A stretch of DNA of 64,000 nt from an uncultured virus (IMG/VR IMGVR_UViG_3300022924_000206). Its lineage: Duplodnaviria; Heunggongvirae; Uroviricota; Caudoviricetes. Of the stretch, positions 1-64,000 are shown in pieces (the first letter of the stretch is position 1; every line of letters starts with the position of its first letter). The stretch lies in the IMG/VR virus record IMGVR_UViG_3300022924_000206. One strand, 5' to 3'. The notes under the pieces were generated by a model. That model did not search any database. It was given only the letters and a program-made list of their open reading frames with translations, and was not told the DNA's origin. The position numbers and the translations under genes are program-made.

Positions 1-294
1 ATGCTTACTTATGAAGATGCCGTAAGAAAATGGGGAACTGGTAAGCTGAACGGCTATTCCAACCTCCGAGGAAAGTTCGATGAAACTTCGGTTTCGGTGA
101 ACTTTGTATTGGATGAAGGCTATGCCTGCTGCGGAGGTTCAGATCCAAACTGCTACTGTAGTTTCGCTGAATCACCTAGCATGAAAGCTTATGTTTCCTA
201 CAAGACACTCAAGGGACGAACTGAAAAGATCGTAATTTCTTACATCGACTTCGCAGAAACTTTGCGAGAGGTGTTAGAGGTTGAAACAGCTTGA
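1..294 (+). CDS. hypothetical protein
   Basis: 97-aa ORF, Cys-rich middle; start lies at window edge. Confidence 0.6.
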   Translation: MLTYEDAVRKWGTGKLNGYSNLRGKFDETSVSVNFVLDEGYACCGGSDPNCYCSFAESPSMKAYVSYKTLKGRTEKIVISYIDFAETLREVLEVETA

Positions 295-369
295 GTCGCC
301 CCTCCGGGGACACGCCGAAGAGCAATCGACGGATAGGGTCGATGGGCACCTGACATAAAAGCTCATCAT

Positions 370-444
370 GCGCCTGAATGCTACTTTGGTCTTGCAGCCA
401 TTCTTATAAAATGGTGATAAAGGGTTCAATTCCCTTCGGGCGTA
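370..444 (+). tRNA. tRNA-Ile(UAU)
   Basis: Acceptor GCGCCTG/CGGGCGT, anticodon arm CCATT-CTTATAA-AATGG, T loop GTTCAAT; atypical D arm. Confidence 0.7.
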
Positions 445-493
445 CGGTTCTTTTACGAGCTTCTTTGAAATCACCACGAGATAATTTCAAGGA

Positions 494-622
494 TTTTCAA
501 TGCTGAAACGGCAGACAGCCAGGTCGCTAGGTAGTCATGGATGCGAATGCAAAAATACCGAAAACCAGGGGCGGAAGACGCATAAATCTCCCGTATTGTG
601 GGTTCGAATCCCACTTGGAAAG
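494..622 (+). ncRNA. expanded tRNA-like RNA (Leu-type D arm, long central insert)
   Basis: TTTTCAA/TTGGAAA acceptor, GCTGAAACGGCAGACAGC D arm, GTGGGTTCGAATCCCAC T arm; no canonical anticodon arm. Confidence 0.5.
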
Positions 623-627
623 CACAT

Positions 628-700
628 GCAGTAGTAGCTCAGTTGGTAGAGCGGTACCTTGCCAAGGTACAGGTCGCGGGTTCGAGCCCCGTCTACTGCT
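628..700 (+). tRNA. tRNA-Gly(GCC)
   Basis: Canonical cloverleaf, loop TTGCCAA. Confidence 0.95.
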
Positions 701-802
701 CTAGGATAGGCGGTCAGTTGGCCGATACCATCGGGAAATATCCCCTCATAATAAACTGTGAGAAGTGACAATGCCCAGGTGTCGCAAACCCGTAATCCTT
801 TT

Positions 803-884
803 GGTGGGTTAATCCGTAGGGGTAGCGGGACTGGCTGTAAACCAGTTGTCATTGGCTCGGGGGGTTCGACTCCCTCACCCACCA
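803..884 (+). tRNA. tRNA-Tyr(GUA)
   Basis: Cloverleaf with long variable arm, loop CTGTAAA. Confidence 0.93.
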
Positions 885-980
885 CAAGCGAAGCATCGCT
901 GTTCCCTGGGACGGAATAAAAATGCTTGCGTTCATGGAGTGCTTCCCCGCTAGGGAAGGTCCCCACTCCATGGATAATAT

Positions 981-1053
981 GGCCCCATCGTATAGAGGCC
1001 TAGTACGTCGCCCTCTCACGGCGGTAACACGGGTTCGAATCCCGTTGGGGTCA
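981..1053 (+). tRNA. tRNA-Glu(CUC)
   Basis: Cloverleaf, loop CTCTCAC. Confidence 0.95.
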
Positions 1054-1364
1054 CTAGGAAATAGGCAAAAGCTGAGGTTCGAATCCTCATTGGTGCACAT
1101 GCCCTCGGCAGAGGGTTCGGGGAGTCGAGAGCCCGGATATTTCCTTTGAATTCTTCAAATTGACCATGCAAATTTGAAGTGTATGTGAAGCATGGCGGAA
1201 CCCTACCGGAGACAAAAGCAAGGGTTGAGGCTTCGGCCAATAGACTAGCGGCTTCCAGGTACCAACCTCTTCAAAGGTGGATGCTGCACTATGTTCTTAC
1301 GATTGAAGCGAGTAGGAATCTCCTGACCCGGGAGGCGAGAAGGCTGCGAATAGTGCCAGGGTAT

Positions 1365-1438
1365 CGGGATATGGCGCAGCTTGGTAGCGCGCTTGACTGG
1401 GGGTCAAGAGGTCGCAAGTTCAAATCTTGTTATCCCGA
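1365..1438 (+). tRNA. tRNA-Pro(GGG)
   Basis: Cloverleaf, loop CTGGGGG. Confidence 0.95.
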
Positions 1439-1448
1439 CGAAAATCAT

Positions 1449-1537
1449 GGGGGTATGCATTAGCAGCCGGCAGAGGTGTTACGAGCCTCATTCGATGAGC
1501 AATCATTGTTTGGTGAAAGTCCTGTCTGCCTCCACCA
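1449..1537 (+). ncRNA. CCA-terminated acceptor-stem RNA without canonical arms
   Basis: GGGGGTA pairs with TGCCTCC, followed by ACCA directly abutting tRNA-Trp. Confidence 0.4.
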
Positions 1538-1611
1538 AGGGGTGTAGCTCAGTTGGCCAGAGTGGCGGTCTCCAAAACCGTAGGTCGCAGGTTCGAATCC
1601 TGTCACCCCTG
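1538..1611 (+). tRNA. tRNA-Trp(CCA)
   Basis: Cloverleaf, loop CTCCAAA. Confidence 0.95.
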
Positions 1612-1749
1612 CAATGAAGAGTCACCTAAGGACTTACGCAAATCTGGACCGACCGTGACGTTGCAACCTCTTCAGAAGCCCTAACCTCTCATGTCTTCCG
1701 TGGATATGTGAGCGACCCAGATGATCGCCGCATGATTGTTAGGCAATAA

Positions 1750-1822
1750 GCGCCTGTAGCTCAATGGATAGAGCACTTGACTACGGATCAAGAGGTTGGG
1801 GGTTCGAGTCCCTTCAGGCGCA
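1750..1822 (+). tRNA. tRNA-Arg(ACG)
   Basis: Cloverleaf, loop CTACGGA. Confidence 0.95.
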
Positions 1823-1986
1823 CAAGCATTAGTGAAACATGGAATCACACCCTTGTAGAGATTGTGGAGTACTACTCAATCTAGTAACCGGCAGAGTCGA
1901 GACCTGTCGCGTGGGAGTCGGGAGGATCGAGCCTCTCATGTGGACATTTGGGTAAATGATGCCCTGCTAAAGCTAAAGATCATTAC

Positions 1987-2085
1987 GTCGAGTTAGTTTA
2001 CAATGGGAACGCCGTGCGGCTAAAAACCGCGAAGCAAAACACTGGAAACAAGCTGGTGAGTGAGGTTCGAATCCTCAACTCGGCA
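1987..2085 (+). tRNA. atypical tRNA, anticodon AAA, long variable region
   Basis: GTCGAGT/ACTCGGC acceptor, TGCGG-CTAAAAA-CCGCG arm, T arm TGAGGTTCGAATCCTCA. Confidence 0.5.
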
Positions 2086-2361
2086 CAGGGGAGAAGATGT
2101 GGATCTTGTACCGGCGTCCACACCCGGTACTCTTCGAGCACACCGTGAAGAAAATGCTGAAAAACTGATCATTTAGTAGGCATTGCTTCGCAAGGAGCTC
2201 ACCGAAGACTGCCCCTGCCAATTCAAAACTTATCGAGAGCTGTGCACTCGCTTTCGATTACTAGATACCTTAGAGAAGTTATTCGGTTGCCGCCGAATAG
2301 TCAGGAACTAAGCGTTTTAGCGAAGTCGTTATCTTCGGGTAAATACAGCCGGCAAGCTGTA

Positions 2362-2431
2362 GTTCTCATGGTAGTAATGGCAGCTGCACATCCGTCAAGG
2401 GTGAGGTGAGGTTCGAATCCTCTGAGAAACA
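2362..2431 (+). ncRNA. tRNA-like RNA with 5-nt loop centred on UCA
   Basis: CATCC-GTCAA-GGGTG arm, T arm GAGGTTCGAATCCTC, bulged acceptor stem. Confidence 0.45.
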
Positions 2432-2537
2432 CAATTTATGAAGACCGGGCTGTCGCTATAGAGACGAGCCGGAGCCCATGAAAATATGGAGAAATCCCCC
2501 GTACAGTCGGGCGTGGCGTGCAACGAAAAAGTCCCAA

Positions 2538-2612
2538 TGGGGTATGGTGTAATTGGCAACACGGAGGTTTCTGGTACCTTTGTTCTTGGTTCGAGTCCAG
2601 GTACCCCAGCCA
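2538..2612 (+). tRNA. tRNA-Gln(CUG)
   Basis: Cloverleaf, loop TTCTGGT, CCA encoded. Confidence 0.95.
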
Positions 2613-2718
2613 TACCGTTCTAAGGTTCTGGCTCGCAGTCTAATCGAGTTTTACAATCGTCTCACGCGATTGTTCACACTCATTTGACAGCCCTTCAGAT
2701 CGCCTCAGAGCGCTATAT

Positions 2719-2800
2719 GGATAGTAAGCGAATGGTTAGCAGGCTCCCTGGAAAGGAGTTGCCGCGAAAGCGGTTGCGGGTTCGAGTCCCGTGCTATCCG
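2719..2800 (+). tRNA. tRNA-Ser(GGA)
   Basis: Loop CTGGAAA, long variable arm, G73. Confidence 0.93.
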
Positions 2801-2864
2801 CTCTTTTTGTGTTGTTAGAGAACTTTATTGATAAAAGTTATCAATAACAACGAATGGAGCAAAA

Positions 2865-3167
2865 ATGACAAACATTTTACACACGCTTGTGGGGTTAGCT
2901 CAGGATGACCATGACCACTCTCACGAGCATGTAGAAAACGTTTGGGTAGATGCTTGGTCAATCTTCACGGATCCCGGCCACTTTATCGCGGAAGTTTGGT
3001 TCACCTTAGTCATTGACTTCATCGTCATTTTCTTGGGCTACCAGATCATCGTGAAAAAGTTCGTGATTCCTCGTCTAAAGAAGCAGCTTCACCAGGAGCT
3101 CGATGCTGAACTAGGCGTAAAGCACGAAGAGGGCGACGAGCACCCCGAGACAAAAACGGTTTCATAA
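2865..3167 (+). CDS. His-rich single-pass membrane protein
   Basis: GGAG RBS, hydrophobic segment, HDHSHEH tract. Confidence 0.75.
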   Translation: MTNILHTLVGLAQDDHDHSHEHVENVWVDAWSIFTDPGHFIAEVWFTLVIDFIVIFLGYQIIVKKFVIPRLKKQLHQELDAELGVKHEEGDEHPETKTVS

Positions 3168-3306
3168 ACTCCTGAAATCCGTCCTCAAAATCCCGCAAAT
3201 GATTGTGCAATCACGAGCGGCGGTTCCACATGAAACCGAAAATCGGCACTACTCAAGATTGAATGCACTAGATCTAGGGTGAGGCGGATCAGGCCGATTC
3301 ATGTAT

Positions 3307-3380
3307 GATTCTGTAGCTCAGTTTGGTGGAGCGCCGTGGATTGCCTGCGGAGGACATAGGTTCAAATCCTATTGGAATCA
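3307..3380 (+). tRNA. atypical tRNA-like RNA (loop GATTGCC, centre UUG)
   Basis: Normal acceptor, D and T arms; anticodon loop lacks U33/R37. Confidence 0.55.
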
Positions 3381-3445
3381 CTTACCCCTATCCGCTGTTT
3401 GCCACCGCTTTTCGAGGCAAGGGTATTTCATGGTAGGGGGTTCTT

Positions 3446-3518
3446 GGCTCTGTAGCTCAGTTGGTAGAGCGCTCGTCTGAAGAATGAGAGGTCACCGGAT
3501 CAACGCCGGTCGGAGCCA
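3446..3518 (+). tRNA. tRNA-Phe(GAA)
   Basis: Cloverleaf, loop CTGAAGA; T loop variant ATCAACG. Confidence 0.9.
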
Positions 3519-3702
3519 CGAGTAGCGCAAGCTACTGTGAGGGTAGTATGCAGCATCCCCTAGACCATAACCGAAGCGCGGGTAGCGTCGAAGGCAGCCG
3601 TTGAATGTACTAGAAAGAGCTTGGTACATCATTCGAAGACACGTAAGATCTTCACTCGGGTACTTCAGGTTAGCTTCGGCTATGATCCTGAAGTACCCAC
3701 CA

Positions 3703-3775
3703 GGGCCTTTAGCTCAATTGGTAGAGCACTTGTCTGGCAGACAAGAGGTTACGGGTTCAAGTCCCGTAAGGTCCA
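3703..3775 (+). tRNA. tRNA-Ala(GGC)
   Basis: Cloverleaf, G3:U70, loop CTGGCAG. Confidence 0.95.
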
Positions 3776-3946
3776 CGGGCTATCTAGTCGAAGATGGCTG
3801 CTAAAGGACTATAGTGTCCTGAACCTAAATCTTCGAGGATGAGAGGTAATCAGCACCTTCGGGTGAAGTTTGTGACGAGTCGACGCGCTGCAAACATCTG
3901 GGAACATGGTTGGATAGCACGCTCGTGAGGGAAAGCGAGCAAAAAT

Positions 3947-4033
3947 GGAATCGTGACCGAGAGGCCGATGGTGTCACCCTGCTAAGGTGATGTAGGTGAA
4001 AGCCTACCGTGGGTTCGAATCCCACCGATTCCG
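3947..4033 (+). tRNA. tRNA-Ser(GCU)
   Basis: Loop CTGCTAA, long variable arm. Confidence 0.95.
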
Positions 4034-4066
4034 CCTTATATATTCCATCTAAATTAAACAGAAGAG

Positions 4067-4360
4067 GTGAACAAGATGAATATTTCATATGACGCCGAGG
4101 CACAGGCTGCTTATCTTTCCTTAGCAGAAGAAGCTACGGTCAGTAGAACCATCGAAGTTACATCTTCGGTTCTTCTCGATGTGGATTCAAACATGAATCC
4201 GCTAGGGTTGGAACTATTATTTCCAGCACGCCAACTTCCTCTCAATGAACTCCAACGCTATGTGAAACCGGAGGACATGAAGAAATTCCGAGAGCTTTGG
4301 AATCAGCTCCGTTCGGTACTCAACAAAGTTGAAGACATGAGAAGAACTGCTAACAAGTAA
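4067..4360 (+). CDS. DUF2283-like protein
   Basis: ISYDAEAQAAYL...VLLDVDSNMNPLGLEL pattern resembles DUF2283. Confidence 0.65.
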   Translation: MNKMNISYDAEAQAAYLSLAEEATVSRTIEVTSSVLLDVDSNMNPLGLELLFPARQLPLNELQRYVKPEDMKKFRELWNQLRSVLNKVEDMRRTANK

Positions 4361-4640
4361 GTAGGTAAATCCCATGAAAGAAAGAAAACATTGTTCTCTT
4401 TGTAAAAGAAGAAAAATAGGACTTTGGATTCTCACTACGGATTGTCGCAATTGCCGAGCTCAGTGGAGAGCTTTCTACGCAGGTAGAACCCAAGTTTCTC
4501 CACTCATGCGAGCTATAACGGCAGAGCAGATAGAGAATTTCTCGATAAAAAGAGATAAATAAGCAACTGATTTTGAATCTCTTATGACATTCGATTTCGG
4601 GACTTCTCAATTACAGGTCCGTCCAGTTGAGAGGTCATTT

Positions 4641-4712
4641 CCCTTCGTAGCTCAATGGAAGAGCAGTTCCGTCCTAAGGAAACGGTTGGGGGTTCGAGTC
4701 CCTCCGAGGGGA
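4641..4712 (+). tRNA. tRNA-Arg(CCU)
   Basis: Cloverleaf, loop GTCCTAA. Confidence 0.9.
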
Positions 4713-4974
4713 CTGGCATGCCGAGGTGATGGACAAATCACCTGGCCAGCTGTACACTGGTCGCCTTGATAGAGGCTGACAAAGCAAAGAGATCAAAACT
4801 AGTTAACGATTTCTGAGCAGTATGCCAACCATTTACAAGACGTGGCTTCGAGTGTGAGCCCCAGAATCCAGTGCGGGAGATCTCGGAGATGTCTCCATAA
4901 GTGAAAACAGCGACTTCATACTGAACCAGCCGAATAATCGAAAGATGAAAACGACTGCCTGGAAACACTCATTT

Positions 4975-5058
4975 GGAAGATAAACTAGTTGGCTAAGTGG
5001 GCTCCCTGCTAAGGAGTTGCCGGTAAAACGGCCGCGAGTTCGAATCTCGTGTCTTCCG
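4975..5058 (+). tRNA. tRNA-Ser(GCU), second copy
   Basis: Loop CTGCTAA, long variable arm. Confidence 0.88.
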
Positions 5059-5078
5059 CTTCATTTTTACAAACACTT

Positions 5079-5151
5079 CGCGGTGTAGCTCAGTTGGTAG
5101 AGCAACGGACTCATAAACCGTAGGTCGACAGTTCAATCCTGTCCATCGCGA
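5079..5151 (+). tRNA. tRNA-Met/Ile2(CAU)
   Basis: Cloverleaf, loop CTCATAA, paired 1-72. Confidence 0.9.
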
Positions 5152-5242
5152 CTGTCTTCAGCGTGGCATTATCATAGCCAACTCCCCCAGGACGGAAACG
5201 TAGCAAGGGTAACTGTGCTCTAGTGGGTGCGCTGAAGGCTTT

Positions 5243-5325
5243 GCCGAAATGGCGGAATGGCAGACGCGCTGGCCTCAGAAGTCAGTGTCCTCAAGGACGT
5301 GTGGGTTCAAGTCCCATTTTCGGCA
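5243..5325 (+). tRNA. tRNA-Leu(CAG)
   Basis: Leu D arm, loop CTCAGAA, long variable arm. Confidence 0.95.
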
Positions 5326-5484
5326 CCGAGTCATAAAGTACATAAAAACAATCTTTACAACGAGAAACACGGCTAAAGGTTACATTTTCATACTTTATAG
5401 ACAACCAATCTAAAAGCTGATATTCCATCCAGTAATTTGAAAAAATGTCCTCAAAGCTGAGGAACAACAGCTTTAGGAAAAACT

Positions 5485-6165
5485 ATGAAAATGCATGTTT
5501 ATGGAGACGGCGAAAAAGTCGCTGTGTTACTTCATGGCATGGGCTCATCATCGAGTAGCTGGTCAAAGCTAATAGATGATTTAGTACTTCATGGTTACCA
5601 AGTCTACGCTCCGGATATGCCAGGTCATGGCTTGGCTGAACGCGATAAGACACTTTACAATCTTCTCAAATGGGAAGAGCTTTTACTGGCTCATATACCT
5701 CAAGCTGATCTTCTAATTGGTCACTCCATGGGTGGCTTATTAGCAGTAAGGGTTCGTTCTCTTTTGAAACCGAGTCGAACGGTTCTTATTGATCCTGTTT
5801 TGAGATTTCCTACCGGATTCTTGAAGCCCATCGTACAATTTTTCTTTTCGGGAGTAATGAAGTTAGATCTATTCTCAAAGAATGAGATAGCTAGATTGAA
5901 TCAGAAAAATTGGGATCCTTATTCCGTTAGAATGATCGAATCACCTAAGGGTTTAGTCGCTTTAGATTCGAGTGTCTTGGTCGTAAGACCTAGCAATAGT
6001 TTTGTGGCTCCTCTTTCAAGATTGAAGATAGCTCACGGAGTAAATATTTTGACTTTCAAAAGAGCTGATCACAATCTTCACATGGGTAAGTTCTACGAAC
6101 AGTTCTTCGCGGCGCTAAAAGATTTTGCTATTCTCGAAAATAATTTGGTTAAATCACCCAGCTAA
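5485..6165 (+). CDS. alpha/beta hydrolase
   Basis: LLHG, DMPGHG, GHSMGG nucleophile elbow, C-terminal His. Confidence 0.9.
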   Translation: MKMHVYGDGEKVAVLLHGMGSSSSSWSKLIDDLVLHGYQVYAPDMPGHGLAERDKTLYNLLKWEELLLAHIPQADLLIGHSMGGLLAVRVRSLLKPSRTVLIDPVLRFPTGFLKPIVQFFFSGVMKLDLFSKNEIARLNQKNWDPYSVRMIESPKGLVALDSSVLVVRPSNSFVAPLSRLKIAHGVNILTFKRADHNLHMGKFYEQFFAALKDFAILENNLVKSPS

Positions 6166-6495
6166 GTTGTACTGCCAGGTCACTTGTGATATGGTAGTCT
6201 TATCGCCGAAACGCGATACTAATTTCACAAGAAGTCCGGGTAGGCATCCCGGGGAAGCAGATCCTACCGCAATCAGTCGGTGCCATAGATCGGAAGTAAC
6301 TGTGTCTCTCACACTCGCAAGAATGTTGATCGCCGTGAGGCGTACTGTTGTGGGGCGCCGCTCATGCGGAATACAAGTAATTTTTTAGAGCACTACCTTT
6401 ATTCGTCCGATTGATTGAAAGATCGAGGAGACGGTGGGGTCGTGGGACGGTGAAACGTGCTCTAGATTAGCCCTGACCCACTGGGCTTTTCATTC

Positions 6496-6566
6496 GGGGA
6501 TGTAGCTTAGTGGTAAAGCCTTAGTCTTCCAAACTAATGATGCGGGTTCGATTCCCGTCATCCCCT
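6496..6566 (+). tRNA. tRNA-Gly(UCC)
   Basis: Cloverleaf, loop CTTCCAA. Confidence 0.95.
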
Positions 6567-6803
6567 CGATAACACTCATCGGCAGCTTAGCGGTTGCAAA
6601 GACCCCTGTTTCCGGGGAAGTAGATGAGTTACTCTAAGAGCGGAATGGATTCCGATTCAGGCGAAGTGAGCGCTCACCTCTCCCTGCGCCGCTCTGGGGA
6701 ACAAACTTCGCAGTAAAATGTGAAAGCTTACAGGATAACTCCACAATCCGGCCTGTGAGTGAGATTAGGACAGTCGGTGGTATTTGTCCGTGAATCTCAA
6801 CCT

Positions 6804-6875
6804 GCCTTCGTAGCTCAGCGGAAGAGCAACCGGTTTCTACCCGGTTGGCCGGGGGTTCGAATCCCTCCGGGGGCA
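6804..6875 (+). tRNA. tRNA-Arg(UCU)
   Basis: Cloverleaf, loop TTTCTAC. Confidence 0.93.
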
Positions 6876-7278
6876 CTAGATCCTTTAGGGGTAACCTCCC
6901 TTTATGTAAATCCGTTCGCGGATGACGTACATAGGTTTGTGTGGATCTTTCAACAGCGAAATCAGCCGCTATCCTACCACCTGTGTGGGGTTTGGTCCCG
7001 CCAGGCAAACTGGACGCTTGGGGAATATGCTGGTTTCGGGAATGTGAACTTCCCGTAAGGACTGCCGTCTCCGGACGCTACGTAGTCGTTCACAGCTGGC
7101 AACTCTAGAGTTCATGAGCTCGAAAAGTTGGTCGCTCGCTCTGTGGTGTAAGCAAAGTATCCCTCTCATAAAGGCTACTAAGTAACACACGGATTTTTAC
7201 TCCGAGTAGCAAACGTTAGGCTGTTTGTAAGGGGGCGAGAATGGCGGTGAGGCTGAAGTCCTCATGCGCCCAGCACAT

Positions 7279-7360
7279 GGCCTTGTGGCGGAATTGGCAG
7301 ACGCGCTTGACTCAAAATCAAGTTTCTTCGGGAGTGTGGGTTCGAGTCCCACCAGGGCTA
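7279..7360 (+). tRNA. tRNA-Leu(CAA)
   Basis: Leu D arm, loop CTCAAAA. Confidence 0.95.
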
Positions 7361-7539
7361 CGCATAATAATTGAATACGGCATAAACAATCAATCGGTTT
7401 CGCGCGGAACCTTTTGAGGAATGATGCTAGAAGCTCTTATAAGCACCGCAGCGCGTTATGGCGGCGGTGAGGTACACGGTGACTGAAAAAGTGGCGGTTC
7501 GATTCCGGCCTACGAAAGGGTTGATGAAAATTGATCTTG

Positions 7540-7610
7540 TTATCTATAGCTTAAATGGAAAAGCTGCGGTCGACAACCCGTGAACGTCGGTTCGATTCCG
7601 GCTAGGTAAA
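7540..7610 (+). tRNA. atypical tRNA-like RNA (8-nt loop TCGACAAC)
   Basis: TTATCTA/TAGGTAA acceptor, D and T arms present. Confidence 0.45.
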
Positions 7611-7751
7611 CTACCCAAGTAAACCATGGCGGTGAGTTCTCTCCTCGGAGGCGATTCTAGTGAAGTACCGATGCTAACCATGGGCGGGATGCAATTGACC
7701 GTAGAGCTTCGGCTCTCGACTCCCTCGGGCAGGCTTAAAAACTTCACACAT

Positions 7752-7824
7752 TCCTCTATAGCTCAATTGGCAGAGCAACGAGCTGTTAACTCGTAGGTTC
7801 CTGGTTCGAGTCCAGGTGGGGGAG
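7752..7824 (+). tRNA. tRNA-Asn(GUU)
   Basis: Cloverleaf, loop CTGTTAA. Confidence 0.95.
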
Positions 7825-7908
7825 CTTTGCGGCTCTCATGCTTCAAATAATATACGCTTTATAGTTTTCTCCAGTTGACTCCTGATTGATGATAAAGGAG
7901 AAAACAAA

Positions 7909-8208
7909 ATGAAGAATGTATATGACAACCCAAGCGACTTCGGTCTTTCAATCCTCGGCGCCGTCGAGTTGGAAGCTCCCGAGTGGTCGTTCTACACTCT
8001 CTGCGTGTGGAAGAACGAAAGCGGTTACTATCTGGGAACAGATAGTGGCTGTTCTTGTCCTTCGCCGTTCGAGAACTATGACGGTATTGATGATCTCACA
8101 GGGCCTCTAAGCGCTGCTGATGCCATCGAGGAGGCAACTTCTCTTTGGACTCATGCTGGCTCTTACGAGCCCGAGGATTTCCGTGCTCTCATGGACAACA
8201 TCTCCTAG
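7909..8208 (+). CDS. hypothetical phage protein
   Basis: AAGGAG RBS; DSGCSCPSPFE motif. Confidence 0.8.
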   Translation: MKNVYDNPSDFGLSILGAVELEAPEWSFYTLCVWKNESGYYLGTDSGCSCPSPFENYDGIDDLTGPLSAADAIEEATSLWTHAGSYEPEDFRALMDNIS

Positions 8209-8238
8209 GAGATGGATCGGTTCGCCGATCACCTTTTC

Positions 8239-8311
8239 GCCTCTGTAGCTCAGTCGGTAGAGCAACCGCCTCTTAAGCGGTGGGTCCTCGGTTCAAGTCC
8301 GAGTGGGGGCA
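8239..8311 (+). tRNA. tRNA-Lys(CUU)
   Basis: Cloverleaf, loop CTCTTAA. Confidence 0.95.
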
Positions 8312-8437
8312 CGCGATTAATTCAGAATAGAGTTTCTGAAATTTAGCATGGTTGGTCTGTAAACGAATCATGCTCGCTATGCCTCAAGTAAAGGTACCTT
8401 TGATTACAGTCGAGGGTTGGGGAAGGAAGCCTTGCAT

Positions 8438-8513
8438 GCCTCGTTAGCTCAGTTGGTTGGAGCAGCCTCCGTACGCGGAAGGATGGGCCTCGGTTCGAGT
8501 CCGAGACGACGCA
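8438..8513 (+). ncRNA. tRNA-like RNA, anticodon arm capped by TACG tetraloop
   Basis: D and T arms intact; TCCG-TACG-CGGA replaces anticodon loop. Confidence 0.5.
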
Positions 8514-8519
8514 CTTAGT

Positions 8520-8601
8520 AGTAATGTTCAGTGGTGTAAAGGTTAAGCACAGCGAATATACAAAAAGCGGTCGGGGTTCGATTTCCCCGCGAAACGTTAC
8601 T
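8520..8601 (+). ncRNA. tRNA-like RNA lacking an anticodon stem
   Basis: Long terminal stem AGTAATGTT/AACGTTACT, D-like and T-like arms, unpaired A-rich linker. Confidence 0.4.
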
Positions 8602-8648
8602 CAAAACTATTCAACTCATGTTGAATGAAATTGACTCAGGTCAATTAC

Positions 8649-8721
8649 GCCTCTATAGCTCAGTTGGTAGAGCATCGGACTTTTAATCCGCGGGTCCTCG
8701 GTTCGAGTCCGAGTGGGGGTA
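8649..8721 (+). tRNA. tRNA-Lys(UUU)
   Basis: Cloverleaf, loop CTTTTAA. Confidence 0.95.
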
Positions 8722-9337
8722 CAGTCTCAATCCCAGTGAGTCAAAGATGGTCGTTCGAACGAAGAGGTGCTGGGAGTTCTCCTCGCCGCGGCCATACCAA
8801 ATTTTCAAAAGTTTGATGGAAATCTTAGGTAGCTCCTAAGATGGATATCTGAGTAAGGCACCGACGTTTACAGGCGCCTCCTAGATGGTGTACGGTAAAA
8901 AACCATCTCTCAACTAGGGTCAGAGGCCCGGAAGCACGAAGAGGTAGCCCTCCAAGTGAAGCAAACCGGTGGCCGTAGCGGAAAGAGTTGCATTTTTGGC
9001 GAAGCGGTAAAAGCCCGTGTAGGAGAGCTTCTGGCTCTCGCAAGAATTGTGCTTCTCCAAGATTTAAGGGCGTTTCTCGATTGCACCGCGTTCCGGGCGA
9101 AATCGAACATTCCGGGGAATGGCTACTGTGATGGCATCAGTAGCGTTGGTAGGCCACTAACGAATCGAAAATTCCCGTGGGTTCAAATCCCACTCCCGGA
9201 GCGAGAGGTTGTGACCGTTCGAATCGGTTAGGCTCCGGATGCTTACGGTTCGACTCCGCCTTGAATTTGGTTGGCAAAGGGTAGGACGGGCCTGTCCTCA
9301 ACTTCGTGCTTCCTTCAGTAAAATGAAGGTTTATATC

Positions 9338-9409
9338 TCGACACTAGCTCATTGGTAGAGTGCCTGATCTCGCTTCAGGAAGTACTTGGTTCGATTCCAG
9401 GGTGCCGAA
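9338..9409 (+). tRNA. atypical tRNA-like RNA (loop TCTCGCT)
   Basis: Cloverleaf geometry, non-canonical anticodon loop. Confidence 0.55.
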
Positions 9410-9426
9410 CACATATTGAAAAATAT

Positions 9427-9498
9427 GCCTTTGTAGCTCAATGGAAGAGCGGCTGCCTTCGAAGCAGTAGGTTGGGGGTTCGAGTCCCTTCGGGGGCA
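9427..9498 (+). tRNA. tRNA-Arg(UCG)
   Basis: Cloverleaf, loop CTTCGAA. Confidence 0.93.
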
Positions 9499-9729
9499 CG
9501 TTGTAAGGCCGTGGGTAACTCGCAAGTTTATACTTGACAGTGAGACGTTATGCGCCAGATGTCATGTGACTGCCTGGGGCTCCTTACGATAACGGGCTAT
9601 GGTGTAATAGAGCACACTCGTCGTTGGTGGCGAGAGGAGGAGATGCGAGCGCTGCTGACCCGACTTTAGAAAATATCTAAATTGCACATTTAGCCAAAAA
9701 TGTGTTAGCATTACTACATAACAAAATAT

Positions 9730-9811
9730 GGCCTTGTGGCGGAATTGGCAGACGCGCTTGACTTAAAATCAAGTTTCTTCGGGAGTGTGGGTTCGAGTCC
9801 CACCGGGGCTA
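9730..9811 (+). tRNA. tRNA-Leu(UAA)
   Basis: Loop CTTAAAA; near-identical to Leu(CAA) at 7279. Confidence 0.95.
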
Positions 9812-10119
9812 CGCATGATTGGGTATCGGAACTGATCGTGTTATTGATGCCGGGAACAAATTATCCCGGGTTCCAGTAATTGAAAACCGAGAACCTGTGG
9901 AGAACAGCCACCAGGTGGAACATCCATTCGGATGCTGGAAACTGTTAGAAGCAGACAACGCCAGTGCTCCTAGAGTAATCGCTAGGTCAGTAGGATCGTG
10001 ACCCTACCACTGGCACCAACGACAGCGAAGATAGAAGTTGGATAAGATCGCTGTTGGAGTGAAGCAATTAGATGACTAGGTTAGTCCAATTCCCGATGTC
10101 TCTCAATCTTCGCTCATTT

Positions 10120-10192
10120 GCCCCCTTAGCTCAGTGGCCAGAGCAACGCTCTTGTAAAGCGTAGGTCGTCGGTTCGACTCCGACAGGGGGCT
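10120..10192 (+). tRNA. tRNA-Thr(UGU)
   Basis: Cloverleaf, loop CTTGTAA. Confidence 0.95.
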
Positions 10193-10283
10193 CACGGAGT
10201 AGAGAAGTTAGGCATCTCGCTGGGCTCATAACCCAGAGGCTTTCATACGCGCATAAAAGGTTCAAATCCTGCCTCCGTTTCCA
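10193..10283 (+). tRNA. initiator-like tRNA-Met(CAU) with extra bases before/in T stem
   Basis: Unpaired C1, CTGGG-CTCATAA-CCCAG arm, CCA encoded. Confidence 0.7.
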
Positions 10284-10301
10284 CTTAACCCACCTAAATA
10301 T

Positions 10302-10580
10302 TTGAAAGGAGTACCGATGATTCAGCTTCCCACCCTTTGTGGAACACGAGAAAGTGCAGCTCAGTTGTTCACCGGTATCTCCAACGAAGACTCGCCATTA
10401 ATCTCTTTAATCGGTGTCCAAGCAACAGCTCAAGGTTTTGTTGACGAGCTCTGTAAACAGCTCATTGACCGGCGAATCAATGTCGTAACTTTTTTGCAGC
10501 CAAGCGAAAAGTTCCTTGAGTACTTTATGAGAGCTCATCGACTTCGCTCCGCTAAATTCTCGGTCTCCTGGCGGGACTGA
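10302..10580 (+). CDS. STAS-like (DUF4325-like) protein
   Basis: GTRESA...GVQATAQGFVDEL pattern; likely ATG start near 10317. Confidence 0.6.
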   Translation: MKGVPMIQLPTLCGTRESAAQLFTGISNEDSPLISLIGVQATAQGFVDELCKQLIDRRINVVTFLQPSEKFLEYFMRAHRLRSAKFSVSWRD

Positions 10581-10583
10581 CTT

Positions 10584-10769
10584 ACCTCTTTAGCTCAAAC
10601 GGAAGAGCGGCCCGAAAACGATGGGGCGTCATTTCAGGAACGTTGCGGATGCACCGGGATCGAGCCAGCTGCTCAAAAGGTAGCTGGTTGGGGAACCTTA
10701 GCCCTCGACAGGGAAGCGCGTTTTCGAAGCCTGGATACTTAGGTGTGGGTTCAAGTCCCATGAGGGGTA
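10584..10769 (+). ncRNA. 186-nt expanded tRNA-like RNA
   Basis: ACCTCTT/GAGGGGT acceptor, D arm, T arm; insert closed by CGAAAACG/CGTTTTCG. Confidence 0.6.
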
Positions 10770-10952
10770 CGGATTATGGGGCGACCAAGGGATGGAAGAA
10801 AGCCTTACCTTAGAGTAAAGCACTCTCGGTTCGATGCCGGGGTAATCCACGTAGTAAGCCTCTAGCTTTTCCGGCATTGCGTCCGGCGGACTGGTGAACC
10901 GAGCGTTAGAGAGAGCCCGCAGTCAATCCTACTGTCTACAAATGGATAACAA

Positions 10953-11089
10953 GCCGCCTTAGCTCAGTGGTAGAGCACTTCCTTGGTTTCCTCGAAAGAG
11001 GATAAGGCAAGGCCTTAGTTTGGTTAACAGAATAAACGCTGTTAGCCTTGCTAAGGAAGAGGTCGTGGGTTCAAGTCCCACAGGTGGCT
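10953..11089 (+). tRNA. tRNA-Thr(GGU) with 65-nt insertion in the anticodon loop
   Basis: Removing 10987-11051 gives a canonical 72-nt tRNA with CTTCC-TTGGTAA-GGAAG arm. Confidence 0.8.
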
Positions 11090-11142
11090 CGGGGTTTGTT
11101 TGCACATTTCATCCAGCGTCGTCAAAGCAAAATGTGCGTTTC

Positions 11143-11216
11143 GCCACCTTAGCTCAGCCTGGCAGAGCAGCTAACTAGTAATTAGCAGGTCATCAGTTCA
11201 AATCTGATAGGTGGCT
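11143..11216 (+). tRNA. tRNA-Thr(AGU)
   Basis: Cloverleaf, loop CTAGTAA. Confidence 0.9.
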
Positions 11217-11217
11217 C

Positions 11218-11291
11218 CGCGGGGTAGACCGGAGGCGGTTCCGGCCTGGCCTCATAAGCCAAGTACGAGGGTTCGATTCCCTCTCCCGCAA
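11218..11291 (+). tRNA. tRNA-Met(CAU), C1:A72 mismatch
   Basis: Loop CTCATAA, atypical D arm. Confidence 0.8.
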
Positions 11292-11498
11292 CTCGTCGGC
11301 ACCTCCGACTTTGGTAGTTAGGCACCTAAGATAAGAACCTAGCATGGTGGCTCCCATTGAAAGAGCAGGGAAGCACCTCCCGTAAAATTGTGTATACCTC
11401 GGCGGGAGAGCTCGTGTTAGAGGATGCGAACGGTGCGTGCAAGTGCTTCGAAGAGGTTCGAAAAGTCTTGCTACACTTTCTTTTAGGGATAGGAAAAT

Positions 11499-11798
11499 AT
11501 GAGCGCCAGTAAGATTGATGTTTTAGTCTTTTCCTTTGAGCAGGATTATGGCTCTCGTGAAGATTGTTCGGTGTTCTATTGCCGACCGCTCGTTGTACTC
11601 GCGCCTGAATCAGAGCGAGCATCTATCAAAAAGATTATTGAAGACACCATTGAATTTGAATCGAAGCCATCTGAATGGGTACCTGAAGCAGGAACCTACA
11701 ATGAAGAATTCGATGATGAAGCTCTTCTCCAAAACATCCTTGCAGCCGGTTATCCAGCTGCATGGAGTGGAATCGACTCTTATGTAAATGAAGGTTGA
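11499..11798 (+). CDS. hypothetical acidic protein
   Basis: AGGA RBS, 99-aa ORF. Confidence 0.7.
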   Translation: MSASKIDVLVFSFEQDYGSREDCSVFYCRPLVVLAPESERASIKKIIEDTIEFESKPSEWVPEAGTYNEEFDDEALLQNILAAGYPAAWSGIDSYVNEG

Positions 11799-11846
11799 TT
11801 CTTGTAATACCCAGGTGAGGTTTATAGCGAACGCTCCTCACCGCCT

Positions 11847-11919
11847 GGGGCCTTAACTCAGTTGGTAGAGTGCCTGCTTTGCAAGCAGGATGTCAGGAGT
11901 TCGAATCTCCTAGGCTCCA
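11847..11919 (+). tRNA. tRNA-Ala(UGC)
   Basis: Cloverleaf, G3:U70, loop TTTGCAA. Confidence 0.95.
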
Positions 11920-12065
11920 CGCTTTATAGCACGGAGAGCTTTCCAGGCTCTCGATTCGAGGCAATGGCCGTGCTCACCCTCGTACTGCACTTCTTTCATG
12001 CTGGAAACATGATGCAGATAAAGTACCCGGCGGTGGAATGTCAGGAAGTTCTCTCCATTGCCCCA

Positions 12066-12140
12066 GATGTTGTAGCTCAATTGGTTAGAGCGCCCGGCCG
12101 AATTGCTGGGTTGTTGTAGGTTCGAGTCCTGCCAATGTCA
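12066..12140 (+). tRNA. atypical tRNA-like RNA (6-bp stem, loop CGAATT)
   Basis: Normal D and T arms, non-canonical anticodon loop. Confidence 0.5.
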
Positions 12141-12294
12141 CGATAACACCGCGATCTAGAACAGATCGCGCCCGTATGAGGGTTATTGCGACCCTCCCCT
12201 TGCCTTAGAGGGAACGGACAGCGAGAGCTGATTCAGAGAAGGGATTCTCTGGTGCTACCTCGGTAGTAAGAAGAGGTTTGGTGTGTTATCACAT

Positions 12295-12366
12295 TGAGGT
12301 ATAGTGTAATTGGCAGCACGAGAGATTCTGATCCTCTTAGTCTTGGTTCGAGTCCAGGTACCTCAG
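12295..12366 (+). tRNA. tRNA-Gln(CUG), second copy
   Basis: Cloverleaf, loop TTCTGAT. Confidence 0.9.
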
Positions 12367-12527
12367 CGACTATCCGCCCTTCACCGGGTAGAGCCTCATA
12401 TTTCGTATGGTCCGTTAGGGGTGAAATAAGACTCGTCCCGAAGCCAGCCGTAGAACCCAAGGGGCCGTTGACGATTCGGAAACGAAGAGTCGCGGGGGAT
12501 CACTGAGGTTGTCTTTCGGATAGGCAT

Positions 12528-12600
12528 GGCCCGTTAGTTTAGTTGGTAGAACGCAAGGTTCTCAACCTTGAGGTCGCCGGTTCAAGTCCGGTACGGGTCA
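12528..12600 (+). tRNA. tRNA-Glu(CUC), second copy
   Basis: Cloverleaf, loop TTCTCAA. Confidence 0.88.
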
Positions 12601-12647
12601 CGAACGATAGCTCTAAGCTCATCGTTTTCAGTAGTAAAATTTTCTAG

Positions 12648-12720
12648 GGCCCCATCGTTTAGTGGCCTAGGACGCAAGGCTTTCATCCTTGTAGCACGGG
12701 TTCGAATCCCGTTGGGGTCA
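12648..12720 (+). tRNA. tRNA-Glu(UUC)
   Basis: Cloverleaf, loop CTTTCAT. Confidence 0.93.
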
Positions 12721-12771
12721 CGGCTGGTAAAGCTCATTTTAAGCTTTTTGCTTATTCTGGATAAATAAAAT

Positions 12772-12843
12772 GGCTCCTTAGCTCAATGGTAGAGCAGTGC
12801 GTTGTCTGCGCGAAGGTCGCGGGTTCGAATCCCGTAGGGGTCG
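12772..12843 (+). tRNA. tRNA-Asp(GUC), atypical loop
   Basis: Loop TTGTCTG (U at 37), G73. Confidence 0.75.
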
Positions 12844-12917
12844 CAGTGAGATTAGACACAATTGAGAAGATCAGCGATTGCAGTTGCGGATTAGGTAAAT
12901 TGAAAGTTGAAATCATA

Positions 12918-13028
12918 GTAGCGATGGTGAAATTATCACAGTCTAAAACGCGAAATCAAAAGTAGTCTGCAAACTCTTTGACTAGCGGGATGACCATTCA
13001 GTTACGGGTTCAAGTCCCGTTTGCTATG
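12918..13028 (+). ncRNA. 111-nt expanded tRNA-like RNA
   Basis: GTAGCGA/TTGCTAT acceptor, short D arm, T arm ACGGGTTCAAGTCCCGT. Confidence 0.45.
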
Positions 13029-13031
13029 CAT

Positions 13032-13105
13032 GGCCCTATAGCTCAGTTGGTTAGAGCGCTACCCTGTCACGGTAGAGGTCGCCGGTTCAAGTCCGGTTGG
13101 GGTCG
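13032..13105 (+). tRNA. tRNA-Asp(GUC)
   Basis: Cloverleaf, loop CTGTCAC. Confidence 0.95.
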
Positions 13106-13335
13106 CAAAGTTAGAGAGCAATCGCTAGCTTTACATGATTTAGATAAACTGCTGGGTTTTGCAGAGCGAGCCATAGGGCTCGTGGGCTTGATCACCTAGA
13201 GGTTCAAATCCTCGTCCAAATCCGAAGAGAATGCTGAAGGTGCACCTTTCATCATTTGAATCCGCTTTTTATGCTCGAGATGAGTGGCGCAAGTTAACAC
13301 GTCACAAACTAAGAGCCAGTCTTGCGTTACAAGAC

Positions 13336-13405
13336 TCAATAGTAGCATATTCGGCAAATGCGCCTTCGAAAGAGGAGACTACGGGTTCGATTCCCGTCTA
13401 TTGAA
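13336..13405 (+). ncRNA. tRNA-like RNA with GAAA-capped anticodon arm
   Basis: TCAATAG/CTATTGA acceptor, D and T arms, CCTTCGAAAGAGG arm. Confidence 0.5.
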
Positions 13406-13524
13406 CGGTTACTGCGGTAACTTAGTGGTAAGATAACTTCACCGCTAAAAACTCTTACGAGAGGACAGAGAAATGACAGGATACGATTAACCTTCCTTAA
13501 CTGACATAGTTAAGGAGGTGAAAT

Positions 13525-13743
13525 ATGTTCATCAAAACAAATAAAAAGACCAAGAAGTATCCTGGTCTAGACAGCTCTCCCTGGAGAGTCGTCACCTACT
13601 CAGGACAAGAGTTAGGTCGCTATGAAACATTCAAAGATGAGAAGACTAAAAAGGTCTCTAGAGTCTGGATGATTCGCTGGAGCGGCTTCCGAACTGCAAA
13701 CGCTGCAGCTCGAGCTCTTGGAGGAGTAGCTGTCCGAGCGTAA
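13525..13743 (+). CDS. small basic hypothetical protein
   Basis: Strong AAGGAGGT RBS. Confidence 0.75.
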   Translation: MFIKTNKKTKKYPGLDSSPWRVVTYSGQELGRYETFKDEKTKKVSRVWMIRWSGFRTANAAARALGGVAVRA

Positions 13744-13991
13744 ACCGCGAGGATTTGCAAATCGCTACTAATAAAAAGTCGTAATGCGGTTCAGTGTTCT
13801 GCAATCCCGTGAGGCAGGACTACAAACTTCCAGTCAGTGTGTACAGCTGATTGAATCCCACCGAACGAGTCTGAAGTGGTTAAACTAAGGTGAAAGAGGC
13901 TACGGTGTCTGGGTCGCTTATACCAGAACGTGAATGGTCAACCTACGCAAGCTGGTGACTCCTTTGCCGCGCCGGGTTAGCGTGCGGTTAC

Positions 13992-14062
13992 GGCTTTCTA
14001 GCTCAAATGCAGAGCGACCGGGGTGATCCGGAGGGTTCTTGGTTCAAATCCAAGGGAAGCCA
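13992..14062 (+). tRNA. atypical tRNA-like RNA (6-nt loop GGTGAT)
   Basis: GGCTTTC/GGAAGCC acceptor, D and T arms. Confidence 0.5.
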
Positions 14063-14078
14063 CATGATATTAAAAACC

Positions 14079-14453
14079 ATGGCAAAAGACAAACACAACT
14101 ATGATAGTTGGTCAGATGAAGACATTGAAAGATGGCTAAAACATCATCAGACCGACAGAGGTAATTTGTCGTTCAGCCGCATCGGACCCTATTCCACTTG
14201 GCCCGATGTAATTTTCGGACTCATGATAGCTCTTTTTATCATCGTCGGTTTAGGTATCACTTTGTTCTTCTGGGCAGCTGATTCTCTTTGGTCAATGGAG
14301 CAAATTTTAACTCTGCTCTACTTTGATTCATGGCCTTTTCTTGCGGCTGTAGTTTTTGGCCTCTATACCATAGGACATAGAGTTGAGGATATTAGTAAGT
14401 ATCACGGCCTAAAGAAAGTCCAAAAATCACGTCTAAGGATAGCAAATGCCTAA
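14079..14453 (+). CDS. two-TM membrane protein
   Basis: Two hydrophobic segments; start moved downstream of the tRNA-like element. Confidence 0.7.
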   Translation: MAKDKHNYDSWSDEDIERWLKHHQTDRGNLSFSRIGPYSTWPDVIFGLMIALFIIVGLGITLFFWAADSLWSMEQILTLLYFDSWPFLAAVVFGLYTIGHRVEDISKYHGLKKVQKSRLRIANA

Positions 14454-14712
14454 CGATCCCCTTAACATCGGTCTAACACCGACTAAGGAAGAACGTCACT
14501 CGATTTATCGTGAAGGTAAAGTTTTAGTAGTGACTTTCGAAACCGAAAATGAACACATCTGTTACGCTTTAGATGACTCTGGCACAGTATGGGATTTTTG
14601 TTCCATCGGTGATGCCGGAATCGTGAACTTTCAAGATGAGCTCTCTGAAGATGAGATAACAGTCGCACTGGGTGTTTTGGAAGATTTCAGAATCACTTTA
14701 GAGAATTCCTAA
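14446..14712 (+). CDS. hypothetical protein
   Basis: Overlaps upstream stop, AAGGA RBS. Confidence 0.7.
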   Translation: MPNDPLNIGLTPTKEERHSIYREGKVLVVTFETENEHICYALDDSGTVWDFCSIGDAGIVNFQDELSEDEITVALGVLEDFRITLENS

Positions 14713-14722
14713 GAGTCCACCT

Positions 14723-14806
14723 GGAAGGTAGGCGAATGGTTAGCAAGCCGCCTCGAAAGCGGTCGCCGGCGAGAGTCGGTTGCGGGTTCGACCCCCGTGC
14801 CTTCCG
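14723..14806 (+). tRNA. tRNA-Ser(CGA)
   Basis: Loop CTCGAAA, long variable arm. Confidence 0.92.
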
Positions 14807-14920
14807 CATAACTAAATAAGCTACTATTCAGAAGCTGAATTATATAATTCAAAATTTGAATAGGTTGAATGCAGATAAGATCGCCCCGATTATCTGGTTC
14901 CATAAGTACCAGGGGTTCAT

Positions 14921-15004
14921 GGTGCCTTGGCCGAGTGGTTAGGCGACGGTCTGCAAAACCGTTAGTAGGGAAACCTCACACGGGTTCGAATCCCGTAGGC
15001 ACCT
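14921..15004 (+). tRNA. tRNA-Cys(GCA) with long variable arm
   Basis: Loop CTGCAAA, U73, extra AGG-GAAA-CCT hairpin. Confidence 0.88.
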
Positions 15005-15018
15005 CGCAACACTTTTAT

Positions 15019-15101
15019 GGCGTCTTGGCCGAGAGGATAGGCACCGGCCTGCAAAGCCGTACGGAGGAAACTCCACACCGGTTCGAATCCGGTAGGCGCC
15101 T
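15019..15101 (+). tRNA. tRNA-Cys(GCA) with long variable arm, second copy
   Basis: Loop CTGCAAA, U73, extra GGAG-GAAA-CTCC hairpin. Confidence 0.88.
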
Positions 15102-15351
15102 CACACGAAAATCATTAATTTGGAGTTTGACATGGCCGAAAGAATGTACGGAAAAATTCACGGACCTCAGTGCGATTGCAACATTGAGCAACATGTATCA
15201 GGCGCTACCGAAAAGTGTAACAAGCGTTACGGAATAAAGCGACAGCGATCCATCGAGAAGATGAAGCTAAAGAAAGAAATTCGTACCTCCGTTCGATAAA
15301 TATTACAACTCGTGATTAGAGTTGATAGTATACAACATAATTAAAAACAAT

Positions 15352-15424
15352 GCGAAAATAGCTCAGTTGGTAGAGTGCGACCTTGCCAAGGTCGATGTCG
15401 CGGGTTCGAGTCCCGTTTTTCGCT
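15352..15424 (+). tRNA. tRNA-Gly(GCC), second copy
   Basis: Cloverleaf, loop TTGCCAA. Confidence 0.95.
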
Positions 15425-15507
15425 CACGGAGTAGAGCAGTTAGGTAGCTCGCTGGGCCCATAACCCAGAGGTCGCACAAAGTGGTTCAAATCCCGCCTCC
15501 GTAACCA
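15425..15507 (+). tRNA. initiator-like tRNA-Met(CAU) with bulged T stem
   Basis: C1:A72, CTGGG-CCCATAA-CCCAG, CCA encoded. Confidence 0.7.
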
Positions 15508-15644
15508 AGTAGTTTACAGCAATGTCCACAGCCCCAACTTGCTGACGCCCTCGGGCGGAACTTAAGCCTGAGGCCGCAATCTCAGGAGTAGCGGAAACGG
15601 CGTTCATCGTCCAAAGATGAGTAGCGCCTAACTAAGGGCCGCCA

Positions 15645-15717
15645 GCGAAAATAACTCAGTTGGTAGAGTGCAACCTTCCCAAGGTTGATGCCGCGGGTTC
15701 GAGCCCCGTTTTTCGCT
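15645..15717 (+). tRNA. tRNA-Gly(CCC)
   Basis: Cloverleaf, loop TTCCCAA. Confidence 0.95.
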
Positions 15718-15764
15718 CATTAGAAATAGTTTGAACGGCTTAAACTAATCTAAGAGGTAAAATT

Positions 15765-16259
15765 ATGGCTAAGTATCACGTAAATCCACTCACGGGAGAC
15801 GCTAGACCTTGTAAAGCTGCTTATTCCCCTTGCCCTTACGGTTCGAGAGTGACTCACTTTGATTCAAAAGCTGCAGCTGAAGAATTTTATGCTGAGGCAA
15901 GGAACGATTCGACTAAATTTCTTTATGAAAAAGAACCCGGGCGTGTAAAACCTATTCGTGATGGATATCTTCAAGGAAAAATGCACCCTACTGATTTTCG
16001 AGTAGGGGACATTATCCGGGATAAGGTCACTTACGGAAACACAACTAATTGGAGCTTTAGGGAGATCACTGCAGTTTCCCATAGCGAACATGGAGTGACT
16101 GTTACTCAACAGGTTATTTCAGAATATGATTGGAAGCCTACGGATTTCCAAAAAGAAAGACAGCCTAACGGTTATACATCTTCATTTCCGAATAACAATG
16201 ATAAAGCAACTGGGCTTCGATTTATTTTAAGAGAAAAACCAGCTGGGTGGAAAGCCTAG
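15765..16259 (+). CDS. HCCH-module family protein
   Basis: N-terminus YHVNPLTG...CKA...CPYG...HF. Confidence 0.8.
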   Translation: MAKYHVNPLTGDARPCKAAYSPCPYGSRVTHFDSKAAAEEFYAEARNDSTKFLYEKEPGRVKPIRDGYLQGKMHPTDFRVGDIIRDKVTYGNTTNWSFREITAVSHSEHGVTVTQQVISEYDWKPTDFQKERQPNGYTSSFPNNNDKATGLRFILREKPAGWKA

Positions 16260-16265
16260 AAAAAT

Positions 16266-16370
16266 ACAGAAATAGCTCAATGGTAGAGCACGGCCACTAA
16301 GGCCGGGTATAAGCAAGATATAGTGTTGCAAATCACTTTAAAAGCGCAGGTTCGATTCCTGTTTTCTGTA
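16266..16370 (+). ncRNA. tRNA-like RNA, 5-nt loop centred on CUA, long variable region
   Basis: ACAGAAA/TTTCTGT acceptor, CGGCC-ACTAA-GGCCG arm, T arm. Confidence 0.55.
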
Positions 16371-16498
16371 CGGTGAAGAGTTGTAAGTATACCTGAAGAG
16401 ACGCCTAGGGAACTTTCCGAAACATGAGGGACAGATTGCAAGCTGTTTCTGCGTGAGGCTCAGGCCGCATTTAGTACTCTATGTGCCTGAACCGTCAT

Positions 16499-16572
16499 GG
16501 GTATATAGTTCAGTTGGTTAGAGCACTTCGCTGATAACGAAGAAGTCGGTGGTTCAAGTCCACCTATACCCA
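16499..16572 (+). tRNA. tRNA-Ile(GAU)
   Basis: Cloverleaf, loop CTGATAA. Confidence 0.95.
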
Positions 16573-16573
16573 C

Positions 16574-16645
16574 GCTTCCATAGCTCAATGGTAGAGCAGG
16601 ACATTCTAAACGTTCGTGTTCTCGGTTCGAGTCCGGGTGGAGGCG
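16574..16645 (+). tRNA. amber suppressor tRNA (CUA)
   Basis: Canonical spacing puts CTA at 34-36 in loop TTCTAAA; A31-C39 mismatch. Confidence 0.8.
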
Positions 16646-16650
16646 CTTAT

Positions 16651-16722
16651 GCACCTGTGGCGCAGTGGTAGCGCGCTTCCTTGACATGGAAGAGGTCGGC
16701 AGTTCGAACCTGCCCAGGTGCA
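16651..16722 (+). tRNA. tRNA-Val(GAC)
   Basis: Cloverleaf, loop TTGACAT. Confidence 0.95.
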
Positions 16723-17010
16723 CGGCGTTACCAGTAGAACGCGCCGGGGCCACTACGAAGGTTCTCTAACATCGGCTGATGAAGGCATTAATCATGGGTT
16801 CGTAGCTCATCTTTTGCTGGAAATTCTGGAAAAACCGGATTGGTATCCGGGGTAAGAAGTGGAGTTCGAGTCTCCGAGACGTTCGGTTCGATCCCGGGCG
16901 ACGAGCGTAGGAACGCACTTACCACATGGGCTGTGGTCAACCAGGGTGTAGGTTGCTAGCCGAGCGAAGCTGGTTCGAGTCCAGTACAGTCCACACCGCG
17001 GACGGTAACC

Positions 17011-17232
17011 GAAGAGGAAGCCGGTCATCAACGAATCAGTACGGGCTTGCCGTGGGCTTGAGGCTGATCGTAGCAGTTTTAGCCGACGTTACAGGCAAAA
17101 ACCGAGGGTTGCGTCTCGATAACGCTCCTGTTTAGGCAGCTTGGGCATCTGGAGAGTCCAAGGTTTTAGCTTCGGCTATCTCGCGGAACCTGCCAAGAGT
17201 TCCGCTTGTGGGTTCGAACCCCATCCTTTTCA
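17011..17232 (+). ncRNA. 222-nt RNA closed by acceptor-like stem and T arm
   Basis: GAAGAGG/CCTTTTC + A, T arm GTGGGTTCGAACCCCAT. Confidence 0.4.
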
Positions 17233-17446
17233 CAGTCATTGTAAGACCGTTCGATTCGGTCGCTGGTTGAAGTGAGCTCGGGTTTCTTCCTCCAGTGTTT
17301 GGCACTGAGGCGGTTCGAGTCCGCAACTATACCGAGCTAGTAAGGGTATCCTCAATAGGTCGCGCAACCGCAATGACTCAAGCCGTCGTATCTTTCTGAG
17401 ATAAGCTTATTTCATAAGCTGTTAGTTCGCTCTAGCCGACGGCACC

Positions 17447-17672
17447 GATGTTAGGAGGTTGGCCTAGAAGCAGCCATCCTTTAAAGAGTCGCGAGTGGGA
17501 AATCGTTGGCAAAGGCCCACACCTAGAGCTTCGGGGTAAGTTCCCTCGAAGGAATGCCAAATAGCGAGTAACAGAGGCGTGCCAACAAATCTGTGAAATG
17601 TAACGAGTGTAAGGACCGCTCGGCTTGGATATACTTGGGTTAGAGCGTTTAGCGTAATAGCACACTACCATC
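17447..17672 (+). ncRNA. 23S rRNA H43/H44 (GTPase-associated centre) mimic with insert, copy 1
   Basis: AGGAGGTTGGCCTAGAAGCAGCCATCCTTTAAAGAGT + 162 nt + GCGTAATAGCACACT, closed by GATG/CATC. Confidence 0.75.
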
Positions 17673-17849
17673 AATCTTTCGAAGATCTTCGGATGCTTCT
17701 AAGACTCAAAGTCTAAGAAAGAACAAGAGGCGTGCCTGAAGCGCCCGTCCCGCTTTCCATACCATTCATATTGGAGATAGTGCGGGTAGGATAGGTGTAG
17801 TGAAGAATGGGATCTACACTGGCCAGGCATATTTTTGTAAGGAGCATGA

Positions 17850-18017
17850 TTGTTACTAACCACAGAAGAAATAAAAATTTTAGATGATTCAATTCTAGAT
17901 TGGGACGAAAGAAACCCCACGAAGTTGTGTCTTTTCCCTGGCTGTGAAAATGCTCATAAAGCTAGAGGCCTTTGCTCAAGTCACTATAGTAAAGCTCGCT
18001 CACTGGGCTTCGTTTGA
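17850..18017 (+). CDS. small Cys/His zinc-finger-like protein (not in ORF track)
   Basis: AAGGAG RBS, TTG start, 55 aa with CLFPGC...ARGLCSSHY. Confidence 0.6.
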   Translation: MLLTTEEIKILDDSILDWDERNPTKLCLFPGCENAHKARGLCSSHYSKARSLGFV

Positions 18018-18050
18018 AATTTTAGTAATGACAAAATCAAAGGGAATCAT

Positions 18051-18593
18051 ATGAGACTTTGGACACTTCAACCAAATGAAGTAGCTGAAAAACTACTTGC
18101 AGGTGAAACTTTCATTTGTGATCCTAAACTCTCATCTTTTGCCGATGATGAAGCTTTCAATAATGCTTATGAGTGGCTCGTTGAGCGAATGGAGTTAAAA
18201 ACTCCTAAACCAGAAAATGTAACTTGGCCAGTTTGGGCTTGGCATACTAATTATGGGGCTCAAATGAAGCCGGATCGTCGTAGACAAATGTATAGCTCCT
18301 ACGATCAATTAGATGCAATCTTAGAAATCGAAATACCGGACGATGAAGTCATTCTTTCAGATTTCGATGATTGGCACTGCGTACTCAATAATTTTGCCAT
18401 AATGAGCGATGAAGAGTACGAGAACTGGGAAGAGAAAGATAAATGGGATTGCCCTGTCTACACCGATGAGTACAAGCTCAACTCCTGGGAAAAAGTTTTT
18501 AGAAGTGATGGAGAGTTCGTTCAAGCATGTTTTTGGATGATAAAACCGGAACACTTAGTTAAAGTACACAAGCTTAGGAAGAGGTCACAATGA
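18051..18593 (+). CDS. DUF3841-like protein
   Basis: LWTLQ, AYEWL, PVWAW, LSDFDDWHCVLN, QACFW motifs. Confidence 0.75.
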   Translation: MRLWTLQPNEVAEKLLAGETFICDPKLSSFADDEAFNNAYEWLVERMELKTPKPENVTWPVWAWHTNYGAQMKPDRRRQMYSSYDQLDAILEIEIPDDEVILSDFDDWHCVLNNFAIMSDEEYENWEEKDKWDCPVYTDEYKLNSWEKVFRSDGEFVQACFWMIKPEHLVKVHKLRKRSQ

Positions 18594-18928
18594 TTTGTTT
18601 GGCTTGCGGAAAAGATTTACAGGCGGATAGTGTCAATCCTGACACTGAGTATCAGTTTGACAATGCACTTTGGATTGGTTTCTTCGGCGGCTACGGTATG
18701 TTCGTAGACGACATAGATGTATCCTGGGGCGGCGCAGAGAGAACTTTGGCTGGAGCGGCACACGAGGCGGTTATCTGCCACGAGTGTGCTCACGAGCTTT
18801 GTGCCACGGTTCCTTGGATCGAAAAGCTTTTAAAGCCCCTAAAGAGCCACGCTCATACCCTTTCCTTCTGGGAGGCTAATCCCGACCACGAAGGTTGGGA
18901 TAAACCGAAGGAGAAAGACAATGGCTGA
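18590..18928 (+). CDS. hypothetical CxxC-containing protein
   Basis: ATGA overlap, two CxxC pairs. Confidence 0.75.
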   Translation: MICLACGKDLQADSVNPDTEYQFDNALWIGFFGGYGMFVDDIDVSWGGAERTLAGAAHEAVICHECAHELCATVPWIEKLLKPLKSHAHTLSFWEANPDHEGWDKPKEKDNG

Positions 18929-19139
18929 AATCGAAGAGACTTTCGAAATTGTTTTAATCAATCCCGAGACCAATGAGCCTTATGACAAGGACGATCCCAT
19001 CGTTCTGTCTAAGGAGGATTACGATTTCATCGCCAACGAAGCAGAAAAGAAAGGCCTCACTTTCGAGGAGGAATTTCTTCACCTGGTTCGTGAGGGGCTT
19101 AAAACGCTCACTGAGCGTGATGCAAGGGATGTTACCTAA
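18921..19139 (+). CDS. small acidic hypothetical protein
   Basis: AAGGAG RBS, overlaps upstream stop. Confidence 0.7.
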   Translation: MAEIEETFEIVLINPETNEPYDKDDPIVLSKEDYDFIANEAEKKGLTFEEEFLHLVREGLKTLTERDARDVT

Positions 19140-19155
19140 GCGTTATCAAAAAGTT

Positions 19156-19195
19156 TTGACAGAGGTTGCATAATGTCGTAGCCTTGTGTTATAGT
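19156..19195 (+). promoter_or_regulatory. sigma-70-like promoter(s) for the large ncRNA
   Basis: TTGACA-17-TAGCCT and TTGCAT-18-TATAGT. Confidence 0.55.
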
Positions 19196-19200
19196 AGAAC

Positions 19201-20013
19201 TACTGAATCAAACGACAAACCTTCGGGTGAGGCGGGAGATGAAGTAACTCCGGCATGACGGATAAACCAAGGCAACTTGGGGAAAGGGATTCCTGACAGG
19301 ATCCCGCCTGAAAAGGCAAATCATGCACTTCACAAGATTCAGCAATCGTCGCCAAAAAGGCGGTTGCCATGTGAAAAGGTAGTTGGATCAAAGGCCGAAC
19401 TTGGTGGAGATCTGAAACGGGTAACTTGCTCGCTAAAAACAACATATGCTGACTCTCATGTTTTTGTGGAAGGTGTTTAGTCCGAGGCTTGGCGGCCAAG
19501 GGCGGATGCCATAGAAAGGGAATCGGGACGAAGGTTTCGAGGAACTGAAAGAAGCGTAAGTAGTCGCCAACGAAAGCGCTTGAGGAAGTGGAGCATTTCT
19601 TAGCCCGAAAGGGAGAGGAAACTTCGAGGAGGAGCACTTCCCGCGTCAAAAACCTAACTCAATTGGCAGAGTGCCTCCCTATTAAGGAGGAAGTTGCAGG
19701 TTCAAACCCTGTGGTTTCTAAAAGCAAAAGCCTTCTCCAGTAGATAAGCAAAAGCGCCCTAATCCCTGGCTCTTCGGAGAACCAGGGCGAAGGATGGCCG
19801 CAAGCCTGAATTTGTTGGTAGTCGAATGTAACGCAACTCAGTGGGTAGCTCCTAATGAGTGAGTGAAAAGACGCCGAGCAGCTGTCTACTTATGGAATAG
19901 TCAACCTAAATGACCGGGCGTGGATGATAGCATGGGTAACATGCTGGATCAGGAAGCTAATAAATACGGCTTCTGAAGTCATCCAAGTGAGGCTGTAATC
20001 TCAGGCCACACCA
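19201..20013 (+). ncRNA. ~810-nt structured RNA, GOLLD-like, with embedded tRNA
   Basis: No credible ORF, many tetraloop hairpins, own promoter and terminator, internal tRNA. Confidence 0.55.
19648..19720 (+). tRNA. embedded tRNA-like element, anticodon AUU (Asn)
   Basis: CCTCC-CTATTAA-GGAGG arm, D and T arms, weak acceptor. Confidence 0.6.
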
Positions 20014-20020
20014 AAAACTT

Positions 20021-20061
20021 CGAATGGTCTCCTAACTTCGGTTAGGAGACCATTCGTATTT
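20021..20061 (+). terminator. intrinsic terminator
   Basis: CGAATGGTCTCCTAAC-TTCG-GTTAGGAGACCATTCG then TATTT. Confidence 0.8.
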
Positions 20062-20082
20062 AACAATCCTAGGGAGAAAGTA

Positions 20083-20298
20083 ATGGCAAAGAGATTTTCC
20101 GTCTCAGAGAGCGAAGGTTCTCAGCGGTCATATTCATATCTTTTAGAAGATAAAGATCTTCCTCTAGGTATTTTCACCGACAACAATGCTCCGGATGAAA
20201 TCAACTGGGAGTTAGAGTCACTTGGACAAAGTGACTATGCTCCAATGTTTCTCTGGGAGCCTGACGGTAACCTCATTTATGAGGTAAAAGAAGCTTGA
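20083..20298 (+). CDS. hypothetical protein
   Basis: GGAG RBS, 71 aa. Confidence 0.65.
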   Translation: MAKRFSVSESEGSQRSYSYLLEDKDLPLGIFTDNNAPDEINWELESLGQSDYAPMFLWEPDGNLIYEVKEA

Positions 20299-20307
20299 GT
20301 GCTTCAT

Positions 20308-20381
20308 CGGGGTGTGGGGCAGCTTGGTAGCCTGCTTGATTCGGATTCAAGAGGTCGCAGGTTCAAATCCTGCCATCCCGA
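20308..20381 (+). tRNA. tRNA-Pro(CGG)
   Basis: Cloverleaf, loop TTCGGAT. Confidence 0.93.
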
Positions 20382-20399
20382 CTTATAGAAGGAGATAAA

Positions 20400-21188
20400 A
20401 TGGTTGAGTACGCCGGAATTCGTAATGTTTTCAGAGAAATAGAAAACTTTGACGAAAACAAGCCAATTATCTTTATGGATGTTGACGGAGTTATAAACGC
20501 TCTTCCCTTTGATCGTGAATGGGTTGGGCCAGAAATTCCACCTGAAACCGGACTTTATGATCCGATCTATTACGATCCAAACAATTGGAAAACTGTTCGT
20601 ATAGAACATAATCCCGAGCTACACTATCCTATTAGTAAGGAACTCACGGTAGATTTTGATCGCATGCTCGATTATCCTAAAGAATACACAGATAATTTAG
20701 ATGAACAGCAAGCAGAGAAACGCTATAAGAAGCTTCGTATAAACCTCATGGAGGAAATGCTAGCTGAACTACGAGAAATAGTTGAAGAATATGACCTCCA
20801 GGTCATTTATCTGACCTATTGGCGCTCTGAAGCCCTTAGGCTTTTAGAGCCGGAACTTCAACTCGGAGCTACTGCTTATCTGGATTGGCGAACTAATTCT
20901 GATCTCGGTCACAAGATGAAAATTCATGCTATCCATGCACTCTATGAAGAGACCAATATTAGAACTCCTTTCATAGTTTTGGATGATGAATCCACGGCGG
21001 GGCTCCACGATGACAGTGTTCTCTGGCAGGTGAACCCTATATTTGCGGATAAATATCCTGAGCGAACTCTTCAGTTTGGAGAGCTTAATAAGATTCCTAA
21101 ATTGATCTTCCAACAGGATGCTCGTTGGGGAATCGAAAGAGCTCATCTCGCTAAGATTAGAGAGTTTGCAAAATCACTCAAAGCATGA
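20400..21188 (+). CDS. HAD phosphatase (Swiss-Army-knife RNA-repair HAD-like)
   Basis: FMDVDGVIN motif I, TYW motif II, VLDD motif IV. Confidence 0.7.
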   Translation: MVEYAGIRNVFREIENFDENKPIIFMDVDGVINALPFDREWVGPEIPPETGLYDPIYYDPNNWKTVRIEHNPELHYPISKELTVDFDRMLDYPKEYTDNLDEQQAEKRYKKLRINLMEEMLAELREIVEEYDLQVIYLTYWRSEALRLLEPELQLGATAYLDWRTNSDLGHKMKIHAIHALYEETNIRTPFIVLDDESTAGLHDDSVLWQVNPIFADKYPERTLQFGELNKIPKLIFQQDARWGIERAHLAKIREFAKSLKA

Positions 21189-21206
21189 TAGGGTCATGCT
21201 ATAACT

Positions 21207-21448
21207 AAAAAGAGGTACCTGCGGAACGCTACTGGCCTTCGGGCTGGAGGAAACTCCGGACACCTTGACAATCCTCGTGTGGAAGACTTCGGTCATTGAC
21301 CACAAAGCTGCCCTAATAAGGCGGGTGATAGAGGCTCGGGTGCAACTCAAAACAGTTCTAGGATCTTGTCATCCTTTGATGAACGGGTATGGGGCATAGA
21401 TTGATCGCGTTCTAAAACAGAATCCGGGTTATGGCAGGTACCTCTTTT
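21207..21448 (+). ncRNA. rnpB: compact RNase P RNA
   Basis: P1 AAGAGGTACCTGC/GCAGGTACCTCTT; CR-I GAGGAAACTCCGGAC; CR-V ACAGAATCCGGGTTAT. Confidence 0.85.
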
Positions 21449-21583
21449 AGTTTACTAACCTCCGCACTTGTCGGCGTCTATTACGCCACAGGAACGCGGA
21501 GGTTTCGCTGTAACAGCCGAAATCAATTGGCTTGAACAACGTCACACAAAACCTACGCCGTGGCTTAGATCGCCGTGTAGCGT

Positions 21584-21656
21584 GCCACCTTAGCTCAGTT
21601 GGTAGAGCAGCTATTTCGTAAGTAGCAGGTCGCCGGTTCGATTCCGGCAGGTGGCT
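21584..21656 (+). tRNA. tRNA-Thr(CGU)
   Basis: Cloverleaf, loop TTCGTAA. Confidence 0.95.
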
Positions 21657-21658
21657 CG

Positions 21659-21887
21659 GATGTTTGGGAGGTTGGCTTAGAAGCAGCAATCCTTTAAAGA
21701 GTCCGGAATGCGTTGAAGTTGCCTACAAATACGCATACCTTACGGCGGTGAGCCAAGGAATCACCGCGAGGCCCCAGTAACGAGTAGACTCCGATGGCAA
21801 TCGAGAGACGAAGGGAAAGCGGGTTGGTCACCTGCGACGGGGATTTACGAAGGTCAGACGGTTTAGCGTAATAGCACACCACTCATC
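21659..21887 (+). ncRNA. 23S rRNA H43/H44 mimic with insert, copy 2
   Basis: GGGAGGTTGGCTTAGAAGCAGCAATCCTTTAAAGAGT + 163 nt + GCGTAATAGCACACC, closed by GATG/CATC. Confidence 0.75.
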
Positions 21888-21953
21888 TCAATTTTGATAA
21901 AACAACTTACTTGTATTTCGCAAGCGGCAGAGCTATCTAAAGGAGAGGCGAAA

Positions 21954-22256
21954 GTGAAGAACTTACCAGCACCGAGCAAAATGCCGGTACTCCCATCACC
22001 TGAAGAGCTCAAGAGTTTTCCGGATCCGGGAGCTCGTTTTGAGCAGTGGTCGAAGGACTGTGACCACATCATGGAGCTCAACGATGAGCTATTTGAAAAA
22101 GCTCTCAAAAGAATGAAATGGTGCTCATTCCTCAACGGAATGCTAAACCGACCTCTCACCGAACATTTCGCCTGGTGTCCCCACAATGATTGGGATGCGT
22201 ATTGGCAGGAGCTCGGCTGGCCGGAGTTGCCTCAAATGACCTCCACGGGGCTCTAA
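21954..22256 (+). CDS. hypothetical protein
   Basis: AAGGAGAGG RBS before GTG. Confidence 0.6.
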   Translation: MKNLPAPSKMPVLPSPEELKSFPDPGARFEQWSKDCDHIMELNDELFEKALKRMKWCSFLNGMLNRPLTEHFAWCPHNDWDAYWQELGWPELPQMTSTGL

Positions 22257-22317
22257 ACCCTCGTTTTAAAAAACGAACTAATCGTATTTCCACTCACAGT
22301 TTCGGTACCATATTTCC

Positions 22318-23118
22318 ATGAGCTCCTCTTTCGACATTGCAACAATTAATCCTTTACGGATATTGGTGGTCGGGGATTGGCATAGGAACATTCACGCCGC
22401 ATTTCCTAAAAAAGTGGTCGCCTATGCTAAAAGCATAGGTATCGAAGTAATCCTCCACGTGGGAGACTTCGGCTATAAGTACGGCGTCAGGGGGAATGAT
22501 GCTTACATGTTTGAAAAACCTCTCCATCGCGCTCTTCAGGAGGCTGGCATTCAACTTGTTTGGGTGGATGGTAACCATGAGAACCATGAATATTTGAGAG
22601 CTCTTCCTCTACTACCAAATGGTTTCGCTCAAACCGGAGCTAGAGGAAACATCTATTACGCTCCCCGCGGACTCCGCTGGCAATGGAGTGGAAGAACTTT
22701 CGGTGCCCTCGGCGGCGCATTGTCAATCAATGCTGCGCGCCTACAGGAGGGTGTTACTCTTTTCGCCGATTTAGAGGAACCCACCTACGAAGATCTCGAC
22801 AAACTAGGTAAAGATAAGTTAGATTATCTTGTTTGTCACGATGTACCCATGAGAGTAGCCTTGAAATCTATTTTTGGGGTACCGGTTAAAAGTGAAACAC
22901 GAATTGTTTTGCAGAAAGCCGTGGATACTTTGAAACCTGAAAGAGTTTTTTCGGGTCATTGGCATCAGCGTAGCGATTTCCGTATTCCTAGAGATGATGA
23001 TGGGGAAACCTTTGGTCACATCTTGGATAAGGAATTCACAGTTGGTAATATACTTATTCTTAACCTCGAAGACAACACCATTGAAAACCCTCCGGCCAAT
23101 TGGCAAGAGCAAAACTAA
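22318..23118 (+). CDS. calcineurin-like metallophosphoesterase
   Basis: GDWH, GDFG, GNHE, GHWH motifs. Confidence 0.9.
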   Translation: MSSSFDIATINPLRILVVGDWHRNIHAAFPKKVVAYAKSIGIEVILHVGDFGYKYGVRGNDAYMFEKPLHRALQEAGIQLVWVDGNHENHEYLRALPLLPNGFAQTGARGNIYYAPRGLRWQWSGRTFGALGGALSINAARLQEGVTLFADLEEPTYEDLDKLGKDKLDYLVCHDVPMRVALKSIFGVPVKSETRIVLQKAVDTLKPERVFSGHWHQRSDFRIPRDDDGETFGHILDKEFTVGNILILNLEDNTIENPPANWQEQN

Positions 23119-23130
23119 GAAAGGCCGATC

Positions 23131-23628
23131 GTGGCTACACATTACGAATCAGTACTAGAGTTTTATAAAAAATTCGGTCAGGAGGCTTTCATTGCCGAAC
23201 GTCCGGGGCTAGATGAAGAGAACATCTCTCCTGCTCGCCTTGAGCTAAAAATGGGGCTTATCGCGGAGGAGTTCTTTGAACTTGTCCAAGCTGTCTACGG
23301 TGGCGTAGCTGCCAAAGTTCTTGAGGCAGCTTGGGAAGTTGCTAAAGAACAGGATGAAGGTAACAGGGACTTAGTGGAAACAGCCGATGCTCTCGCTGAT
23401 CTTGACTACGTTTTGAACGGTCTAGCCATCGAAGCTGGAATTACCGCCGACGCCGTTTTCGATGAAGTCCACTCATCTAATCTCAGCAAGCTAGATGAGA
23501 ATGGTTTGGTCATAATGTCGGATGGAGTAACTCCCTCTGAGTATGACGGACAGGTGAAGCCGGTCGGAAAGATCCTCAAGAGCAAGCATTTCCGTGAGCC
23601 TGACATCGCCGGAGTCCTCGGAATCTAA
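23131..23628 (+). CDS. MazG/PRA-PH-like NTP pyrophosphohydrolase
   Basis: EEFFEL, DALADLDYV, VHSSNLSK, GKILK. Confidence 0.85.
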   Translation: MATHYESVLEFYKKFGQEAFIAERPGLDEENISPARLELKMGLIAEEFFELVQAVYGGVAAKVLEAAWEVAKEQDEGNRDLVETADALADLDYVLNGLAIEAGITADAVFDEVHSSNLSKLDENGLVIMSDGVTPSEYDGQVKPVGKILKSKHFREPDIAGVLGI

Positions 23629-23779
23629 CTAAAAACGTTAGAAAGAGACCCTGTGAAGGTCGTAAAGCCCGGCTCACACTTTGTTTACATCGTGTGGGTC
23701 GGGTTCCACATTTAACCGATTTTAATGCAAAGAATTCGATTAACCTGTGATATGATATTGCTAATACAACTAAATACAA

Positions 23780-24138
23780 GGGGCCGCCCGGTTTCGACTG
23801 GATGCAGGTCAAATAGATCGCAAGCCGTCATTGGATAGATGACGTAAAAAAGATCCAAACAATAGATGCAAACACATCACAAAATGATTGGGCGCTAGCC
23901 GCCTAATCCGGCTTTGTGGGGAGACTGACCCTCGCAACTCACTAGCCGTCATTTTAGAGGGTCGGTTTTGAAAAAGTTGGAAGCTTTCTTCTTCAAAACC
24001 TATTGATTGCTTCACGGACAACAGCTGTTGTTAGGCCACGATTCGTGGCTGTTGCCCTAAACTAGAAACTGTGGACAAGCTTGTAGTGCTTTATTTGAAT
24101 GTAGTGCCAGGACGGGGTTTCGACTACCCCCGGCTCCA
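23780..24138 (+). ncRNA. ssrA: tmRNA, tag (A)ANTSQNDWALAA*
   Basis: GGGGCCG...GGTTTCGAC 5' end, G3:U70 acceptor, tag ORF 23868-23906 ending LAA. Confidence 0.92.
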
Positions 24139-24139
24139 C

Positions 24140-24185
24140 AGAAACTCCTGATCAGTGATTATTTCCTGGTCAGGAGTTCTTTGTT
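24140..24185 (+). terminator. intrinsic terminator
   Basis: AGAAACTCCTGATCAG/CTGGTCAGGAGTTTCT hairpin then T-rich tail. Confidence 0.75.
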
Positions 24186-24281
24186 TAGAGGATCAGTAAA
24201 TAAGAATACGGATATCCCGTGGTCAGATGAAGTTAGTCACTCTATCTTTGATAGAATCTGACCTAAGGTTTAGGAGAAACA

Positions 24282-25376
24282 ATGGCCGTCAGAAGTAACG
24301 AGTTTGTAGATTCTTTAGTTGAAACGCTAAAGGCAAACGGACGTTTACTCACAATTTTCGCCGTGAGCGCAATCATCATCGGAGGAATTACTCTAGTAGA
24401 GTATCCCGAGAACTGGTGGATTTCACTAGCGGCTGTCGTCGGGTTCTTCTTAGTCATTTTCGTTTTCATCAATGCTCGCGTGCTAATCAAAAGTATTGTA
24501 GCAACGGCTCTCACCTTAGTACTCGCAGGTGTCGCTTTCAACCTCGGAGCAGCTAGTGAGCCTTACGGTCCCGGAGCTTTCGTTTGGCTATTCGGTCACT
24601 TCATAGTTTACTTCTTATCTTTAGCTTTAAGTTACTTCCTACCGAGTGGACAATCCCGCTGGACATCAATCGGCTTAGCAGTTACTCTCTACTTCGGTCT
24701 GACTTGGGCACTAGCTGCCGAACTTGGAACGCTGGTAGCACCCGCCGCTGTTTCCATTCTTATAGCAGTTGGTTTCTTCGTGTTGATCTATCTCTACGGG
24801 GGCCAGACTAGATTCTCTCCAAAGAAAATGCCGGAGCCTTTTAGCTCAGACAATCTCACAAAGAACATTGAGAAATCTGCTGAGTTCTCTGGCTTCGAGG
24901 TGCGGCCCATTGTCACTAAGGAAGATACTTCTTTCCTCGTTTGGGGAGAAAGAGCCTATGTTCTATATCCCGTGAAACTGGAGCAGGCGCTAGGGATCAT
25001 CGGCAAAAAGAAGAGCGTTCGACTTTCCTATAAAGGAAAGTCCATTAATGAATGGCTCCGTTATTTAAGTTTTACTAAGAATCCTCATTTCAAAGCCCGT
25101 GGCGCGGAAACTATGTTAGTATTGCTTGACATGAACAACACTAACGGTAAGGATTTCAAAGTCATCGGCGTTTCCATGCCTGACACGAAAGCCATAACCC
25201 CGGTGGGGATCATGCCAGGAAAGCTTCTATTGGCTAACGAAGACGCTGCTCTTAAAAAAGCTCTCGCTCACTTCGATTCCTTCTACCAGGGCTATGTCAC
25301 CGATTTGAATGAGAAGCAGAAGGTTGCTCTCACTCGTTTCGGCGCACCCAAGGTAGAGGAAACGCCGGTAGCGTAA
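24282..25376 (+). CDS. multi-pass membrane protein
   Basis: About 6 hydrophobic helices then soluble domain. Confidence 0.8.
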   Translation: MAVRSNEFVDSLVETLKANGRLLTIFAVSAIIIGGITLVEYPENWWISLAAVVGFFLVIFVFINARVLIKSIVATALTLVLAGVAFNLGAASEPYGPGAFVWLFGHFIVYFLSLALSYFLPSGQSRWTSIGLAVTLYFGLTWALAAELGTLVAPAAVSILIAVGFFVLIYLYGGQTRFSPKKMPEPFSSDNLTKNIEKSAEFSGFEVRPIVTKEDTSFLVWGERAYVLYPVKLEQALGIIGKKKSVRLSYKGKSINEWLRYLSFTKNPHFKARGAETMLVLLDMNNTNGKDFKVIGVSMPDTKAITPVGIMPGKLLLANEDAALKKALAHFDSFYQGYVTDLNEKQKVALTRFGAPKVEETPVA

Positions 25377-25477
25377 CTACAGTTTTAGCTCACTGCCATC
25401 GGCTTCTGCCTTGGTACAATAGGTCTGAGCCCCTCAAACTTATCATCACTTAGGCATCAAATATTTAGGAGAAACCC

Positions 25478-26923
25478 ATGACTGCAGAGTTTATTCATCT
25501 TCATGTCCACTCTGACAACAGCATGCTCGACGGTTTCTCTAAGCCTGTAGAATACCTCGAAGCTGCCCACAAGATGGGTATGAAGGGTATCGGTATTACT
25601 GACCACGGAAATACTCACGGTGCCTACGCTCTAGTCAATCAGGCTAAGAAGTTCGATATGACCGGAATTCCCGGTTGTGAGTTCTATGTTGCGCCAGCTA
25701 ACCCTCAAGGTGCTCGAGTGAAAGAGCCGGTCTATTATGGGCCGGGAGGACAGAAGGCCGGCGGAAACGATGTTTCCGGTTCAGGAGCTTATCTTCACCT
25801 TACAATCTGGGCTTATAACCAGGAGGGGATGCACAATCTCTTCAAGCTTTCAACACTTTCCAACCAGCCTGAGAACTTCTACATGAAGCCGCGTATCGAC
25901 TTCGATATGCTAGCTGAGCACTCCGGTGGGCTCATCGTCTCAACTGGATGTCCGTCCGGTGAAATTTCAACCCGTTTCCTTCTTGGACAGGACAAGCTAG
26001 CTTACGAATACGCTGGACGCCTAAAAGACATTTTTGGGGAGCGTCTTTTCGTAGAGATCATGGATCACTCCATGGATATTGAACTCGAGCGCTCACTTCT
26101 ACCAAAGCAGCTTGAGATGTCAAAGAAGCTAGGTATTCCTCTTCTCGCTACAAACGATGCTCACTATGCTCACAAGCATGATGCTATTCACCACGAAGAA
26201 ATGCTTGCATCCCAGTCCGGTTCACGTATGACAGAGCCGACCTGGGATAACGGCGGCTCTCGATTTGCTTTCAATGGTACCGAGTACTACCTCAAAACCG
26301 CTGAAGAGATGGCCGCAATTTTCCCTGAGAAAGATTTCCCAGGAGCAACGAAAAACACTTTGCTAATCGCTGAGATGACTCAGGATATGCAACTTGACTT
26401 CAATCCTGATCTCATGCCTAACCCCATTCTTCCTCCGGAGTTTACGGATGAAGTCGAGTATTACAAACATCTAATCAATGTGGGATTCAAGGACCGTTAC
26501 GGAAACTCTCCTCGAGAAATCAAAGAGGAAGCTCTTCGTAGGATCAAGTTTGAGATGGAAGTTATCCACTCATCTAACTTCATTGGTTACATGCTCACGG
26601 TTCACGAGTACCTCTGGTGGACTCGAGAAAAATTCTCTACTCGTGATGCTAGCGGAACTATTCTCGCTCCGGCCATCGGAATTGGTCGAGGTTCCATCGG
26701 AGGAAGTATCCACGCCTACTGCCTATATATTTCCGAGATTGATCCCATCCGTTGGGACACTATTTTTGAGAGATTCCTGTCAGCTGGTCGAGGAAACACC
26801 TATAGAATTGATTACGACGATGGAACTTTCGAAGAGATCATTGTTTCTGCGGAGAAGGAACTAACCTCCGGGGACAAACGTTACATTCATCAGCTCCACG
26901 TTGGTGACGAGATTGTAGACTAA
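25478..26923 (+). CDS. dnaE: DNA polymerase III alpha, N-terminal part (PHP + palm start)
   Basis: HLHVHS, ITDHG, TNDAHY, GRGS, FERFL. Confidence 0.93.
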   Translation: MTAEFIHLHVHSDNSMLDGFSKPVEYLEAAHKMGMKGIGITDHGNTHGAYALVNQAKKFDMTGIPGCEFYVAPANPQGARVKEPVYYGPGGQKAGGNDVSGSGAYLHLTIWAYNQEGMHNLFKLSTLSNQPENFYMKPRIDFDMLAEHSGGLIVSTGCPSGEISTRFLLGQDKLAYEYAGRLKDIFGERLFVEIMDHSMDIELERSLLPKQLEMSKKLGIPLLATNDAHYAHKHDAIHHEEMLASQSGSRMTEPTWDNGGSRFAFNGTEYYLKTAEEMAAIFPEKDFPGATKNTLLIAEMTQDMQLDFNPDLMPNPILPPEFTDEVEYYKHLINVGFKDRYGNSPREIKEEALRRIKFEMEVIHSSNFIGYMLTVHEYLWWTREKFSTRDASGTILAPAIGIGRGSIGGSIHAYCLYISEIDPIRWDTIFERFLSAGRGNTYRIDYDDGTFEEIIVSAEKELTSGDKRYIHQLHVGDEIVD

Positions 26924-26999
26924 ACTTTAGAGGTACTGGCTCGATGTTTTATTGAGCTAATTTTTGTTAGGATGCTGCTAACGCAATAAGGAGATTTTC

Positions 27000-28073
27000 A
27001 TGGCAGAGCAACACTTGGAGCTTTACAAGCTTTACCGTCCCAAAAACTGGAGAGGTCTCATTGGCCAGGATAAAGTTGTAAAGTCGCTTAAGGGTGCAGT
27101 CGCCGCAGGAAAGGTTCCTACCGCCTACGCTTTCATCGGTGAGCGCGGTTGTGGAAAGACTTCAGCAGCTTTGATTCTTGCAAAAGCAATCAACTGTCTA
27201 AACCCTTCAGAAGGGGATCCCTGCAACGAATGTGATGTTTGCAAGAACATCGACAACGGCGCACAGATCGGAATCAATTACATCTCCATGGCTAACAAAG
27301 GCTCCGTGGATGACATTCGAGAGATTGCTCAGCAGGCTCGCCTCGCTACTCCGCTAAATCGTCAGGTTTGGATTCTCGATGAGTTCCACAACCTTTCAAA
27401 GCAAGCGTTCGATGCTCTTCTTATTCCTCTAGAAGATCCAAGAATGCCTTCACTGTTCATTCTTTGCTCCACCGAGGTTAACAAGATTCCTCAGACCATC
27501 ATGTCTCGTGTACAGTCTCGTAAATTCTCCCTCGTCGGGGAAGAAATTATGACGAAGTATGTTAAGGCTGTCTTGAAGAAAGAGCAGCTTGAACTCGATG
27601 ACGAGAGCATTGCTTCGGTCATTCGCATGGGACGCGGTTCAGTTCGTGACACCCTCACGGCTCTAGAGCGAGTCAACGAGACCGGGGAAACCTTTGCAAA
27701 CTATGGAGGTAGACTTCTAGAGGCTTTCGCAAGCCAGAACCTAGGTGATTCACTCTCCGTAATCGCTGAAGCCTCTGCCGAGGATGAAGTAAAGGGACGC
27801 GAGCTCGCTGAACAGCTCTTTGAGGATCTTAGGGATCTACTTCTAGCCGCGGCCGGAGCCGATCCAAAGCTTTACCCTAATCTTCCAATCGAAGATCCCA
27901 AAGAGGTTGCTAAGAGCATGTTCGGTGTTCGTGGAATTTCCATCGCTCTCGATGAGCTCGGGGATGCATTAACTCGCATGACTCTAGGCGCAGATACTCG
28001 AGTTCACCTCGAGGTTGCCATTGTCCGTACTCTACAGAAAATGAAGCAGCTTCAAGCTCGTTTGGCTAAGTGA
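27000..28073 (+). CDS. dnaX: clamp loader gamma/tau subunit
   Basis: YRP, GERGCGKT Walker A, Cys zinc module, DEFH Walker B. Confidence 0.93.
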   Translation: MAEQHLELYKLYRPKNWRGLIGQDKVVKSLKGAVAAGKVPTAYAFIGERGCGKTSAALILAKAINCLNPSEGDPCNECDVCKNIDNGAQIGINYISMANKGSVDDIREIAQQARLATPLNRQVWILDEFHNLSKQAFDALLIPLEDPRMPSLFILCSTEVNKIPQTIMSRVQSRKFSLVGEEIMTKYVKAVLKKEQLELDDESIASVIRMGRGSVRDTLTALERVNETGETFANYGGRLLEAFASQNLGDSLSVIAEASAEDEVKGRELAEQLFEDLRDLLLAAAGADPKLYPNLPIEDPKEVAKSMFGVRGISIALDELGDALTRMTLGADTRVHLEVAIVRTLQKMKQLQARLAK

Positions 28074-28083
28074 GGCGTAAGTT

Positions 28084-30822
28084 ATGTCTAAAAAAATCGT
28101 CTCAATTCAGGTTATCAAGCCTGGTTCAAACCCCGATGTTGACTCCGACTTCAACACGAAAGCTCGCGAGCACGCGGTTAATCACGTAAAAGAGCTCCAC
28201 GGCGCAGGAAACGTAGCCTCCATCGGTACGTTCTCTACATTGGCCGCTAAAGGTTCGTTCAAGACCATGTGTACTCTTTACGAGATCCCTTTCGCTCAGG
28301 CTAACAAGATCTCCGACCTTATCCCCTCCGGTGGTGAAGGTGGAGATATTACAATCGCTGACATTTACGATACGCGAAGTGACTTCTATACGGCTTCAGC
28401 TGATTTCCGATCAGCCACCGCCGGTGAAGAGTGGGAAAAGATCATGGAGGGAGCGAAAGCTCTCGAGGGTAGGAACAAAACCACAGGAGTTCACCCTTGT
28501 GGAATCGTTATTTCTTCGCGTCCACTTTTAGACACTGTGCCTCTTCAAGTTCGACAAGATGACGGCCTTGTGGTGACTCAGTGGGGTTATGCTGAGCTCG
28601 AATCTCTCGGACTGATCAAGATGGACTTCCTCGGTTTGGATACCGTGGACCTCATTCAGCACACCATTGAGAACATCATGGTTTCTGGTAAAGTTGTCCC
28701 TAACATGCTTGACATAATCAATGGTTCTATGGATGACAAGAAAACCATTGATATGATCGCTCGCGGTGAGACGATTGGATTATTTCAACTCGCCGGTGAG
28801 GGCGTTCAAGATCTTCTAAAGCGAATCAAGCCTACTTCCGTTCACGACATTATTGCCACAACCGCTTTGTACCGCCCGGGTCCCATGGGTGTTCAATCTC
28901 ACATTCGCTACGCTGATCGAAAGAACGGTAAGGAAGAGGTTGACTTCATCCACGACGACTTCAAGGGTACTGCCATTGAGGAAATTCTAGGGTCAACTTA
29001 CGGTTTGGTTGTTTACCAAGAGCAGATCATTCGTATTGCTAACCAGATCGCCGGTATGACCCTCCAGGAGGGTGATGACCTCCGTAAAGCCATGGGTAAG
29101 AAGATCATGGCTAAGATGCTTGCGATGAAGCCAAAATTTATGGAAGGTGGAGCCGCTAAGGGCTATTCCAATGAAGCCATGGAGCTTCTCTGGAACACCT
29201 GTGAAGAGTTCGCTAAGTACGGATTCAACTTGGCTCACTCGGTAGCCTACGGTATCAACGCTTACCAGACAGCATATCTAAAAGCCAATTATCCGGTTGA
29301 GTTCATGGCAGCGCTTATCGCTCAGAACGTGGGAAACAAGAACAAAGTTCTTACCTTCCTCCAGGAGGCTCGCCGCATGGGACTCAAGGTTGGTTCTGTG
29401 AATGTGAACATTTCGCAGAGCCGAGTGACCCCGGACTTTACCCGCGCTTCAGGTTTCGACATCGTTTATGGTTTCGATGGGCTCAAGGGTGTCTCGAAAG
29501 ATATTGCTGAAATCATCATCACCGAACGAGACAAGAACGGTGAGTTCGTTTCAGTTCAAGACATGATTAACCGTTGCCTACCGAAGGGCGTAGCTAACCG
29601 TAGAGTTTACGAAGCCATCGCTAAGGCCGGCGGTTTCGATCTTTTCGGTGTCTCTAGAAAAGCAGTTGTGGAAAACCTAAATGGTCTTCTCTCTGCATCG
29701 AAGACTAAAGAGGCAAAGGGCGCTTCACTGTTCGACATTTTCGGTGAAGCAGATGTGATGGAATCATCCTCCATCGACCTCAAAGGTCAGGAGGAGTTTC
29801 CTCACGTTGTCAAGCTAAAGCTAGAGGCAGACATTGTGGGCCTTTACCTAACCGGGCATCCGCTAGAAAAAGCTGGCCCTGGTTTGTCAAAAGCTCGTAC
29901 GGCAACCATCGCCACCTTGGTGAAAGCTCAGCAGATGACTACGGCGACTCTGACCGTAGCTATTACGGAAATCATCAAGAAGCCCATGCGTAAAGGTGGA
30001 AAATCAGTGATGGTTACTCTCGATGACGGCACTGGTTACATTACGGCCAATGTCTCTAGAGAGCTAGTCAAGGGTATGGATAAATTCACCGCCCAGGAGC
30101 GCATTCGTAAGCTCTACATTGACGGGGAAACACAGATTCCCGAAGATATGGAAGAGATGGCTCTTTCCAGCGAATTCGTTGCTCTTCCGGATATTGAACA
30201 AAACTCTGTCTATGTGGTGAGCATAACTTTCCGTCCGTCAAGAGGAGAGTCACCTTACGGAGCTAGAGTCAACGGTATAGTCCCTCTAGCTCTAGCTGAT
30301 GATGGTTCACTTCCAATTCGTATGAGAATCCTCTACAACGATTCAACGGAGGAAAAAGCGAAAGAACTCGCTAATAAACTGCCTCGAGCTATCGCTAGTC
30401 GTAATCCTGGAGATTTCCCTATTTATCTCTCGTTGGCTCCAAAGAGTGGATCAAATGCTGCTGAAGATGAGTCAACTTATCGTGCAGCCATTGAGGAAAT
30501 TCGCTCAGCTGACAAAAAGAGTGACATCGCTGTAGCGGCAGCTGACAATACTAATCTCTGGGGTGGTGCAGATACCCGTAAGAAAAAGGTTACGGTGAGT
30601 ACCGAAGGAAAGCGAAGCTGGCCTCCGGTTACTCCTGCTAGGCCTAAGGGTCCTCGACCTGGAGTTCTACTCAATGAAGACGAAGTAATCAGAAATCTGA
30701 TCTATGTAGACACCGGTTACAGAGCGGCGAAGACAAAGAAGACAGAGCTTGATATTGAAAAATATCTTGGAGTAGAATCCTACGATTATGGAATATTTGA
30801 TTCAGCCGTTTTGGAGGACTAA
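28084..30822 (+). CDS. dnaE: DNA polymerase III alpha, C-terminal part
   Basis: PDVDSDF, HPCG, KMDFLGL, LYRPGP, YGFNLAHS. Confidence 0.93.
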   Translation: MSKKIVSIQVIKPGSNPDVDSDFNTKAREHAVNHVKELHGAGNVASIGTFSTLAAKGSFKTMCTLYEIPFAQANKISDLIPSGGEGGDITIADIYDTRSDFYTASADFRSATAGEEWEKIMEGAKALEGRNKTTGVHPCGIVISSRPLLDTVPLQVRQDDGLVVTQWGYAELESLGLIKMDFLGLDTVDLIQHTIENIMVSGKVVPNMLDIINGSMDDKKTIDMIARGETIGLFQLAGEGVQDLLKRIKPTSVHDIIATTALYRPGPMGVQSHIRYADRKNGKEEVDFIHDDFKGTAIEEILGSTYGLVVYQEQIIRIANQIAGMTLQEGDDLRKAMGKKIMAKMLAMKPKFMEGGAAKGYSNEAMELLWNTCEEFAKYGFNLAHSVAYGINAYQTAYLKANYPVEFMAALIAQNVGNKNKVLTFLQEARRMGLKVGSVNVNISQSRVTPDFTRASGFDIVYGFDGLKGVSKDIAEIIITERDKNGEFVSVQDMINRCLPKGVANRRVYEAIAKAGGFDLFGVSRKAVVENLNGLLSASKTKEAKGASLFDIFGEADVMESSSIDLKGQEEFPHVVKLKLEADIVGLYLTGHPLEKAGPGLSKARTATIATLVKAQQMTTATLTVAITEIIKKPMRKGGKSVMVTLDDGTGYITANVSRELVKGMDKFTAQERIRKLYIDGETQIPEDMEEMALSSEFVALPDIEQNSVYVVSITFRPSRGESPYGARVNGIVPLALADDGSLPIRMRILYNDSTEEKAKELANKLPRAIASRNPGDFPIYLSLAPKSGSNAAEDESTYRAAIEEIRSADKKSDIAVAAADNTNLWGGADTRKKKVTVSTEGKRSWPPVTPARPKGPRPGVLLNEDEVIRNLIYVDTGYRAAKTKKTELDIEKYLGVESYDYGIFDSAVLED

Positions 30823-32060
30823 TGGCTTTGCCCTCGAGGCCTCTTGGTGGCGAACCAAGTAAAGTTGCTCCCGTAGCACCTCCACTTGATTCCTCCGATG
30901 ATTTCGAGCTCCCAGATTTAGATTTTGGTGCTCCAGCGCCGGCACCTAAGGTCGAAGCTCCAAAACTTCCAGAACCGGATCTATCTTTTGATAATCTCTT
31001 CAATGAACCGACACCGCCGGTCGAAAGAGCATCAGTAGCGCAATTCACCGAAGGTTTCCAGGCACCCATCGGTCAGGGTGGGGAACTACCGGACGTTGAT
31101 TTTGATTCTATTTTCGATGAGCCGGAAGAATCTGAGACATCTAGTCCGCTAGGAGAAATGCCCACCAACGAATGGGATAACTTCGATGAGACTCCAGATG
31201 AACCAGCAACGGTAATTGAACCAGTTGAAGAGCCGAGTTTACCTGAAGAGGACTGGGATAATTTCGATGCTCTCTTCGATGAGCCGGAGGAGGAACTAGC
31301 TCCTTTAGAGGAATCGGAGCCTGAGCCACAGTTGCCCGAGCCTGCTTTCGATGATTTGTTCGAAGAAAAGACGGAAGAAAAAGCTGAGCCCAAGGGTGAA
31401 CCTAGCTGGGATGAAGACTTTGATAAATTCATGGAGGATGATTCCGATGAAAAAGAGGATGAACTCCCATCGGAGCTAGATGACGCTGACGAATATGTCT
31501 CCACTTTCGATGACGAAGAGGAACAGCAAAAGCCGCTTAAAAAGAACGGTGGTAAAAAGGGGAAAAATAACGGTCGAGGAATATTTGGTAAGTTCTCTCG
31601 CTCTTTGGTCAATGGACTAGGATCAATCCCGTTCATCGGAAAACTTTTTAGACCGTTAGCCGCAATCGCCGGAATATTCACCTTTATTCTATTCTTAATT
31701 CCTTTGATCGCTATACCATTCATCATTTATTCCATCGCCAGTGCCGCGGTTCCTAGTGAATCAACAGCCAGTGGTCCGGATGGAGCTGCTATTACCTTTA
31801 GTTCATTCTCCTATGCCAATGGAGAAGTAACTGGTAAACTAACAAACACCGGTGAAGTGATCGCTAACGTTATCCCTACATTCACCGTTTGGGATTACAA
31901 TCCATTCGGCGGCGGGAGTCTTTTCGCTTTTGACAAAATCACCACCTGTGAAGGTGAAGAGATAACTGCGGATATTGACGAAACTGTTACTGTGAATTTT
32001 GCCTGCGAGAGCAGTCCTAAAGGCGTTGCTACTAAAACTTCCGCTGAAGCCGCTTTTTGA
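30822..32060 (+). CDS. acidic Pro-rich membrane-anchored protein
   Basis: D/E/P/F-rich low-complexity N-terminus, TM segment. Confidence 0.8.
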   Translation: MALPSRPLGGEPSKVAPVAPPLDSSDDFELPDLDFGAPAPAPKVEAPKLPEPDLSFDNLFNEPTPPVERASVAQFTEGFQAPIGQGGELPDVDFDSIFDEPEESETSSPLGEMPTNEWDNFDETPDEPATVIEPVEEPSLPEEDWDNFDALFDEPEEELAPLEESEPEPQLPEPAFDDLFEEKTEEKAEPKGEPSWDEDFDKFMEDDSDEKEDELPSELDDADEYVSTFDDEEEQQKPLKKNGGKKGKNNGRGIFGKFSRSLVNGLGSIPFIGKLFRPLAAIAGIFTFILFLIPLIAIPFIIYSIASAAVPSESTASGPDGAAITFSSFSYANGEVTGKLTNTGEVIANVIPTFTVWDYNPFGGGSLFAFDKITTCEGEEITADIDETVTVNFACESSPKGVATKTSAEAAF

Positions 32061-32104
32061 TGCTTAAGTGATATTTTTCACAGGACTAATAAGAAAGAGA
32101 TACC

Positions 32105-32899
32105 ATGGCTACCCAAAAGATAACGATTGAGCCTCCCGCTAGAAATATTGATGGAGTCAAGCCAGAAATCGCAGCAAAAATCGCGCTCATGCTTCAAGAT
32201 GGACGTAGATATTTTGGTAGCTCCGGAGCCTCCCTTACTCATCAAGTTTTCAATCCCGAGTGGAGAGGTAAAGAGGGCATCAAGCCTGAGCTCGCTAAAA
32301 TCGGACTCGAGGCGGAACGCTCCACCACGAAGTTGATCCGTAAATGGATCGCTGACAAGCCGAATGCCGTACTCATCGACTCTGCCCATGTGAGAGGCTG
32401 GGGTAAAGAAGAGGTCGTTGACGAAGAACTGGGGCTCATCGACGGTGGCGATACTGACCACATTCTGGTGATCGGTTCCGAAGTTATACTCATTGATACT
32501 AAGCGCTGGAAGTCAAAAAGAAACTACACGGTGAGCGATGAAGGTAAAGTTCTAAGAACCGGGAAGCCTTTCCCCGGTGGAAATGTTCACATGCGTCAAG
32601 CCATTCATCTTTGGTTGGATTATCTCCACGAGGATGCTTCACTCACCGGTATCGTAATGATTAACGCGGAAGAGACCGTGGTTTTCCGTAACCGTAACTG
32701 GTATACTCAGCCTTATAGATTAGTGGAACTCGATAGATTCGAAGAGCTGCTCAATGAAAAATGGGATAAGTACATTGACGATTACGATAAGAGCTACATC
32801 AATAGCACTCTTATTGCTCAGATAGCTGTTTCGGCCGTGCGACCCTATGACGAGTTCAAACGAGTTATGTCAGAGGCCGCTCTAAAAAGCTTTAAGTAA
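32105..32899 (+). CDS. NERD-like PD-(D/E)xK nuclease
   Basis: GLEAE...DTDHILV...LIDTKRW. Confidence 0.75.
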   Translation: MATQKITIEPPARNIDGVKPEIAAKIALMLQDGRRYFGSSGASLTHQVFNPEWRGKEGIKPELAKIGLEAERSTTKLIRKWIADKPNAVLIDSAHVRGWGKEEVVDEELGLIDGGDTDHILVIGSEVILIDTKRWKSKRNYTVSDEGKVLRTGKPFPGGNVHMRQAIHLWLDYLHEDASLTGIVMINAEETVVFRNRNWYTQPYRLVELDRFEELLNEKWDKYIDDYDKSYINSTLIAQIAVSAVRPYDEFKRVMSEAALKSFK

Positions 32900-32900
32900 A

Positions 32901-33515
32901 TCAGAATTCAGATTTATCGTTAGCTCGCATGGCGTTTACTGCTCCATCCGGATCAGCCATTAGCTTTTTTATCTCTTTACGTAAGCCCTTTTCGTCGAGC
33001 CCGTAAATTCTCGGTCCACCGTAAAGTAGTCGAGAAGAACCGTACCAGGAGTTCTTTGGACTCCAGGATGAAAGCATCCAGGTTCCGCTGTAGCGGTTGC
33101 CTACGCTATCGTTGTATTCGACTGAAGCATTTAGATCCCCGAACTCATCGCCCTGTTTTTCCGGATCTTTATTCTTTATGGCGAAGCGAACTTTACCCTT
33201 ACCGGCAACTTTTGCTGGGAACCCCTCTGCTACAAGATCATCGGTGAGATTAGCGGCTCTTTCGTCAATGTCAACGTGGAGAAACATACGATTTTTGCTA
33301 TTGTCAATGTTCTTTTTGAAACCTTCGCCAAGAAATTCGAACTCCTCAGCATAGAATTCTTCAAGAGCGGCGACGGCCTCAGGTTTAGTCTCATAGTGGA
33401 ATTCATCGCCATTCTCTCCACCATAAGGACAAGTCCGTATAGTTGCGTTACAATAGCCAACATTCCCCGTGTGAATGTCTATGTGATACCGCTTAGTCTG
33501 TAGTCCTTTAGCCAT
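32901..33515 (-). CDS. HCCH-module family protein
   Basis: YHIDIHTG...CNA...CPYG...HY. Confidence 0.8.
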   Translation of the reverse strand: MAKGLQTKRYHIDIHTGNVGYCNATIRTCPYGGENGDEFHYETKPEAVAALEEFYAEEFEFLGEGFKKNIDNSKNRMFLHVDIDERAANLTDDLVAEGFPAKVAGKGKVRFAIKNKDPEKQGDEFGDLNASVEYNDSVGNRYSGTWMLSSWSPKNSWYGSSRLLYGGPRIYGLDEKGLRKEIKKLMADPDGAVNAMRANDKSEF

Positions 33516-33581
33516 GTACTTATTTTCTAATGAATAGAGTCCTTTATTTCAGCGGCGTTTAGAAAAATCATCGGAGGTTTT

Positions 33582-34967
33582 ATGTTTCACATCAATAATC
33601 AAGGTAACCCGGCGTCCTGCGTGGCACGCCCGGGAAACTGTCCCTACGGTGCGGACGCTCCACATTTTGAAACCGCCGAAGAGGCACGCTCGGCTTACGA
33701 GCTAACTCAAGCAGCGGATAAATCACTCACTAAGGCTATTCGCCACGAGATGACCATTTCTTCGGATGTGAAAAAGGTGTTAGATCGCCTTTACGCTGCT
33801 GGTCTAACTCCTTACATCATCGGTGGCTCGGTGCGAGATTCTATCTTCAGTCACGAAGTTCCGAAAGATATAGATATTGAAATTTTCGGGTTGAAAGACA
33901 TGGATGAATTGGAAGCGGTGCTAGAAAAGCATAACTACAACTTCGATGCCGTGGGTCGCTCTTTCGGTGTGTTAAAACTGAAGGTTGCCTCCGGTGAAGA
34001 CCTTGACCTGTCTCTTCCGAGAAGAGATTCTAAAGTTGGGGATGGGCACAAAGGCTTCGATGTGGTAGTTGATACTACTTTAAGTTTAGAGGATGCGGCA
34101 GGTCGTAGAGATTTCACCATAAATACTCTTTACTACAGCGCACGAGATAACCGCGTAAAAGACTTTTTCGGTGGTGTAGAAGATTGGGAAAAAGGTGAGC
34201 TTCGACACATTAATGAGAGCTTCGCGGATGATCCGTTGAGGGTAATTCGCGGTGTTCAATTCGCCGCAAGATTCAAAATGAAGCTAGCCCCAGAAACCGC
34301 CGAGCTAACTCGCTCCATGGTGAACGAAATACCAAATCTCTCCAACGAAAGAATTCAAACAGAGTTTGAAAAACTGTTCTCAAAAGGTGAAATGACCTAT
34401 GGAATAGCGGCTCTTCACGATTCAGGCTGGGCGCCTGGTTTAAGATTAGGAAATGTTGACCAGAAAGATGCCGTGGAGGCGGACGCAGCCATCAAGAGAG
34501 CAAAAGCTCTAAATGATGATCCTGGTGTCTTCGCCGCAGCAAAGCTAATGAGAAAAGTTTCAGGTAAAGAAAGACTCAAGTTAGCCGATTCGGTGCTAAC
34601 AGGCCTAAAGAGACAGCAAAAAGCTGGAAAAATCATTGATAAGGTTGCTCCGGCAGCTAAAGATGAGCTCTCTATTCGCCGTTGGGCTCGCGAGTTGGAT
34701 CGTGAAGGTTTATCCCCCAAGGATTACTACATTTTCAACGGAGATGAATCACTTAGGGTCGCTTCTGAAAAACATGGAGTGTTTGAATCAGGGGATAAGG
34801 ATCTAATTACTGGCGCTCTAGTGCTGGAGAAAAGTGGCGGCAAACCGGGCCCCTGGATTGGCAAACTAATTCGAGAGGCTAACAAAGCTCAAGATGATGG
34901 TATTTTTAAGTCGCAAGATGAAGCAAATAGTTGGCTTCAAAGAAAGCTTAGTTCCATCACTGAGTAG
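33582..34967 (+). CDS. cca: class II tRNA nucleotidyltransferase (CCA-adding) with N-terminal HCCH module
   Basis: GGSVRD, DIDIE, RRDFTIN, DDPLRVIR, ERI. Confidence 0.88.
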   Translation: MFHINNQGNPASCVARPGNCPYGADAPHFETAEEARSAYELTQAADKSLTKAIRHEMTISSDVKKVLDRLYAAGLTPYIIGGSVRDSIFSHEVPKDIDIEIFGLKDMDELEAVLEKHNYNFDAVGRSFGVLKLKVASGEDLDLSLPRRDSKVGDGHKGFDVVVDTTLSLEDAAGRRDFTINTLYYSARDNRVKDFFGGVEDWEKGELRHINESFADDPLRVIRGVQFAARFKMKLAPETAELTRSMVNEIPNLSNERIQTEFEKLFSKGEMTYGIAALHDSGWAPGLRLGNVDQKDAVEADAAIKRAKALNDDPGVFAAAKLMRKVSGKERLKLADSVLTGLKRQQKAGKIIDKVAPAAKDELSIRRWARELDREGLSPKDYYIFNGDESLRVASEKHGVFESGDKDLITGALVLEKSGGKPGPWIGKLIREANKAQDDGIFKSQDEANSWLQRKLSSITE

Positions 34968-35136
34968 CATCGTTTCAAAACCACGTGAGAGGTCACTGCT
35001 TGTGATCTAAGCGACTTTCATACCGAATACGATGAACGATCAATCGGCAAAACTTCTTAGCTAAGACTTGAAGCCATCATGGTATTCTGTCTACCAGTAG
35101 ACGACTGTTCAGCTGATTTTTCGGTAGGATAACGCA

Positions 35137-35547
35137 ATGAACATTTGGCATGTGACCGATGACGAAGTTGTAGAGGGTTGTTCCTCTGTCACTGGTGCTT
35201 GTAATCTTTTAGGTGCCGACAGACACTACACCTCCGAAATGGCTGCTATAGCCGCTGCCGGAGTCAGTAGTTCTAAATCTTCCAATGAGCTCACTAGTTT
35301 ATCTAGCTCTCAAATAAAAGATTTAGAAAAGATTAAGAACAATCTAAAGCAATTGTCTAACCCTGAGGTTTATTTCCATCCTCAAGGTAAGCTAATTGTA
35401 GTCAACACAACTAATCGTTCAGTCAGAGCTTATAAGGCTGGAGTTTCCATCGGAACCTCCGCGACCTTCGATAAGCTTAGGGCAGGACACGGAGCTTGGA
35501 AGAAATTAGCTACAGAAGAGCTAACTGATTTCATTTTCAGCAAATAA
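35137..35547 (+). CDS. HCCH-module family protein (divergent)
   Basis: WHV...C......C......HY. Confidence 0.65.
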   Translation: MNIWHVTDDEVVEGCSSVTGACNLLGADRHYTSEMAAIAAAGVSSSKSSNELTSLSSSQIKDLEKIKNNLKQLSNPEVYFHPQGKLIVVNTTNRSVRAYKAGVSIGTSATFDKLRAGHGAWKKLATEELTDFIFSK

Positions 35548-35603
35548 GTTCATCTGAACTTGATATAAAACTTAGTAGATTTCGCTAAAAGGACGGCACA
35601 TAA

Positions 35604-36596
35604 ATGAGTAGCATTGAACCGGATTTCGACTGGCGCTCAGTCGAGCTAGAGCCAGCAATTGACTGGAACAACGTAGTTGACCCTACGGATAAAGATGTCT
35701 GGGATAGGCTAGTTGCTAATTTCTGGCTTCCGGAGAAGGTTCCGCTCTCCAACGACATTCAGTCTTGGGCTACTTTCACCGATGAAGAAAAACTGGTGAC
35801 CGTTAGAGCCTTCATGGGACTCACTCTACTAGACACCATTCAGGGCCACGTGGGTGCAGATGCTCTAAAGCTCGATGCTGTTACTCCTCACGAGAAGGCT
35901 GTCTACGCCAACATCGGTTTCATGGAGGAGGTTCACGCTAAATCCTACAGCTCTATCTTCGCAACATTGATCTCCACCACCGAGAACAACGAAGCTTTCC
36001 GTTGGAGCCGTGAGAACGAGTTCCTAAAGAAAAAGGCAGCTATTGTTCTTCACTACTACCGCGGCGATGACCCCGATAAGAAGAAGATCGCTAGTACACT
36101 TCTAGAAAGTTTCTTATTCTACAGTGGATTCTTCGTTCCGTTCTGGTGGTCAAGCAAGGCGAAGCTCACCAACACGGCTGACCTTATCCGTCTCATCGTG
36201 CGAGACGAGGCAGTTCACGGTTATTACATCGGTTACAAGTTCCAACAGTCGTACAAGAAATCAACTCCAGAAAGACAAGACGAGCTCAAGGCATTCTTCG
36301 AGGAACTTTGGAAATTGCTCTACGATAACGAGCTTCGTTACACGGAATACCTCTACGACAGCATCGGTCTCACCGAGCATGTGAAGGCATTCCTCCGCTA
36401 CAACCTCAATAAGGCAGCTCAGAACCTAGGTTTCGATGCTCCGTTCGAAGGCGCTGAAAAAGAAGTTCCTGCTCAGATCATCGCTGCACTAAACCCCGCC
36501 GGTGAAGAAACACACGACTTCTTCTCGGGCTCCGGTTCCTCCTACGCCATCGCTACAGCTGAGGAAACCGAAGAAGAGGATTGGGATTGGGACTGA
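35604..36596 (+). CDS. nrdF: class Ib ribonucleotide reductase beta subunit
   Basis: NFWLPEKVPLSND, EEVHAKSY, RDEAVHG, HDFFSGSGSSY. Confidence 0.95.
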   Translation: MSSIEPDFDWRSVELEPAIDWNNVVDPTDKDVWDRLVANFWLPEKVPLSNDIQSWATFTDEEKLVTVRAFMGLTLLDTIQGHVGADALKLDAVTPHEKAVYANIGFMEEVHAKSYSSIFATLISTTENNEAFRWSRENEFLKKKAAIVLHYYRGDDPDKKKIASTLLESFLFYSGFFVPFWWSSKAKLTNTADLIRLIVRDEAVHGYYIGYKFQQSYKKSTPERQDELKAFFEELWKLLYDNELRYTEYLYDSIGLTEHVKAFLRYNLNKAAQNLGFDAPFEGAEKEVPAQIIAALNPAGEETHDFFSGSGSSYAIATAEETEEEDWDWD

Positions 36597-36606
36597 TTTA
36601 GCTCCC

Positions 36607-36651
36607 CTAGAAAACCCACGCATAAATTATCTTGCGTGGGTTTTCTAGTTT
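36607..36651. terminator. hairpin terminator
   Basis: CTAGAAAACCCACGC/GCGTGGGTTTTCTAG. Confidence 0.7.
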
Positions 36652-36703
36652 AAGTATAAGTCATCGTAGGTTTTGATAGAAAGTATCTCGTCAAGGAGAG
36701 ATT

Positions 36704-37039
36704 ATGAACAAGTTCCACATTAACCCCGAAACGGGAGAGCCCGGTAACTGTACAGCTAGTTCCGGCAATTGTCCTTTCGGCGGAGATGAAATCCACTTCA
36801 CTTCAAAAGAGGCGGCGAGAGCGGCCTATGAAATGATCGCTAGCTTTGAGAAGACTAAAGCTCTAGGTGCCTGGAAAAGAAAAGCTCGTCCAGTACAAAA
36901 TACTCTTCCTGACACCTATGTAGGGCACGGAGTTCCCATGGGCCACGGAACACCCATCCAAAGACCGACTCCACCGCCATCCGCCCCACGTCCAGTAACT
37001 CCAAATTACGGTCACGGTTCAAGCGGACATGGTCGCTGA
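36704..37039 (+). CDS. HCCH-module family protein, GHG/Pro-rich tail
   Basis: FHINPETG...CTA...CPFG...HF. Confidence 0.8.
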   Translation: MNKFHINPETGEPGNCTASSGNCPFGGDEIHFTSKEAARAAYEMIASFEKTKALGAWKRKARPVQNTLPDTYVGHGVPMGHGTPIQRPTPPPSAPRPVTPNYGHGSSGHGR

Positions 37040-37794
37040 TGGTTTTCAATTTAAAGCTTCAGAATAAAGAGTACTTCCAAATTGTATTGACCCACGCATG
37101 TAACCGAAGTTGCAAATTTTGCATAGATTACAGAGTAGGGGATGACGCTTGGTTGACCCAAGAATCCCTAGAAAGAGCTCTTGACTGGGCTAAAGCTGAA
37201 GGGGTCAAAGAGGTTCTTTATATTGGTGGTGAACCTACTCTACATCCTCAGTTTCGATTGTTCTGTGAACTAGCGAAAAATAGAGGATTCCATCTCATCG
37301 TTACTACAAACCTTCAGGACACTAAGCTTATAGAGGATAATTCTGATCTAGTGGACTCTTGGAATTTCTCCTACTACGGACAGAAAAACATTCCGTTGAT
37401 TCCGGGAGCTGACATAACTCTCTCCGGTTTGATTTACCAAAAAGGTTTTCTCTCCTCCAAGGAAAAATTAGATAACTTCATAGAGCGATTCGAAGGTGAT
37501 TACCACCTAAAGTTCTCCACTTTGACCATGATGAACGACTACACATGGAAATACGGAGATCCCGGTGATTGGATAGATGAATTACCAGGGGAGAAATTAG
37601 TCCTATTTGATTTCATCGCAGCCCAAACTTATAGAGGTCACATAATCAAACGCTATGACATTGAGGGCCCAGATCTACCTACTCTTGACTCGCATAAATG
37701 TTTAGTGGACGGCACAATCACTCGCTCATGGGAAAATGCGGTAAAGCCGACTGTTCCCGCTTTAGGTTCCGTCACTTTAGCTCAGCTCTCATGA
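37039..37794 (+). CDS. radical SAM protein
   Basis: CNRSCKFC, GGEPTLH, TTN. Confidence 0.9.
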   Translation: MVFNLKLQNKEYFQIVLTHACNRSCKFCIDYRVGDDAWLTQESLERALDWAKAEGVKEVLYIGGEPTLHPQFRLFCELAKNRGFHLIVTTNLQDTKLIEDNSDLVDSWNFSYYGQKNIPLIPGADITLSGLIYQKGFLSSKEKLDNFIERFEGDYHLKFSTLTMMNDYTWKYGDPGDWIDELPGEKLVLFDFIAAQTYRGHIIKRYDIEGPDLPTLDSHKCLVDGTITRSWENAVKPTVPALGSVTLAQLS

Positions 37795-37911
37795 AACTTC
37801 CCGTATAATTTTGGGTAAGATTTCCTTGTAAGAGATAAACAGCGTTGGGAATCATTTCCAACCAGCTCTCCAAAGTTTTAGCTACAGTTTAGTCGTTATC
37901 AAAGGATCCTT

Positions 37912-39339
37912 ATGAGCCAAATCCCCGCTGCCGCGTTTACCCTACTTTACGGGACTGACATTGAGCTGACACAAGAGGCATTTAGAAAAATTGCTCACGC
38001 AGAGGTAATCCTCTTAGGTATCTCCGGTCGCATGGCATCCGGTAAGGACACAATTGGTCCTAAACTAGTCAACGAGCTCGGGTATGGAGAGAACTCCTTC
38101 CACGAGTTCTTTGCTAAAGCTTTGAAGAGTGAGGCCACTCAAATCATCGAAGCCATTAGAGTGAGCAAAACGAAAGACGAAGCTGCCGACAAAATCAGTC
38201 GAGAGCTTCAAGTCCTTGAGGAACATGCTCGTGGGGCAATTTCAATTCTCTGGGTGGATGTAAAAGGGGGCACGGCGAGTACCGGTTATGATCGTACAGA
38301 TAGTGTTCGTAAGGTACTTCAGTTCTGGGGCACCGATGTTCGCAGACGCCAGGATGAAGATTACTGGGTAAAGCAAACCATGCATGCCATGATCGCACAG
38401 CTCGCAAATGGCCACAGCGTTTTCCTCACCGACGCTCGCTTTGAGAACGAAGTTGACGCCATCAAGAGAGTAGGCGGTTACTCGGTTCGGCTAAAAGTGT
38501 CTCGTGAAGTTCAGATTGCTCGTATCAAGAACAGAGATGGTATTGATCCTTCTCTGGCAGCTTTGGATCACGAATCCGAAAAAGCCCTAGACGATTACGA
38601 AACCGAGGGTAAATTCTCTGTCATTGTTGACACGGATAACCTCGATTCAAACGGTGTGCTAGCGGAGGCGAAAAATGCCGTGGAGGAGAATATCTTCCTA
38701 GTCTCTCCGGAGGCGAAAGATCGCTCTGTCGGAACAACCATTCATCATAAAGAGTTCTTTATTCAGTTCGCAAGGGAACCAATCGTTCTTGCGGTGGATC
38801 TTGACGAAGTTTGTTTCGATTACCTCGGTGGATTCCGTAAGCGCTTAGAGGCTAAGGGCCTGATCCTACCCGCAGGTAAGAGCACTAGCTGGTCTCTTCA
38901 AAAGTCCGGTTGGGTTACCTCGGAAGAGGAATACAAGAAATACCACGCCGAAGCCGTGCTGGATGGGCTTTACAGAGGGTTAGATGTTTTGCCTGGAGCT
39001 AGAGAGAACATGAGGGATCTTTCCGATTCAGGCTACGAGCTAAACATTATCACATCCCGTTTTGTTATCCCCGGTCAACACCAGATCGTGGTTAGAGAAA
39101 CCGCAGAGGCTCTCGATAATGCTAAGATCCCTTACGCCAACATTATGTTCCAGAAGAACAAAGTTCGGTTCCTTGCCGATGCCTATCTAGACGATGGTCC
39201 TCACAACATTGAAGCTCTTCGTGATGCTGGCCGCTATGTTATTAAGATGAATCAGCTTTACAACATGTATCTCGGAGGCGCCTCAGCCGATGATTGGGAT
39301 GAAGCTCGACAGATTCTTCGTGAGCGTTTCGGCCGCTGA
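37912..39339 (+). CDS. dNMP kinase fused to 5'(3')-nucleotidase-like HAD domain
   Basis: GRMASGKD, LQFWGT, DARFENE, HESE; DLDEV and YLDDGPHN. Confidence 0.85.
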   Translation: MSQIPAAAFTLLYGTDIELTQEAFRKIAHAEVILLGISGRMASGKDTIGPKLVNELGYGENSFHEFFAKALKSEATQIIEAIRVSKTKDEAADKISRELQVLEEHARGAISILWVDVKGGTASTGYDRTDSVRKVLQFWGTDVRRRQDEDYWVKQTMHAMIAQLANGHSVFLTDARFENEVDAIKRVGGYSVRLKVSREVQIARIKNRDGIDPSLAALDHESEKALDDYETEGKFSVIVDTDNLDSNGVLAEAKNAVEENIFLVSPEAKDRSVGTTIHHKEFFIQFAREPIVLAVDLDEVCFDYLGGFRKRLEAKGLILPAGKSTSWSLQKSGWVTSEEEYKKYHAEAVLDGLYRGLDVLPGARENMRDLSDSGYELNIITSRFVIPGQHQIVVRETAEALDNAKIPYANIMFQKNKVRFLADAYLDDGPHNIEALRDAGRYVIKMNQLYNMYLGGASADDWDEARQILRERFGR

Positions 39340-39357
39340 TCCAGCGATAGTTATCAC

Positions 39358-40167
39358 ATGCAGAATCTCGATGGCCCCCTAAAAAAGTACACATCCGGAG
39401 CCTTTCCAACCCATAGTTCCAATAATGAGCTGCCAAATAATTTTGACGGTTTAGCTCCTGAAGCTCTTCGCTACATGCTTCAAAAAGAGGGTTGGATTAG
39501 TGAGGCAGGTAAACCGACTAAACGAGCGGCTGAACTAGGTTTAGTGGATAGACTCGAAAATAGCGCTCTTTGGAATTTGAAAAATCTTGAAGAAAAGCTA
39601 AACAGCCTAGGTAATCGCATGGAGCGAAAAGCCGTGAATCAAGAGCTAAAAGCTCCCGAGAGCAGCGAACCCTCCTGGGCTAACCTAGGAACAATCGGCA
39701 CTTATTTCTCTGTATCCGCCAATGAGGTAGGTAAGTGGCTTGATCAGCTTGAGCTTCGTGACGATGAAGGAATGGCCACCAATGAAGCCATGGAAAAAGG
39801 TTTAGCCACAACCTTTGAAATGAGCACCGGGGAAGGCAAGAATAAAACTCGTAAGATCACCCATTGGAATCTACATCTTGTTCAAAAAATACTTGTCGAA
39901 AACGGCCATTATCTCAACTTCGATTACGAGAAATCACTAAAAGGCTCCGGCAGAAATTCGGATGTAAAAGTCGAGACTTTAGACGACAGAGCTAAAGTTT
40001 TTGCGAAAGAGTTTGTTCGCATATTCAAAGATAAACAACTGAGAAAAACACTTCCGGCTTTAGTAGATAAGACGGCTAAACCGATTCAGAAGAAAGCTGA
40101 AGAGCTAATCGGTAAGCCTAATTTCATCACTAGTGGCGCATATAAGAATCACTTTGACAGGGCCTGA
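39358..40167 (+). CDS. hypothetical protein
   Basis: 269-aa ORF. Confidence 0.75.
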   Translation: MQNLDGPLKKYTSGAFPTHSSNNELPNNFDGLAPEALRYMLQKEGWISEAGKPTKRAAELGLVDRLENSALWNLKNLEEKLNSLGNRMERKAVNQELKAPESSEPSWANLGTIGTYFSVSANEVGKWLDQLELRDDEGMATNEAMEKGLATTFEMSTGEGKNKTRKITHWNLHLVQKILVENGHYLNFDYEKSLKGSGRNSDVKVETLDDRAKVFAKEFVRIFKDKQLRKTLPALVDKTAKPIQKKAEELIGKPNFITSGAYKNHFDRA

Positions 40168-40212
40168 CAAACCCTCGTTGAGGTTATAAAGATCGCTCAG
40201 ATGACGAGCAGA

Positions 40213-40479
40213 TCACAGCCAGCCACGGTCATACATGTTCTGTAAACGCTTCAAATCTCGGTGCTGTTCGTAGGCTCTAAAAGAGCGCCAGCCCAAGTAA
40301 CTAGCCGCGGCCGCTGCGAAAAATGCCGCTCCCATGAGGCCCTGTGTTAAGCTATTAAAAGTCCACATGAACATTAGAACAGCGCCGCCAAGGTAAATCG
40401 GAAGCAGGGGAGCCTCTTTAGTGCTCCAAGCAATAATATCCGGATTAACTGGATTCGGATGATCGGAGAACAAGCCCAT
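40213..40479 (-). CDS. small membrane protein
   Basis: Two hydrophobic helices, AAGGA RBS. Confidence 0.7.
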   Translation of the reverse strand: MGLFSDHPNPVNPDIIAWSTKEAPLLPIYLGGAVLMFMWTFNSLTQGLMGAAFFAAAAASYLGWRSFRAYEQHRDLKRLQNMYDRGWL

Positions 40480-40494
40480 GATTTCCTTCTATCT

Positions 40495-41337
40495 TTAGAA
40501 TGGACGTTGGATAGTGGTATCGTTGAGGGCTAATCTCTCAACAAGCAATTGACGATCTTCAGAAAGTCTTGTCATGGGCTCTTCTTTTAGAGTCAAACCT
40601 AGAGAGATAATTCTCTGCCCATTGATTTCAAGCTTAGAGCCGTAGCGATGATAACGAATCTTATCCACATATTTGTAGAGCGATTCCTCTCCATCCGCTA
40701 AGAGTCGCCCCTCCGGCTCGTTCAAAGAGCCACCGCCTGTGACTTGGTCAAAAGGCAAAGCCTCGGGCGCGGTGATCCAGGAGGGGTAAAGTTCTCTAGA
40801 AGGATGTGCCCAGATTGGGTTAGCCGAGTAATTCGGCGGATCACCTAAAAGATAACACCTACCTTGGTAAAGAGTCTTTGAATAACGATCATTGAGAAGT
40901 TTAGCAGCATGAGCTGCGGTTTCCGGGCGACCAATGTCAACCCATTCTCCGTAGGTTAGTCCTCCGTGAGAAATAAGTCGGCCACGAACGGCTACGGCGA
41001 CTCGTATGGGGTTTTCTCCGACCCACATGTCTCTCAAGATTTTGCGAGACTTCTGATTGGTCCACTCGTTTGGAAGATTCAAAGCTGCTATCTCATTGGG
41101 GCCCACAAGCTGAGTCCATCGTGTGAGCTTTAGACGAGAGGCTACCGCTACCAATAGATCCTGATTACCACCGCGATTTTCACTGATGTCTTTAGCGTAT
41201 TCGTTCAATCCGATTATGTTTCCGAACTGATAAACTTCATCGCTAGCGGCGGTTTCTTTTTCTAGGAGATTTTGCCAAAGCTTTATCTGTCCCTCGATGG
41301 AAGGGAGGTACATAACTCTAAGAAACTTTTTAGCCAT
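40495..41337 (-). CDS. degenerate metallophosphoesterase-like protein
   Basis: QFGN, GPNE, SHGG resemble degraded motifs. Confidence 0.55.
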   Translation of the reverse strand: MAKKFLRVMYLPSIEGQIKLWQNLLEKETAASDEVYQFGNIIGLNEYAKDISENRGGNQDLLVAVASRLKLTRWTQLVGPNEIAALNLPNEWTNQKSRKILRDMWVGENPIRVAVAVRGRLISHGGLTYGEWVDIGRPETAAHAAKLLNDRYSKTLYQGRCYLLGDPPNYSANPIWAHPSRELYPSWITAPEALPFDQVTGGGSLNEPEGRLLADGEESLYKYVDKIRYHRYGSKLEINGQRIISLGLTLKEEPMTRLSEDRQLLVERLALNDTTIQRPF

Positions 41338-41448
41338 AGTGCACTCCTCCTTCCAGGATTGTCAACTTATTCTACCGACAACTTCACGATTCTTATATGG
41401 GAGAATCCTTTTATAGTGCCAAGCTCACCTATGAGTTATCGGAAACAA

Positions 41449-42213
41449 TTATGCTATGAGTAAGTGATTTTTCATGTTTTTACCACCCAGTGGGAGCTGG
41501 CCTGTATTTCTCACGGAATGAACACCAAAAATAGCTTGAAGAAAGTTCACGGATCTTTCATTCCAAGGGGAGGTACTATAGTTCCAAACCATGAGTGGCC
41601 TTGCTCCGCCGAGATTTTCTCCGTTGGGGTTAGAGCGCAAATAAAAATTCGCAATAATTTCGTTTTGAGCGGTACATGTGACTATTGTTTTATTCATTTT
41701 AGCTTGGCGATGAATTTCAGCACGAATATTAGAGCCATTCCTCGCTCCGATGGGTAGAGCGAAATGATTGTAATAGGACCAGACTACCACACCGCTCTCA
41801 TTTGTGTAGGCTTTCACGGTGAGCCCTGTTTTTGAATCGCTGTCAAAGTAGACTCTGCTATCTCTACGAGTATTGTCAAGGAACATCTGAAGGACTGTCA
41901 AAAATGGCGGAATAGCTAAACTAGAAATCGTGGTCGCAAGCCAATGAGATGAAAAGAGTGGAGTGCTCAAAATCAATAGTTGAATAACTATTAGGAGAGC
42001 TACATTTCCGCCATACTCTGTAAACCAGCGTTTAATAGCGTGGTAAAGCCAACGAGTATCTATCTCTCGCGCACTCTTAGAGGTTCGTAACGGGCCCCAG
42101 AGGGAGGCGTAGTGTAGAAACACACCTTGGTAAATAAGCTGTAGGGCACCTGACCGCTTTAATGAATTTGTCTCTTTGGGGAACATGAAAGGTTTATCAC
42201 TCCTTTTACTCAC
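41449..42213 (-). CDS. hypothetical membrane protein
   Basis: Two hydrophobic segments. Confidence 0.65.
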   Translation of the reverse strand: MSKRSDKPFMFPKETNSLKRSGALQLIYQGVFLHYASLWGPLRTSKSAREIDTRWLYHAIKRWFTEYGGNVALLIVIQLLILSTPLFSSHWLATTISSLAIPPFLTVLQMFLDNTRRDSRVYFDSDSKTGLTVKAYTNESGVVVWSYYNHFALPIGARNGSNIRAEIHRQAKMNKTIVTCTAQNEIIANFYLRSNPNGENLGGARPLMVWNYSTSPWNERSVNFLQAIFGVHSVRNTGQLPLGGKNMKNHLLIA

Positions 42214-42286
42214 ATAAGGTTATTCCGAAAAACGCAAAATACTTCGGTAGTATTAACCGTAAATACATTACCAGAGAGGCACCGCA

Positions 42287-42802
42287 ATGAACGTAGTAGC
42301 TCCCACCGTGGACGCCGCAACTCAGGCTAAAGAAGCCGAGGCCGCCGAAGCGAAAATCCAGTTTGAAGCTGAATTAGCTAAATCAAAAGCTATTTGGGCT
42401 AGTAAAGTCAAAAAGGACAATGATAGGAGAGCTCTCGCCGCGGAGACCCTCGAGGCTGACAAAGTAAAGAACCATGAGCGTCGTAAGAAAATCGCTAACC
42501 AGCACTTTGCGAATATTCTTATCCGTCGCAATCGTGAACTCGGTGCGCTACGTTTCAGTATCAAAAAAGTAAAGTTTGCCAATAAAATCGCCCCGCTCTG
42601 GAGCTGGCTTCCCGGAGGTAGCGAACAGCTCGCCTCCAACGCCGAGTTTTTACAGAGTGAAAAAGAGCGAACCAAATACATCCTTCGCCCGCTAAGTGAA
42701 TTGCTAGATCCTACGCTGATCACCGATCAGAAGCTTATTGAGTTCACTGAAGAGTTTCCAGCGGATGTTCCTGCCTGGGGTCGTACAGAGCTCTCGAAGT
42801 AA
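42287..42802 (+). CDS. hypothetical helical protein
   Basis: GAGG RBS, 171 aa. Confidence 0.75.
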   Translation: MNVVAPTVDAATQAKEAEAAEAKIQFEAELAKSKAIWASKVKKDNDRRALAAETLEADKVKNHERRKKIANQHFANILIRRNRELGALRFSIKKVKFANKIAPLWSWLPGGSEQLASNAEFLQSEKERTKYILRPLSELLDPTLITDQKLIEFTEEFPADVPAWGRTELSK

Positions 42803-42884
42803 GCTTTTACAACTTTTTCAGATTTGCTACAATTGACAGTAATTGGTAGTATTACAACTCAGGCACAGAAAGGTGTAAACACAC

Positions 42885-43481
42885 ATGGATAAAAATCCCC
42901 TACAACCACCAAGAGGTGTCTTCGATCAGCTCACCATAGCTAATCGTGTAGTTTGGCTCAAAGAGGCCGTTGACGAGAAAAATATGGCTGAACTCTCCGC
43001 TGAGCTTCACCGTATTTCGCTTACTACAGATCAAGACATCTATCTATTCATTAATTCTCCCGGCGGAAGTGTGACCGCCGGACTCATGTTCTATGACATG
43101 ATGAATCTGGTTCCCAATGACATTGTGACCATCGGAATGGGTATGTGTGCCTCCATGGGACAATTTCTACTCACCACGGGAGCTCCCGGAAAACGCTTCA
43201 TTACTCCCAATGCTCGAGTACTTCTTCACCAGCCCTCCGGTGGTTTTGGTGGTACTACCTCGGATATTTCAATTCAGGCGGATCTCATCGTGAAGATGAA
43301 GCACCAGCTCGCTTCAATCACCGCCGAGAGAACCGGTAAAACAGTTGAACAGGTCAACCTAGACGGTGACCGCGACCGCTGGTTCACCGCGGATGAAGCA
43401 CTTGATTATGGTTTCGTTGACCATGTGGTGAAAAACTTCTCTGAAATCAATGATGTTCTAGTAAAAGGAGAAGTTCGATGA
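42885..43481 (+). CDS. clpP1: Clp protease proteolytic subunit 1
   Basis: [25 protein letters not shown]. Confidence 0.93.
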
Positions 43482-44080
43482 ATTTTCCAAACGTTGATGC
43501 ACGTTATGTCCTCCCCACCATGGAGGAGAAGACCCCCTACGGTTTCCGTCACTTAGACCCGTATAGCAAGCTATTTGATTCTCGAATCATTTTCCTGTCA
43601 ACTCAGGTTGACTCGGTGAGCTCGAGTGATGTTGTGGCCCAACTCCTCGCGCTAAACGCAGCGGATGAATCACCGATTACTCTCTACATCAACTCTCCCG
43701 GTGGAAGCCTCACGGATATGAGTATGATCGTGGACACCATGAATTACATCGCGGCTCCGGTGAGTACAGTCGCTTTGGGGCTTGCGGCCTCCGCTGCGGC
43801 AATCATTCTTGCGGCTGGGGAAAAGGGGCTTCGTTTTGCTCTTCCCAGCGCTCGAATTTTGCTTCACCAGCCACGAGTCGATGGCTCTGGTCGCGGTCAG
43901 GCCTCGGACATCGAGATTCAGGCCAAGGAAATCGAGTACCTACGTGATCGCATGGAGCACTTCCTAAGCGATCGAACTGGACAGCCTCTAGAGCTCATTC
44001 GTAAGGACCTGGAACGGGATAAGTTCCTCTCCGGCACAGACGCCATTGAATATGGAATCTTAGACTCCATCATTTCCTAA
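43478..44080 (+). CDS. clpP2: Clp protease proteolytic subunit 2
   Basis: [28 protein letters not shown]. Confidence 0.93.
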
Positions 44081-44087
44081 GGTCATC

Positions 44088-44128
44088 TTTAGGGGAGCGA
44101 AACATCTAACGGTGATCGCTCCCCTAAA
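44088..44128. terminator. hairpin terminator
   Basis: TTTAGGGGAGCGA/TCGCTCCCCTAAA. Confidence 0.65.
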
Positions 44129-44182
44129 ACGTTTAAACTTGCTAAAACTTCGATATAAGAATACCTAGGGAGAGGGACCCTC

Positions 44183-44470
44183 ATGAGCGAATCGCTGTCA
44201 CATCTGAAAGACGTAGCAAATCCTGGATACCACCTCAAGGAAATTCCTCGCGGCGAAGTCGGGGAATTATCCAAAGTCTATGAAGAGATTCTAGAGGCAC
44301 TCGATGCAGAGGCTCAAGGAGCCACAGTTATGGCCCTAGTTGAACTCTCAGATTTAGTCGGAGCCTTAAAGGCTTATCTTGCTAAACATCACCCCTCAAT
44401 AACTCTTGAGGATTTAGAGGCCTTCAGTTCAATCACCGCAAGAGCGTTTACCTCGGGGAGAAGAAGTTGA
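44183..44470 (+). CDS. small MazG-like helical protein
   Basis: KVYEEILE...ELSDL pattern. Confidence 0.55.
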   Translation: MSESLSHLKDVANPGYHLKEIPRGEVGELSKVYEEILEALDAEAQGATVMALVELSDLVGALKAYLAKHHPSITLEDLEAFSSITARAFTSGRRS

Positions 44471-45045
44471 ACGGAACAAGGGACTTCCAACGTAGGCTTC
44501 TACTAGACTACCGCTACATCGCCGACGCACAGGATTTTTACCTTGAAAAAGATTACGAGCCCATCGCTATTCCTTGGGTAATCGGAATTGATTCCTATAC
44601 TTCGACACTTCCTCCTCGAGTAGAGCACTATGCTACCTTAGGCGGTTTCCTCGTGGGAAGTGCTGAGCAAAGCTTCATTCAGCTAATGGCCGATGGTGAA
44701 GAATTAGGTAGAGTTCAGGCCGCGTCTCCGTGTTTTAGAAGTGAAGATCACGATGAACTTCATAGTCCCTATTTCTTCAAGTTGGAACTTTTCGATAACA
44801 CCCTAGAGATGACAGAGAAGAATGTTCTCGCGGTCCTCGATGATGCTAGAGGGTTCTTTGAAAAACACATCGAAACAGAGATATCTCAGGAGAGCGAAAA
44901 ATCTTGGGACATCGTTTCCAAAGCTAACGGTATTGAACTAGGTTCCTACGGAATCCGTTCATATAAATCTAATCAATGGATTTACGGTACCGGAGTAGCG
45001 TTACCGCGACTGCAGCAGGCAATAGCTTTAGCCGAGGCCAACTAA
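44467..45045 (+). CDS. stand-alone class II aaRS/AsnA-like catalytic domain
   Basis: SAEQ, CFRSE motif 2, ELGSYG, GTGVALPRL motif 3. Confidence 0.7.
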   Translation: MNGTRDFQRRLLLDYRYIADAQDFYLEKDYEPIAIPWVIGIDSYTSTLPPRVEHYATLGGFLVGSAEQSFIQLMADGEELGRVQAASPCFRSEDHDELHSPYFFKLELFDNTLEMTEKNVLAVLDDARGFFEKHIETEISQESEKSWDIVSKANGIELGSYGIRSYKSNQWIYGTGVALPRLQQAIALAEAN

Positions 45046-46497
45046 ATTCTCTATGGAGAGTAACTCGTTGAGCTCGTCCTCGGGGATGAGCCCACGCTCA
45101 AGAATAACCTGACGAATAGATTTCTTAGATTCTACGGCCTCATGCTGTACCAATGTAGCATTTTTGTAACCGATGCGAGTGAGCAGTGCGGTTATTAACC
45201 CTGCACTATTCTCAACATTCTCGTTTACAAAAGCTTCATTCACTTCGATTCCCTCTATACAATTCACTCTAAGAGTATAGATCGCGTTTGTGAGCCAAAT
45301 AGAGGACTGAAGTAGCGAATGAGCTATAACTGGTTCAAAAGCGTTCAATTGTAGTTGGCCAGCTTCGGAGGCTGCCGTCACTGTGGCATCGGTTCCCACG
45401 ATGGTCATATAAACTTGATTCATCACTTCCGGAATAACGGGGTTCACTTTACCGGCCATAATTGAAGAGCCTGCCTGGCGAGCAGGAAGATTTAGCTCTC
45501 TAAAACCAGTTTGAGGACCAGAAGAGAGTAACCGGAGATCATTACTCATTTTACTAAGTTTAGCGGCGGCTCTTTTTAATGCTCCACTTGCACTCATGAA
45601 TATTCCTGTATCGTTGGTGGCTCCGATTAGATCGTAAGCGCTTCTAAGATCGTAACCTAGAATTAGCGAAAGCTCTTCGTTGACTAATTTTCTGAAACCT
45701 CGATCAGCTGCGATTCCGGTACCGATGGCTGTTCCTCCGAGATTAGTTTCCTTTAGTCCTTCGATAACCGCCTGAATAAGAGCCTGATCCTCGAAAAGAC
45801 CGTTACCCCAAGCATGGAATTCCTGTCCTACTGTCATGGGCACCGCATCCTGAAGCTGAGTTCTACCCATTTTCAAAACGGCCTCATTCTCCTTACCTTT
45901 TCGATGGAGTGATGAAACAAGTAATCTGTGCTCTTTCAGCAACCGCTGGAAAGTAGAGGCTAAAGATAGTTTCACAGCCGTAGGATACACATCATTTGTT
46001 GACTGGCCTTTATTGGTGTGATCGTTGGGACTTAGTCTAACGTAATCGCCTTTTTCGTAGCCCATGAGTTCTAAAGCCCTATTGGTTATAACCTCATTAG
46101 CTGTCATATTTTGACTGGTACCCGCGCCTCCGGTGATAACCCCAGTTTTGAACTCTTTGTGAAGCTTTCCCTCGATGATCTCCTGGCATGCCGCGTCAAT
46201 GGCATCGGCCTGAAATTCAGTCAATAGACCCAGCTTCTTATTAGAGCGGGCAGCAGCTTGCTTTATCTGAGCTAAAGCTACCACGAATTCAGGATAAACA
46301 GAAATAGAGCGTTTCGTGATAGGAAAATTAACTAGCGCTCTCGCCGTGTGTATTCCCCAATAGGCATCTTTCGGTATGGGTAGTTCCCCAAGTGAATCCT
46401 GTTCGATTCTTACCTCGGGGCTTTTCTCTAGTAGAGTTGAGTATTCATCCTTACGGCCTATGGTTTCAATAGGTCGAGTACTCGTATCTGGGATCAC
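45028..46497 (-). CDS. aspA: aspartate ammonia-lyase
   Basis: GRTQLQDAVP, GSSIMAGKVNPVIPE signature. Confidence 0.92.
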   Translation of the reverse strand: MIPDTSTRPIETIGRKDEYSTLLEKSPEVRIEQDSLGELPIPKDAYWGIHTARALVNFPITKRSISVYPEFVVALAQIKQAAARSNKKLGLLTEFQADAIDAACQEIIEGKLHKEFKTGVITGGAGTSQNMTANEVITNRALELMGYEKGDYVRLSPNDHTNKGQSTNDVYPTAVKLSLASTFQRLLKEHRLLVSSLHRKGKENEAVLKMGRTQLQDAVPMTVGQEFHAWGNGLFEDQALIQAVIEGLKETNLGGTAIGTGIAADRGFRKLVNEELSLILGYDLRSAYDLIGATNDTGIFMSASGALKRAAAKLSKMSNDLRLLSSGPQTGFRELNLPARQAGSSIMAGKVNPVIPEVMNQVYMTIVGTDATVTAASEAGQLQLNAFEPVIAHSLLQSSIWLTNAIYTLRVNCIEGIEVNEAFVNENVENSAGLITALLTRIGYKNATLVQHEAVESKKSIRQVILERGLIPEDELNELLSIENLVGLG

Positions 46498-46626
46498 TGT
46501 GTATTCCTGTCTAAAATCATTCTTACGTTAATAGGTATATCGAGTTTTCGTGTGATAGGATTACACTGATAATAGTGTCAAAGGAACTTACTCAAGTTCC
46601 CCGATTCAGGAGGGACTGAGTACCCC

Positions 46627-47754
46627 ATGACTATTGCGCTCACGAAACCCCATAGCTCCGGCATACGCAAGACCGGTAAGATAGAAGGTGCTTCGTACTA
46701 TAGCGAACTCCTTGAAAAGATCAAGGAAGCTAACCTCTTAAAAAGAGAGGTGAAGTTCTATAGTTGGTACTTTGCTCTAGTCTCCGTGCTCTCATTAGCC
46801 GCCTGGGCCGGCATTGTGCTCATGGGAATTTTCTTCCACGGACAATTCGCATGGCAGCTATTGGTACTTCCGGTGGTGGTAATCCAGGGAGCTTTGACTG
46901 CTCAATATGCCTTCATCGCTCACGAGCTCGCTCACAATCAAGTTTTCGCTAAAAATAAATGGAATGACTGGGTAGGCCTTGTGATGGCTAACCTTTTCGC
47001 AGGTCTTTCCTACGGTTTCTGGTTAGCTAAGCACAATAGACATCACGCTAAGCCCAACATGATCGACGGAGATCCTGACATTAACCTTAGGGTTATCGCT
47101 TTCACAACTGAACAGAAGTATGCCAAACCGGCCACCGAACGACTTTTCACTAGGAATCAGGGATGGCTATTCCCCATCATCAGCTTCCTCACCGCCGGTG
47201 ATCTTCTCATGGATTCCATCAAATCAGTTTTCAGAACCGAAGGCCGCGGAGCAAACCGTCGTTACCTAGAGCTCTCCATGCTCGTTGTTCGATTCTTCGT
47301 TCCTGCTGTCATGTACTTCCTGTTCCTCGATCCAATCATGGCGACCATCGCGTTCCTAACCTACATGGCATTCTTCGGTTTCTTCATGGGTAACGCTTTC
47401 GCTGTAAACCACATCGGCATGCCTCTTGTTGAAAAAGGTTCCCGCATGGGCTTCCTCGAGCGCCAGGTACTAACTTCCCGTAACATCAAGCCCAGCTGGT
47501 TCATGGACATGATGATGGGTGGCTTGAACTACCAGGTAGAGCACCACCTTTTCCCAAGCATGGCAAGACCACAGCTAAAAAGAGCTCGTCAACTTGTTAT
47601 TGAATTCTGTAAAGAAAAAGAAATCAAGTACACAGAGGTATCTTTCCCTAAAGGTTATGCTTCGGTTATTCGTTACCTCAACACGGTGGGAACCTCAACG
47701 AAAATTGATCCGTTCATTTGTCCCATGGTATCGGCTTACCGTCAAACCCCATAA
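46627..47754 (+). CDS. membrane fatty acid desaturase
   Basis: His boxes HELAH, HNRHH, QVEHHLFP. Confidence 0.92.
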   Translation: MTIALTKPHSSGIRKTGKIEGASYYSELLEKIKEANLLKREVKFYSWYFALVSVLSLAAWAGIVLMGIFFHGQFAWQLLVLPVVVIQGALTAQYAFIAHELAHNQVFAKNKWNDWVGLVMANLFAGLSYGFWLAKHNRHHAKPNMIDGDPDINLRVIAFTTEQKYAKPATERLFTRNQGWLFPIISFLTAGDLLMDSIKSVFRTEGRGANRRYLELSMLVVRFFVPAVMYFLFLDPIMATIAFLTYMAFFGFFMGNAFAVNHIGMPLVEKGSRMGFLERQVLTSRNIKPSWFMDMMMGGLNYQVEHHLFPSMARPQLKRARQLVIEFCKEKEIKYTEVSFPKGYASVIRYLNTVGTSTKIDPFICPMVSAYRQTP

Positions 47755-47757
47755 GGT

Positions 47758-48576
47758 TTAAAAGGTATTGGAGATAAAAGCATCATTGGCTCGAGCGAAG
47801 AATCGAGCCCTTGAAAGACTGTCCCAATTCCCATCATCGTGAGTTTCTTGAGCAATGGTGATTCTTTCTCCATTGTTCTGAACTAGATAAGCGGTAGCTA
47901 CTCCATGGCGACTTCTTACGTAGATTTCGTTGAATCCGGGACGATCGGTTAGCGGCGCTTCCCAAACATCAGGAGCTCCCCAGCCGGTTCTCTCTAGTTC
48001 GATTCCATCGAGACTAACTGTTCCATCATTGAGGTTGTTATACATTTCTTTTAGTTGAACGTGCGAGCGACTGTCTTGATCGAAAACGTCCGGAAATTTC
48101 TCTTTCGCTTTGTCCATGGAGCTTTCAAAAGCATAGGCGAGAGCCCGGGGAGTAACGGTGCCATCACTATCGTAATCCTGTGATTCAAAGGTTACTTCAG
48201 CTATGGTTTCTCTTTCCTTGTCAAAACTCGCTACAAACCATGCCTTCTTATCATCGAATCCAAAGTAGGCGGTTTCTTGTCCTCCGAAAATTTCACTCGC
48301 TCCGTGGTAATAAGCTGCATCATAACTGTTACGGTCACGTTCAAAACTGATACCGTTGAGTTCTAAATCTCCATAGGGGAACTGACCAATCAATGACTCA
48401 TCTCGTAAATCTCTTTTTGCTAGAGCCACTAAACTGTTGGAGCTCATTGAAGCTTCATAGGCATCTCTAGCCTCTTCGAGCGAGTCATAGTGATTTTCCT
48501 CACCGAAAGGGCACTCGTAAACTGCCCTACACTCCCCGGTGTTACCAGTTTGTGGGTTTACATGAAATCGGTTCAT
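47758..48576 (-). CDS. HCCH-module family protein
   Basis: FHVNPQTG...CRA...CPFG...HY. Confidence 0.8.
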   Translation of the reverse strand: MNRFHVNPQTGNTGECRAVYECPFGEENHYDSLEEARDAYEASMSSNSLVALAKRDLRDESLIGQFPYGDLELNGISFERDRNSYDAAYYHGASEIFGGQETAYFGFDDKKAWFVASFDKERETIAEVTFESQDYDSDGTVTPRALAYAFESSMDKAKEKFPDVFDQDSRSHVQLKEMYNNLNDGTVSLDGIELERTGWGAPDVWEAPLTDRPGFNEIYVRSRHGVATAYLVQNNGERITIAQETHDDGNWDSLSRARFFARANDAFISNTF

Positions 48577-48658
48577 CGTTCAACTCCTAAAGCTTAGTTG
48601 ATTTTCTAACGTCATAATCTGAGTCATTTAGAAAGAGCCTGGAGGAGTTATTAGATTT

Positions 48659-49309
48659 ATGTACCATATTACGGCTGAAGGACCTAAGCGCTGTTCAGCT
48701 AAGCCAGGAAATTGCCCTCTAGGCGGCGAGCATTTCGGTTTCAAAGAGGATGCAGAGTCCTCTTATCTCGAATCCTTAGTACAGAATAATGAAACTTTTC
48801 CTCCGAAAAAAGATGAACTTGATCTACCTTGTGCTTTCGGCACCATGCGAGTGAAAAATGGCGACCTTACGGATGTCAAAAGCCGCACGGCTCTGATTAG
48901 TGGGCTCTGTGGTTCACTTGCTTTAGCTGTTCACGATAAAACCGGTGGGACACCGCACTTCGTCTGCTACGGAGTCAAAGAGGACGAAGATTTAGAGCAG
49001 CTTTTCGCGGAAGATGGAAATGTTCTATTAGATGTCGCCACCCACGCTTTGGTAGAAAGCAAAACTAAACCAGGAACATATCTTGATTCCTACGGTCAGA
49101 AAACATTAGCGGATCTTCAGAATTTCTACGGGGATGACATTCGAGTTATTCCCGGTAATAGAGCTATGTTGGTAGCCTACAGTGAAACCGGAGTGCCTGA
49201 TATTCTCGGGAAGTTCGCCGATTCTGTGATCGACCTGGATTCTAAAGGCAAAAGTTATGATTACGATGACTTTGATTTGGATGACCAAGATTTTGAAGAC
49301 GATGAATAA
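48659..49309 (+). CDS. HCCH-module protein with Cys-His-Asp domain
   Basis: YHITAEGPKRCSA...CPLG...HF; GLCGSLA, HALV, YLDSYG. Confidence 0.75.
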   Translation: MYHITAEGPKRCSAKPGNCPLGGEHFGFKEDAESSYLESLVQNNETFPPKKDELDLPCAFGTMRVKNGDLTDVKSRTALISGLCGSLALAVHDKTGGTPHFVCYGVKEDEDLEQLFAEDGNVLLDVATHALVESKTKPGTYLDSYGQKTLADLQNFYGDDIRVIPGNRAMLVAYSETGVPDILGKFADSVIDLDSKGKSYDYDDFDLDDQDFEDDE

Positions 49310-49376
49310 GTAACTCGTCACTAAGCAAAATAACAATATACAACTATAATAGATCGTTCTCGCGTAAGGAGTTTTT

Positions 49377-50231
49377 ATGAGAATCCACATGACACCGGCA
49401 GGGCCAAAACCCTGTTCGGCCACAAAAAGAGCCTGTAAATATGGAGAGCACTACGATTCTCAAGAGGAACTTCAAGCAGCTTTAGCTGAGACCTTCGATG
49501 GAGTAAAAGGTAACATCAAGAAGAAGAAAAAAGATGTTCTTCTCGAAAAATTCAGAGTTGCTCCATTGCCTGATCAAGCGGAACTTCTACAGAGACTAAC
49601 TGACGCCGCTACGGTGAATGGGCTTGTGGATGTATCGGAAAGAGAGCTTGAAGAGGCTAAGGAATTCTATTCCCTTGTGCTTCAAGGTGAAATTCCAGAG
49701 TCATTCCCTGAGTTTGACCGGCCAGAGGGAGAATACCATCCTTTGGATTTCGCTTTGCATAATCAGCTCTGTGAAGCAGGCCTCTACGGAAAAGTTACAA
49801 AAAAGGTGGCGAGAGAGTTGAAAGCTGAAATAGGCGCAGACGCCGTTGTCCTTGATCCCATGGCTGGTAAAGGCTATGGAGTAAAAGCATTGAGAGAGGT
49901 TGGTATCAAATCAATCGCCACCGATGATAACTCATGGGATATTTCAGAGCAGGTTGAAAATCTAGACGCTTTAGCGAGTGTAAGAAAGTATGGAAAAGAT
50001 TCAACTCATGTGCTTCTTTCTTGGCCACCAAACAATGATGACATCGACCTAAAAGTTTTGGAACTTTGCCGCAGTGAATTCCCCCATCTAACCGTAATAA
50101 ACATCGGTGAAAGCAAAGGATGCACGGGCTCTTACGAGTTCTGGGACAATGAAGAGCGCGTGGAGCAGAAAACCTCGCTTGCTTATCCCACATCTCCGCA
50201 ACTTAGAGATCGCATCACCTTCCATAAGTGA
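49377..50231 (+). CDS. HCCH-module protein with SAM-methyltransferase-like domain
   Basis: HMTPAGPKPCSA...C.YG.HY; LDPMAGKGY, LSWPP. Confidence 0.75.
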   Translation: MRIHMTPAGPKPCSATKRACKYGEHYDSQEELQAALAETFDGVKGNIKKKKKDVLLEKFRVAPLPDQAELLQRLTDAATVNGLVDVSERELEEAKEFYSLVLQGEIPESFPEFDRPEGEYHPLDFALHNQLCEAGLYGKVTKKVARELKAEIGADAVVLDPMAGKGYGVKALREVGIKSIATDDNSWDISEQVENLDALASVRKYGKDSTHVLLSWPPNNDDIDLKVLELCRSEFPHLTVINIGESKGCTGSYEFWDNEERVEQKTSLAYPTSPQLRDRITFHK

Positions 50232-50332
50232 GAGTTTTCGATCACTTAAAATTCGATTAGTTCTGATCGTAGAAGCTCATTTAGATATTGGTACAATGAG
50301 TCAGACGAACATCAAGGATTAAGGAATTCAAC

Positions 50333-51430
50333 GTGGCAAAAGTAAAGCCCTCAGAGATTAGCTCGGCTATTGATTTTGGCGATCTTGTTAAAGTACCTAA
50401 GAACACCATCGACCCAGAATTTCCTGTCGAAAAAATCAAGCCACGTGTGGAGAACATTCGATTCTACTCGGATGTCGAACGTGACGGCCTAGAGGATTCC
50501 ATTCGTCGTTACGGCTTCACTGAGCCCATTGTTCTTGGTCCGGATAATGTCATCGTTCACGGAAACCTTCGCTACGATCTAGCAAAGAACGTCTTCGGGC
50601 TTTCCACGGTGCCCGTTGTTATTCTCAACACTGAACTCAAAGATGAGAGTGTTGGGTATCCTCTAATCGCTAATCGCCTCAACGAGTGGTCAACATGGAA
50701 CCACGCCGTAACTGACTTACTCCTTCTTCAGGAGAAAAAGATTCCTGCCCCCAAGCGTGAAAAGCGTAAGACTTCCAACGGTGAAGAAACTCGTCAAAAA
50801 GTCGGCATCGACTGGGAGGCTGACGAAGCTCTCGGGGCTGGCAAAATGAGCCTTCGCACCGCTCTTCGTAAGCTCGGTTGGTTTACCAACGATGTTCCAG
50901 AGAGCCTAACCGCCAATTCATTCACTCTTGAGAAGGTTGCTGAAGAAATCGTCTCTCGTGAGCGTTCACAGATCTACCAGTTCAACCCTGAACAGCTTCT
51001 TTTTGTGGCTCGTACTCGTCGAGCTCTTCTTCGTTACTTCGAAGACCCCAAGAATGCTGCGCTCAAGGAAAAAGATATTCCTAAGGACAAGGATCCAAAG
51101 ATAGCAGCTGAGAAGCTTGCTACAAAAATCGCTGAGCGAGCTGACTACTATGTCGCCATCGCTAAGGATATTCGTGAGTACGACTTCGATCTCAACCCAG
51201 ACGGTTCAAAGCTAGAGCGTCGAGCCGAAATCGTAGAGGCTATCATGGAAGTTCTCATAGCGACAGCTGAAAAGGTTGACCCTGAACTTCGAGGTAAGAC
51301 GAAGAAAGAAATTGCTGAACTAATCAAAGCCAATAAGGTTTCTGTTCCTGCTAGAGAGTTCCAGCAAGGCATGAAAGCTCTCAACATCTTCGACATTATC
51401 AATGCTCCAGAGGACGAGGTGCAGGAATAA
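50333..51430 (+). CDS. ParB/Srx N-terminal domain protein
   Basis: SIRRYGFTEPIVL...IVHGNLR. Confidence 0.75.
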   Translation: MAKVKPSEISSAIDFGDLVKVPKNTIDPEFPVEKIKPRVENIRFYSDVERDGLEDSIRRYGFTEPIVLGPDNVIVHGNLRYDLAKNVFGLSTVPVVILNTELKDESVGYPLIANRLNEWSTWNHAVTDLLLLQEKKIPAPKREKRKTSNGEETRQKVGIDWEADEALGAGKMSLRTALRKLGWFTNDVPESLTANSFTLEKVAEEIVSRERSQIYQFNPEQLLFVARTRRALLRYFEDPKNAALKEKDIPKDKDPKIAAEKLATKIAERADYYVAIAKDIREYDFDLNPDGSKLERRAEIVEAIMEVLIATAEKVDPELRGKTKKEIAELIKANKVSVPAREFQQGMKALNIFDIINAPEDEVQE

Positions 51431-52464
51431 TGGGAAAAGCTAATGTAACCGGTAAACCACCAGCGGCAACTCGATTTGCCCATGATCCCTCACGCCCTCC
51501 TACTTTAGAGGAGCTCAATGATCCCAATAGTTTCTATGCGCCCAAGCAGTTCCCGCTAAGCACATTCTACATTTGTTCTCGTGGACGTGCGGATAACTCC
51601 ACCACCGGAGCTCTTCTCGATAACCACGGAATCCGTAATTGGTTTTACGTGGTGGATGCTTTCGAAGAGGAAGCTTACAGAAAAGTTTACGGAGATAGAG
51701 TTCTAGTGGCTCCTGCCGAATATTCGGAACCTTTCGATCCGATCACTAATCCAAACGGAACAGACTTCCTAGATACCTTCCAGCCCTACAGCGAAGAAAG
51801 CTTCTACAAGCTCCACAATTTGGATCCCGAGGATGAGTTTAGCCAAGAGCTAGCTGAGATGTACCTTAAAGACAAGCCTGGAACCCCGGCCTCCAAGCGG
51901 AACTATGCTCACGATTACTCTTTGGCTCACGGTGAAAAGTGGCACTGGATTCTAGACGATGACCTCCTCTACTTCGGTAAAGAGGGTCACGGCCGTAACA
52001 AGATGCTCCCCTCCGATTTCGACATTGGTGAAGTTCTCGGCTACTTCGAAGAGTTCTGTAACACCATCGACGGTCTCGGAGTCTCGGAGCTCGACAACTT
52101 CGGACTCTCATTCAACCGCGAGAAAGATGCCGATGTGCTTTACAACGTAAAGTGCTATACTTTCATGCGTATCCGTAACGGCACAGGAATTCGCTGGGCC
52201 GGCCGCTTTAATGATGACGTGCTTCTTTGTGAGTCGTTCCTCAATAGAGGTTACAAGACACTCTCAAGCAAGGCAATCACTTGTCTCACTAGAGACACTC
52301 AGGTTCACGGGGGTGGGCTCACCGAGCTCTACAAATCTGAAGGTACTTTGAAGAAGTCCATGATGGTTCCTAAGGTCAACCCTAGAGCCAGTAGCACCAT
52401 GGTGCGCTACGGACGAATTCACCACCTCACCGATTGGGCTTCCTGGAAACAGGGACGACTCTAA
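51430..52464 (+). CDS. GT-A fold glycosyltransferase (TET-associated/GREB1-like)
   Basis: ICSRGRA, RNY, WILDDD, RFNDD, GGLTELY. Confidence 0.7.
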   Translation: MGKANVTGKPPAATRFAHDPSRPPTLEELNDPNSFYAPKQFPLSTFYICSRGRADNSTTGALLDNHGIRNWFYVVDAFEEEAYRKVYGDRVLVAPAEYSEPFDPITNPNGTDFLDTFQPYSEESFYKLHNLDPEDEFSQELAEMYLKDKPGTPASKRNYAHDYSLAHGEKWHWILDDDLLYFGKEGHGRNKMLPSDFDIGEVLGYFEEFCNTIDGLGVSELDNFGLSFNREKDADVLYNVKCYTFMRIRNGTGIRWAGRFNDDVLLCESFLNRGYKTLSSKAITCLTRDTQVHGGGLTELYKSEGTLKKSMMVPKVNPRASSTMVRYGRIHHLTDWASWKQGRL

Positions 52465-52608
52465 ATAGATATTACTTCGGTAGGATACTAACGGAAGAAC
52501 CTTTGGGCTCAATCCGATAGCCAATACAACAGAATAAAAGTACAAAATTCAGCTTGCGTCAACTTTGACTAGAGCTTCGGAGAGAGTCAATAAAAGTTAG
52601 GAAAAACC

Positions 52609-53109
52609 ATGTCTCTAAACACAATCACTATGGGGACCTTCGATGTTCCTCACGTAGGCCACGCCCTATTCTTAGCTAAGTGCGCTACCCTTACTGACCA
52701 TTTAGTGGTCGGCGTATCTTCGGACGATTTCGTAGAGCGCTATAAGGGTTTTCGTCCGCTTTTCTCCGAGCGTGAGCGTGTGAGCTTCATCGAGCGCCTT
52801 GGCTATGAAGCCATCGTGACCGACGGAGTTTTGGATGATCGTATTCTCAACCTCGGATTCAATCACATCATCATCGGTTCCGACTGGCTTCGCAAGGATT
52901 ACCTCCCGCAGATCGGTGCTTCACCGGATCTTCTAGAGCGCTACAAGATCTCGCTAAGCTACGTTCCTTACACCGATGGAATTAGCGCTACCGAAATCAA
53001 GAAGCGCGTTGGAAAGCGTGTACTTGAGGTTGCTATCAAGAACCACCGCGATGGAGACAAGAGCGAAGAGGCTATCGAGCTTCTTGAGGCAGAATTGGCT
53101 ACACTCTGA
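52609..53109 (+). CDS. cytidylyltransferase (TagD-like)
   Basis: GTFDVPHVGH, GSDW, GISAT. Confidence 0.85.
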   Translation: MSLNTITMGTFDVPHVGHALFLAKCATLTDHLVVGVSSDDFVERYKGFRPLFSERERVSFIERLGYEAIVTDGVLDDRILNLGFNHIIIGSDWLRKDYLPQIGASPDLLERYKISLSYVPYTDGISATEIKKRVGKRVLEVAIKNHRDGDKSEEAIELLEAELATL

Positions 53110-53110
53110 A

Positions 53111-54229
53111 GTGGACAACCACAGCTTTGTAAGTGGGAATGAGACATTCAACTTCCAAGGTGATTGGATCAAGTTAGCTAGATCAGAATCATCCGCGGCG
53201 AAGCTCCATAAGGAGAATGCCTGGTTCCAATACTTCAAATCCTTGGAGAGTATGCCTTTGATTCTTCCTAGGCAGGTCTCCTTCTTCAACAACCGCGTAC
53301 TCATGACCTCGAGTATCTACGGTGAATCCGCTTCCGAGCGCTTTCTCAACGATAATTTGTCCGAGCGCGAATTCGGGATTATCTGCAAGGCTCTTTTAGA
53401 GTTCCAGAAGCTTCCGGTTGAAGAGGATGCTGTAAAACCTAGCGGTTCTCTCTATGCTGGTCGTGTGGAACGTTTAGGTGCAGCTCAGGATATTAAAGAA
53501 TGGTTCAAACCTCTTCTAGAGAATATCCCTGAGCTCACATATTCTCACGGAGATTACCATCTAGGTAATATTCTCCTCACCGAGAGAGGTGTAGGTGTTG
53601 TGGATCCGGGAGAGTACCCGGTATTCGACCCGCGCTACGATTGGGCGAAGCTTTACCACTCTCTCCGTGGTTACAATCATCTCATCGAGGATGTCAATTT
53701 CATAATCGACTCCAATATAGAGGCTAAGTTCTTTGAACACTGCCCGTATCCTCGTGAAGAAATTGAGAAGCTCACCGGTTTCCTATTCCTCACCATGCTT
53801 CCTCTTCACCAGCGCGGTAATCAGTTGAAGATCCTAAACAAAGCCAACGAGATTCTCGAGCCTCTGGGTCTACGTAAAGTATATCTTTCGGATTATTCAG
53901 CTAAGAGTGAGCTTTACGTGGATTTCGATGGGACCATCGTTTCTCTTGAGAAAGATTTCATGGAGGGTGAGCCCAATGAGGAGCTCATCACTGTTTTACG
54001 TGATTACTACGAAAACAACAAGCGCATTGTTATTTATACTGCTAGAGGTATGAAAAGCAATAATGGCGACTTGGCGATAATTGAAAAGAACGTTAAACCA
54101 AGAATAGCAGAGTGGCTAAGACTTCATAATGTGCCTTACCACGAGCTAATCGTAGGAAAACCGTTCTGGGAAATTCTTATTGATGATCGAGTGAAAAATA
54201 TTGAGGATGTGAATAGTTGGATATTCTAG
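53111..54229 (+). CDS. APH/choline-kinase-like domain fused to HAD phosphatase
   Basis: HGDYHLGN, DP, YDWAKL; DFDGT, YTARGM, GKP, IDDR; start placed at GTG 53111. Confidence 0.75.
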   Translation: MDNHSFVSGNETFNFQGDWIKLARSESSAAKLHKENAWFQYFKSLESMPLILPRQVSFFNNRVLMTSSIYGESASERFLNDNLSEREFGIICKALLEFQKLPVEEDAVKPSGSLYAGRVERLGAAQDIKEWFKPLLENIPELTYSHGDYHLGNILLTERGVGVVDPGEYPVFDPRYDWAKLYHSLRGYNHLIEDVNFIIDSNIEAKFFEHCPYPREEIEKLTGFLFLTMLPLHQRGNQLKILNKANEILEPLGLRKVYLSDYSAKSELYVDFDGTIVSLEKDFMEGEPNEELITVLRDYYENNKRIVIYTARGMKSNNGDLAIIEKNVKPRIAEWLRLHNVPYHELIVGKPFWEILIDDRVKNIEDVNSWIF

Positions 54230-55833
54230 TCACCGCCGCCGGAGAATCAAAACGCTTCGGAGGGCAAGATAAATACCTTCTGGATGTCCTTGGGTTTCCC
54301 ATGCTTCATTGGGCGCTTCGCTCCATTGGAAAATCAAAAGGTCACAATGTTGTGATCGTGATTTCCAAAGAGGAAAATAAAGCTCAAGTTGAGAAAATCG
54401 CTAAAGAGGCAGGATTCCCTGAGGTCACCGTAGAGATCATCGAAGAGACCACCGGCCAGGCTCATACGGTGCAACAATCTTTGAAATTCCTAAAAGGAAG
54501 AGCATTTCTAGTCATCCCAGTTGACACGGTATTAGCTGAACCTTTAAATACTCGTGGGCTCTCTCGCAACACCATCATCACTTTCCCGTCAAAAGATTAT
54601 AGCTCCTACTCATTCGTAAAGCTCGATGGAGACAATGTTGTTTCCATTGAGGAGAAGGCTCCAGGAGATTTAGCCACCGCAGGCTATTACTCTTTTGCCT
54701 CCAAAGAGCAGTATCAAGCGGCCTGGGATCTCATTGACCATGGGCAAGAGGAATACATTTCTCATATTTACCAGAAGCTCATCGAGCTAGGTAAATCAGT
54801 AAAAAGCCAAGAGATTCCCGCTAATTCAGTTATTGATCTCGGTACCCCTGCTAAGGTAGAAGAAAACCTTGATCGAATTTTTGAAAAGCTATTAGCCGAT
54901 GTTCCTAAGCAGCGTAGTATTTCTTTCGATGACCTGAAGAAAGAGCTACAAGATGTCTCCTACAACCCGGATAACAAGTTTGTTCTTGATCTTCTAGAGA
55001 GCCACGTAGACAAGCCGATTAGTGATCGAGTAGGTTTTGGCAGTCTTGTCCATAACTACAATTATAGCTGCCGCACTATCAATCAGCTTCTAAAAGAAAA
55101 AGACCTCTCCTGGGTTACATTCTTCCTCTACGATACTGTAGATGGACCTTATTCTCTCTGGCGTTATCTCGAGTCACGCCTGGGAGCTAACTTGGTGGTC
55201 ATCGAAGATTCAGCGGACATCAAATACAAGGTGCCTCACAAGAGGCAAGCCATAATCGACCACTTCACCGCCATAGGTAAAGAGTGGACAGTGATTTTTG
55301 ACGATGATTTCTCTTGGAGAATTGCCTACAAGAAGAACGGTTCAAAAACCCCTAAGAGTAGAGCCGTTGACTTCCCACTAGCCGTGAAAATGATCGCTTG
55401 GTTAGCTGTGGAGCAGGATTACGATTTCCTTTGCACAGGTACTAACACTCGTCGTATGCAGTACGTGAAATACGGTCCCGTGATTAGTAGGCCCGGGGCT
55501 ATCTATTGGAACTTCTTCCTCATGCGTAACAGCGTGCTAAAAGAGCGTGGAATTAGATTTGTGACTGACCGCCAGATCCACGAGGATCTAGCTATGAGTC
55601 TAGATATTGCTAAGAGTAGCGATTCAGCCTATGTGCTTTTTCTGTATCAAGTGCCCTCATTCGACTTCAATCAACAGTCATTAGTTGATCGTGAAGAGGA
55701 AACCGTGAAATATGGTGAGGGATTCTGGGATATCAAGATTAAACTTCAGGGTGGCATGGAGACTAAGTTCTTCAACATAAATCGTCAGAAGATAGCCGAA
55801 CATAAAAAGCCCGAAAAGACCAAACTTATTTGA
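54217..55833 (+). CDS. sugar nucleotidyltransferase fused to GT-A glycosyltransferase
   Basis: AAGESKRF, EEK, DLGTP; C-terminal FDDD and HED. Confidence 0.75.
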   Translation: MDILVTAAGESKRFGGQDKYLLDVLGFPMLHWALRSIGKSKGHNVVIVISKEENKAQVEKIAKEAGFPEVTVEIIEETTGQAHTVQQSLKFLKGRAFLVIPVDTVLAEPLNTRGLSRNTIITFPSKDYSSYSFVKLDGDNVVSIEEKAPGDLATAGYYSFASKEQYQAAWDLIDHGQEEYISHIYQKLIELGKSVKSQEIPANSVIDLGTPAKVEENLDRIFEKLLADVPKQRSISFDDLKKELQDVSYNPDNKFVLDLLESHVDKPISDRVGFGSLVHNYNYSCRTINQLLKEKDLSWVTFFLYDTVDGPYSLWRYLESRLGANLVVIEDSADIKYKVPHKRQAIIDHFTAIGKEWTVIFDDDFSWRIAYKKNGSKTPKSRAVDFPLAVKMIAWLAVEQDYDFLCTGTNTRRMQYVKYGPVISRPGAIYWNFFLMRNSVLKERGIRFVTDRQIHEDLAMSLDIAKSSDSAYVLFLYQVPSFDFNQQSLVDREEETVKYGEGFWDIKIKLQGGMETKFFNINRQKIAEHKKPEKTKLI

Positions 55834-55841
55834 TCGTAAAA

Positions 55842-55883
55842 CAACGGCAGCTAATGATCCAGAGATGGTCGTAGCTGCCGTTG
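55842..55883. terminator. hairpin between convergent genes
   Basis: CAACGGCAGCTA/TAGCTGCCGTTG. Confidence 0.6.
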
Positions 55884-55982
55884 GCTTGTATTCTAAGCGA
55901 GTTTTAGGCGTAAGCTGTGACGTTGTTAGGCATAGGAAATATGGAGCTTAAATAGCCTCTGATGAAATTGATTTGAATAGTC

Positions 55983-56987
55983 TCAATTCCATTTATCTTT
56001 CCAACTGACTCGTCCAGCATTACTTGAGTTGAAGTAATCTACCTGACCATTTATGTCAGAGCTCTCGTACTGCTTAGCTAAATGAGAAACGTAAGCCTCT
56101 AAACGATTAGCGGCTTCTCTTTGGTTTCTACGGAAACTATTCTCTCCATCAGAGACCCATTCGGTAGGAATTGCCTCCGCCTTAGTGGCGCCCCCAGGCT
56201 TGTAACCGATGTTTACACTGATCGAACTTACCCAAGCACCATCGTTCTTTTTAACTGAAACGTCAATCCACTTAGGTAGCTCTCCAGCAGCTTTCGCTTC
56301 ACCTACAAGCTTACGAATTCCAGCAGCCGCTGCGGTTTGACCAATGAAAATAGATTTACCGTCGGCGTCCTTCTGTCCAGCCAAGGCGCCGATGAATCTA
56401 CGGCCTCCCATGTAACCCTGATCGTCATTGGCCTGCGGTGGCCCACCGACCTTAGCATTTTCAACTTCAGGCACAGTTGCGAGAATTGCCTTGTCGAACT
56501 CAGCAGCCGTATTTGGAGCTGGGAAGCTTATTGGTTTAGGAGCTCTCACGGACTTTTTTGGAGCTGCACTCTTCACCGTGCCTAGCGGGGTCGAGGGGAC
56601 GCTCAAATACTCAGGATTTACCGAGAGAGAATCCTCGGGTTTTCCGCCGTTGGTGTTATCCTCAATGTAAGCTAGAAGCTCTCTACGAGCTCCATAAATT
56701 TTGAAGCCATCGGGTTCAATAGCCACATTGAGTTTCGGATAGGAGCCATCGGCAAATTTACCTTTACCATCAACCACGGGCTTCTCTGCTCCGAGATCCT
56801 TCACTAGGAAAGGGAATTTCTGCTGTGGAGTTTTAACCCCTGCAAAAACACCGCTCTGCTGCTTCTCGTAGGAAGCTCTAGCTGCCTCGGCTGAGGTGAA
56901 GTGGGCATCCTCCCCACCGAAGGGACAGGATTTTTCAGCTCGACACTGACCGGGCTCACCTTTACCGTTGATGTGAAATTTAGCCAT
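55983..56987 (-). CDS. HCCH-module family protein
   Basis: MAKFHINGKG...CRA...CPFG...HF; start placed at ATG 56987. Confidence 0.8.
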   Translation of the reverse strand: MAKFHINGKGEPGQCRAEKSCPFGGEDAHFTSAEAARASYEKQQSGVFAGVKTPQQKFPFLVKDLGAEKPVVDGKGKFADGSYPKLNVAIEPDGFKIYGARRELLAYIEDNTNGGKPEDSLSVNPEYLSVPSTPLGTVKSAAPKKSVRAPKPISFPAPNTAAEFDKAILATVPEVENAKVGGPPQANDDQGYMGGRRFIGALAGQKDADGKSIFIGQTAAAAGIRKLVGEAKAAGELPKWIDVSVKKNDGAWVSSISVNIGYKPGGATKAEAIPTEWVSDGENSFRRNQREAANRLEAYVSHLAKQYESSDINGQVDYFNSSNAGRVSWKDKWN

Positions 56988-56997
56988 TTCTTTTCTC

Positions 56998-57465
56998 CTA
57001 GTCAATCTCAATGCCGAGGTCTTGTAATTTGTTTTTAGCGTTAGTCATCTTTCTATTGCGAGACGAGTGGATTCTAGCCACCTGCTCCATATATACCGGA
57101 TTCTGTTCCATGGTCCAATGAGGCCCGGATTGAACAGTGTCATTGTAATTAGCGATGTGCTTCAAAGCTAATTTCTTGTCTTCAGCAGACAGTCCTTTAA
57201 GCTTTCTAGCATCCGTAGAAATGATTCCGTTTTTATCTCGACCCAAGAGCAATTTTCCCTCAGGAGTATGACGAACCGAAGATTCCTTTGATTTCTTAGT
57301 AACCGGGCGGAAGGATAGGCCACCAGCTACAGCTTTGTTCACAAGCTCAGCGGCTTTAGAGGCGTCTTCTTTCGTTGAGAAGTGAATATCCTCGCCACCG
57401 AATGGACAAGATTTTTCTGCTCGGCAGCGTCCAACCTCACCGGTTTTGGGATTTATGTGGAACAC
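56998..57465 (-). CDS. HCCH-module family protein
   Basis: FHINPKTG...CRA...CPFG...HF. Confidence 0.8.
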   Translation of the reverse strand: MFHINPKTGEVGRCRAEKSCPFGGEDIHFSTKEDASKAAELVNKAVAGGLSFRPVTKKSKESSVRHTPEGKLLLGRDKNGIISTDARKLKGLSAEDKKLALKHIANYNDTVQSGPHWTMEQNPVYMEQVARIHSSRNRKMTNAKNKLQDLGIEID

Positions 57466-57516
57466 GGAATCAACTCCTTAGACTAAAAGTTTTCTAACTA
57501 AATTAGAAAAACCTCC

Positions 57517-58725
57517 ATGCGTTATCACTTGACTCCAGACGGTCCTAAACCATGCTCAGCCACAAAAATAGCATGTCGTTATGGCGAGCATTTCGAGAAC
57601 AAGAAAGATGCTCAAGGAGCCTTTGAAAATGACCTTAGTGAAACAGTAGGTTTCAATGGGCTTAAATCAAATACTTCCGGCGAACTAGCCGCCGAGGTAT
57701 CTAGAGCCTACGCTCACTGGTCAATAGTGAACGATCATCTTCACAATGCTTCAGGAACAGGGAACGAAGCTGAACTAATCTATTACGCATCCGCTCAAGG
57801 GCAACTGGAATTAGCTAGACGCTCCCGTTCAAAATACAACAAAGAGTATTTAGCCATAGCTGACCGCATCAAAAACGGGGAACCTAAAAACTTTGAGCTC
57901 ACAGTGGACCCCGATGCTCTTGAAAAATCCATAGCTGCCGGTGAAGCTCATCTTCTAAAGGATACCTCCACCTTCTACTTGGAAGATAAAGCGCCCAGAC
58001 ATAATGAGGAGCTTGGACATAAACTCATCGAGCTCTCCCATGAGTGGCTAAAGAATCTTTCACCAGAACAGCAGGAGGCCGTTGGTTGGCTGACTAGTAA
58101 CGGCTTCGGCATGTCTCAATATGCTCTCGGTATCAAAAATGAGAACGCGGGACACTATTTTGATGGAATCATTGATGAAAATGCTATCTATGATAAGCAT
58201 GGGGCAGATTACAAAACGGCGGAAATAGAGATCGAGCAGGCTAAAAACGATTACGCGGAAAATTATCTCTCCACAGTAATTTCAGCCTTCGAGAAGGTTC
58301 CGAGGCTCAAAACACCCATCGTGATCGCTAGAGGAACTAGTATAGATGAACTTCAGGATATCCTAGGAACAGACACAACCGACACTAAGAGTTTATTCGA
58401 TTCCATAGAAAAAGGAAAGTTCCTCAATAAAGAGGCTCCCAAAAATTCTCGAATCAGACGAGGTCCGCAGTCCGCCACCGCGAAGCTAGGAACTAGTTCC
58501 AGTTTTGCGAAACGACTCTGGGGAAACAAAGTAAACGAGGATCGAGAGATCGTGTTAGCCATCAAAACTACCAGTGTCCCCTCACCGGTAAATGTGAGCG
58601 CTTGGAGCACCGGAGAGTATGAAATTTTCACAAACCCACTCAGCAGCTACAGGGTTGTGGGAGGTCGTAGAGGACCTCGAGAATCATTTATTCTAGAATT
58701 AGAGGAACTCGCTGCTGGTCAATGA
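57517..58725 (+). CDS. HCCH-module protein with ADP-ribosyltransferase-like C-terminus
   Basis: YHLTPDGPKPCSA; IARG...QSAT...GEYEI (R-S-E pattern). Confidence 0.65.
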   Translation: MRYHLTPDGPKPCSATKIACRYGEHFENKKDAQGAFENDLSETVGFNGLKSNTSGELAAEVSRAYAHWSIVNDHLHNASGTGNEAELIYYASAQGQLELARRSRSKYNKEYLAIADRIKNGEPKNFELTVDPDALEKSIAAGEAHLLKDTSTFYLEDKAPRHNEELGHKLIELSHEWLKNLSPEQQEAVGWLTSNGFGMSQYALGIKNENAGHYFDGIIDENAIYDKHGADYKTAEIEIEQAKNDYAENYLSTVISAFEKVPRLKTPIVIARGTSIDELQDILGTDTTDTKSLFDSIEKGKFLNKEAPKNSRIRRGPQSATAKLGTSSSFAKRLWGNKVNEDREIVLAIKTTSVPSPVNVSAWSTGEYEIFTNPLSSYRVVGGRRGPRESFILELEELAAGQ

Positions 58726-58838
58726 TACTGTACAAGTGGAGGGTTCCTAATTTGGACCTTAGGCACAAAACTGCGTTAGAATTGCGTTCTTTGTTGATAG
58801 AAGCTATATAACACCAAAACGCACCTAAGGAGCATTAC

Positions 58839-59387
58839 ATGCGTAAAGTTGCTCTAGGGGTTTATTCGTTCGTCGTGGCATCGGTAGTAACGGCAAGCAT
58901 TCTGGCTCCGCCGCCTTTCACTGTAGAGGCGGCTGTCGGACCAGAGACGCCCCAAGATAAATCACAAATTCAATCACTAACAGTAAGCAGTTCGGCTGCA
59001 GCGCCGAAAATAGAGCGTGACAGCTATACTGTAGAGTACACACCACCCCCACCTCCTGAGCCCGAACCGGCTCCGGCACCTTCGGCAGCACCCAAATACT
59101 CCGGTGGAGGTTCACCCTCCGAGTGGATGGCTGCAGCTGGAATCGCCGAGAGCGACTGGGGCTATGTTGATTATGTAGTCAGTAAAGAAAGTAGTTGGAA
59201 TCCCAACGCCACCAATGATAGCTCAGGAGCTTGCGGATTAGTACAGGCTCTGCCCTGTAGCAAAGTTCCTGGAGCCGGCGGCTATGATCCGGTAGCAAAC
59301 CTAACTTGGGCTAACGGCTACGCCGTTGGGCGCTACGGCTCGTGGGCAGGAGCCTACGATTTCTGGATTAATAACCACTGGTGGTGA
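58839..59387 (+). CDS. secreted lytic transglycosylase-like protein
   Basis: Signal peptide, Pro linker, KESSWNPNA, GACGLVQALP, RYGSW. Confidence 0.85.
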   Translation: MRKVALGVYSFVVASVVTASILAPPPFTVEAAVGPETPQDKSQIQSLTVSSSAAAPKIERDSYTVEYTPPPPPEPEPAPAPSAAPKYSGGGSPSEWMAAAGIAESDWGYVDYVVSKESSWNPNATNDSSGACGLVQALPCSKVPGAGGYDPVANLTWANGYAVGRYGSWAGAYDFWINNHWW

Positions 59388-59555
59388 GACGGCTTAGGCT
59401 GCGCTCTAAGCTTTTCGTTTATATCTGCATGGTACGATTGCAGAACAGCGATAAACTCGCTTAGAGCGCAAGCCAGCGCCTCTCAATGGGCATTGGATTC
59501 GATAAGTTCACGAAGATATGTTATGATTGAACCGTGTAACTAGAAAGGAACAATA

Positions 59556-60821
59556 ATGCCTACATTCCCAGGCTTGGACATTGAGATAATCCGTAATCAA
59601 CCGGAACTCGTCCGCAGTTCCCTAGTAGCGCGTGGTCTCGATGTGACCCTTCTAGATCAGGCACTTGTAGCCGATGAGACCTATCGTAATTCGCTAACGG
59701 CGCTCGAGCTCGCAAGCCAGGAGAAGAATCGAGTCACTAAGCTCCTCAGCACCCGCCCAGCTAATTTTGACGAGCTGAAAGCGCAAGCAAAAGAGTTCGG
59801 AGCCAATCACAACGCTCTAGCAACTGAGCGGGATAATGCTCTTGCGGCGCTCGCTGAAATCACCGCGCAAATACCAAACTTGGTCCACCCGGAGGTTCCG
59901 CTCGGCGGGGAAGACGATTATGTGGTCCTAAAAACTCACGGAGAGTTTCCAAAGAAAAACTTTGAGCTCAAAAGCCATGATGAGCTGGGCCTCACCCTTG
60001 GGCTCTACGATGCGGAGCGCGGAGTAAAAGTAAGTGGTTCGCGTTTTGTGTTCCTCAAGGGGGCCGGAGCCATTCTCGAAAAGGCACTCATCGACTACGC
60101 TCTAGCTAAGGCGATTGCCAGCGGTTTCATTCCACTCACAACACCGACTCTAGTGAAGCCGGAGATAATGGAAGGGACAGGTTTCACAACTAAGCACAAT
60201 GATGAAATCTACTATCTTCCGGCGGATGATCTATATCTCACCGGTACAAATGAGGTGGCTCTGGCCGGTTACCACGCTGGAGAAATTCTGACTCTCGATG
60301 AAACTTTGAACTACGTGGGTATTTCGACTTGCTACCGCCGGGAGGCTGGAGCGGCTGGTAGAGATACTCGCGGGATCATTCGACTCCACCAGTTCAATAA
60401 GCTCGAGGGATTCATTTACACCACCGTAGGAGACGCGGAGGCTCAGCACGCTAATCTTCTAGCACTTCAAGAGGAAATTCTCCAGGGATTGGGACTTCAC
60501 TATCGAGTTATTGATACGGCGGCCGGGGATCTCGGAACAAGCGCCTACCGTAAGTACGATGTGGAGGCTTGGATTCCTAGCCAAAATCGTTTCCTAGAAC
60601 TAACCTCGAGCAGCAATTGCCTCACCTATCAGGCTAAACAGCTTGACATTCGGGAGCGCACCGCAGAGGGAAACAAAGCCGCAGCAACTCTAAACGGCAC
60701 TCTCGCCACCACTCGTTGGCTTGTTGCTATTCTTGAACAGCACCAGGACGAAAACGGCAACGTGAAAATTCCGGAGGTACTTCTTCCCTACACCCACGGA
60801 ATCACCGAACTAGTCGGATAA
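59556..60821 (+). CDS. serS: seryl-tRNA synthetase
   Basis: Coiled-coil N-arm, YRREAG...RGIIRLHQF, NGTLATTR. Confidence 0.93.
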   Translation: MPTFPGLDIEIIRNQPELVRSSLVARGLDVTLLDQALVADETYRNSLTALELASQEKNRVTKLLSTRPANFDELKAQAKEFGANHNALATERDNALAALAEITAQIPNLVHPEVPLGGEDDYVVLKTHGEFPKKNFELKSHDELGLTLGLYDAERGVKVSGSRFVFLKGAGAILEKALIDYALAKAIASGFIPLTTPTLVKPEIMEGTGFTTKHNDEIYYLPADDLYLTGTNEVALAGYHAGEILTLDETLNYVGISTCYRREAGAAGRDTRGIIRLHQFNKLEGFIYTTVGDAEAQHANLLALQEEILQGLGLHYRVIDTAAGDLGTSAYRKYDVEAWIPSQNRFLELTSSSNCLTYQAKQLDIRERTAEGNKAAATLNGTLATTRWLVAILEQHQDENGNVKIPEVLLPYTHGITELVG

Positions 60822-60823
60822 TT

Positions 60824-61816
60824 TCAGGCGATTAAAGCTTCCTGTTTTTCAACGGTGTTAGCCCAGCTAGTCGGTCCCTTATCAAAATTGGGGACCGGCT
60901 TAGCTGGATTTGCTGCAATAGTTGTTGGAGCCGCGGATTTAGCTCTGTGGAAACTCCCACCGTAGCCCTGGTAAAGTGAGATCGGTACAACTGCCTGACC
61001 AAGAACGTAGCCTTGAGCTTTCAAATTGTCATAACGTGACCCGGGCTTTGAGCCTTTCTGAGTGAAAGGGGTTCGTGTCCCATCGGCTGCCACGGCGGAG
61101 AATCCCTGATTGGGAGCTCTCATATTGAAATTCACTAAACCGAGGAAATCACCCTTGGACGAGTAAAGACCTCTTACTAAGCCTTCGCCCGGAGCGAGCT
61201 TTATTCCATCCACAACTCTCGGTTGAGTTACTTCATAAGCTGTTTTTGCCAGAATGTATTGGGCAGCCACATCTACATAAGCTTTTAGCGGCTTCATTTT
61301 CTCTTCGATTGCCGCTCTGTCAGCCGTCAGCTTAGCTATTGTTGCGTCTAAAGCGATGCCCTCAGGGGAACCTTCGAGTTTCTTTCCAAGTCCTTTTTTA
61401 TTTTTGCGAGCAGCATCGAGCTCGTCGGTGATGAGTTCGCTATCTTTTCTCAAAAGGGCAAAAGAAACCGTTTCAGGATCGTTCTTTTCAACGGTGTCCA
61501 TGTAATCCTTGAATTGCTCACGGGGAATACTCATGAGGTCTTCGTGGCTCATGGGGGTAAAAGTTGACGAACCGTAGCTTCCGGATTTGTAAAGCTTCGT
61601 GAGAACATCGCTAAAGTTCCTTGGTTCCACTTTCTTCTTAGGCTTAGCTAAAGTCTTGTGAGCCTCAGCTTCCATTGCGGTTTCAAAAGCGTTTACCGCA
61701 GCCTCTTCGGAGGTGTAGTGGTTTTCGCCACCGTTTTTACCACCGAAAGGACATTTACCGTGCTCGGCAGAGCATTTTCCCGGCCCATTGGGTCCCACAT
61801 GGAATACGCCGCTCAT
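60824..61816 (-). CDS. HCCH-module family protein
   Basis: FHVGPNGPGKCSA...CPFG...HY. Confidence 0.8.
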   Translation of the reverse strand: MSGVFHVGPNGPGKCSAEHGKCPFGGKNGGENHYTSEEAAVNAFETAMEAEAHKTLAKPKKKVEPRNFSDVLTKLYKSGSYGSSTFTPMSHEDLMSIPREQFKDYMDTVEKNDPETVSFALLRKDSELITDELDAARKNKKGLGKKLEGSPEGIALDATIAKLTADRAAIEEKMKPLKAYVDVAAQYILAKTAYEVTQPRVVDGIKLAPGEGLVRGLYSSKGDFLGLVNFNMRAPNQGFSAVAADGTRTPFTQKGSKPGSRYDNLKAQGYVLGQAVVPISLYQGYGGSFHRAKSAAPTTIAANPAKPVPNFDKGPTSWANTVEKQEALIA

Positions 61817-61880
61817 AGAAACTCCCTCTTCTATGGAGTTTCTAAAGTGAAAGATTCAGGAGCTGTTTAGATATTTGTCT

Positions 61881-63146
61881 ATGGTTTACCACATTCATCC
61901 GGTCACCGGAACCCCTGCGCTTTGCAGAGCTGAAAAAGGACATTGTCCTTTCGGAGCTCATCAAGAGCATTATGCATCGAAAGAGTTAGCTCGCGGGGCA
62001 TTTGAAGAGCAGATGAAAGACGAATTGCTTTCAACTCATAAGCATGATCCAGAACTTGCTAAATCAGTACGAGAGCTTTTTGATTATCATATTCAGAACA
62101 GTGATGATCCAGATGTGAAATCTCTTCTTGAGTATACTAAAGAAGAGTTAGCAACGGCCGATTCAGTGGTAAAACTCAATAGAATTTCAGCACTTTACTA
62201 CAGCGCCGCCAATGACCTCGATGACGACGAGAACACAGCTGAAGCTTCGGATATGGTCGGTGTAGTCGCGGAAACGCTGAGGGAACACTATAGAGGGTTC
62301 AGAACTGGTCTAATCAATAAGGACCTCCTCGAAGATGAAGAGGGCTATGTAGCCCCTCGAAGAGAGTTAACTAAACAGACCCTAGAGAAAGAAAGACAGC
62401 GTAACCTAAACAATAAGCTAATAAATTCTTTAACTGAAAGCGGCCTTGTCAAAACAGAAGGCTACCAGGTCGCTATCGTTAGAAGTGACGAAAGCGAAGA
62501 AACATTGGGAGAGTTTATCCGCAATACTCCCAATGATGCTGTTTTCTACGGAACCACGGGAATAGCTAAAAATGACGAAGCTAGAAAGATAGTAGAGGCT
62601 AACGGCAATGCTCTTGTCAAAGCTTTCACCGTGGACGGAGAATTTTCTGCACCTTTGCAAATGTCGAGAGACACAAAAAGGTTACCGGAAGGTTTTGTCT
62701 ATCTCGCCGCCGGAGCTGAGAGTAATGTATACCTCCACGAAGCCACCGGAACGGTTTATAAAATTCCCCATAGGGAAGCTATTACTAAAGATCGCTTCGC
62801 CGGAGGAAACGAAGAAGACAAAGAGAGAAATTCACTCAACGCGGTTGTTTTCAATGCTGAAGCTGCCTATAAACTAATAGATAGGAAAACATTAGCGAAA
62901 GATTACGGAGCTGAATATCTCACCACCTATTTCCTCTCCCTCAATGACGAATCAGGTAAATCGGTCGGAATTATCGTCCAGCCGTATCTTGACGGAGAGC
63001 GCTATATGGATTACTCATTAACCAATGAAGAGCGTTATGATCCTCAGGTAGCAGGGGTTAATGACATCCACGGTGGTAACGTAAGACTAGACAGAAAAAC
63101 AGGCAAGCTAGTATTGTTTGATTGCCTATTCCATAATGCCTTCTGA
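61881..63146 (+). CDS. HCCH-module protein with protein-kinase-like C-terminus
   Basis: YHIHPVTG...CPFG...HY; AGAESNVY, VYKIP, DIHGGN, LFD. Confidence 0.72.
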   Translation: MVYHIHPVTGTPALCRAEKGHCPFGAHQEHYASKELARGAFEEQMKDELLSTHKHDPELAKSVRELFDYHIQNSDDPDVKSLLEYTKEELATADSVVKLNRISALYYSAANDLDDDENTAEASDMVGVVAETLREHYRGFRTGLINKDLLEDEEGYVAPRRELTKQTLEKERQRNLNNKLINSLTESGLVKTEGYQVAIVRSDESEETLGEFIRNTPNDAVFYGTTGIAKNDEARKIVEANGNALVKAFTVDGEFSAPLQMSRDTKRLPEGFVYLAAGAESNVYLHEATGTVYKIPHREAITKDRFAGGNEEDKERNSLNAVVFNAEAAYKLIDRKTLAKDYGAEYLTTYFLSLNDESGKSVGIIVQPYLDGERYMDYSLTNEERYDPQVAGVNDIHGGNVRLDRKTGKLVLFDCLFHNAF

Positions 63147-63147
63147 C

Positions 63148-63867
63148 ATGAGATACCATCTGAATGAGAAAGGCCCTGCAATTTGCAGGGCCAAAAGCGA
63201 TGATTCATGTCCCCTCGGAGCTAAGGATTCCAGTTCAATCCACTATGAGACGAAAGAACTCGCTCAAACAGCTTTCGAAGAAAAGTTAGCGCAAGAACAC
63301 GGAGGCAATCTCACAGCCTCTAAGAAAACTCCTAAAGTGATCGAAACTGAGTTTGATCCGTTCTCCCTAGTCGAGGATCCTCCCGGGGCAAAAAGCGGTA
63401 CCATCGTGAGAGCTAAAGACGGTACTCTACTAATAGTCTCCGACAATGACACTTACAATGAGTTCGGCGCCTACATGGTAGGAAATCTCACCAATGAGCC
63501 GGAAATAGCCGCAAAGCTCCATAAATTAGATCCTAGAAAGAATTACCAGGAAGGCTCATGTGATTCACTGTCATTCGCTCTGTTAGAAGCCAACGAGGAC
63601 ATCGTGGCTGTGGATGAATTAGTCAATGAGAGTGGGGAAATGTGGCATTCCATAGCTCGTCATAAAGACGGCTACTATATTGATTCCTTAGGGAAGTGGA
63701 GTGAGCAGGATCTTTACGATTATTGGGAGAGCATCGGTATTCGTGAAGACGAGGGTGAGTTCTCTTTCAAATATGATGTCCATGAAGAGCCGGGCAAAAA
63801 TCCCAATTTTGCCCCTGAAGATTCACTGAAACCTTTAGTAGTTTACTTAAATTCTCTTACTAAATAG
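63148..63867 (+). CDS. HCCH-module protein with Cys-His-Asp domain
   Basis: YHLNEKGPAICRA...CPLG...HY; GSCDSLS, WHSI, YIDSLG. Confidence 0.75.
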   Translation: MRYHLNEKGPAICRAKSDDSCPLGAKDSSSIHYETKELAQTAFEEKLAQEHGGNLTASKKTPKVIETEFDPFSLVEDPPGAKSGTIVRAKDGTLLIVSDNDTYNEFGAYMVGNLTNEPEIAAKLHKLDPRKNYQEGSCDSLSFALLEANEDIVAVDELVNESGEMWHSIARHKDGYYIDSLGKWSEQDLYDYWESIGIREDEGEFSFKYDVHEEPGKNPNFAPEDSLKPLVVYLNSLTK

Positions 63868-63928
63868 TTCCTTTTTGAAGTGGTTCGCTTTGATATAAGA
63901 ACCGTATGAGAAACAGAAAGGCTTCGGC

Positions 63929-64000
63929 ATGAAAATCAAGTCGGCCAGGCGTATTGAGCCTGAGTTGTCCCGCTGCATTGAAGTAGACTCTCCAGATAGA
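63929..64000 (+). CDS. partial ORF beginning with an intein C-fragment-like sequence
   Basis: MKIKSARRIEPELSRCIEVDSPDR; runs off window. Confidence 0.55.
   Translation, partial: MKIKSARRIEPELSRCIEVDSPDR

Follow-up and report, generated by a model that had tools for sequence, protein, structure and literature searches.

Two interrupted, free-standing look-alikes of the ribosomal GTPase-associated centre in a huge-phage genome fragment and their relatives

Two split copies in one viral window

Why would a virus carry, twice and outside any rRNA gene, both halves of the GTPase-associated centre (GAC) of 23S rRNA? We followed this question in the window, i.e., the whole 64,000-nucleotide stretch of DNA from an uncultured virus, with a covariance model (R1) built from 25 relatives, the window copies being kept out of the training set. 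R1 matched the window at exactly two places, and 17447-17674 and 21660-21888 are, as judged by sequence comparison, two paralogous noncoding RNA genes of a huge phage. Both copies rebuild the H42 tip, H43 and H44 of 23S rRNA (E. coli 1051-1108), interrupted between 1090 and 1091. Their parts and neighbours are the following:

17447..17674, plus strand: copy A, whole split-GAC RNA (R1 80.8 bits, E 2.8e-19, full-length over model positions 1-158)
17447..17489, plus strand: copy A 5' part with GATG closing strand, H43, mini-hairpin 1082-1086 and G1087-U1090
17490..17647, plus strand: copy A insert, 158 nt
17648..17651, plus strand: copy A UUUA linker from insert to G1091
17652..17672, plus strand: copy A 3' part with H44 upper stem and loop, A1101-C1104 and CATC closing strand
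19581-20007: GOLLD RNA (Rfam), between copies A and B
20400-21188: HAD_SAK_2 gene, RNA-repair-type, near the window copies
21584..21657, plus strand: tRNA-Thr(CGT), immediately before copy B, which starts 2-3 nt after its 3' end
21660..21888, plus strand: copy B, whole split-GAC RNA (R1 69.4 bits, E 2.4e-16)
21659..21702, plus strand: copy B 5' part with closing strand, H43, mini-hairpin 1082-1086 and G1087-U1090
21703..21861, plus strand: copy B insert, 159 nt
21862..21865, plus strand: copy B UUUA linker
21866..21887, plus strand: copy B 3' part with H44 upper stem and loop and closing strand
22318-23118: metallophosphoesterase gene, RNA-repair-type, near the window copies

In copy A, U1090 corresponds to 17489 and G1091-C1104 to 17652-17665; the H43 loop has 9 nt, and the equivalents of A1067 and A1095 are 17466 and 17656. 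For copy B, the parse gives U1090 at 21702, G1091-C1104 at 21866-21879, and the A1067 and A1095 equivalents at 21679 and 21870. The 36-nt 5' half, which corresponds to G1055-U1090, occupies 17454-17489 in copy A and 21667-21702 in copy B; with the linker included, the 3' half spans 17647-17665 and 21861-21879. Each half-pattern matched twice compared with 0.00 expected from 100 dinucleotide shuffles. Pattern matches and R1 agree with the preliminary description, which had located both GAC halves in these two loci. Its GATG/CATC closing stems, A1067 and A1095 equivalents and U1090-A1101 pair were found again in both copies, and the inserts of 162 and 163 nt that it placed at the same site in H44 correspond to our 158 and 159 nt plus the 4-nt linker.

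It had also seen no other rRNA nearby, and indeed no rRNA was found anywhere in the 64-kb window at the Rfam gathering threshold. Under a permissive threshold, LSU_rRNA_bacteria gave local matches at 17456-17480 (19.1 bits) and 21668-21715 (24.7 bits); a bacterial LSU rRNA gene (RF02541) was rejected, since the gathering score is 50 and the matches do not form a contiguous 23S. No Rfam 15 family covers the split-GAC RNA in the window region or in the four phage loci scanned (L001-L004), in line with the unfamiliar phage noncoding RNA family inferred in the preliminary description, and a literature search found no description of it. The family thus appears to be new, found in none of the databases and papers searched.

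With the 23S GAC, the uL11/thiostrepton domain, the phage RNA shares helices, loops, mini-hairpin, non-Watson-Crick positions and a base triple. Over about 37 nt, its 5' half matches real rRNA without a difference, which is why metatranscriptome rRNA contigs align to it, and R1 gives the real 23S GAC 55.3 bits. In contrast to the 23S GAC, however, it is phage-encoded and free-standing, has its own closing stem outside any rRNA gene, is split at 1090/1091 by the insert and a UUUR linker, and bears the signature G1089, U1090-A1101 together with a variable A1067. The G1089/U1090/A1101 signature is unlike enterobacterial rRNA (Salmonella record) even in enterobacterial phages, from which it follows that the RNA is not adapted to mimic the host sequence.

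Relatives and covariation of the core

Two viral scans (at least 119 and at least 118 loci) yielded at least 164 unique elements, and the cultured phages CBB, XacN1, RSP15, Astolliot and pf16 carry the element; the split design was identical in all four cultured-phage loci examined (CBB, XacN1, RSP15 and Astolliot). The XacN1 copy adjoins a gene annotated as 2'-5' RNA ligase. Both window copies match the layout predicted for this undescribed family, namely closing stem, core, base-stemmed insert and UUUR linker. The scan patterns fixed positions 1091, 1093-1096, 1098, 1100-1104 and the linker (TTTR), and the invariance of these 3'-half positions and of the linker is hence not evidence, because the patterns imposed it; within this constraint, 145 of the 164 relatives among the matches listed had TTTG as their linker and the other 19 had TTTA.

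Across a set of 25 diverse members, pairing holds in 95.1% of cells versus 69.8% after shuffling, a value that 0 of 500 shuffles reached, and the covariation score was 0.687 compared with 0.183 for shuffled and 0.11-0.18 for slid registers. Pair statistics came from 134 elements with canonical spacing. Here the H43 pairs 1057-1059/1079-1081 and 1062-1064/1074-1076 around the 9-nt loop were 97-100% canonical, a scheme that fits both window copies, and pair 1058-1080 was 100% canonical with six pair types (43% when shuffled). The junction mini-hairpin pair 1082-1086 was U-A in 89, C-G in 23, A-U in 18 and other in 4 of the 134; in rRNA, E. coli has U-A here and H. marismortui has C-G (PMC2952862, excerpt). 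Non-Watson-Crick features were kept as well: U1060, A1077, A1085 and A1088 at 100% each, and 1056.A1103. The H44 pairs 1087-1102, 1090-1101 and 1091-1100 and the hexaloop 1093-1098 were found in every element, at positions mostly fixed by the patterns, and also in the pattern-independent copies found by blast in CBB, XacN1, RSP15 and Astolliot.

The base triple 1072/(1092-1099) is a tertiary contact on record in rRNA (PMC2952862, excerpt). With position 1072 left free in the search patterns, the 164 listed elements held C/C-G in 92 cases, U/U-A in 65, U/U.G in 5 and C/U-A in 2. Both window copies are C/C-G, and the triple switches inside clusters of near-identical inserts, e.g., L001/L059 versus L169/L182. 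Covariation among homologs, with compensatory change in 16 of 23 pairs in the 25 members, yields the same secondary structure as in rRNA, and the free-standing GAC mimic proposed in the preliminary description is borne out down to its tertiary contacts by covariation and the triple. This establishes a comparative fold prediction in which the RNA ends form a self-closed GAC copy including the tertiary contacts. The H42-like stem covaries as any generic helix would and shows no conserved features, and a platform for the uL10/bL12 stalk is therefore unlikely.

The extensive compensatory covariation and the element-specific closing stems likewise contradict a view that we consider hardly credible, in which the elements are captured rRNA gene fragments or mini-exons around a mobile intron or intervening sequence. 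The single conserved insert site after U and the G before G1091 in 145 of 164 elements look superficially group I-like; however, G1091 follows an A in both window copies, where a group I intron would need a terminal G, and some inserts measure only 32-40 nt. Rfam gave no group I or II match at E up to 10 in the window region (17200-22100) or at E up to 5 in the four phage loci L001-L004, so that a group I intron was rejected for the insert. Also, no further rRNA lies nearby, and the family signature is unlike host-type rRNA.

Inserts and a sarcin-ricin-loop look-alike

Inserts of 32-365 nt fall into 112 similarity clusters among the 164 listed elements, and two free-standing copies (L323 and L324) are insert-less. 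Because the insert varies and can at times be dispensed with, we regard the GAC core, not the insert, as the predicted functional constant of the family.

The copy A insert features a 3-bp base stem CGC/GCG, a k-turn-like GA...UUA-GA signature and then several helices, and copy B has the base stem CCG/CGG, a k-turn-like GA...UCA-GA signature and a multi-helix fold common to copy A. Between the two, 20 of 49 predicted pairs stay paired through changes on both sides; an nhmmer search found no relatives of the copy A insert among the collected loci. The k-turn-like base signature occurs in 31 of the 164 listed elements (17 of 112 clusters), both window copies included, versus a null rate of 0.0003. 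As the strand that pairs in the C-helix does not lie next to it, a kink-turn would be of the junction form. Recurrent insert classes have motifs in common. Paired changes and k-turn-like evidence thus agree on a structured domain at a fixed site, as had been described, and we infer that the window insert is a structural arm rather than the functional core. The reverse, which seems improbable to us, would make the GAC fold only a stable, nuclease-resistant cap and the variable insert the working protein- or RNA-binding arm. Folded, lineage-specific inserts with co-changing pairs, k-turn-like bases and common motifs in recurrent classes would suit such a scaffold. However, the core is near-invariant while the inserts form 112 unrelated clusters, the shortest being a 32-nt hairpin and the longest reaching 365 nt, insert-less copies exist, and fold-dispensable positions and an exact rRNA match over ~37 nt would be superfluous for a cap.

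Among the listed elements, a hairpin resembling the sarcin-ricin loop (SRL) was found in 10 of 17 inserts of at least 300 nt versus 0.115 elements expected, and none of the 147 inserts below 300 nt, both window copies included, has an SRL-type hairpin; overall, the motif is seen in 10 (strict) to 18 (loose) of the 164 listed elements. Apart from its core GTACGAGAGGA, no 23S 10-11-mer is common to at least two independent insert clusters; this core recurs in four, inside a hairpin of 7-8 bp that covaries. Some long forms have lost the GNRA tip (L139, L148 and L160, with GTACAAGCGGA). For the window inserts, an SRL (H95) module was rejected, as the S-turn GUA...GA and the C-G-closed GNRA tetraloop are absent from both.

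The SRL is the ribosome's second GTPase-contact element and is not touched by uL11; to our knowledge, no natural RNA joining GAC and SRL has been described to date. The long forms hence suggest that GAC and SRL are recognised together by a factor or enzyme, not by uL11 alone, and their SRL copy favours a factor-site mimic over a pure uL11 reading. Such a decoy, on the whole rather unlikely, would bind EF-G, EF-Tu, IF2, their relatives or RelA directly; short members would do so, with similarly low probability, through the GAC alone and long ones through GAC and SRL together, retuning or throttling host translation or the stringent response. In its favour, besides the SRL core and its enrichment in long inserts, GAC and SRL together make up the factor-binding centre (PMC2330231; PMC8661411, excerpts), and the 27-nt SRL RNA alone binds IF2 and EF-G (PMC3496166, excerpt). 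The missing SRL in all shorter inserts, the lost GNRA tips and the variable A1067 speak against it. Moreover, isolated rRNA fragments have modest affinity for factors. A1067 contacts both factors and thiopeptides, and its equivalent is A in 118, G in 40, C in 3 and U in 3 of the 164 matches listed; this weakens a GTPase decoy for all members and makes the thiopeptide sponge suggested earlier unlikely as a general role.

Candidate partners, genomic setting and known RNAs

We tentatively favour, at somewhat less than even chances, an off-ribosome imitation of the ribosomal GTPase-associated site with host uL11 as the best-fitting partner. The uL11 C-terminal domain recognises the GAC tertiary fold, and a GAC 58-mer binds uL11 in isolation. 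L11 binding needs this tertiary fold, the GAC folds autonomously, and A1067 has no part in the fold (PMC6239185, excerpt). uL11 fits because the fold determinants are fixed in the family while A1067 varies. Away from the ribosome, the RNA would imitate the GAC and bind host uL11 via its C-terminal domain, the partner that may explain the conservation pattern best. Either the RNA or its complex with uL11 could compete with ribosomes for whatever docks at the GAC. As a result, uL11-dependent signalling, e.g., RelA activation, might be lowered or translational GTPases captured, and in the longest members the added SRL hairpin would complete the factor-binding site. Most cellular uL11 is ribosome-bound, and a sponge must thus be very abundant. 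It is conceivable, if doubtful, that phages infecting hosts of many phyla make replicas of the GTPase docking site (GAC, or GAC plus SRL) which, outside the ribosome, capture uL11, translational GTPases or RelA or absorb weapons aimed at the site; if true, elongation, stringent response or ribosome-directed defence would come under viral control.

No uL11 domain was found in five carrier phage records, with a control search matching 14 of 14 reference genomes, and any uL11 partner must therefore be the host's. An r-protein autoregulatory leader was rejected on this ground and because no r-protein domain was found in the 51 window ORFs scanned and no recurrent neighbouring protein across 32 genome loci holding the full element. 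Of the 29 genome loci scanned, 21 have a tRNA within 3 kb, and six of them show tRNA arrays with 10-27 members. The tRNA-Thr just upstream of copy B suggests cotranscription and end formation by tRNA processing, and since the genes lie in tRNA arrays on the tRNA strand, the split-GAC RNA is probably made and trimmed along with tRNAs.

The association with phage tRNA arrays, the RNA-repair-type HAD_SAK_2 and metallophosphoesterase genes near the window copies and the ligase gene in XacN1 would also suit a free copy that absorbs weapons modifying or cutting the GAC or SRL, thereby sparing the ribosomes that the phage needs. ADP-ribosyltransferases, methyltransferases and ribotoxin-like nucleases would be candidate weapons; we give both this protective role and these candidates a low probability. 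A bacterial toxin aimed at H44 does exist, Tre23, which ADP-ribosylates it at 1095-1098, but it acted on actively translating ribosomes only and left purified 23S rRNA unmodified (PMC8661411, excerpt). A naked decoy would therefore not absorb Tre23. Furthermore, linkage to a repair gene is not consistent from locus to locus, and we know of no defence system that targets the GAC.

Like the split-GAC RNA, the r-protein mRNA leaders (L10, L1, L20) imitate an rRNA protein-binding site off the ribosome. They are, however, cis-acting, upstream of r-protein genes and loose imitations, whereas the split-GAC RNA is a stand-alone gene for a whole tertiary domain, and no Rfam leader family matches it in the window region or the four phage loci. 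Its proposed mode is that of 6S RNA, an open-promoter mimic, and CsrB, abundant decoys that titrate their ligand, although their target and fold are unlike those of the split-GAC RNA, whose ligand is putative. GOLLD and ROOL, large structured phage and prophage RNAs beside tRNAs, occupy the same genomic habitat but bear no likeness in sequence or structure and are not rRNA imitations. The GAC 58-60-mer, which folds autonomously in vitro (PMC6239185, excerpt), and the 27-nt SRL RNA of the 'ribosome in pieces' are laboratory constructs without an added arm; the phage RNAs resemble natural versions of them, as genes with an arm added.

Two split copies of the GTPase-associated centre

The window carries two free-standing copies of the GTPase-associated centre (GAC; H42 tip, H43 and H44, E. 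coli 23S rRNA positions 1051-1108), and the finding is real. Direct sequence reading and pattern matching against shuffles both located the two GAC halves at the two sites, as first described. The 36-nt 5' half (17454-17489 and 21667-21702) and the 19-nt 3' half including the linker (17647-17665 and 21861-21879) each gave two matches in the window versus 0.00 expected from 100 shuffles. The preliminary description was also correct that each copy has its own GATG/CATC closing helix and that the insert occupies the same site in both; this site lies after U1090 and before a linker and G1091. Residue numbers are those of E. coli, anchored on a Salmonella 23S record (L320) and consistent with the residue names used in PMC2952862.

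17447-17674 (+): copy A; U1090 at 17489, insert of 158 nt at 17490-17647, UUUA linker at 17648-17651, G1091-C1104 at 17652-17665
21660-21888 (+): copy B; U1090 at 21702, insert at 21703-21861, linker at 21862-21865, G1091-C1104 at 21866-21879

Per alignment column, copies A and B are 78% identical, with near-identical cores and inserts that are about half identical. Both carry the C/C-G type of the base triple between residue 1072 and the 1092-1099 pair. Rfam at its gathering threshold found no rRNA in the window, which agrees with the claim that no other rRNA lies near the copies; a permissive search returned only short local LSU matches, which coincide with the two 5' halves and score 19.1 and 24.7 bits (gathering score 50). 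A covariance model of the split-GAC family (R1), trained on 25 diverse members with the window excluded, picked exactly two places in the window, namely copies A and B (80.8 and 69.4 bits).

To our knowledge, a stand-alone replica of an rRNA functional centre is not known from any virus. The one copied here, tertiary contacts included, is among the best studied. New in this work are the statistics of the base triple, the constancy of the core rather than of the insert, and a sarcin-ricin loop (SRL) module in the longest members of the family.

A phage RNA family with a covarying core

Split-GAC RNAs, in which the core is interrupted between 1090 and 1091 by an insert and a UUUR linker, are widespread in phages with tRNA arrays, cultured phages included. 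A blastn search with copy A against 50,697 phage records matched unannotated intergenic DNA of the cultured phages CBB, GAP32, XacN1, RSP15, Aeromonas 4_4572, Astolliot, Milchi, Pd_22F, pf16 and UNO-G1W1, as well as genuine 23S genes in contaminant-like records. The split design was identical in all four cultured-phage loci read, with two copies in Astolliot. Both GAC halves were matched in pf16, a phage of Pseudomonas putida, and in UNO-G1W1, a phage of P. fluorescens. A near-consensus promoter, judged by eye, lies about 35 nt upstream of the RSP15 copy; a stem-loop followed by a U-run stands directly 3' of the XacN1 copy.

In viral contigs, an initial gapped pattern had no match; two scans keyed on the 3' junction, a sequence that real rRNA does not match, yielded at least 119 and at least 118 loci. 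Among 247 motif matches, 61 were without a recognisable 5' half within 580 nt, and the rest resolved into at least 164 unique full elements. Cellular genomes (one per species, 185,579 species) were matched by a first pattern at 79 places, only 33 of them full elements; the remaining matches were due to chance and lay inside coding genes. As the full elements come largely from MAG contigs, with three Clostridia isolates besides, they probably represent prophages or binned phage contigs. A plasmid search returned genuine 23S genes only. With R1, one or two copies per genome were found in each of five carrier phages; the real 23S GAC scores 55.3 bits with this model. The T4 stable RNAs rnaC and rnaD were excluded as members (best R1 match 9.6 bits). 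Where two copies occur (Astolliot, L003 1165-1480 and 1494-1672), a long k-turn-type U/U-A form can be paired with a short C/C-G form, and the two elements of a 182.9-kb viral contig (L078) are likewise one long k-turn-type U/U-A and one short C/C-G.

No described RNA class comes close to this family. The preliminary description had not recognised it, and Rfam 15 indeed matches none of the members examined; we found no description of such an RNA in full-text literature, a search that left most subscription journals outside.

The core covaries among homologs, as a structured RNA would. In the 25-sequence alignment, compensatory changes occur in 16 of 23 pairs. Counting the GAC pairs and the insert-base stem, 95.1% of alignment cells pair in these 25 sequences versus 69.8% after shuffling, and none of 500 shuffles attained the observed 95.1%. 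The covariation score was 0.687; shuffling lowers it to 0.183, and sliding the partners by 1-3 columns to 0.11-0.18. Among 134 canonically spaced elements, every 1058-1080 pair is canonical, through six pair types (43% after shuffling), 1082-1086 appears as U-A, C-G and A-U, and the closing stem is paired in 81-100% versus about 42% shuffled. The non-Watson-Crick positions of the rRNA are kept in these elements, with U1060, A1077, A1085 and A1088 at 100% each, and 1056.A1103 as well.

In E. coli rRNA, residue 1072 contacts the 1092-1099 pair (PMC2952862). Across 164 elements among the matches listed, this base triple is C/C-G in 92, U/U-A in 65, U/U.G in 5 and C/U-A in only 2, position 1072 having been left free in the search patterns. 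The triple type switches inside clusters of near-identical inserts (L001 and L059 versus L169 and L182; also in clusters 1, 4 and 9), hence the change arose several times independently. Positions 1091, 1093-1096, 1098 and 1100-1104 and the linker UUU were fixed by the search patterns, and their invariance therefore carries no evidence. Folds of single sequences did not outperform shuffled controls (z 0.07 and 0.31), which is uninformative since the fold depends on tertiary contacts.

A variable insert and a sarcin-ricin loop look-alike

The insert site is constant, and in 153 of 164 elements among the matches listed the two ends of the insert pair with each other over at least three bases; all four insert-base pairs covary in the 25-sequence alignment. 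Beyond its base the insert varies, with lengths of 32-365 nt (median 158) and 112 blast clusters for 164 inserts among the matches listed. With so variable an arm at a single site, the family reveals a point at which the GAC fold accommodates large additions, knowledge of use in RNA engineering. Three matches were obtained with an insert-less pattern; one is genuine 23S rRNA, and two are free-standing GAC copies without insert. An exact search for insert-less copies bearing the A1101 signature of the family had no match.

L324 145-248: H42-H44 domain of 104 nt without insert, on a viral contig of 34.7 kb (LSU model 1071-1173, 72 bits)
L323 177-239 (-): diverged, self-closed insert-less copy of about 63 nt with a U/U-A triple

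Given the variable insert and the existence of insert-less copies, the core is the constant part, and presumably it is the core, not the insert, that is functional in this family.

The window inserts are of one class, defined by a base with the order 3-bp stem, GA and, further on, 3-nt bulge, GA, 3-bp stem. Among the matches listed, this k-turn-like signature is present in 31 of the 164 elements and 17 of the 112 clusters, versus a null rate of 0.0003. When the inserts of A and B were folded jointly, several common helices were predicted, in which 20 of 49 pairs are changed on both sides yet still pair; one hairpin has compensatory changes in 6 of its 7 pairs. Relatives of the window inserts were sought by a metagenome pattern scan, with two chance matches lacking a GAC, and by nhmmer with A, B and A+B profiles, with none across all collected loci. 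Resting on two sequences with no further relatives, a multi-helix fold common to both inserts is suggestive only. There was no sign that the insert is an intron or ribozyme, and the Rfam group I intron model was unmatched. The main text of a catalogue of insertion sites in CPR 23S rRNA is without 1090, 1091 or H44, its positions 23IS1-5 being placed in a supplementary figure (PMC11270868).

In the longest relatives, the insert holds what its sequence identifies as an SRL look-alike. The 8-mer ACGAGAGG recurs in five unrelated insert clusters versus 0.2 expected. In context it reads GUACGAGAGGA and lies within a hairpin of 7-8 bp whose stems covary between lineages; judged by sequence, this is the SRL in both motif and setting, and the same core is found in the Salmonella 23S record. 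The SRL core is also the only 23S 10-11-mer common to at least two independent insert clusters (four clusters). Among the matches listed, a strict structural descriptor found the hairpin in 10 of 164 elements versus 0.115 expected, and all lie in long inserts (10 of 17 with 300 nt or more, 0 of 147 shorter); a looser 14-mer match occurs in 18 of 164 versus a null of 1.3. The SRL-bearing inserts of long members measure 310-353 nt, and neither window copy has the hairpin. Mapping insert k-mers on the Salmonella record gave nothing above null over the whole set, and insert motifs other than the SRL core had no 23S likeness.

L008, insert ~205-245: SRL look-alike; also in L019, L027, L033, L038, L184, L036, L131, L042 and L053
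L135, L186, L139, L148 and L160: looser SRL look-alike, with two motifs each in L135 and L186

GAC and SRL together constitute the factor-binding centre (PMC8661411). By uniting the two elements, the long forms could serve as a natural and minimal model for the GTPase-activating site.

Candidate partners and genomic surroundings

The genomic context of the family is translational. Of 32 genome loci with full elements, 29 were scanned (three contigs of 555-2182 nt were left out); a tRNA lies within 3 kb at 21 of the 29, six belong to arrays of 10-27 tRNAs, and a tmRNA occurs in addition at two. No recurrent neighbour protein family emerged across the 32 loci, and no uL11 domain was found in five carrier phage records. 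Binding of L11 needs the GAC tertiary fold, to which A1067 adds nothing (PMC6239185). At the equivalent of residue 1067, no more than 118 of 164 elements among the matches listed have A, while the determinants of the tertiary fold are fixed. For these reasons we rank host uL11 first, and it would most likely be the direct partner of split-GAC RNA. In contrast, a general role as thiopeptide sponge, raised in the preliminary description, is poorly supported because A1067 varies. A platform for uL10/bL12 was dropped as the H42 features are not conserved; a cis-regulatory leader found little support, and captured rRNA debris was rejected in view of the compensatory covariation.

For the SRL-bearing forms there is a strong rival, according to which their ligands would be translational GTPases or enzymes targeting the site, since GAC and SRL in one RNA suggest ligands that see both elements. 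An isolated 27-nt SRL RNA binds IF2 and EF-G (PMC3496166), and a toxin that ADP-ribosylates H44 exists, although it requires translating ribosomes (PMC8661411). Our best explanation is that split-GAC RNA may act as an off-ribosome imitation of the ribosomal GTPase-associated site, a reading that we hold tentatively and at somewhat less than even confidence. Should split-GAC RNA bind uL11 or translation factors, off-ribosome imitation would be a new viral route to manipulate translation or the stringent response, and nature's own version of the classical experiments with isolated domains. Cultured, laboratory-tractable carriers exist, and these hypotheses are open to binding assays and phage genetics.

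The window derives from a very large phage.

Window: about 50 tRNA genes on the + strand; also tmRNA and SRP RNA (Rfam)
Window, protein genes: split Pol III alpha, clamp loader, CCA-adding enzyme, RNR, two ClpP, SerRS
25478-26923 and 28084-30819: DNA polymerase III alpha in two genes, one PHP/N-terminal and one finger/HhH
27000-28070: clamp-loader gene, between the two Pol III alpha pieces

Copy B starts 2-3 nt past the end of a tRNA-Thr (21657). Consensus scans for sigma-70-type promoters and intrinsic terminators flanking the copies were not above chance (2 versus 5.5 expected and 6 versus 5.9), which fits co-transcription with the tRNAs. In four metatranscriptome runs, contigs at 17453-17489 and 21667-21709 continue as ordinary 23S rRNA and hence are not phage RNA; the window inserts were without cover in these runs, which is evidence neither for nor against expression.

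A GOLLD RNA (19581-20007, 171.8 bits) with an embedded tRNA-Asn(ATT) at 19648-19720 was also observed. RNA-library contigs from three studies cover this region with zero differences (19260-19877, X6; 19456-19606, X13; 19725-20009, X14), so that the phage or a near-identical relative was present in metatranscriptomes. Directly upstream of tRNA-Thr and copy B lies a compact RNase P-like RNA of 231 nt (21213-21443), with 67.7 bits (E 9.6e-18) against the archaeal RNase P model, below its gathering score of 84. Within the tRNA array, a tRNA with a CTA anticodon (reading TAG; labelled 'Pyl' by ARAGORN) was found at 16574-16646. CTA-anticodon tRNAs are also present in the related carrier loci L249 and L286, and a TTA-anticodon tRNA in L315, which suggests stop-codon suppression or recoding in carrier phages. 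Directly upstream of copy A, at least six T-arm-like hairpins (GGTTCGAnnCC type; e.g., at ~16860, 16886, 16973, 17211, 17249 and 17311) crowd within 480 nt (16850-17330). Neither ARAGORN nor Rfam calls a tRNA there, and the stretch may hold either a structured RNA that has escaped recognition or a series of degenerate tRNA-like units. Finally, Rfam tRNA matches of 137 nt (10953-11089) and 105 nt (16266-16370) point to tRNA genes that carry long internal inserts.

Follow-up and report, generated by a model that had tools for sequence, protein, structure and literature searches.

The GTPase-associated centre (GAC) of 23S rRNA, made up of the top of H42 together with H43 and H44, is the uL11-binding site and a contact point for the translation GTPases. 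RNAs that imitate an rRNA protein-binding site are also found in the leaders of r-protein operons, where the mimics are short cis-acting mRNA elements before r-protein genes. Peripheral domains placed at a fixed site of a conserved core occur in large RNAs, that is, in rRNA expansion segments, intervening sequences, group I RNAs and RNase P, and the intervening sequences of 23S rRNA are excised by RNase III. In our literature search, which covered open-access text, no stand-alone phage copy of the factor-docking RNA of the ribosome was found, and GAC-mimic RNA is absent from Rfam 15.

Here we describe two GAC mimics, each with a long insert, in a 64,000-nt stretch of DNA from an uncultured virus (IMG/VR record IMGVR_UViG_3300022924_000206; hereafter the window).

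The GAC heads and the site of the arm

A search of the window with the core pattern of the GAC found exactly two mimic copies. Their features are listed in Table 1.

Table 1. Positions of the two GAC mimics and their arms in the window
Feature	Strand	Copy 1	Copy 2	Remark
5' half of GAC mimic	+	17447..17489	21658..21702	Copy 1: top of H42, H43, 5' strand of H44; copy 2: immediately 3' of tRNA-Thr
E. coli 1051; 1090		17450; 17489	21663; 21702	Numbering
Arm (insert)	+	17490..17651	21703..21865	Copy 1: 158 nt + UUUA linker = 162 nt; copy 2: 159 nt + UUUA = 163 nt
P1 (closing stem)		CGC 17490-92/GCG 17645-47	CCG 21703-05/CGG 21859-61	
G.A pairs		17493-94 with 17643-44	21706-07 with 21857-58	
P2		17495-99/17516-20, loop 17500-15	21708-12/21732-36, loop 21713-31	Copy 1: T helix
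P3		17521-25/17636-40	21737-41/21850-54	Copy 1: C helix
P3a		17529-36/17544-51	21745-51/21761-67	
P6		17557-60/17625-28	21772-75/21839-42	
Motif		AUAGCGAGUA 17561-70	AGUAACGAGUAGA 21776-88	
P4		17571-75/17590-94, loop 17576-89	21789-95/21800-07, GGCA loop 21796-99	
P5		17604-09/17617-22	21819-24/21830-35	
J6/3		17629-35	21843-49	
Linker UUUA		17648-51	21862-65	
3' half of GAC mimic	+	17652..17672	21866..21887	Copy 1: H44 hairpin GC-GUAAUA-GC, A1101, 3' strand of H42; copy 2: core pattern + 23S alignment

The Rfam model LSU_rRNA_bacteria gave partial matches in the 5' half of copy 1 (17456-17480) and in copy 2 (21668-21715). The core patterns of the head were matched with 0-1 mismatch in both copies, the 5' half of copy 1 having 1 mismatch. 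When both halves were aligned with Salmonella 23S rRNA at 1051-1108, which in E. coli is the uL11-binding 58-mer, 47 of the 58 positions matched in copy 1 and 45 of the 58 in copy 2. The differing pairs 1058/1080 and 1090/1101 are compensated, and no change is seen in the 1067 and 1095 loops. Both copies possess the features by which the head of the family was recognized, namely H43 with the 1067 loop, the H44 hairpin GC-GUAAYA-GC and the UUUAAAGAGU joiner. A self-closing H42-like stem can also be read from the sequence in each.

In each mimic the insert separates E. coli positions 1090 and 1091, and in both copies its closing stem is followed by UUUA and then by GCGUAAUAGC. The alignment to Salmonella 23S showed that the H44 pair 1090-1101 is flipped from A-U to U-A in the window copies, and that the pairs 1091-1100 and 1092-1099 and the GUAAUA loop are not changed. 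The arm, a third helix, branches off H44 where the pair 1090-1101 adjoins the pair 1091-1100, and the UUU[A/G] linker returns the chain to the H44 hairpin. The first-pass annotation had considered that the insert might be an excisable intron or ribozyme whose removal would restore an intact H44. Because the flanking H44 pairs are already intact, there is nothing for such removal to restore.

The same site is used throughout the family. Among the 80 distinct members that we sampled from IMG/VR and metagenomes, all 80 carry an arm at the 1090/1091 site, with lengths from 36 to 360 nt and in unrelated classes. The linker is UUUG in 61 members, UUUA in 14 and another sequence in 5, meaning that UUU[G/A] accounts for 75 of the 80. 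A1101 was seen in members whose retrieving pattern had left this position free. Among IMG/VR sequences with the AGCACA variant, no member with a gap of 0-30 nt, that is, without an arm, was found.

If the insert were a self-splicing intron or a self-cleaving ribozyme, its removal would create the junction GAGU-GCGUAAUAG in an otherwise plain GAC mimic. A U at the end of the 5' flank, together with a G as the final base on the arm side in the 61 members with UUUG, superficially resembles group I splice sites, and the arm combines a conserved core with potential pseudoknots. However, both window copies end in A instead of G, the arm without its linker is shorter than the usual group I intron, and relatives have arms down to 36 nt. 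In the region 16700-22400, no Rfam family of introns or self-cleaving ribozymes matched at E <= 1, and none did at E <= 0.1 in 20 other members. The group I P3-P7 core model gave no match, and neither did the covariance models of the small self-cleaving ribozymes (hammerhead, twister, HDV-like, pistol, hatchet and others in Rfam) at E <= 1. The RNA runs that we checked for a spliced junction had no read cover on the inserts, and so this check is silent both ways. Considering also the intact H44 pairs and the retention of the arm by every relative sampled, we think that an excisable element is highly improbable.

The shared fold of the two arms

The two inserts had been described as different in sequence. 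They have indeed diverged, but global alignment of one insert with the other gave a score of 72 against 37.5 +/- 7.9 for 500 shuffles, none of which reached it. This result indicates that they are diverged paralogs.

In the fold that we propose, P3 bears the hairpin P3a and the stem P6, and P6 closes the hairpins P4 and P5 together with conserved junction strands. All seven helices lie at matching positions in both arms, and the pairs of this hand fold (36 in copy 1 and 37 in copy 2) are all canonical. Comparing the 35 comparable pairs, 10 are the same, 3 are changed on one side, 22 are changed on both sides in a compensatory manner and 0 are broken. Position for position, the paired bases of the two arms are identical at 23 of 70. 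When each segment was freely aligned, identity was 67% in the junction strands, 49% in the helix strands and 43% in the loops.

Several details pointed out in the first-pass annotation reappeared in this comparison, namely the covariation of the closing stem with UUUA next to it, the nearly identical lengths (162 and 163 nt including UUUA), and the motif before the distal hairpin, which is AAUAGCGAGUA in copy 1 and AGUAACGAGUA in copy 2. Its suggestion that the fold is under selection agrees with the compensatory pairs and with the junction strands being more conserved than the helices.

The helices of the copy 2 MFE fold were then threaded onto copy 1 with a slack of +/-5 nt, and 37 of the 38 pairs could be formed. 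This score was attained by 4 of 2000 dinucleotide shuffles, whose mean is high (32.3 +/- 1.5 of 38) because slack was allowed. The reverse control, in which the copy 1 MFE fold was threaded onto copy 2, was at chance level (974 of 2000 shuffles). The hand fold of copy 1 has an energy of -34.2 kcal/mol, and the MFE of this copy differs in fold and lies 7.5 kcal/mol below it. For copy 2, the hand fold (-40.6 kcal/mol) and its own MFE (-45.9 kcal/mol) have the same topology, and the whole-RNA MFE contains the same helices. The whole-RNA MFEs of the two copies are not below those of shuffles (z = +0.75 and +0.16).

These unremarkable z-scores, and the fact that the arms are paralogs, could be taken to mean that no fold is selected and that the common helices reflect shared descent and chance. 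Since the two arms have a common ancestry, the similarity of their folds is partly inherited. However, the number of double changes without a broken pair, the low identity of the paired bases and the rarity of the threading score among shuffles all oppose this explanation, as does the recurrence of the base motif with covariation in 24 family members. We find it hardly credible. A third sequence of the window arm type was found neither in the IMG/VR and metagenome searches nor in a protein-neighbour search, and the comparison has n = 2. It shows that the two arms of the window belong, as paralogs, to one arm type and that compensatory change has kept their predicted fold.

A pairing between the first hairpin loop and a distal loop had also been claimed. 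In copy 1, GUUGGCA (17505-11) is complementary to UGCCAAC (17580-86) over 7 bp. In copy 2, UUGCC is complementary to GGCAA, and the GGCA tetraloop alone gives 4 nt. The claimed loop pair ranks top among 8 unpaired segments in both copies. In loop shuffles, p was about 0.001 for the 7 bp of copy 1. The values for copy 2 were 0.019 for the 4-nt tetraloop and 0.063 for the 5 bp, which need one stem base. The pairing is thus the best one in both copies, but in copy 2 it is weaker than had been implied. Kissing in copy 2 would take up all 4 nt of the loop, a sterically awkward arrangement unless P4 opens at its inner pairs.

The polarity of the loops is swapped between the copies. In copy 1 the P2 loop contains GGCA and the P4 loop UGCC, and in copy 2 the two are exchanged. 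Because of this swap, the two RNAs could pair with each other (P2-P2' and P4-P4') just as well as P2 could pair with P4 inside one RNA. The loops might then kiss between molecules through GGCA/UGCC, giving dimers or larger assemblies that show several GAC heads. A GOLLD RNA is located between copies 1 and 2, and this class is reported to make RNA-only complexes (10.1101/2024.12.08.627333). Nevertheless, the complementarity amounts to 4-7 bp in two sequences, and we regard such assemblies as very unlikely.

The base of the arm

At its base, the arm has the 3-bp P1 as a non-canonical stem, a tandem G.A/A.G, a U-N-A loop on the 3' strand, the hairpin P2 on the strand opposite this loop, and P3 as the canonical stem. 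A k-junction is defined as a structure that keeps the tandem G:A pairs and has a third helix on the non-bulged strand, facing the loop (PMC10573300; PMC5061560). In the window copies UUA-GA and UCA-GA stand opposite GA, as in the sequence of a k-turn. P2 begins directly after A(1n) and P3 and P1 are canonical in both copies, as the third helix and the Watson-Crick C and NC stems of a k-junction call for. Judged from this nucleotide pattern, we read the base of the arm as a k-junction, a three-way junction with a kink-turn.

Arms ending at their 3' side in U-N-A-G-A-NNN (K-type arms) were found in 24 of the 80 distinct members, including the phages CBB and GAP32. P1 is canonical at 3/3 pairs in all 24 and occurs in 11 different types. 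An A occupies position 5 (1n) in 23 of the 24, compared with 10 of the 56 other arms. At 2n, 15 of the 24 have G and 5 have A, and C and U occur in 2 each. A k-junction parse, with a helix right after the 1n A and then the C stem, was obtained for 23 of the 24 K-type arms; single parses of this kind are not rare, typically 10-25% of shuffled arms scoring equally well. Since 12 of the 24 members had been retrieved by a pattern containing AGA, the K-type 3' motif is partly by construction.

Interpretation and comparison with known systems

Copy 2 adjoins tRNA-Thr (21584-21657). Of 78 distinct loci, 60 were scanned, and a tRNA gene was present in the flank of 42 of these; tRNA and mimic were on the same strand in the loci inspected by eye. 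No r-protein gene was found in the 50 scanned of the 61 window ORFs (at least 90 aa). RNA-repair-type genes do occur, namely HAD_SAK_2 and a metallophosphoesterase in the window and, next to the XacN1 copy, a gene for a 2'-5' RNA ligase. This setting of tRNA and RNA-repair-type genes ties the RNA to conflicts over translation RNA.

Taken together, we consider it probable (about 0.7) that each insert forms a folded side arm belonging permanently to a phage ncRNA, the two ends of which rebuild the 23S GAC. The arms look like an integral second domain, and excision is without support. The proposal of a second functional domain fits as far as a structured domain is concerned; its function we infer. 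We propose that the RNA is released from a tRNA-type precursor and would retain the arm in its mature form. The kink would fold the arm back, so that a kissing contact between the P2 and P4 loops could make the domain more compact. The arm may act as a peripheral domain serving the conserved GAC head, either buttressing the tertiary fold of the head off the ribosome or presenting a second binding surface. The head itself would work off the ribosome, imitating the site for uL11, factors or toxins.

It is possible, though unlikely, that the arm is an independent sensor or adaptor which binds a small molecule or a specific phage or host protein and gates the GAC head or tethers something to it, and which would thus do more than stabilise. 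Conserved junction strands with helices scrambled by compensatory change are the typical pattern of a binding pocket, and distinct arm classes recur across phages. K-turns are described as mediating tertiary contacts, binding L7Ae-family proteins and helping to build riboswitch ligand pockets (PMC5061560, PMC4316175). However, neither the known riboswitch aptamer models nor any other Rfam family matched an arm in the window region or in 20 other members. Moreover, arm classes that are unrelated between phages, next to a head that hardly varies, speak against a single common ligand. A bolder idea, which we hold to be distinctly doubtful, is a two-handed adaptor. Its invariant head would capture whatever molecules recognise the GAC, for instance uL11 in its free form, translation GTPases or toxins directed at the GAC (for example, the H44 ADP-ribosyltransferase Tre23), and its k-junction arm would hold, report or multimerise the complex, in which paralogs may pair via their polarity-swapped GGCA/UGCC loops. 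If this were true, phages would exchange arms to suit different partners.

Returning to the permanent side arm, the phage RNA is modular, in that its rRNA-like head hardly varies and its folded arm, attached at one fixed site, can evolve. The predicted k-junction start of one large arm class is new. This modularity and the k-junction arm class together offer a concrete structural model for probing, and the window paralogs are a natural set of compensatory mutants. Pectobacterium phage CBB and Cronobacter phage GAP32 are cultured and have the same arm base, which makes the RNA experimentally reachable.

Compared with the GAC of 23S rRNA, which the head resembles most closely, the phage RNA is free-standing in a tRNA cluster and has its own short H42-like closing stem. 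It also has an arm of about 160 nt between 1090 and 1091, which the Salmonella 23S in our comparison lacks. As in the peripheral domains of large RNAs, the site is fixed, the core is conserved and the arm is variable (36 to 360 nt, in unrelated classes), but the carrier here is a small phage RNA, not an rRNA or a ribozyme. In contrast to the intervening sequences of 23S, the phage arms give no indication of cutting. Like the r-protein operon leaders the RNA imitates an rRNA protein-binding site, but it is a separate RNA among tRNA genes. In three dimensions, k-turns and k-junctions are tightly kinked and form cross-strand A-minor contacts. In sequence, the arm base resembles those described by the Lilley laboratory, for example in the TPP riboswitch, in having a three-nt loop followed by G.A and A.G with a third helix opposite. 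The phage arm, known from its sequence pattern, differs in that its NC stem is just 3 bp and abuts the H44 junction directly.

GAC mimics and the branch point of the arm

A pattern search for the core of the 23S GTPase-associated centre (GAC; the top of H42, H43 and H44) gave exactly two matches in the window, copy 1 and copy 2. Each head is split in two: the 5' half stops at 17489 in copy 1 and 21702 in copy 2, and the 3' half (GCGUAAUAGCACAC) begins at 17652 and 21866, respectively. When both halves were compared with Salmonella 23S over E. coli positions 1051-1108, 47/58 positions agreed for copy 1 and 45/58 for copy 2, and the Rfam bacterial LSU model matched the H43 part alone, below its threshold. 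Changes at paired positions of the head were compensated (1058/1080, U-A to G-C; 1090/1101, A-U to U-A). The range named in the first-pass annotation runs from the first base of insert 1 (17490) to the last base of insert 2 (21865). In both copies this insert, which we call the arm, lies between 1090 and 1091, and the H44 hairpin GC-GUAAUA-GC is unchanged. Thus, the arm branches off between two H44 base pairs that are both intact, and H44 is not broken.

Relatives were drawn from IMG/VR and metagenomes by patterns based on the head. Each distinct sequence was counted once and had to contain both anchors within 450 nt, so that loci lacking one anchor were left out; this gave 80 distinct members, including the two window copies. 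An arm was present at the same site in all 80, with lengths from 36 to 360 nt and sequence classes that were plainly unrelated, and it was followed by the linker UUUG in 61 members, UUUA in 14 and a near variant in 5. A pattern for arm-less members (gap of 0-30 nt) found none in IMG/VR. The flanks (300-520 nt) were scanned at 60 of 78 distinct loci, and 42 of these 60 contained at least one tRNA gene, which in the loci checked by eye was on the strand of the mimic. The head also occurs in unannotated DNA of the cultured phages Pectobacterium CBB, Cronobacter GAP32, Xanthomonas XacN1, Ralstonia RSP15, Aeromonas 4_4572 and several Pseudomonas phages. In 185,579 species-representative genomes of bacteria and archaea the pattern matched 6 times; 3 of the matches are due to chance, and the other 3 are family members, each on a MAG contig. 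The open-access literature yielded nothing relevant on a phage GAC or rRNA mimic. The arm is a new structural variant within a phage RNA family that is itself apparently undescribed.

A second recurrent class of arm (L001, L003, L020, L026, L033, L046, L059, L096 and L104) carries ...CACCCC(A/G)(G/U)AA(A/C)(U/C)GGUAAGG... just ahead of its closing stem; these arms start with AGGNC or similar and are without the k-turn signature.

It had been proposed that the insert might be an excisable intron or ribozyme whose removal would restore an intact H44. We found nothing in favor of this reading and several points against it. That is, the H44 around the branch is already intact; the branch occurs in all 80 members with a conserved linker, in arms as short as 36 nt; Rfam 15 gave no match of any model to the window arms or to the arms of 20 diverse members; and the terminal base of both window arms is A. 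Contigs over 17400-17550 and 21628-21778 in two soil RNA and two DNA runs continue as genuine 23S (AGCTCACTGG...), and the sole contig covering an arm is an identical DNA contig (X3, 21768-21900). No joint across the arms was seen in these public runs, in which the arms are without RNA cover, and the runs are silent either way on splicing.

We also considered whether the arm imitates some other part of 23S rRNA. The best local score of copy 1 against Salmonella 23S was 26, between the region of helix P2 and rRNA just 5' of the GAC, a score that 8 of 200 shuffles also attained; for copy 2 there was no match (58/200). By eye, CGAGUA also looked similar to the sarcin-ricin loop, but this similarity did not stand up.

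Shared fold of the two arms

The first-pass annotation had described inserts that differ in sequence and share an architecture. They are indeed diverged, but they still align with a score of 72, against 37.5 +/- 7.9 for shuffles, of which 0/500 reached 72. The inserts are therefore diverged paralogs. The closing stems CGC/GCG in copy 1 and CCG/CGG in copy 2, each followed by UUUA, were present as described, as were the nearly equal lengths (162 and 163 nt, with the linker) and the motifs AAUAGCGAGUA and AGUAACGAGUA ahead of the distal hairpin.

Read side by side, the two arms have seven helices (P1, P2, P3, P3a, P6, P4 and P5) at positions matching within 5 nt, and all proposed pairs of this shared fold are canonical in both copies. 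In copy 2 the shared topology is that of its own minimum-energy fold (MFE, -45.9 kcal/mol; hand fold, -40.6 kcal/mol), and the arm helices recur in the fold of the whole RNA. In copy 1 the shared fold lies 7.5 kcal/mol above the MFE, which is a different fold. MFE folding alone was rejected as a route to the shared fold, because the two copies came out with different folds and with whole-RNA z-scores of +0.75 and +0.16, that is, no signal.

The fold was examined by threading, which is independent of the hand alignment. When the helices of the copy 2 MFE were mapped onto copy 1 with a slack of +/-5 nt per strand, 37 of 38 pairs could form (null, 32.3 +/- 1.5), a value reached by 4 of 2000 dinucleotide shuffles; the reverse control, the copy 1 MFE on copy 2, was at chance level (974/2000). 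Of the 35 pairs that could be compared, both bases differ between the copies in 22, a single base differs in 3 and neither differs in 10; none was broken. By a lenient alignment of each segment, the junction strands were more conserved (35/52) than the helix strands (38/77) and the hairpin loops (21/49). Five DNA patterns and one protein-neighbor search found no further relatives of the window arm type, so the covariation of the inner helices rests on two sequences. The compensatory pairs, the lack of a broken pair and the threading support the earlier suggestion that the fold is under selection as a second domain; the whole-RNA z-scores and the small number of sequences, two, speak against it.

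Complementarity between the first hairpin loop and a distal loop, also noted at first pass, was present as GUUGGCA/UGCCAAC in copy 1 and, in a weaker version, as UUGCC/GGCAA in copy 2. In both copies, the longest Watson-Crick match between any of the eight unpaired segments was that of the P2 loop with the P4 loop. In copy 1 the match joins a loop of 16 nt and one of 14 nt by 7 bp, with a value of about 0.001 from shuffles of the loops. In copy 2 all four bases of the GGCA tetraloop take part (0.019), or 5 bp when a base of the stem is counted in (0.063), and the kiss would require opening of the inner P4 pairs. Since a 7-bp complement occurs somewhere in 35% of 300 shuffled inserts, the support for the kiss is that the same loop pair is best in both copies. 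The polarity of the loops is swapped between the copies (GGCA/UGCC and UGCC/GGCA), which amounts to covariation in favor of an intramolecular kiss but equally permits pairing of one RNA with the other. A second candidate contact, of 4 bp in both copies, joins the conserved GAGUA of junction strand J6/4 with UAC of J6/3; it would be a true pseudoknot across P6, and its sequence is invariant between the copies.

A strand swap between the arm loops and the H43 of the same RNA was rejected, because only 2/80 arms reached p <= 0.05 for either strand, as expected by chance. The P4 loop of copy 1 is complementary to the 5' strand of its H43 over 6 bp (p = 0.025).

Genes around the mimics

The window belongs to a phage-like genome of very large size. 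Its RNA genes include 52 tRNA/tmRNA calls together with an SRP RNA, a tmRNA and a GOLLD RNA. Among its protein-coding genes are two for ClpP, one each for a seryl-tRNA synthetase and a CCA-adding/poly(A) polymerase-type enzyme, and a split DNA polymerase III alpha. Copy 2 begins one base past a tRNA-Thr. The HAD_SAK_2 gene sits between the two copies, the metallophosphoesterase is just downstream, and the XacN1 copy has a 2'-5' RNA ligase gene next to it. These RNA-repair-type neighbors are compatible with a conflict over translation RNAs, although they are proof of nothing.

Features of the window around the two mimics
Feature	Position	Strand	Remarks
Arm of copy 1	17490-17651		UUUA linker included
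Arm of copy 2	21703-21865		UUUA linker included
DUF3841 protein	18051-18593	+	
HAD domain of 'Swiss Army Knife' RNA-repair proteins	20400-21188	+	
Calcineurin-like phosphoesterase	22318-23118	+	
MazG/PRA-PH-type pyrophosphohydrolase	23131-23628	+	
Candidate phage-encoded minimal RNase P RNA	21213-21443	+	231 nt, long closing stem; archaeal RNase P model end to end
GOLLD RNA	19213-20007	+	171.8 bits; tRNA-Asn(att) embedded at 19648-19720
tRNA, anticodon CUA	16574-16646		called Pyl, amber-suppressor type
tRNA-like genes	7540-7611, 12066-12141		four-base anticodons per ARAGORN
Rfam tRNA matches	10953-11089, 16266-16370		137 and 105 nt; uncalled by ARAGORN; may be interrupted tRNA genes
tRNA-like T-arm fragments	17000-17440	+	GGUUCGAACCCC, GGUUCGAGUCCGC; upstream of copy 1; no tRNA called
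tRNA-Sec-like match	16927-16993		weak, E 0.54

The RNase P-like RNA, which lies between the HAD_SAK gene and the tRNA-Thr, scored 67.7 bits (E 1e-17) against the archaeal model, under the gathering score of 84. It retains the GGAGGAAACUCC and ACAGAAUCCGGGUUA elements and may be a minimal RNase P RNA of the phage. For the GOLLD RNA, two soil metatranscriptome runs contain contigs that agree with the window at every base over about 19260-19877, and a diverged relative over 19213-19543; thus, the region upstream of the Rfam match is also present in RNA libraries. In XacN1 (L142; AP018399.1, about 150538-150583) the head is directly downstream of an annotated 2'-5' RNA ligase gene.

The base of the arm and its proposed role

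Arms ending in U-N-A-G-A-NNN, which we call K-type, numbered 24/80 and included both window copies, CBB (L106) and GAP32 (L109); 12 of the 24 were retrieved by a pattern already containing AGA, and the share where the pattern left the 3' end of the arm free was 10/64. In 24/24 of these arms the first three bases pair with the last three, and the pairs make up 11 different sets. An A stands at the fifth base in 23/24, compared with 10/56 of the other arms, and the counts at the fourth base are 15 G, 5 A, 2 C and 2 U. A helix starts right after the conserved A in 23/24, usually followed by a single A (14/23) and then by a strand pairing with the bases 5' of the loop. Single k-junction parses are not individually rare in shuffled arms, and the weight of the case is in recurrence and covariation across the K-type arms.

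One large K-type subclass (L004, L022, L031, L045, L106, L109, L121 and L136, including CBB and GAP32) has in common CAGGGGAAG(G/A)A...AAGUACAGUU...GGGCG(A/G)AGCC after the T helix, and a second tandem G.A motif could arise from its GGGGAAG/AGACCC strands.

The arm thus has a conserved fold, a fixed branch point and a k-junction signature, and the mimics are paralogous and set in a tRNA cluster. We infer that the RNA is probably excised from a tRNA-type precursor with the arm retained. The kink would turn the arm back, and the P2-P4 kiss would make it compact. The arm would then support the head, whether it stabilizes the fragile tertiary fold of the head when off the ribosome or bears a second binding surface. 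The head itself may imitate the site of uL11 and translation factors, or may serve as a decoy for agents attacking that site. There is a precedent for such agents, since the toxin Tre23 is described in PMC8661411 as ADP-ribosylating H44 over bases 1095-1098.

In conclusion, the original observation was confirmed and extended to a side arm of a phage GAC-mimic RNA whose base is a k-junction by sequence. In the k-turn signature, as PMC5061560 gives it, a loop of three nucleotides precedes G.A and A.G pairs. The K-type arms carry this signature with the loop on the 3' strand and P1 as the non-canonical stem. A k-junction is defined, in PMC10573300, by a third helix that lies opposite the loop, on the non-bulged strand, and by its sequence signature the base of the arm is such a k-junction, for which a kinked geometry is predicted.
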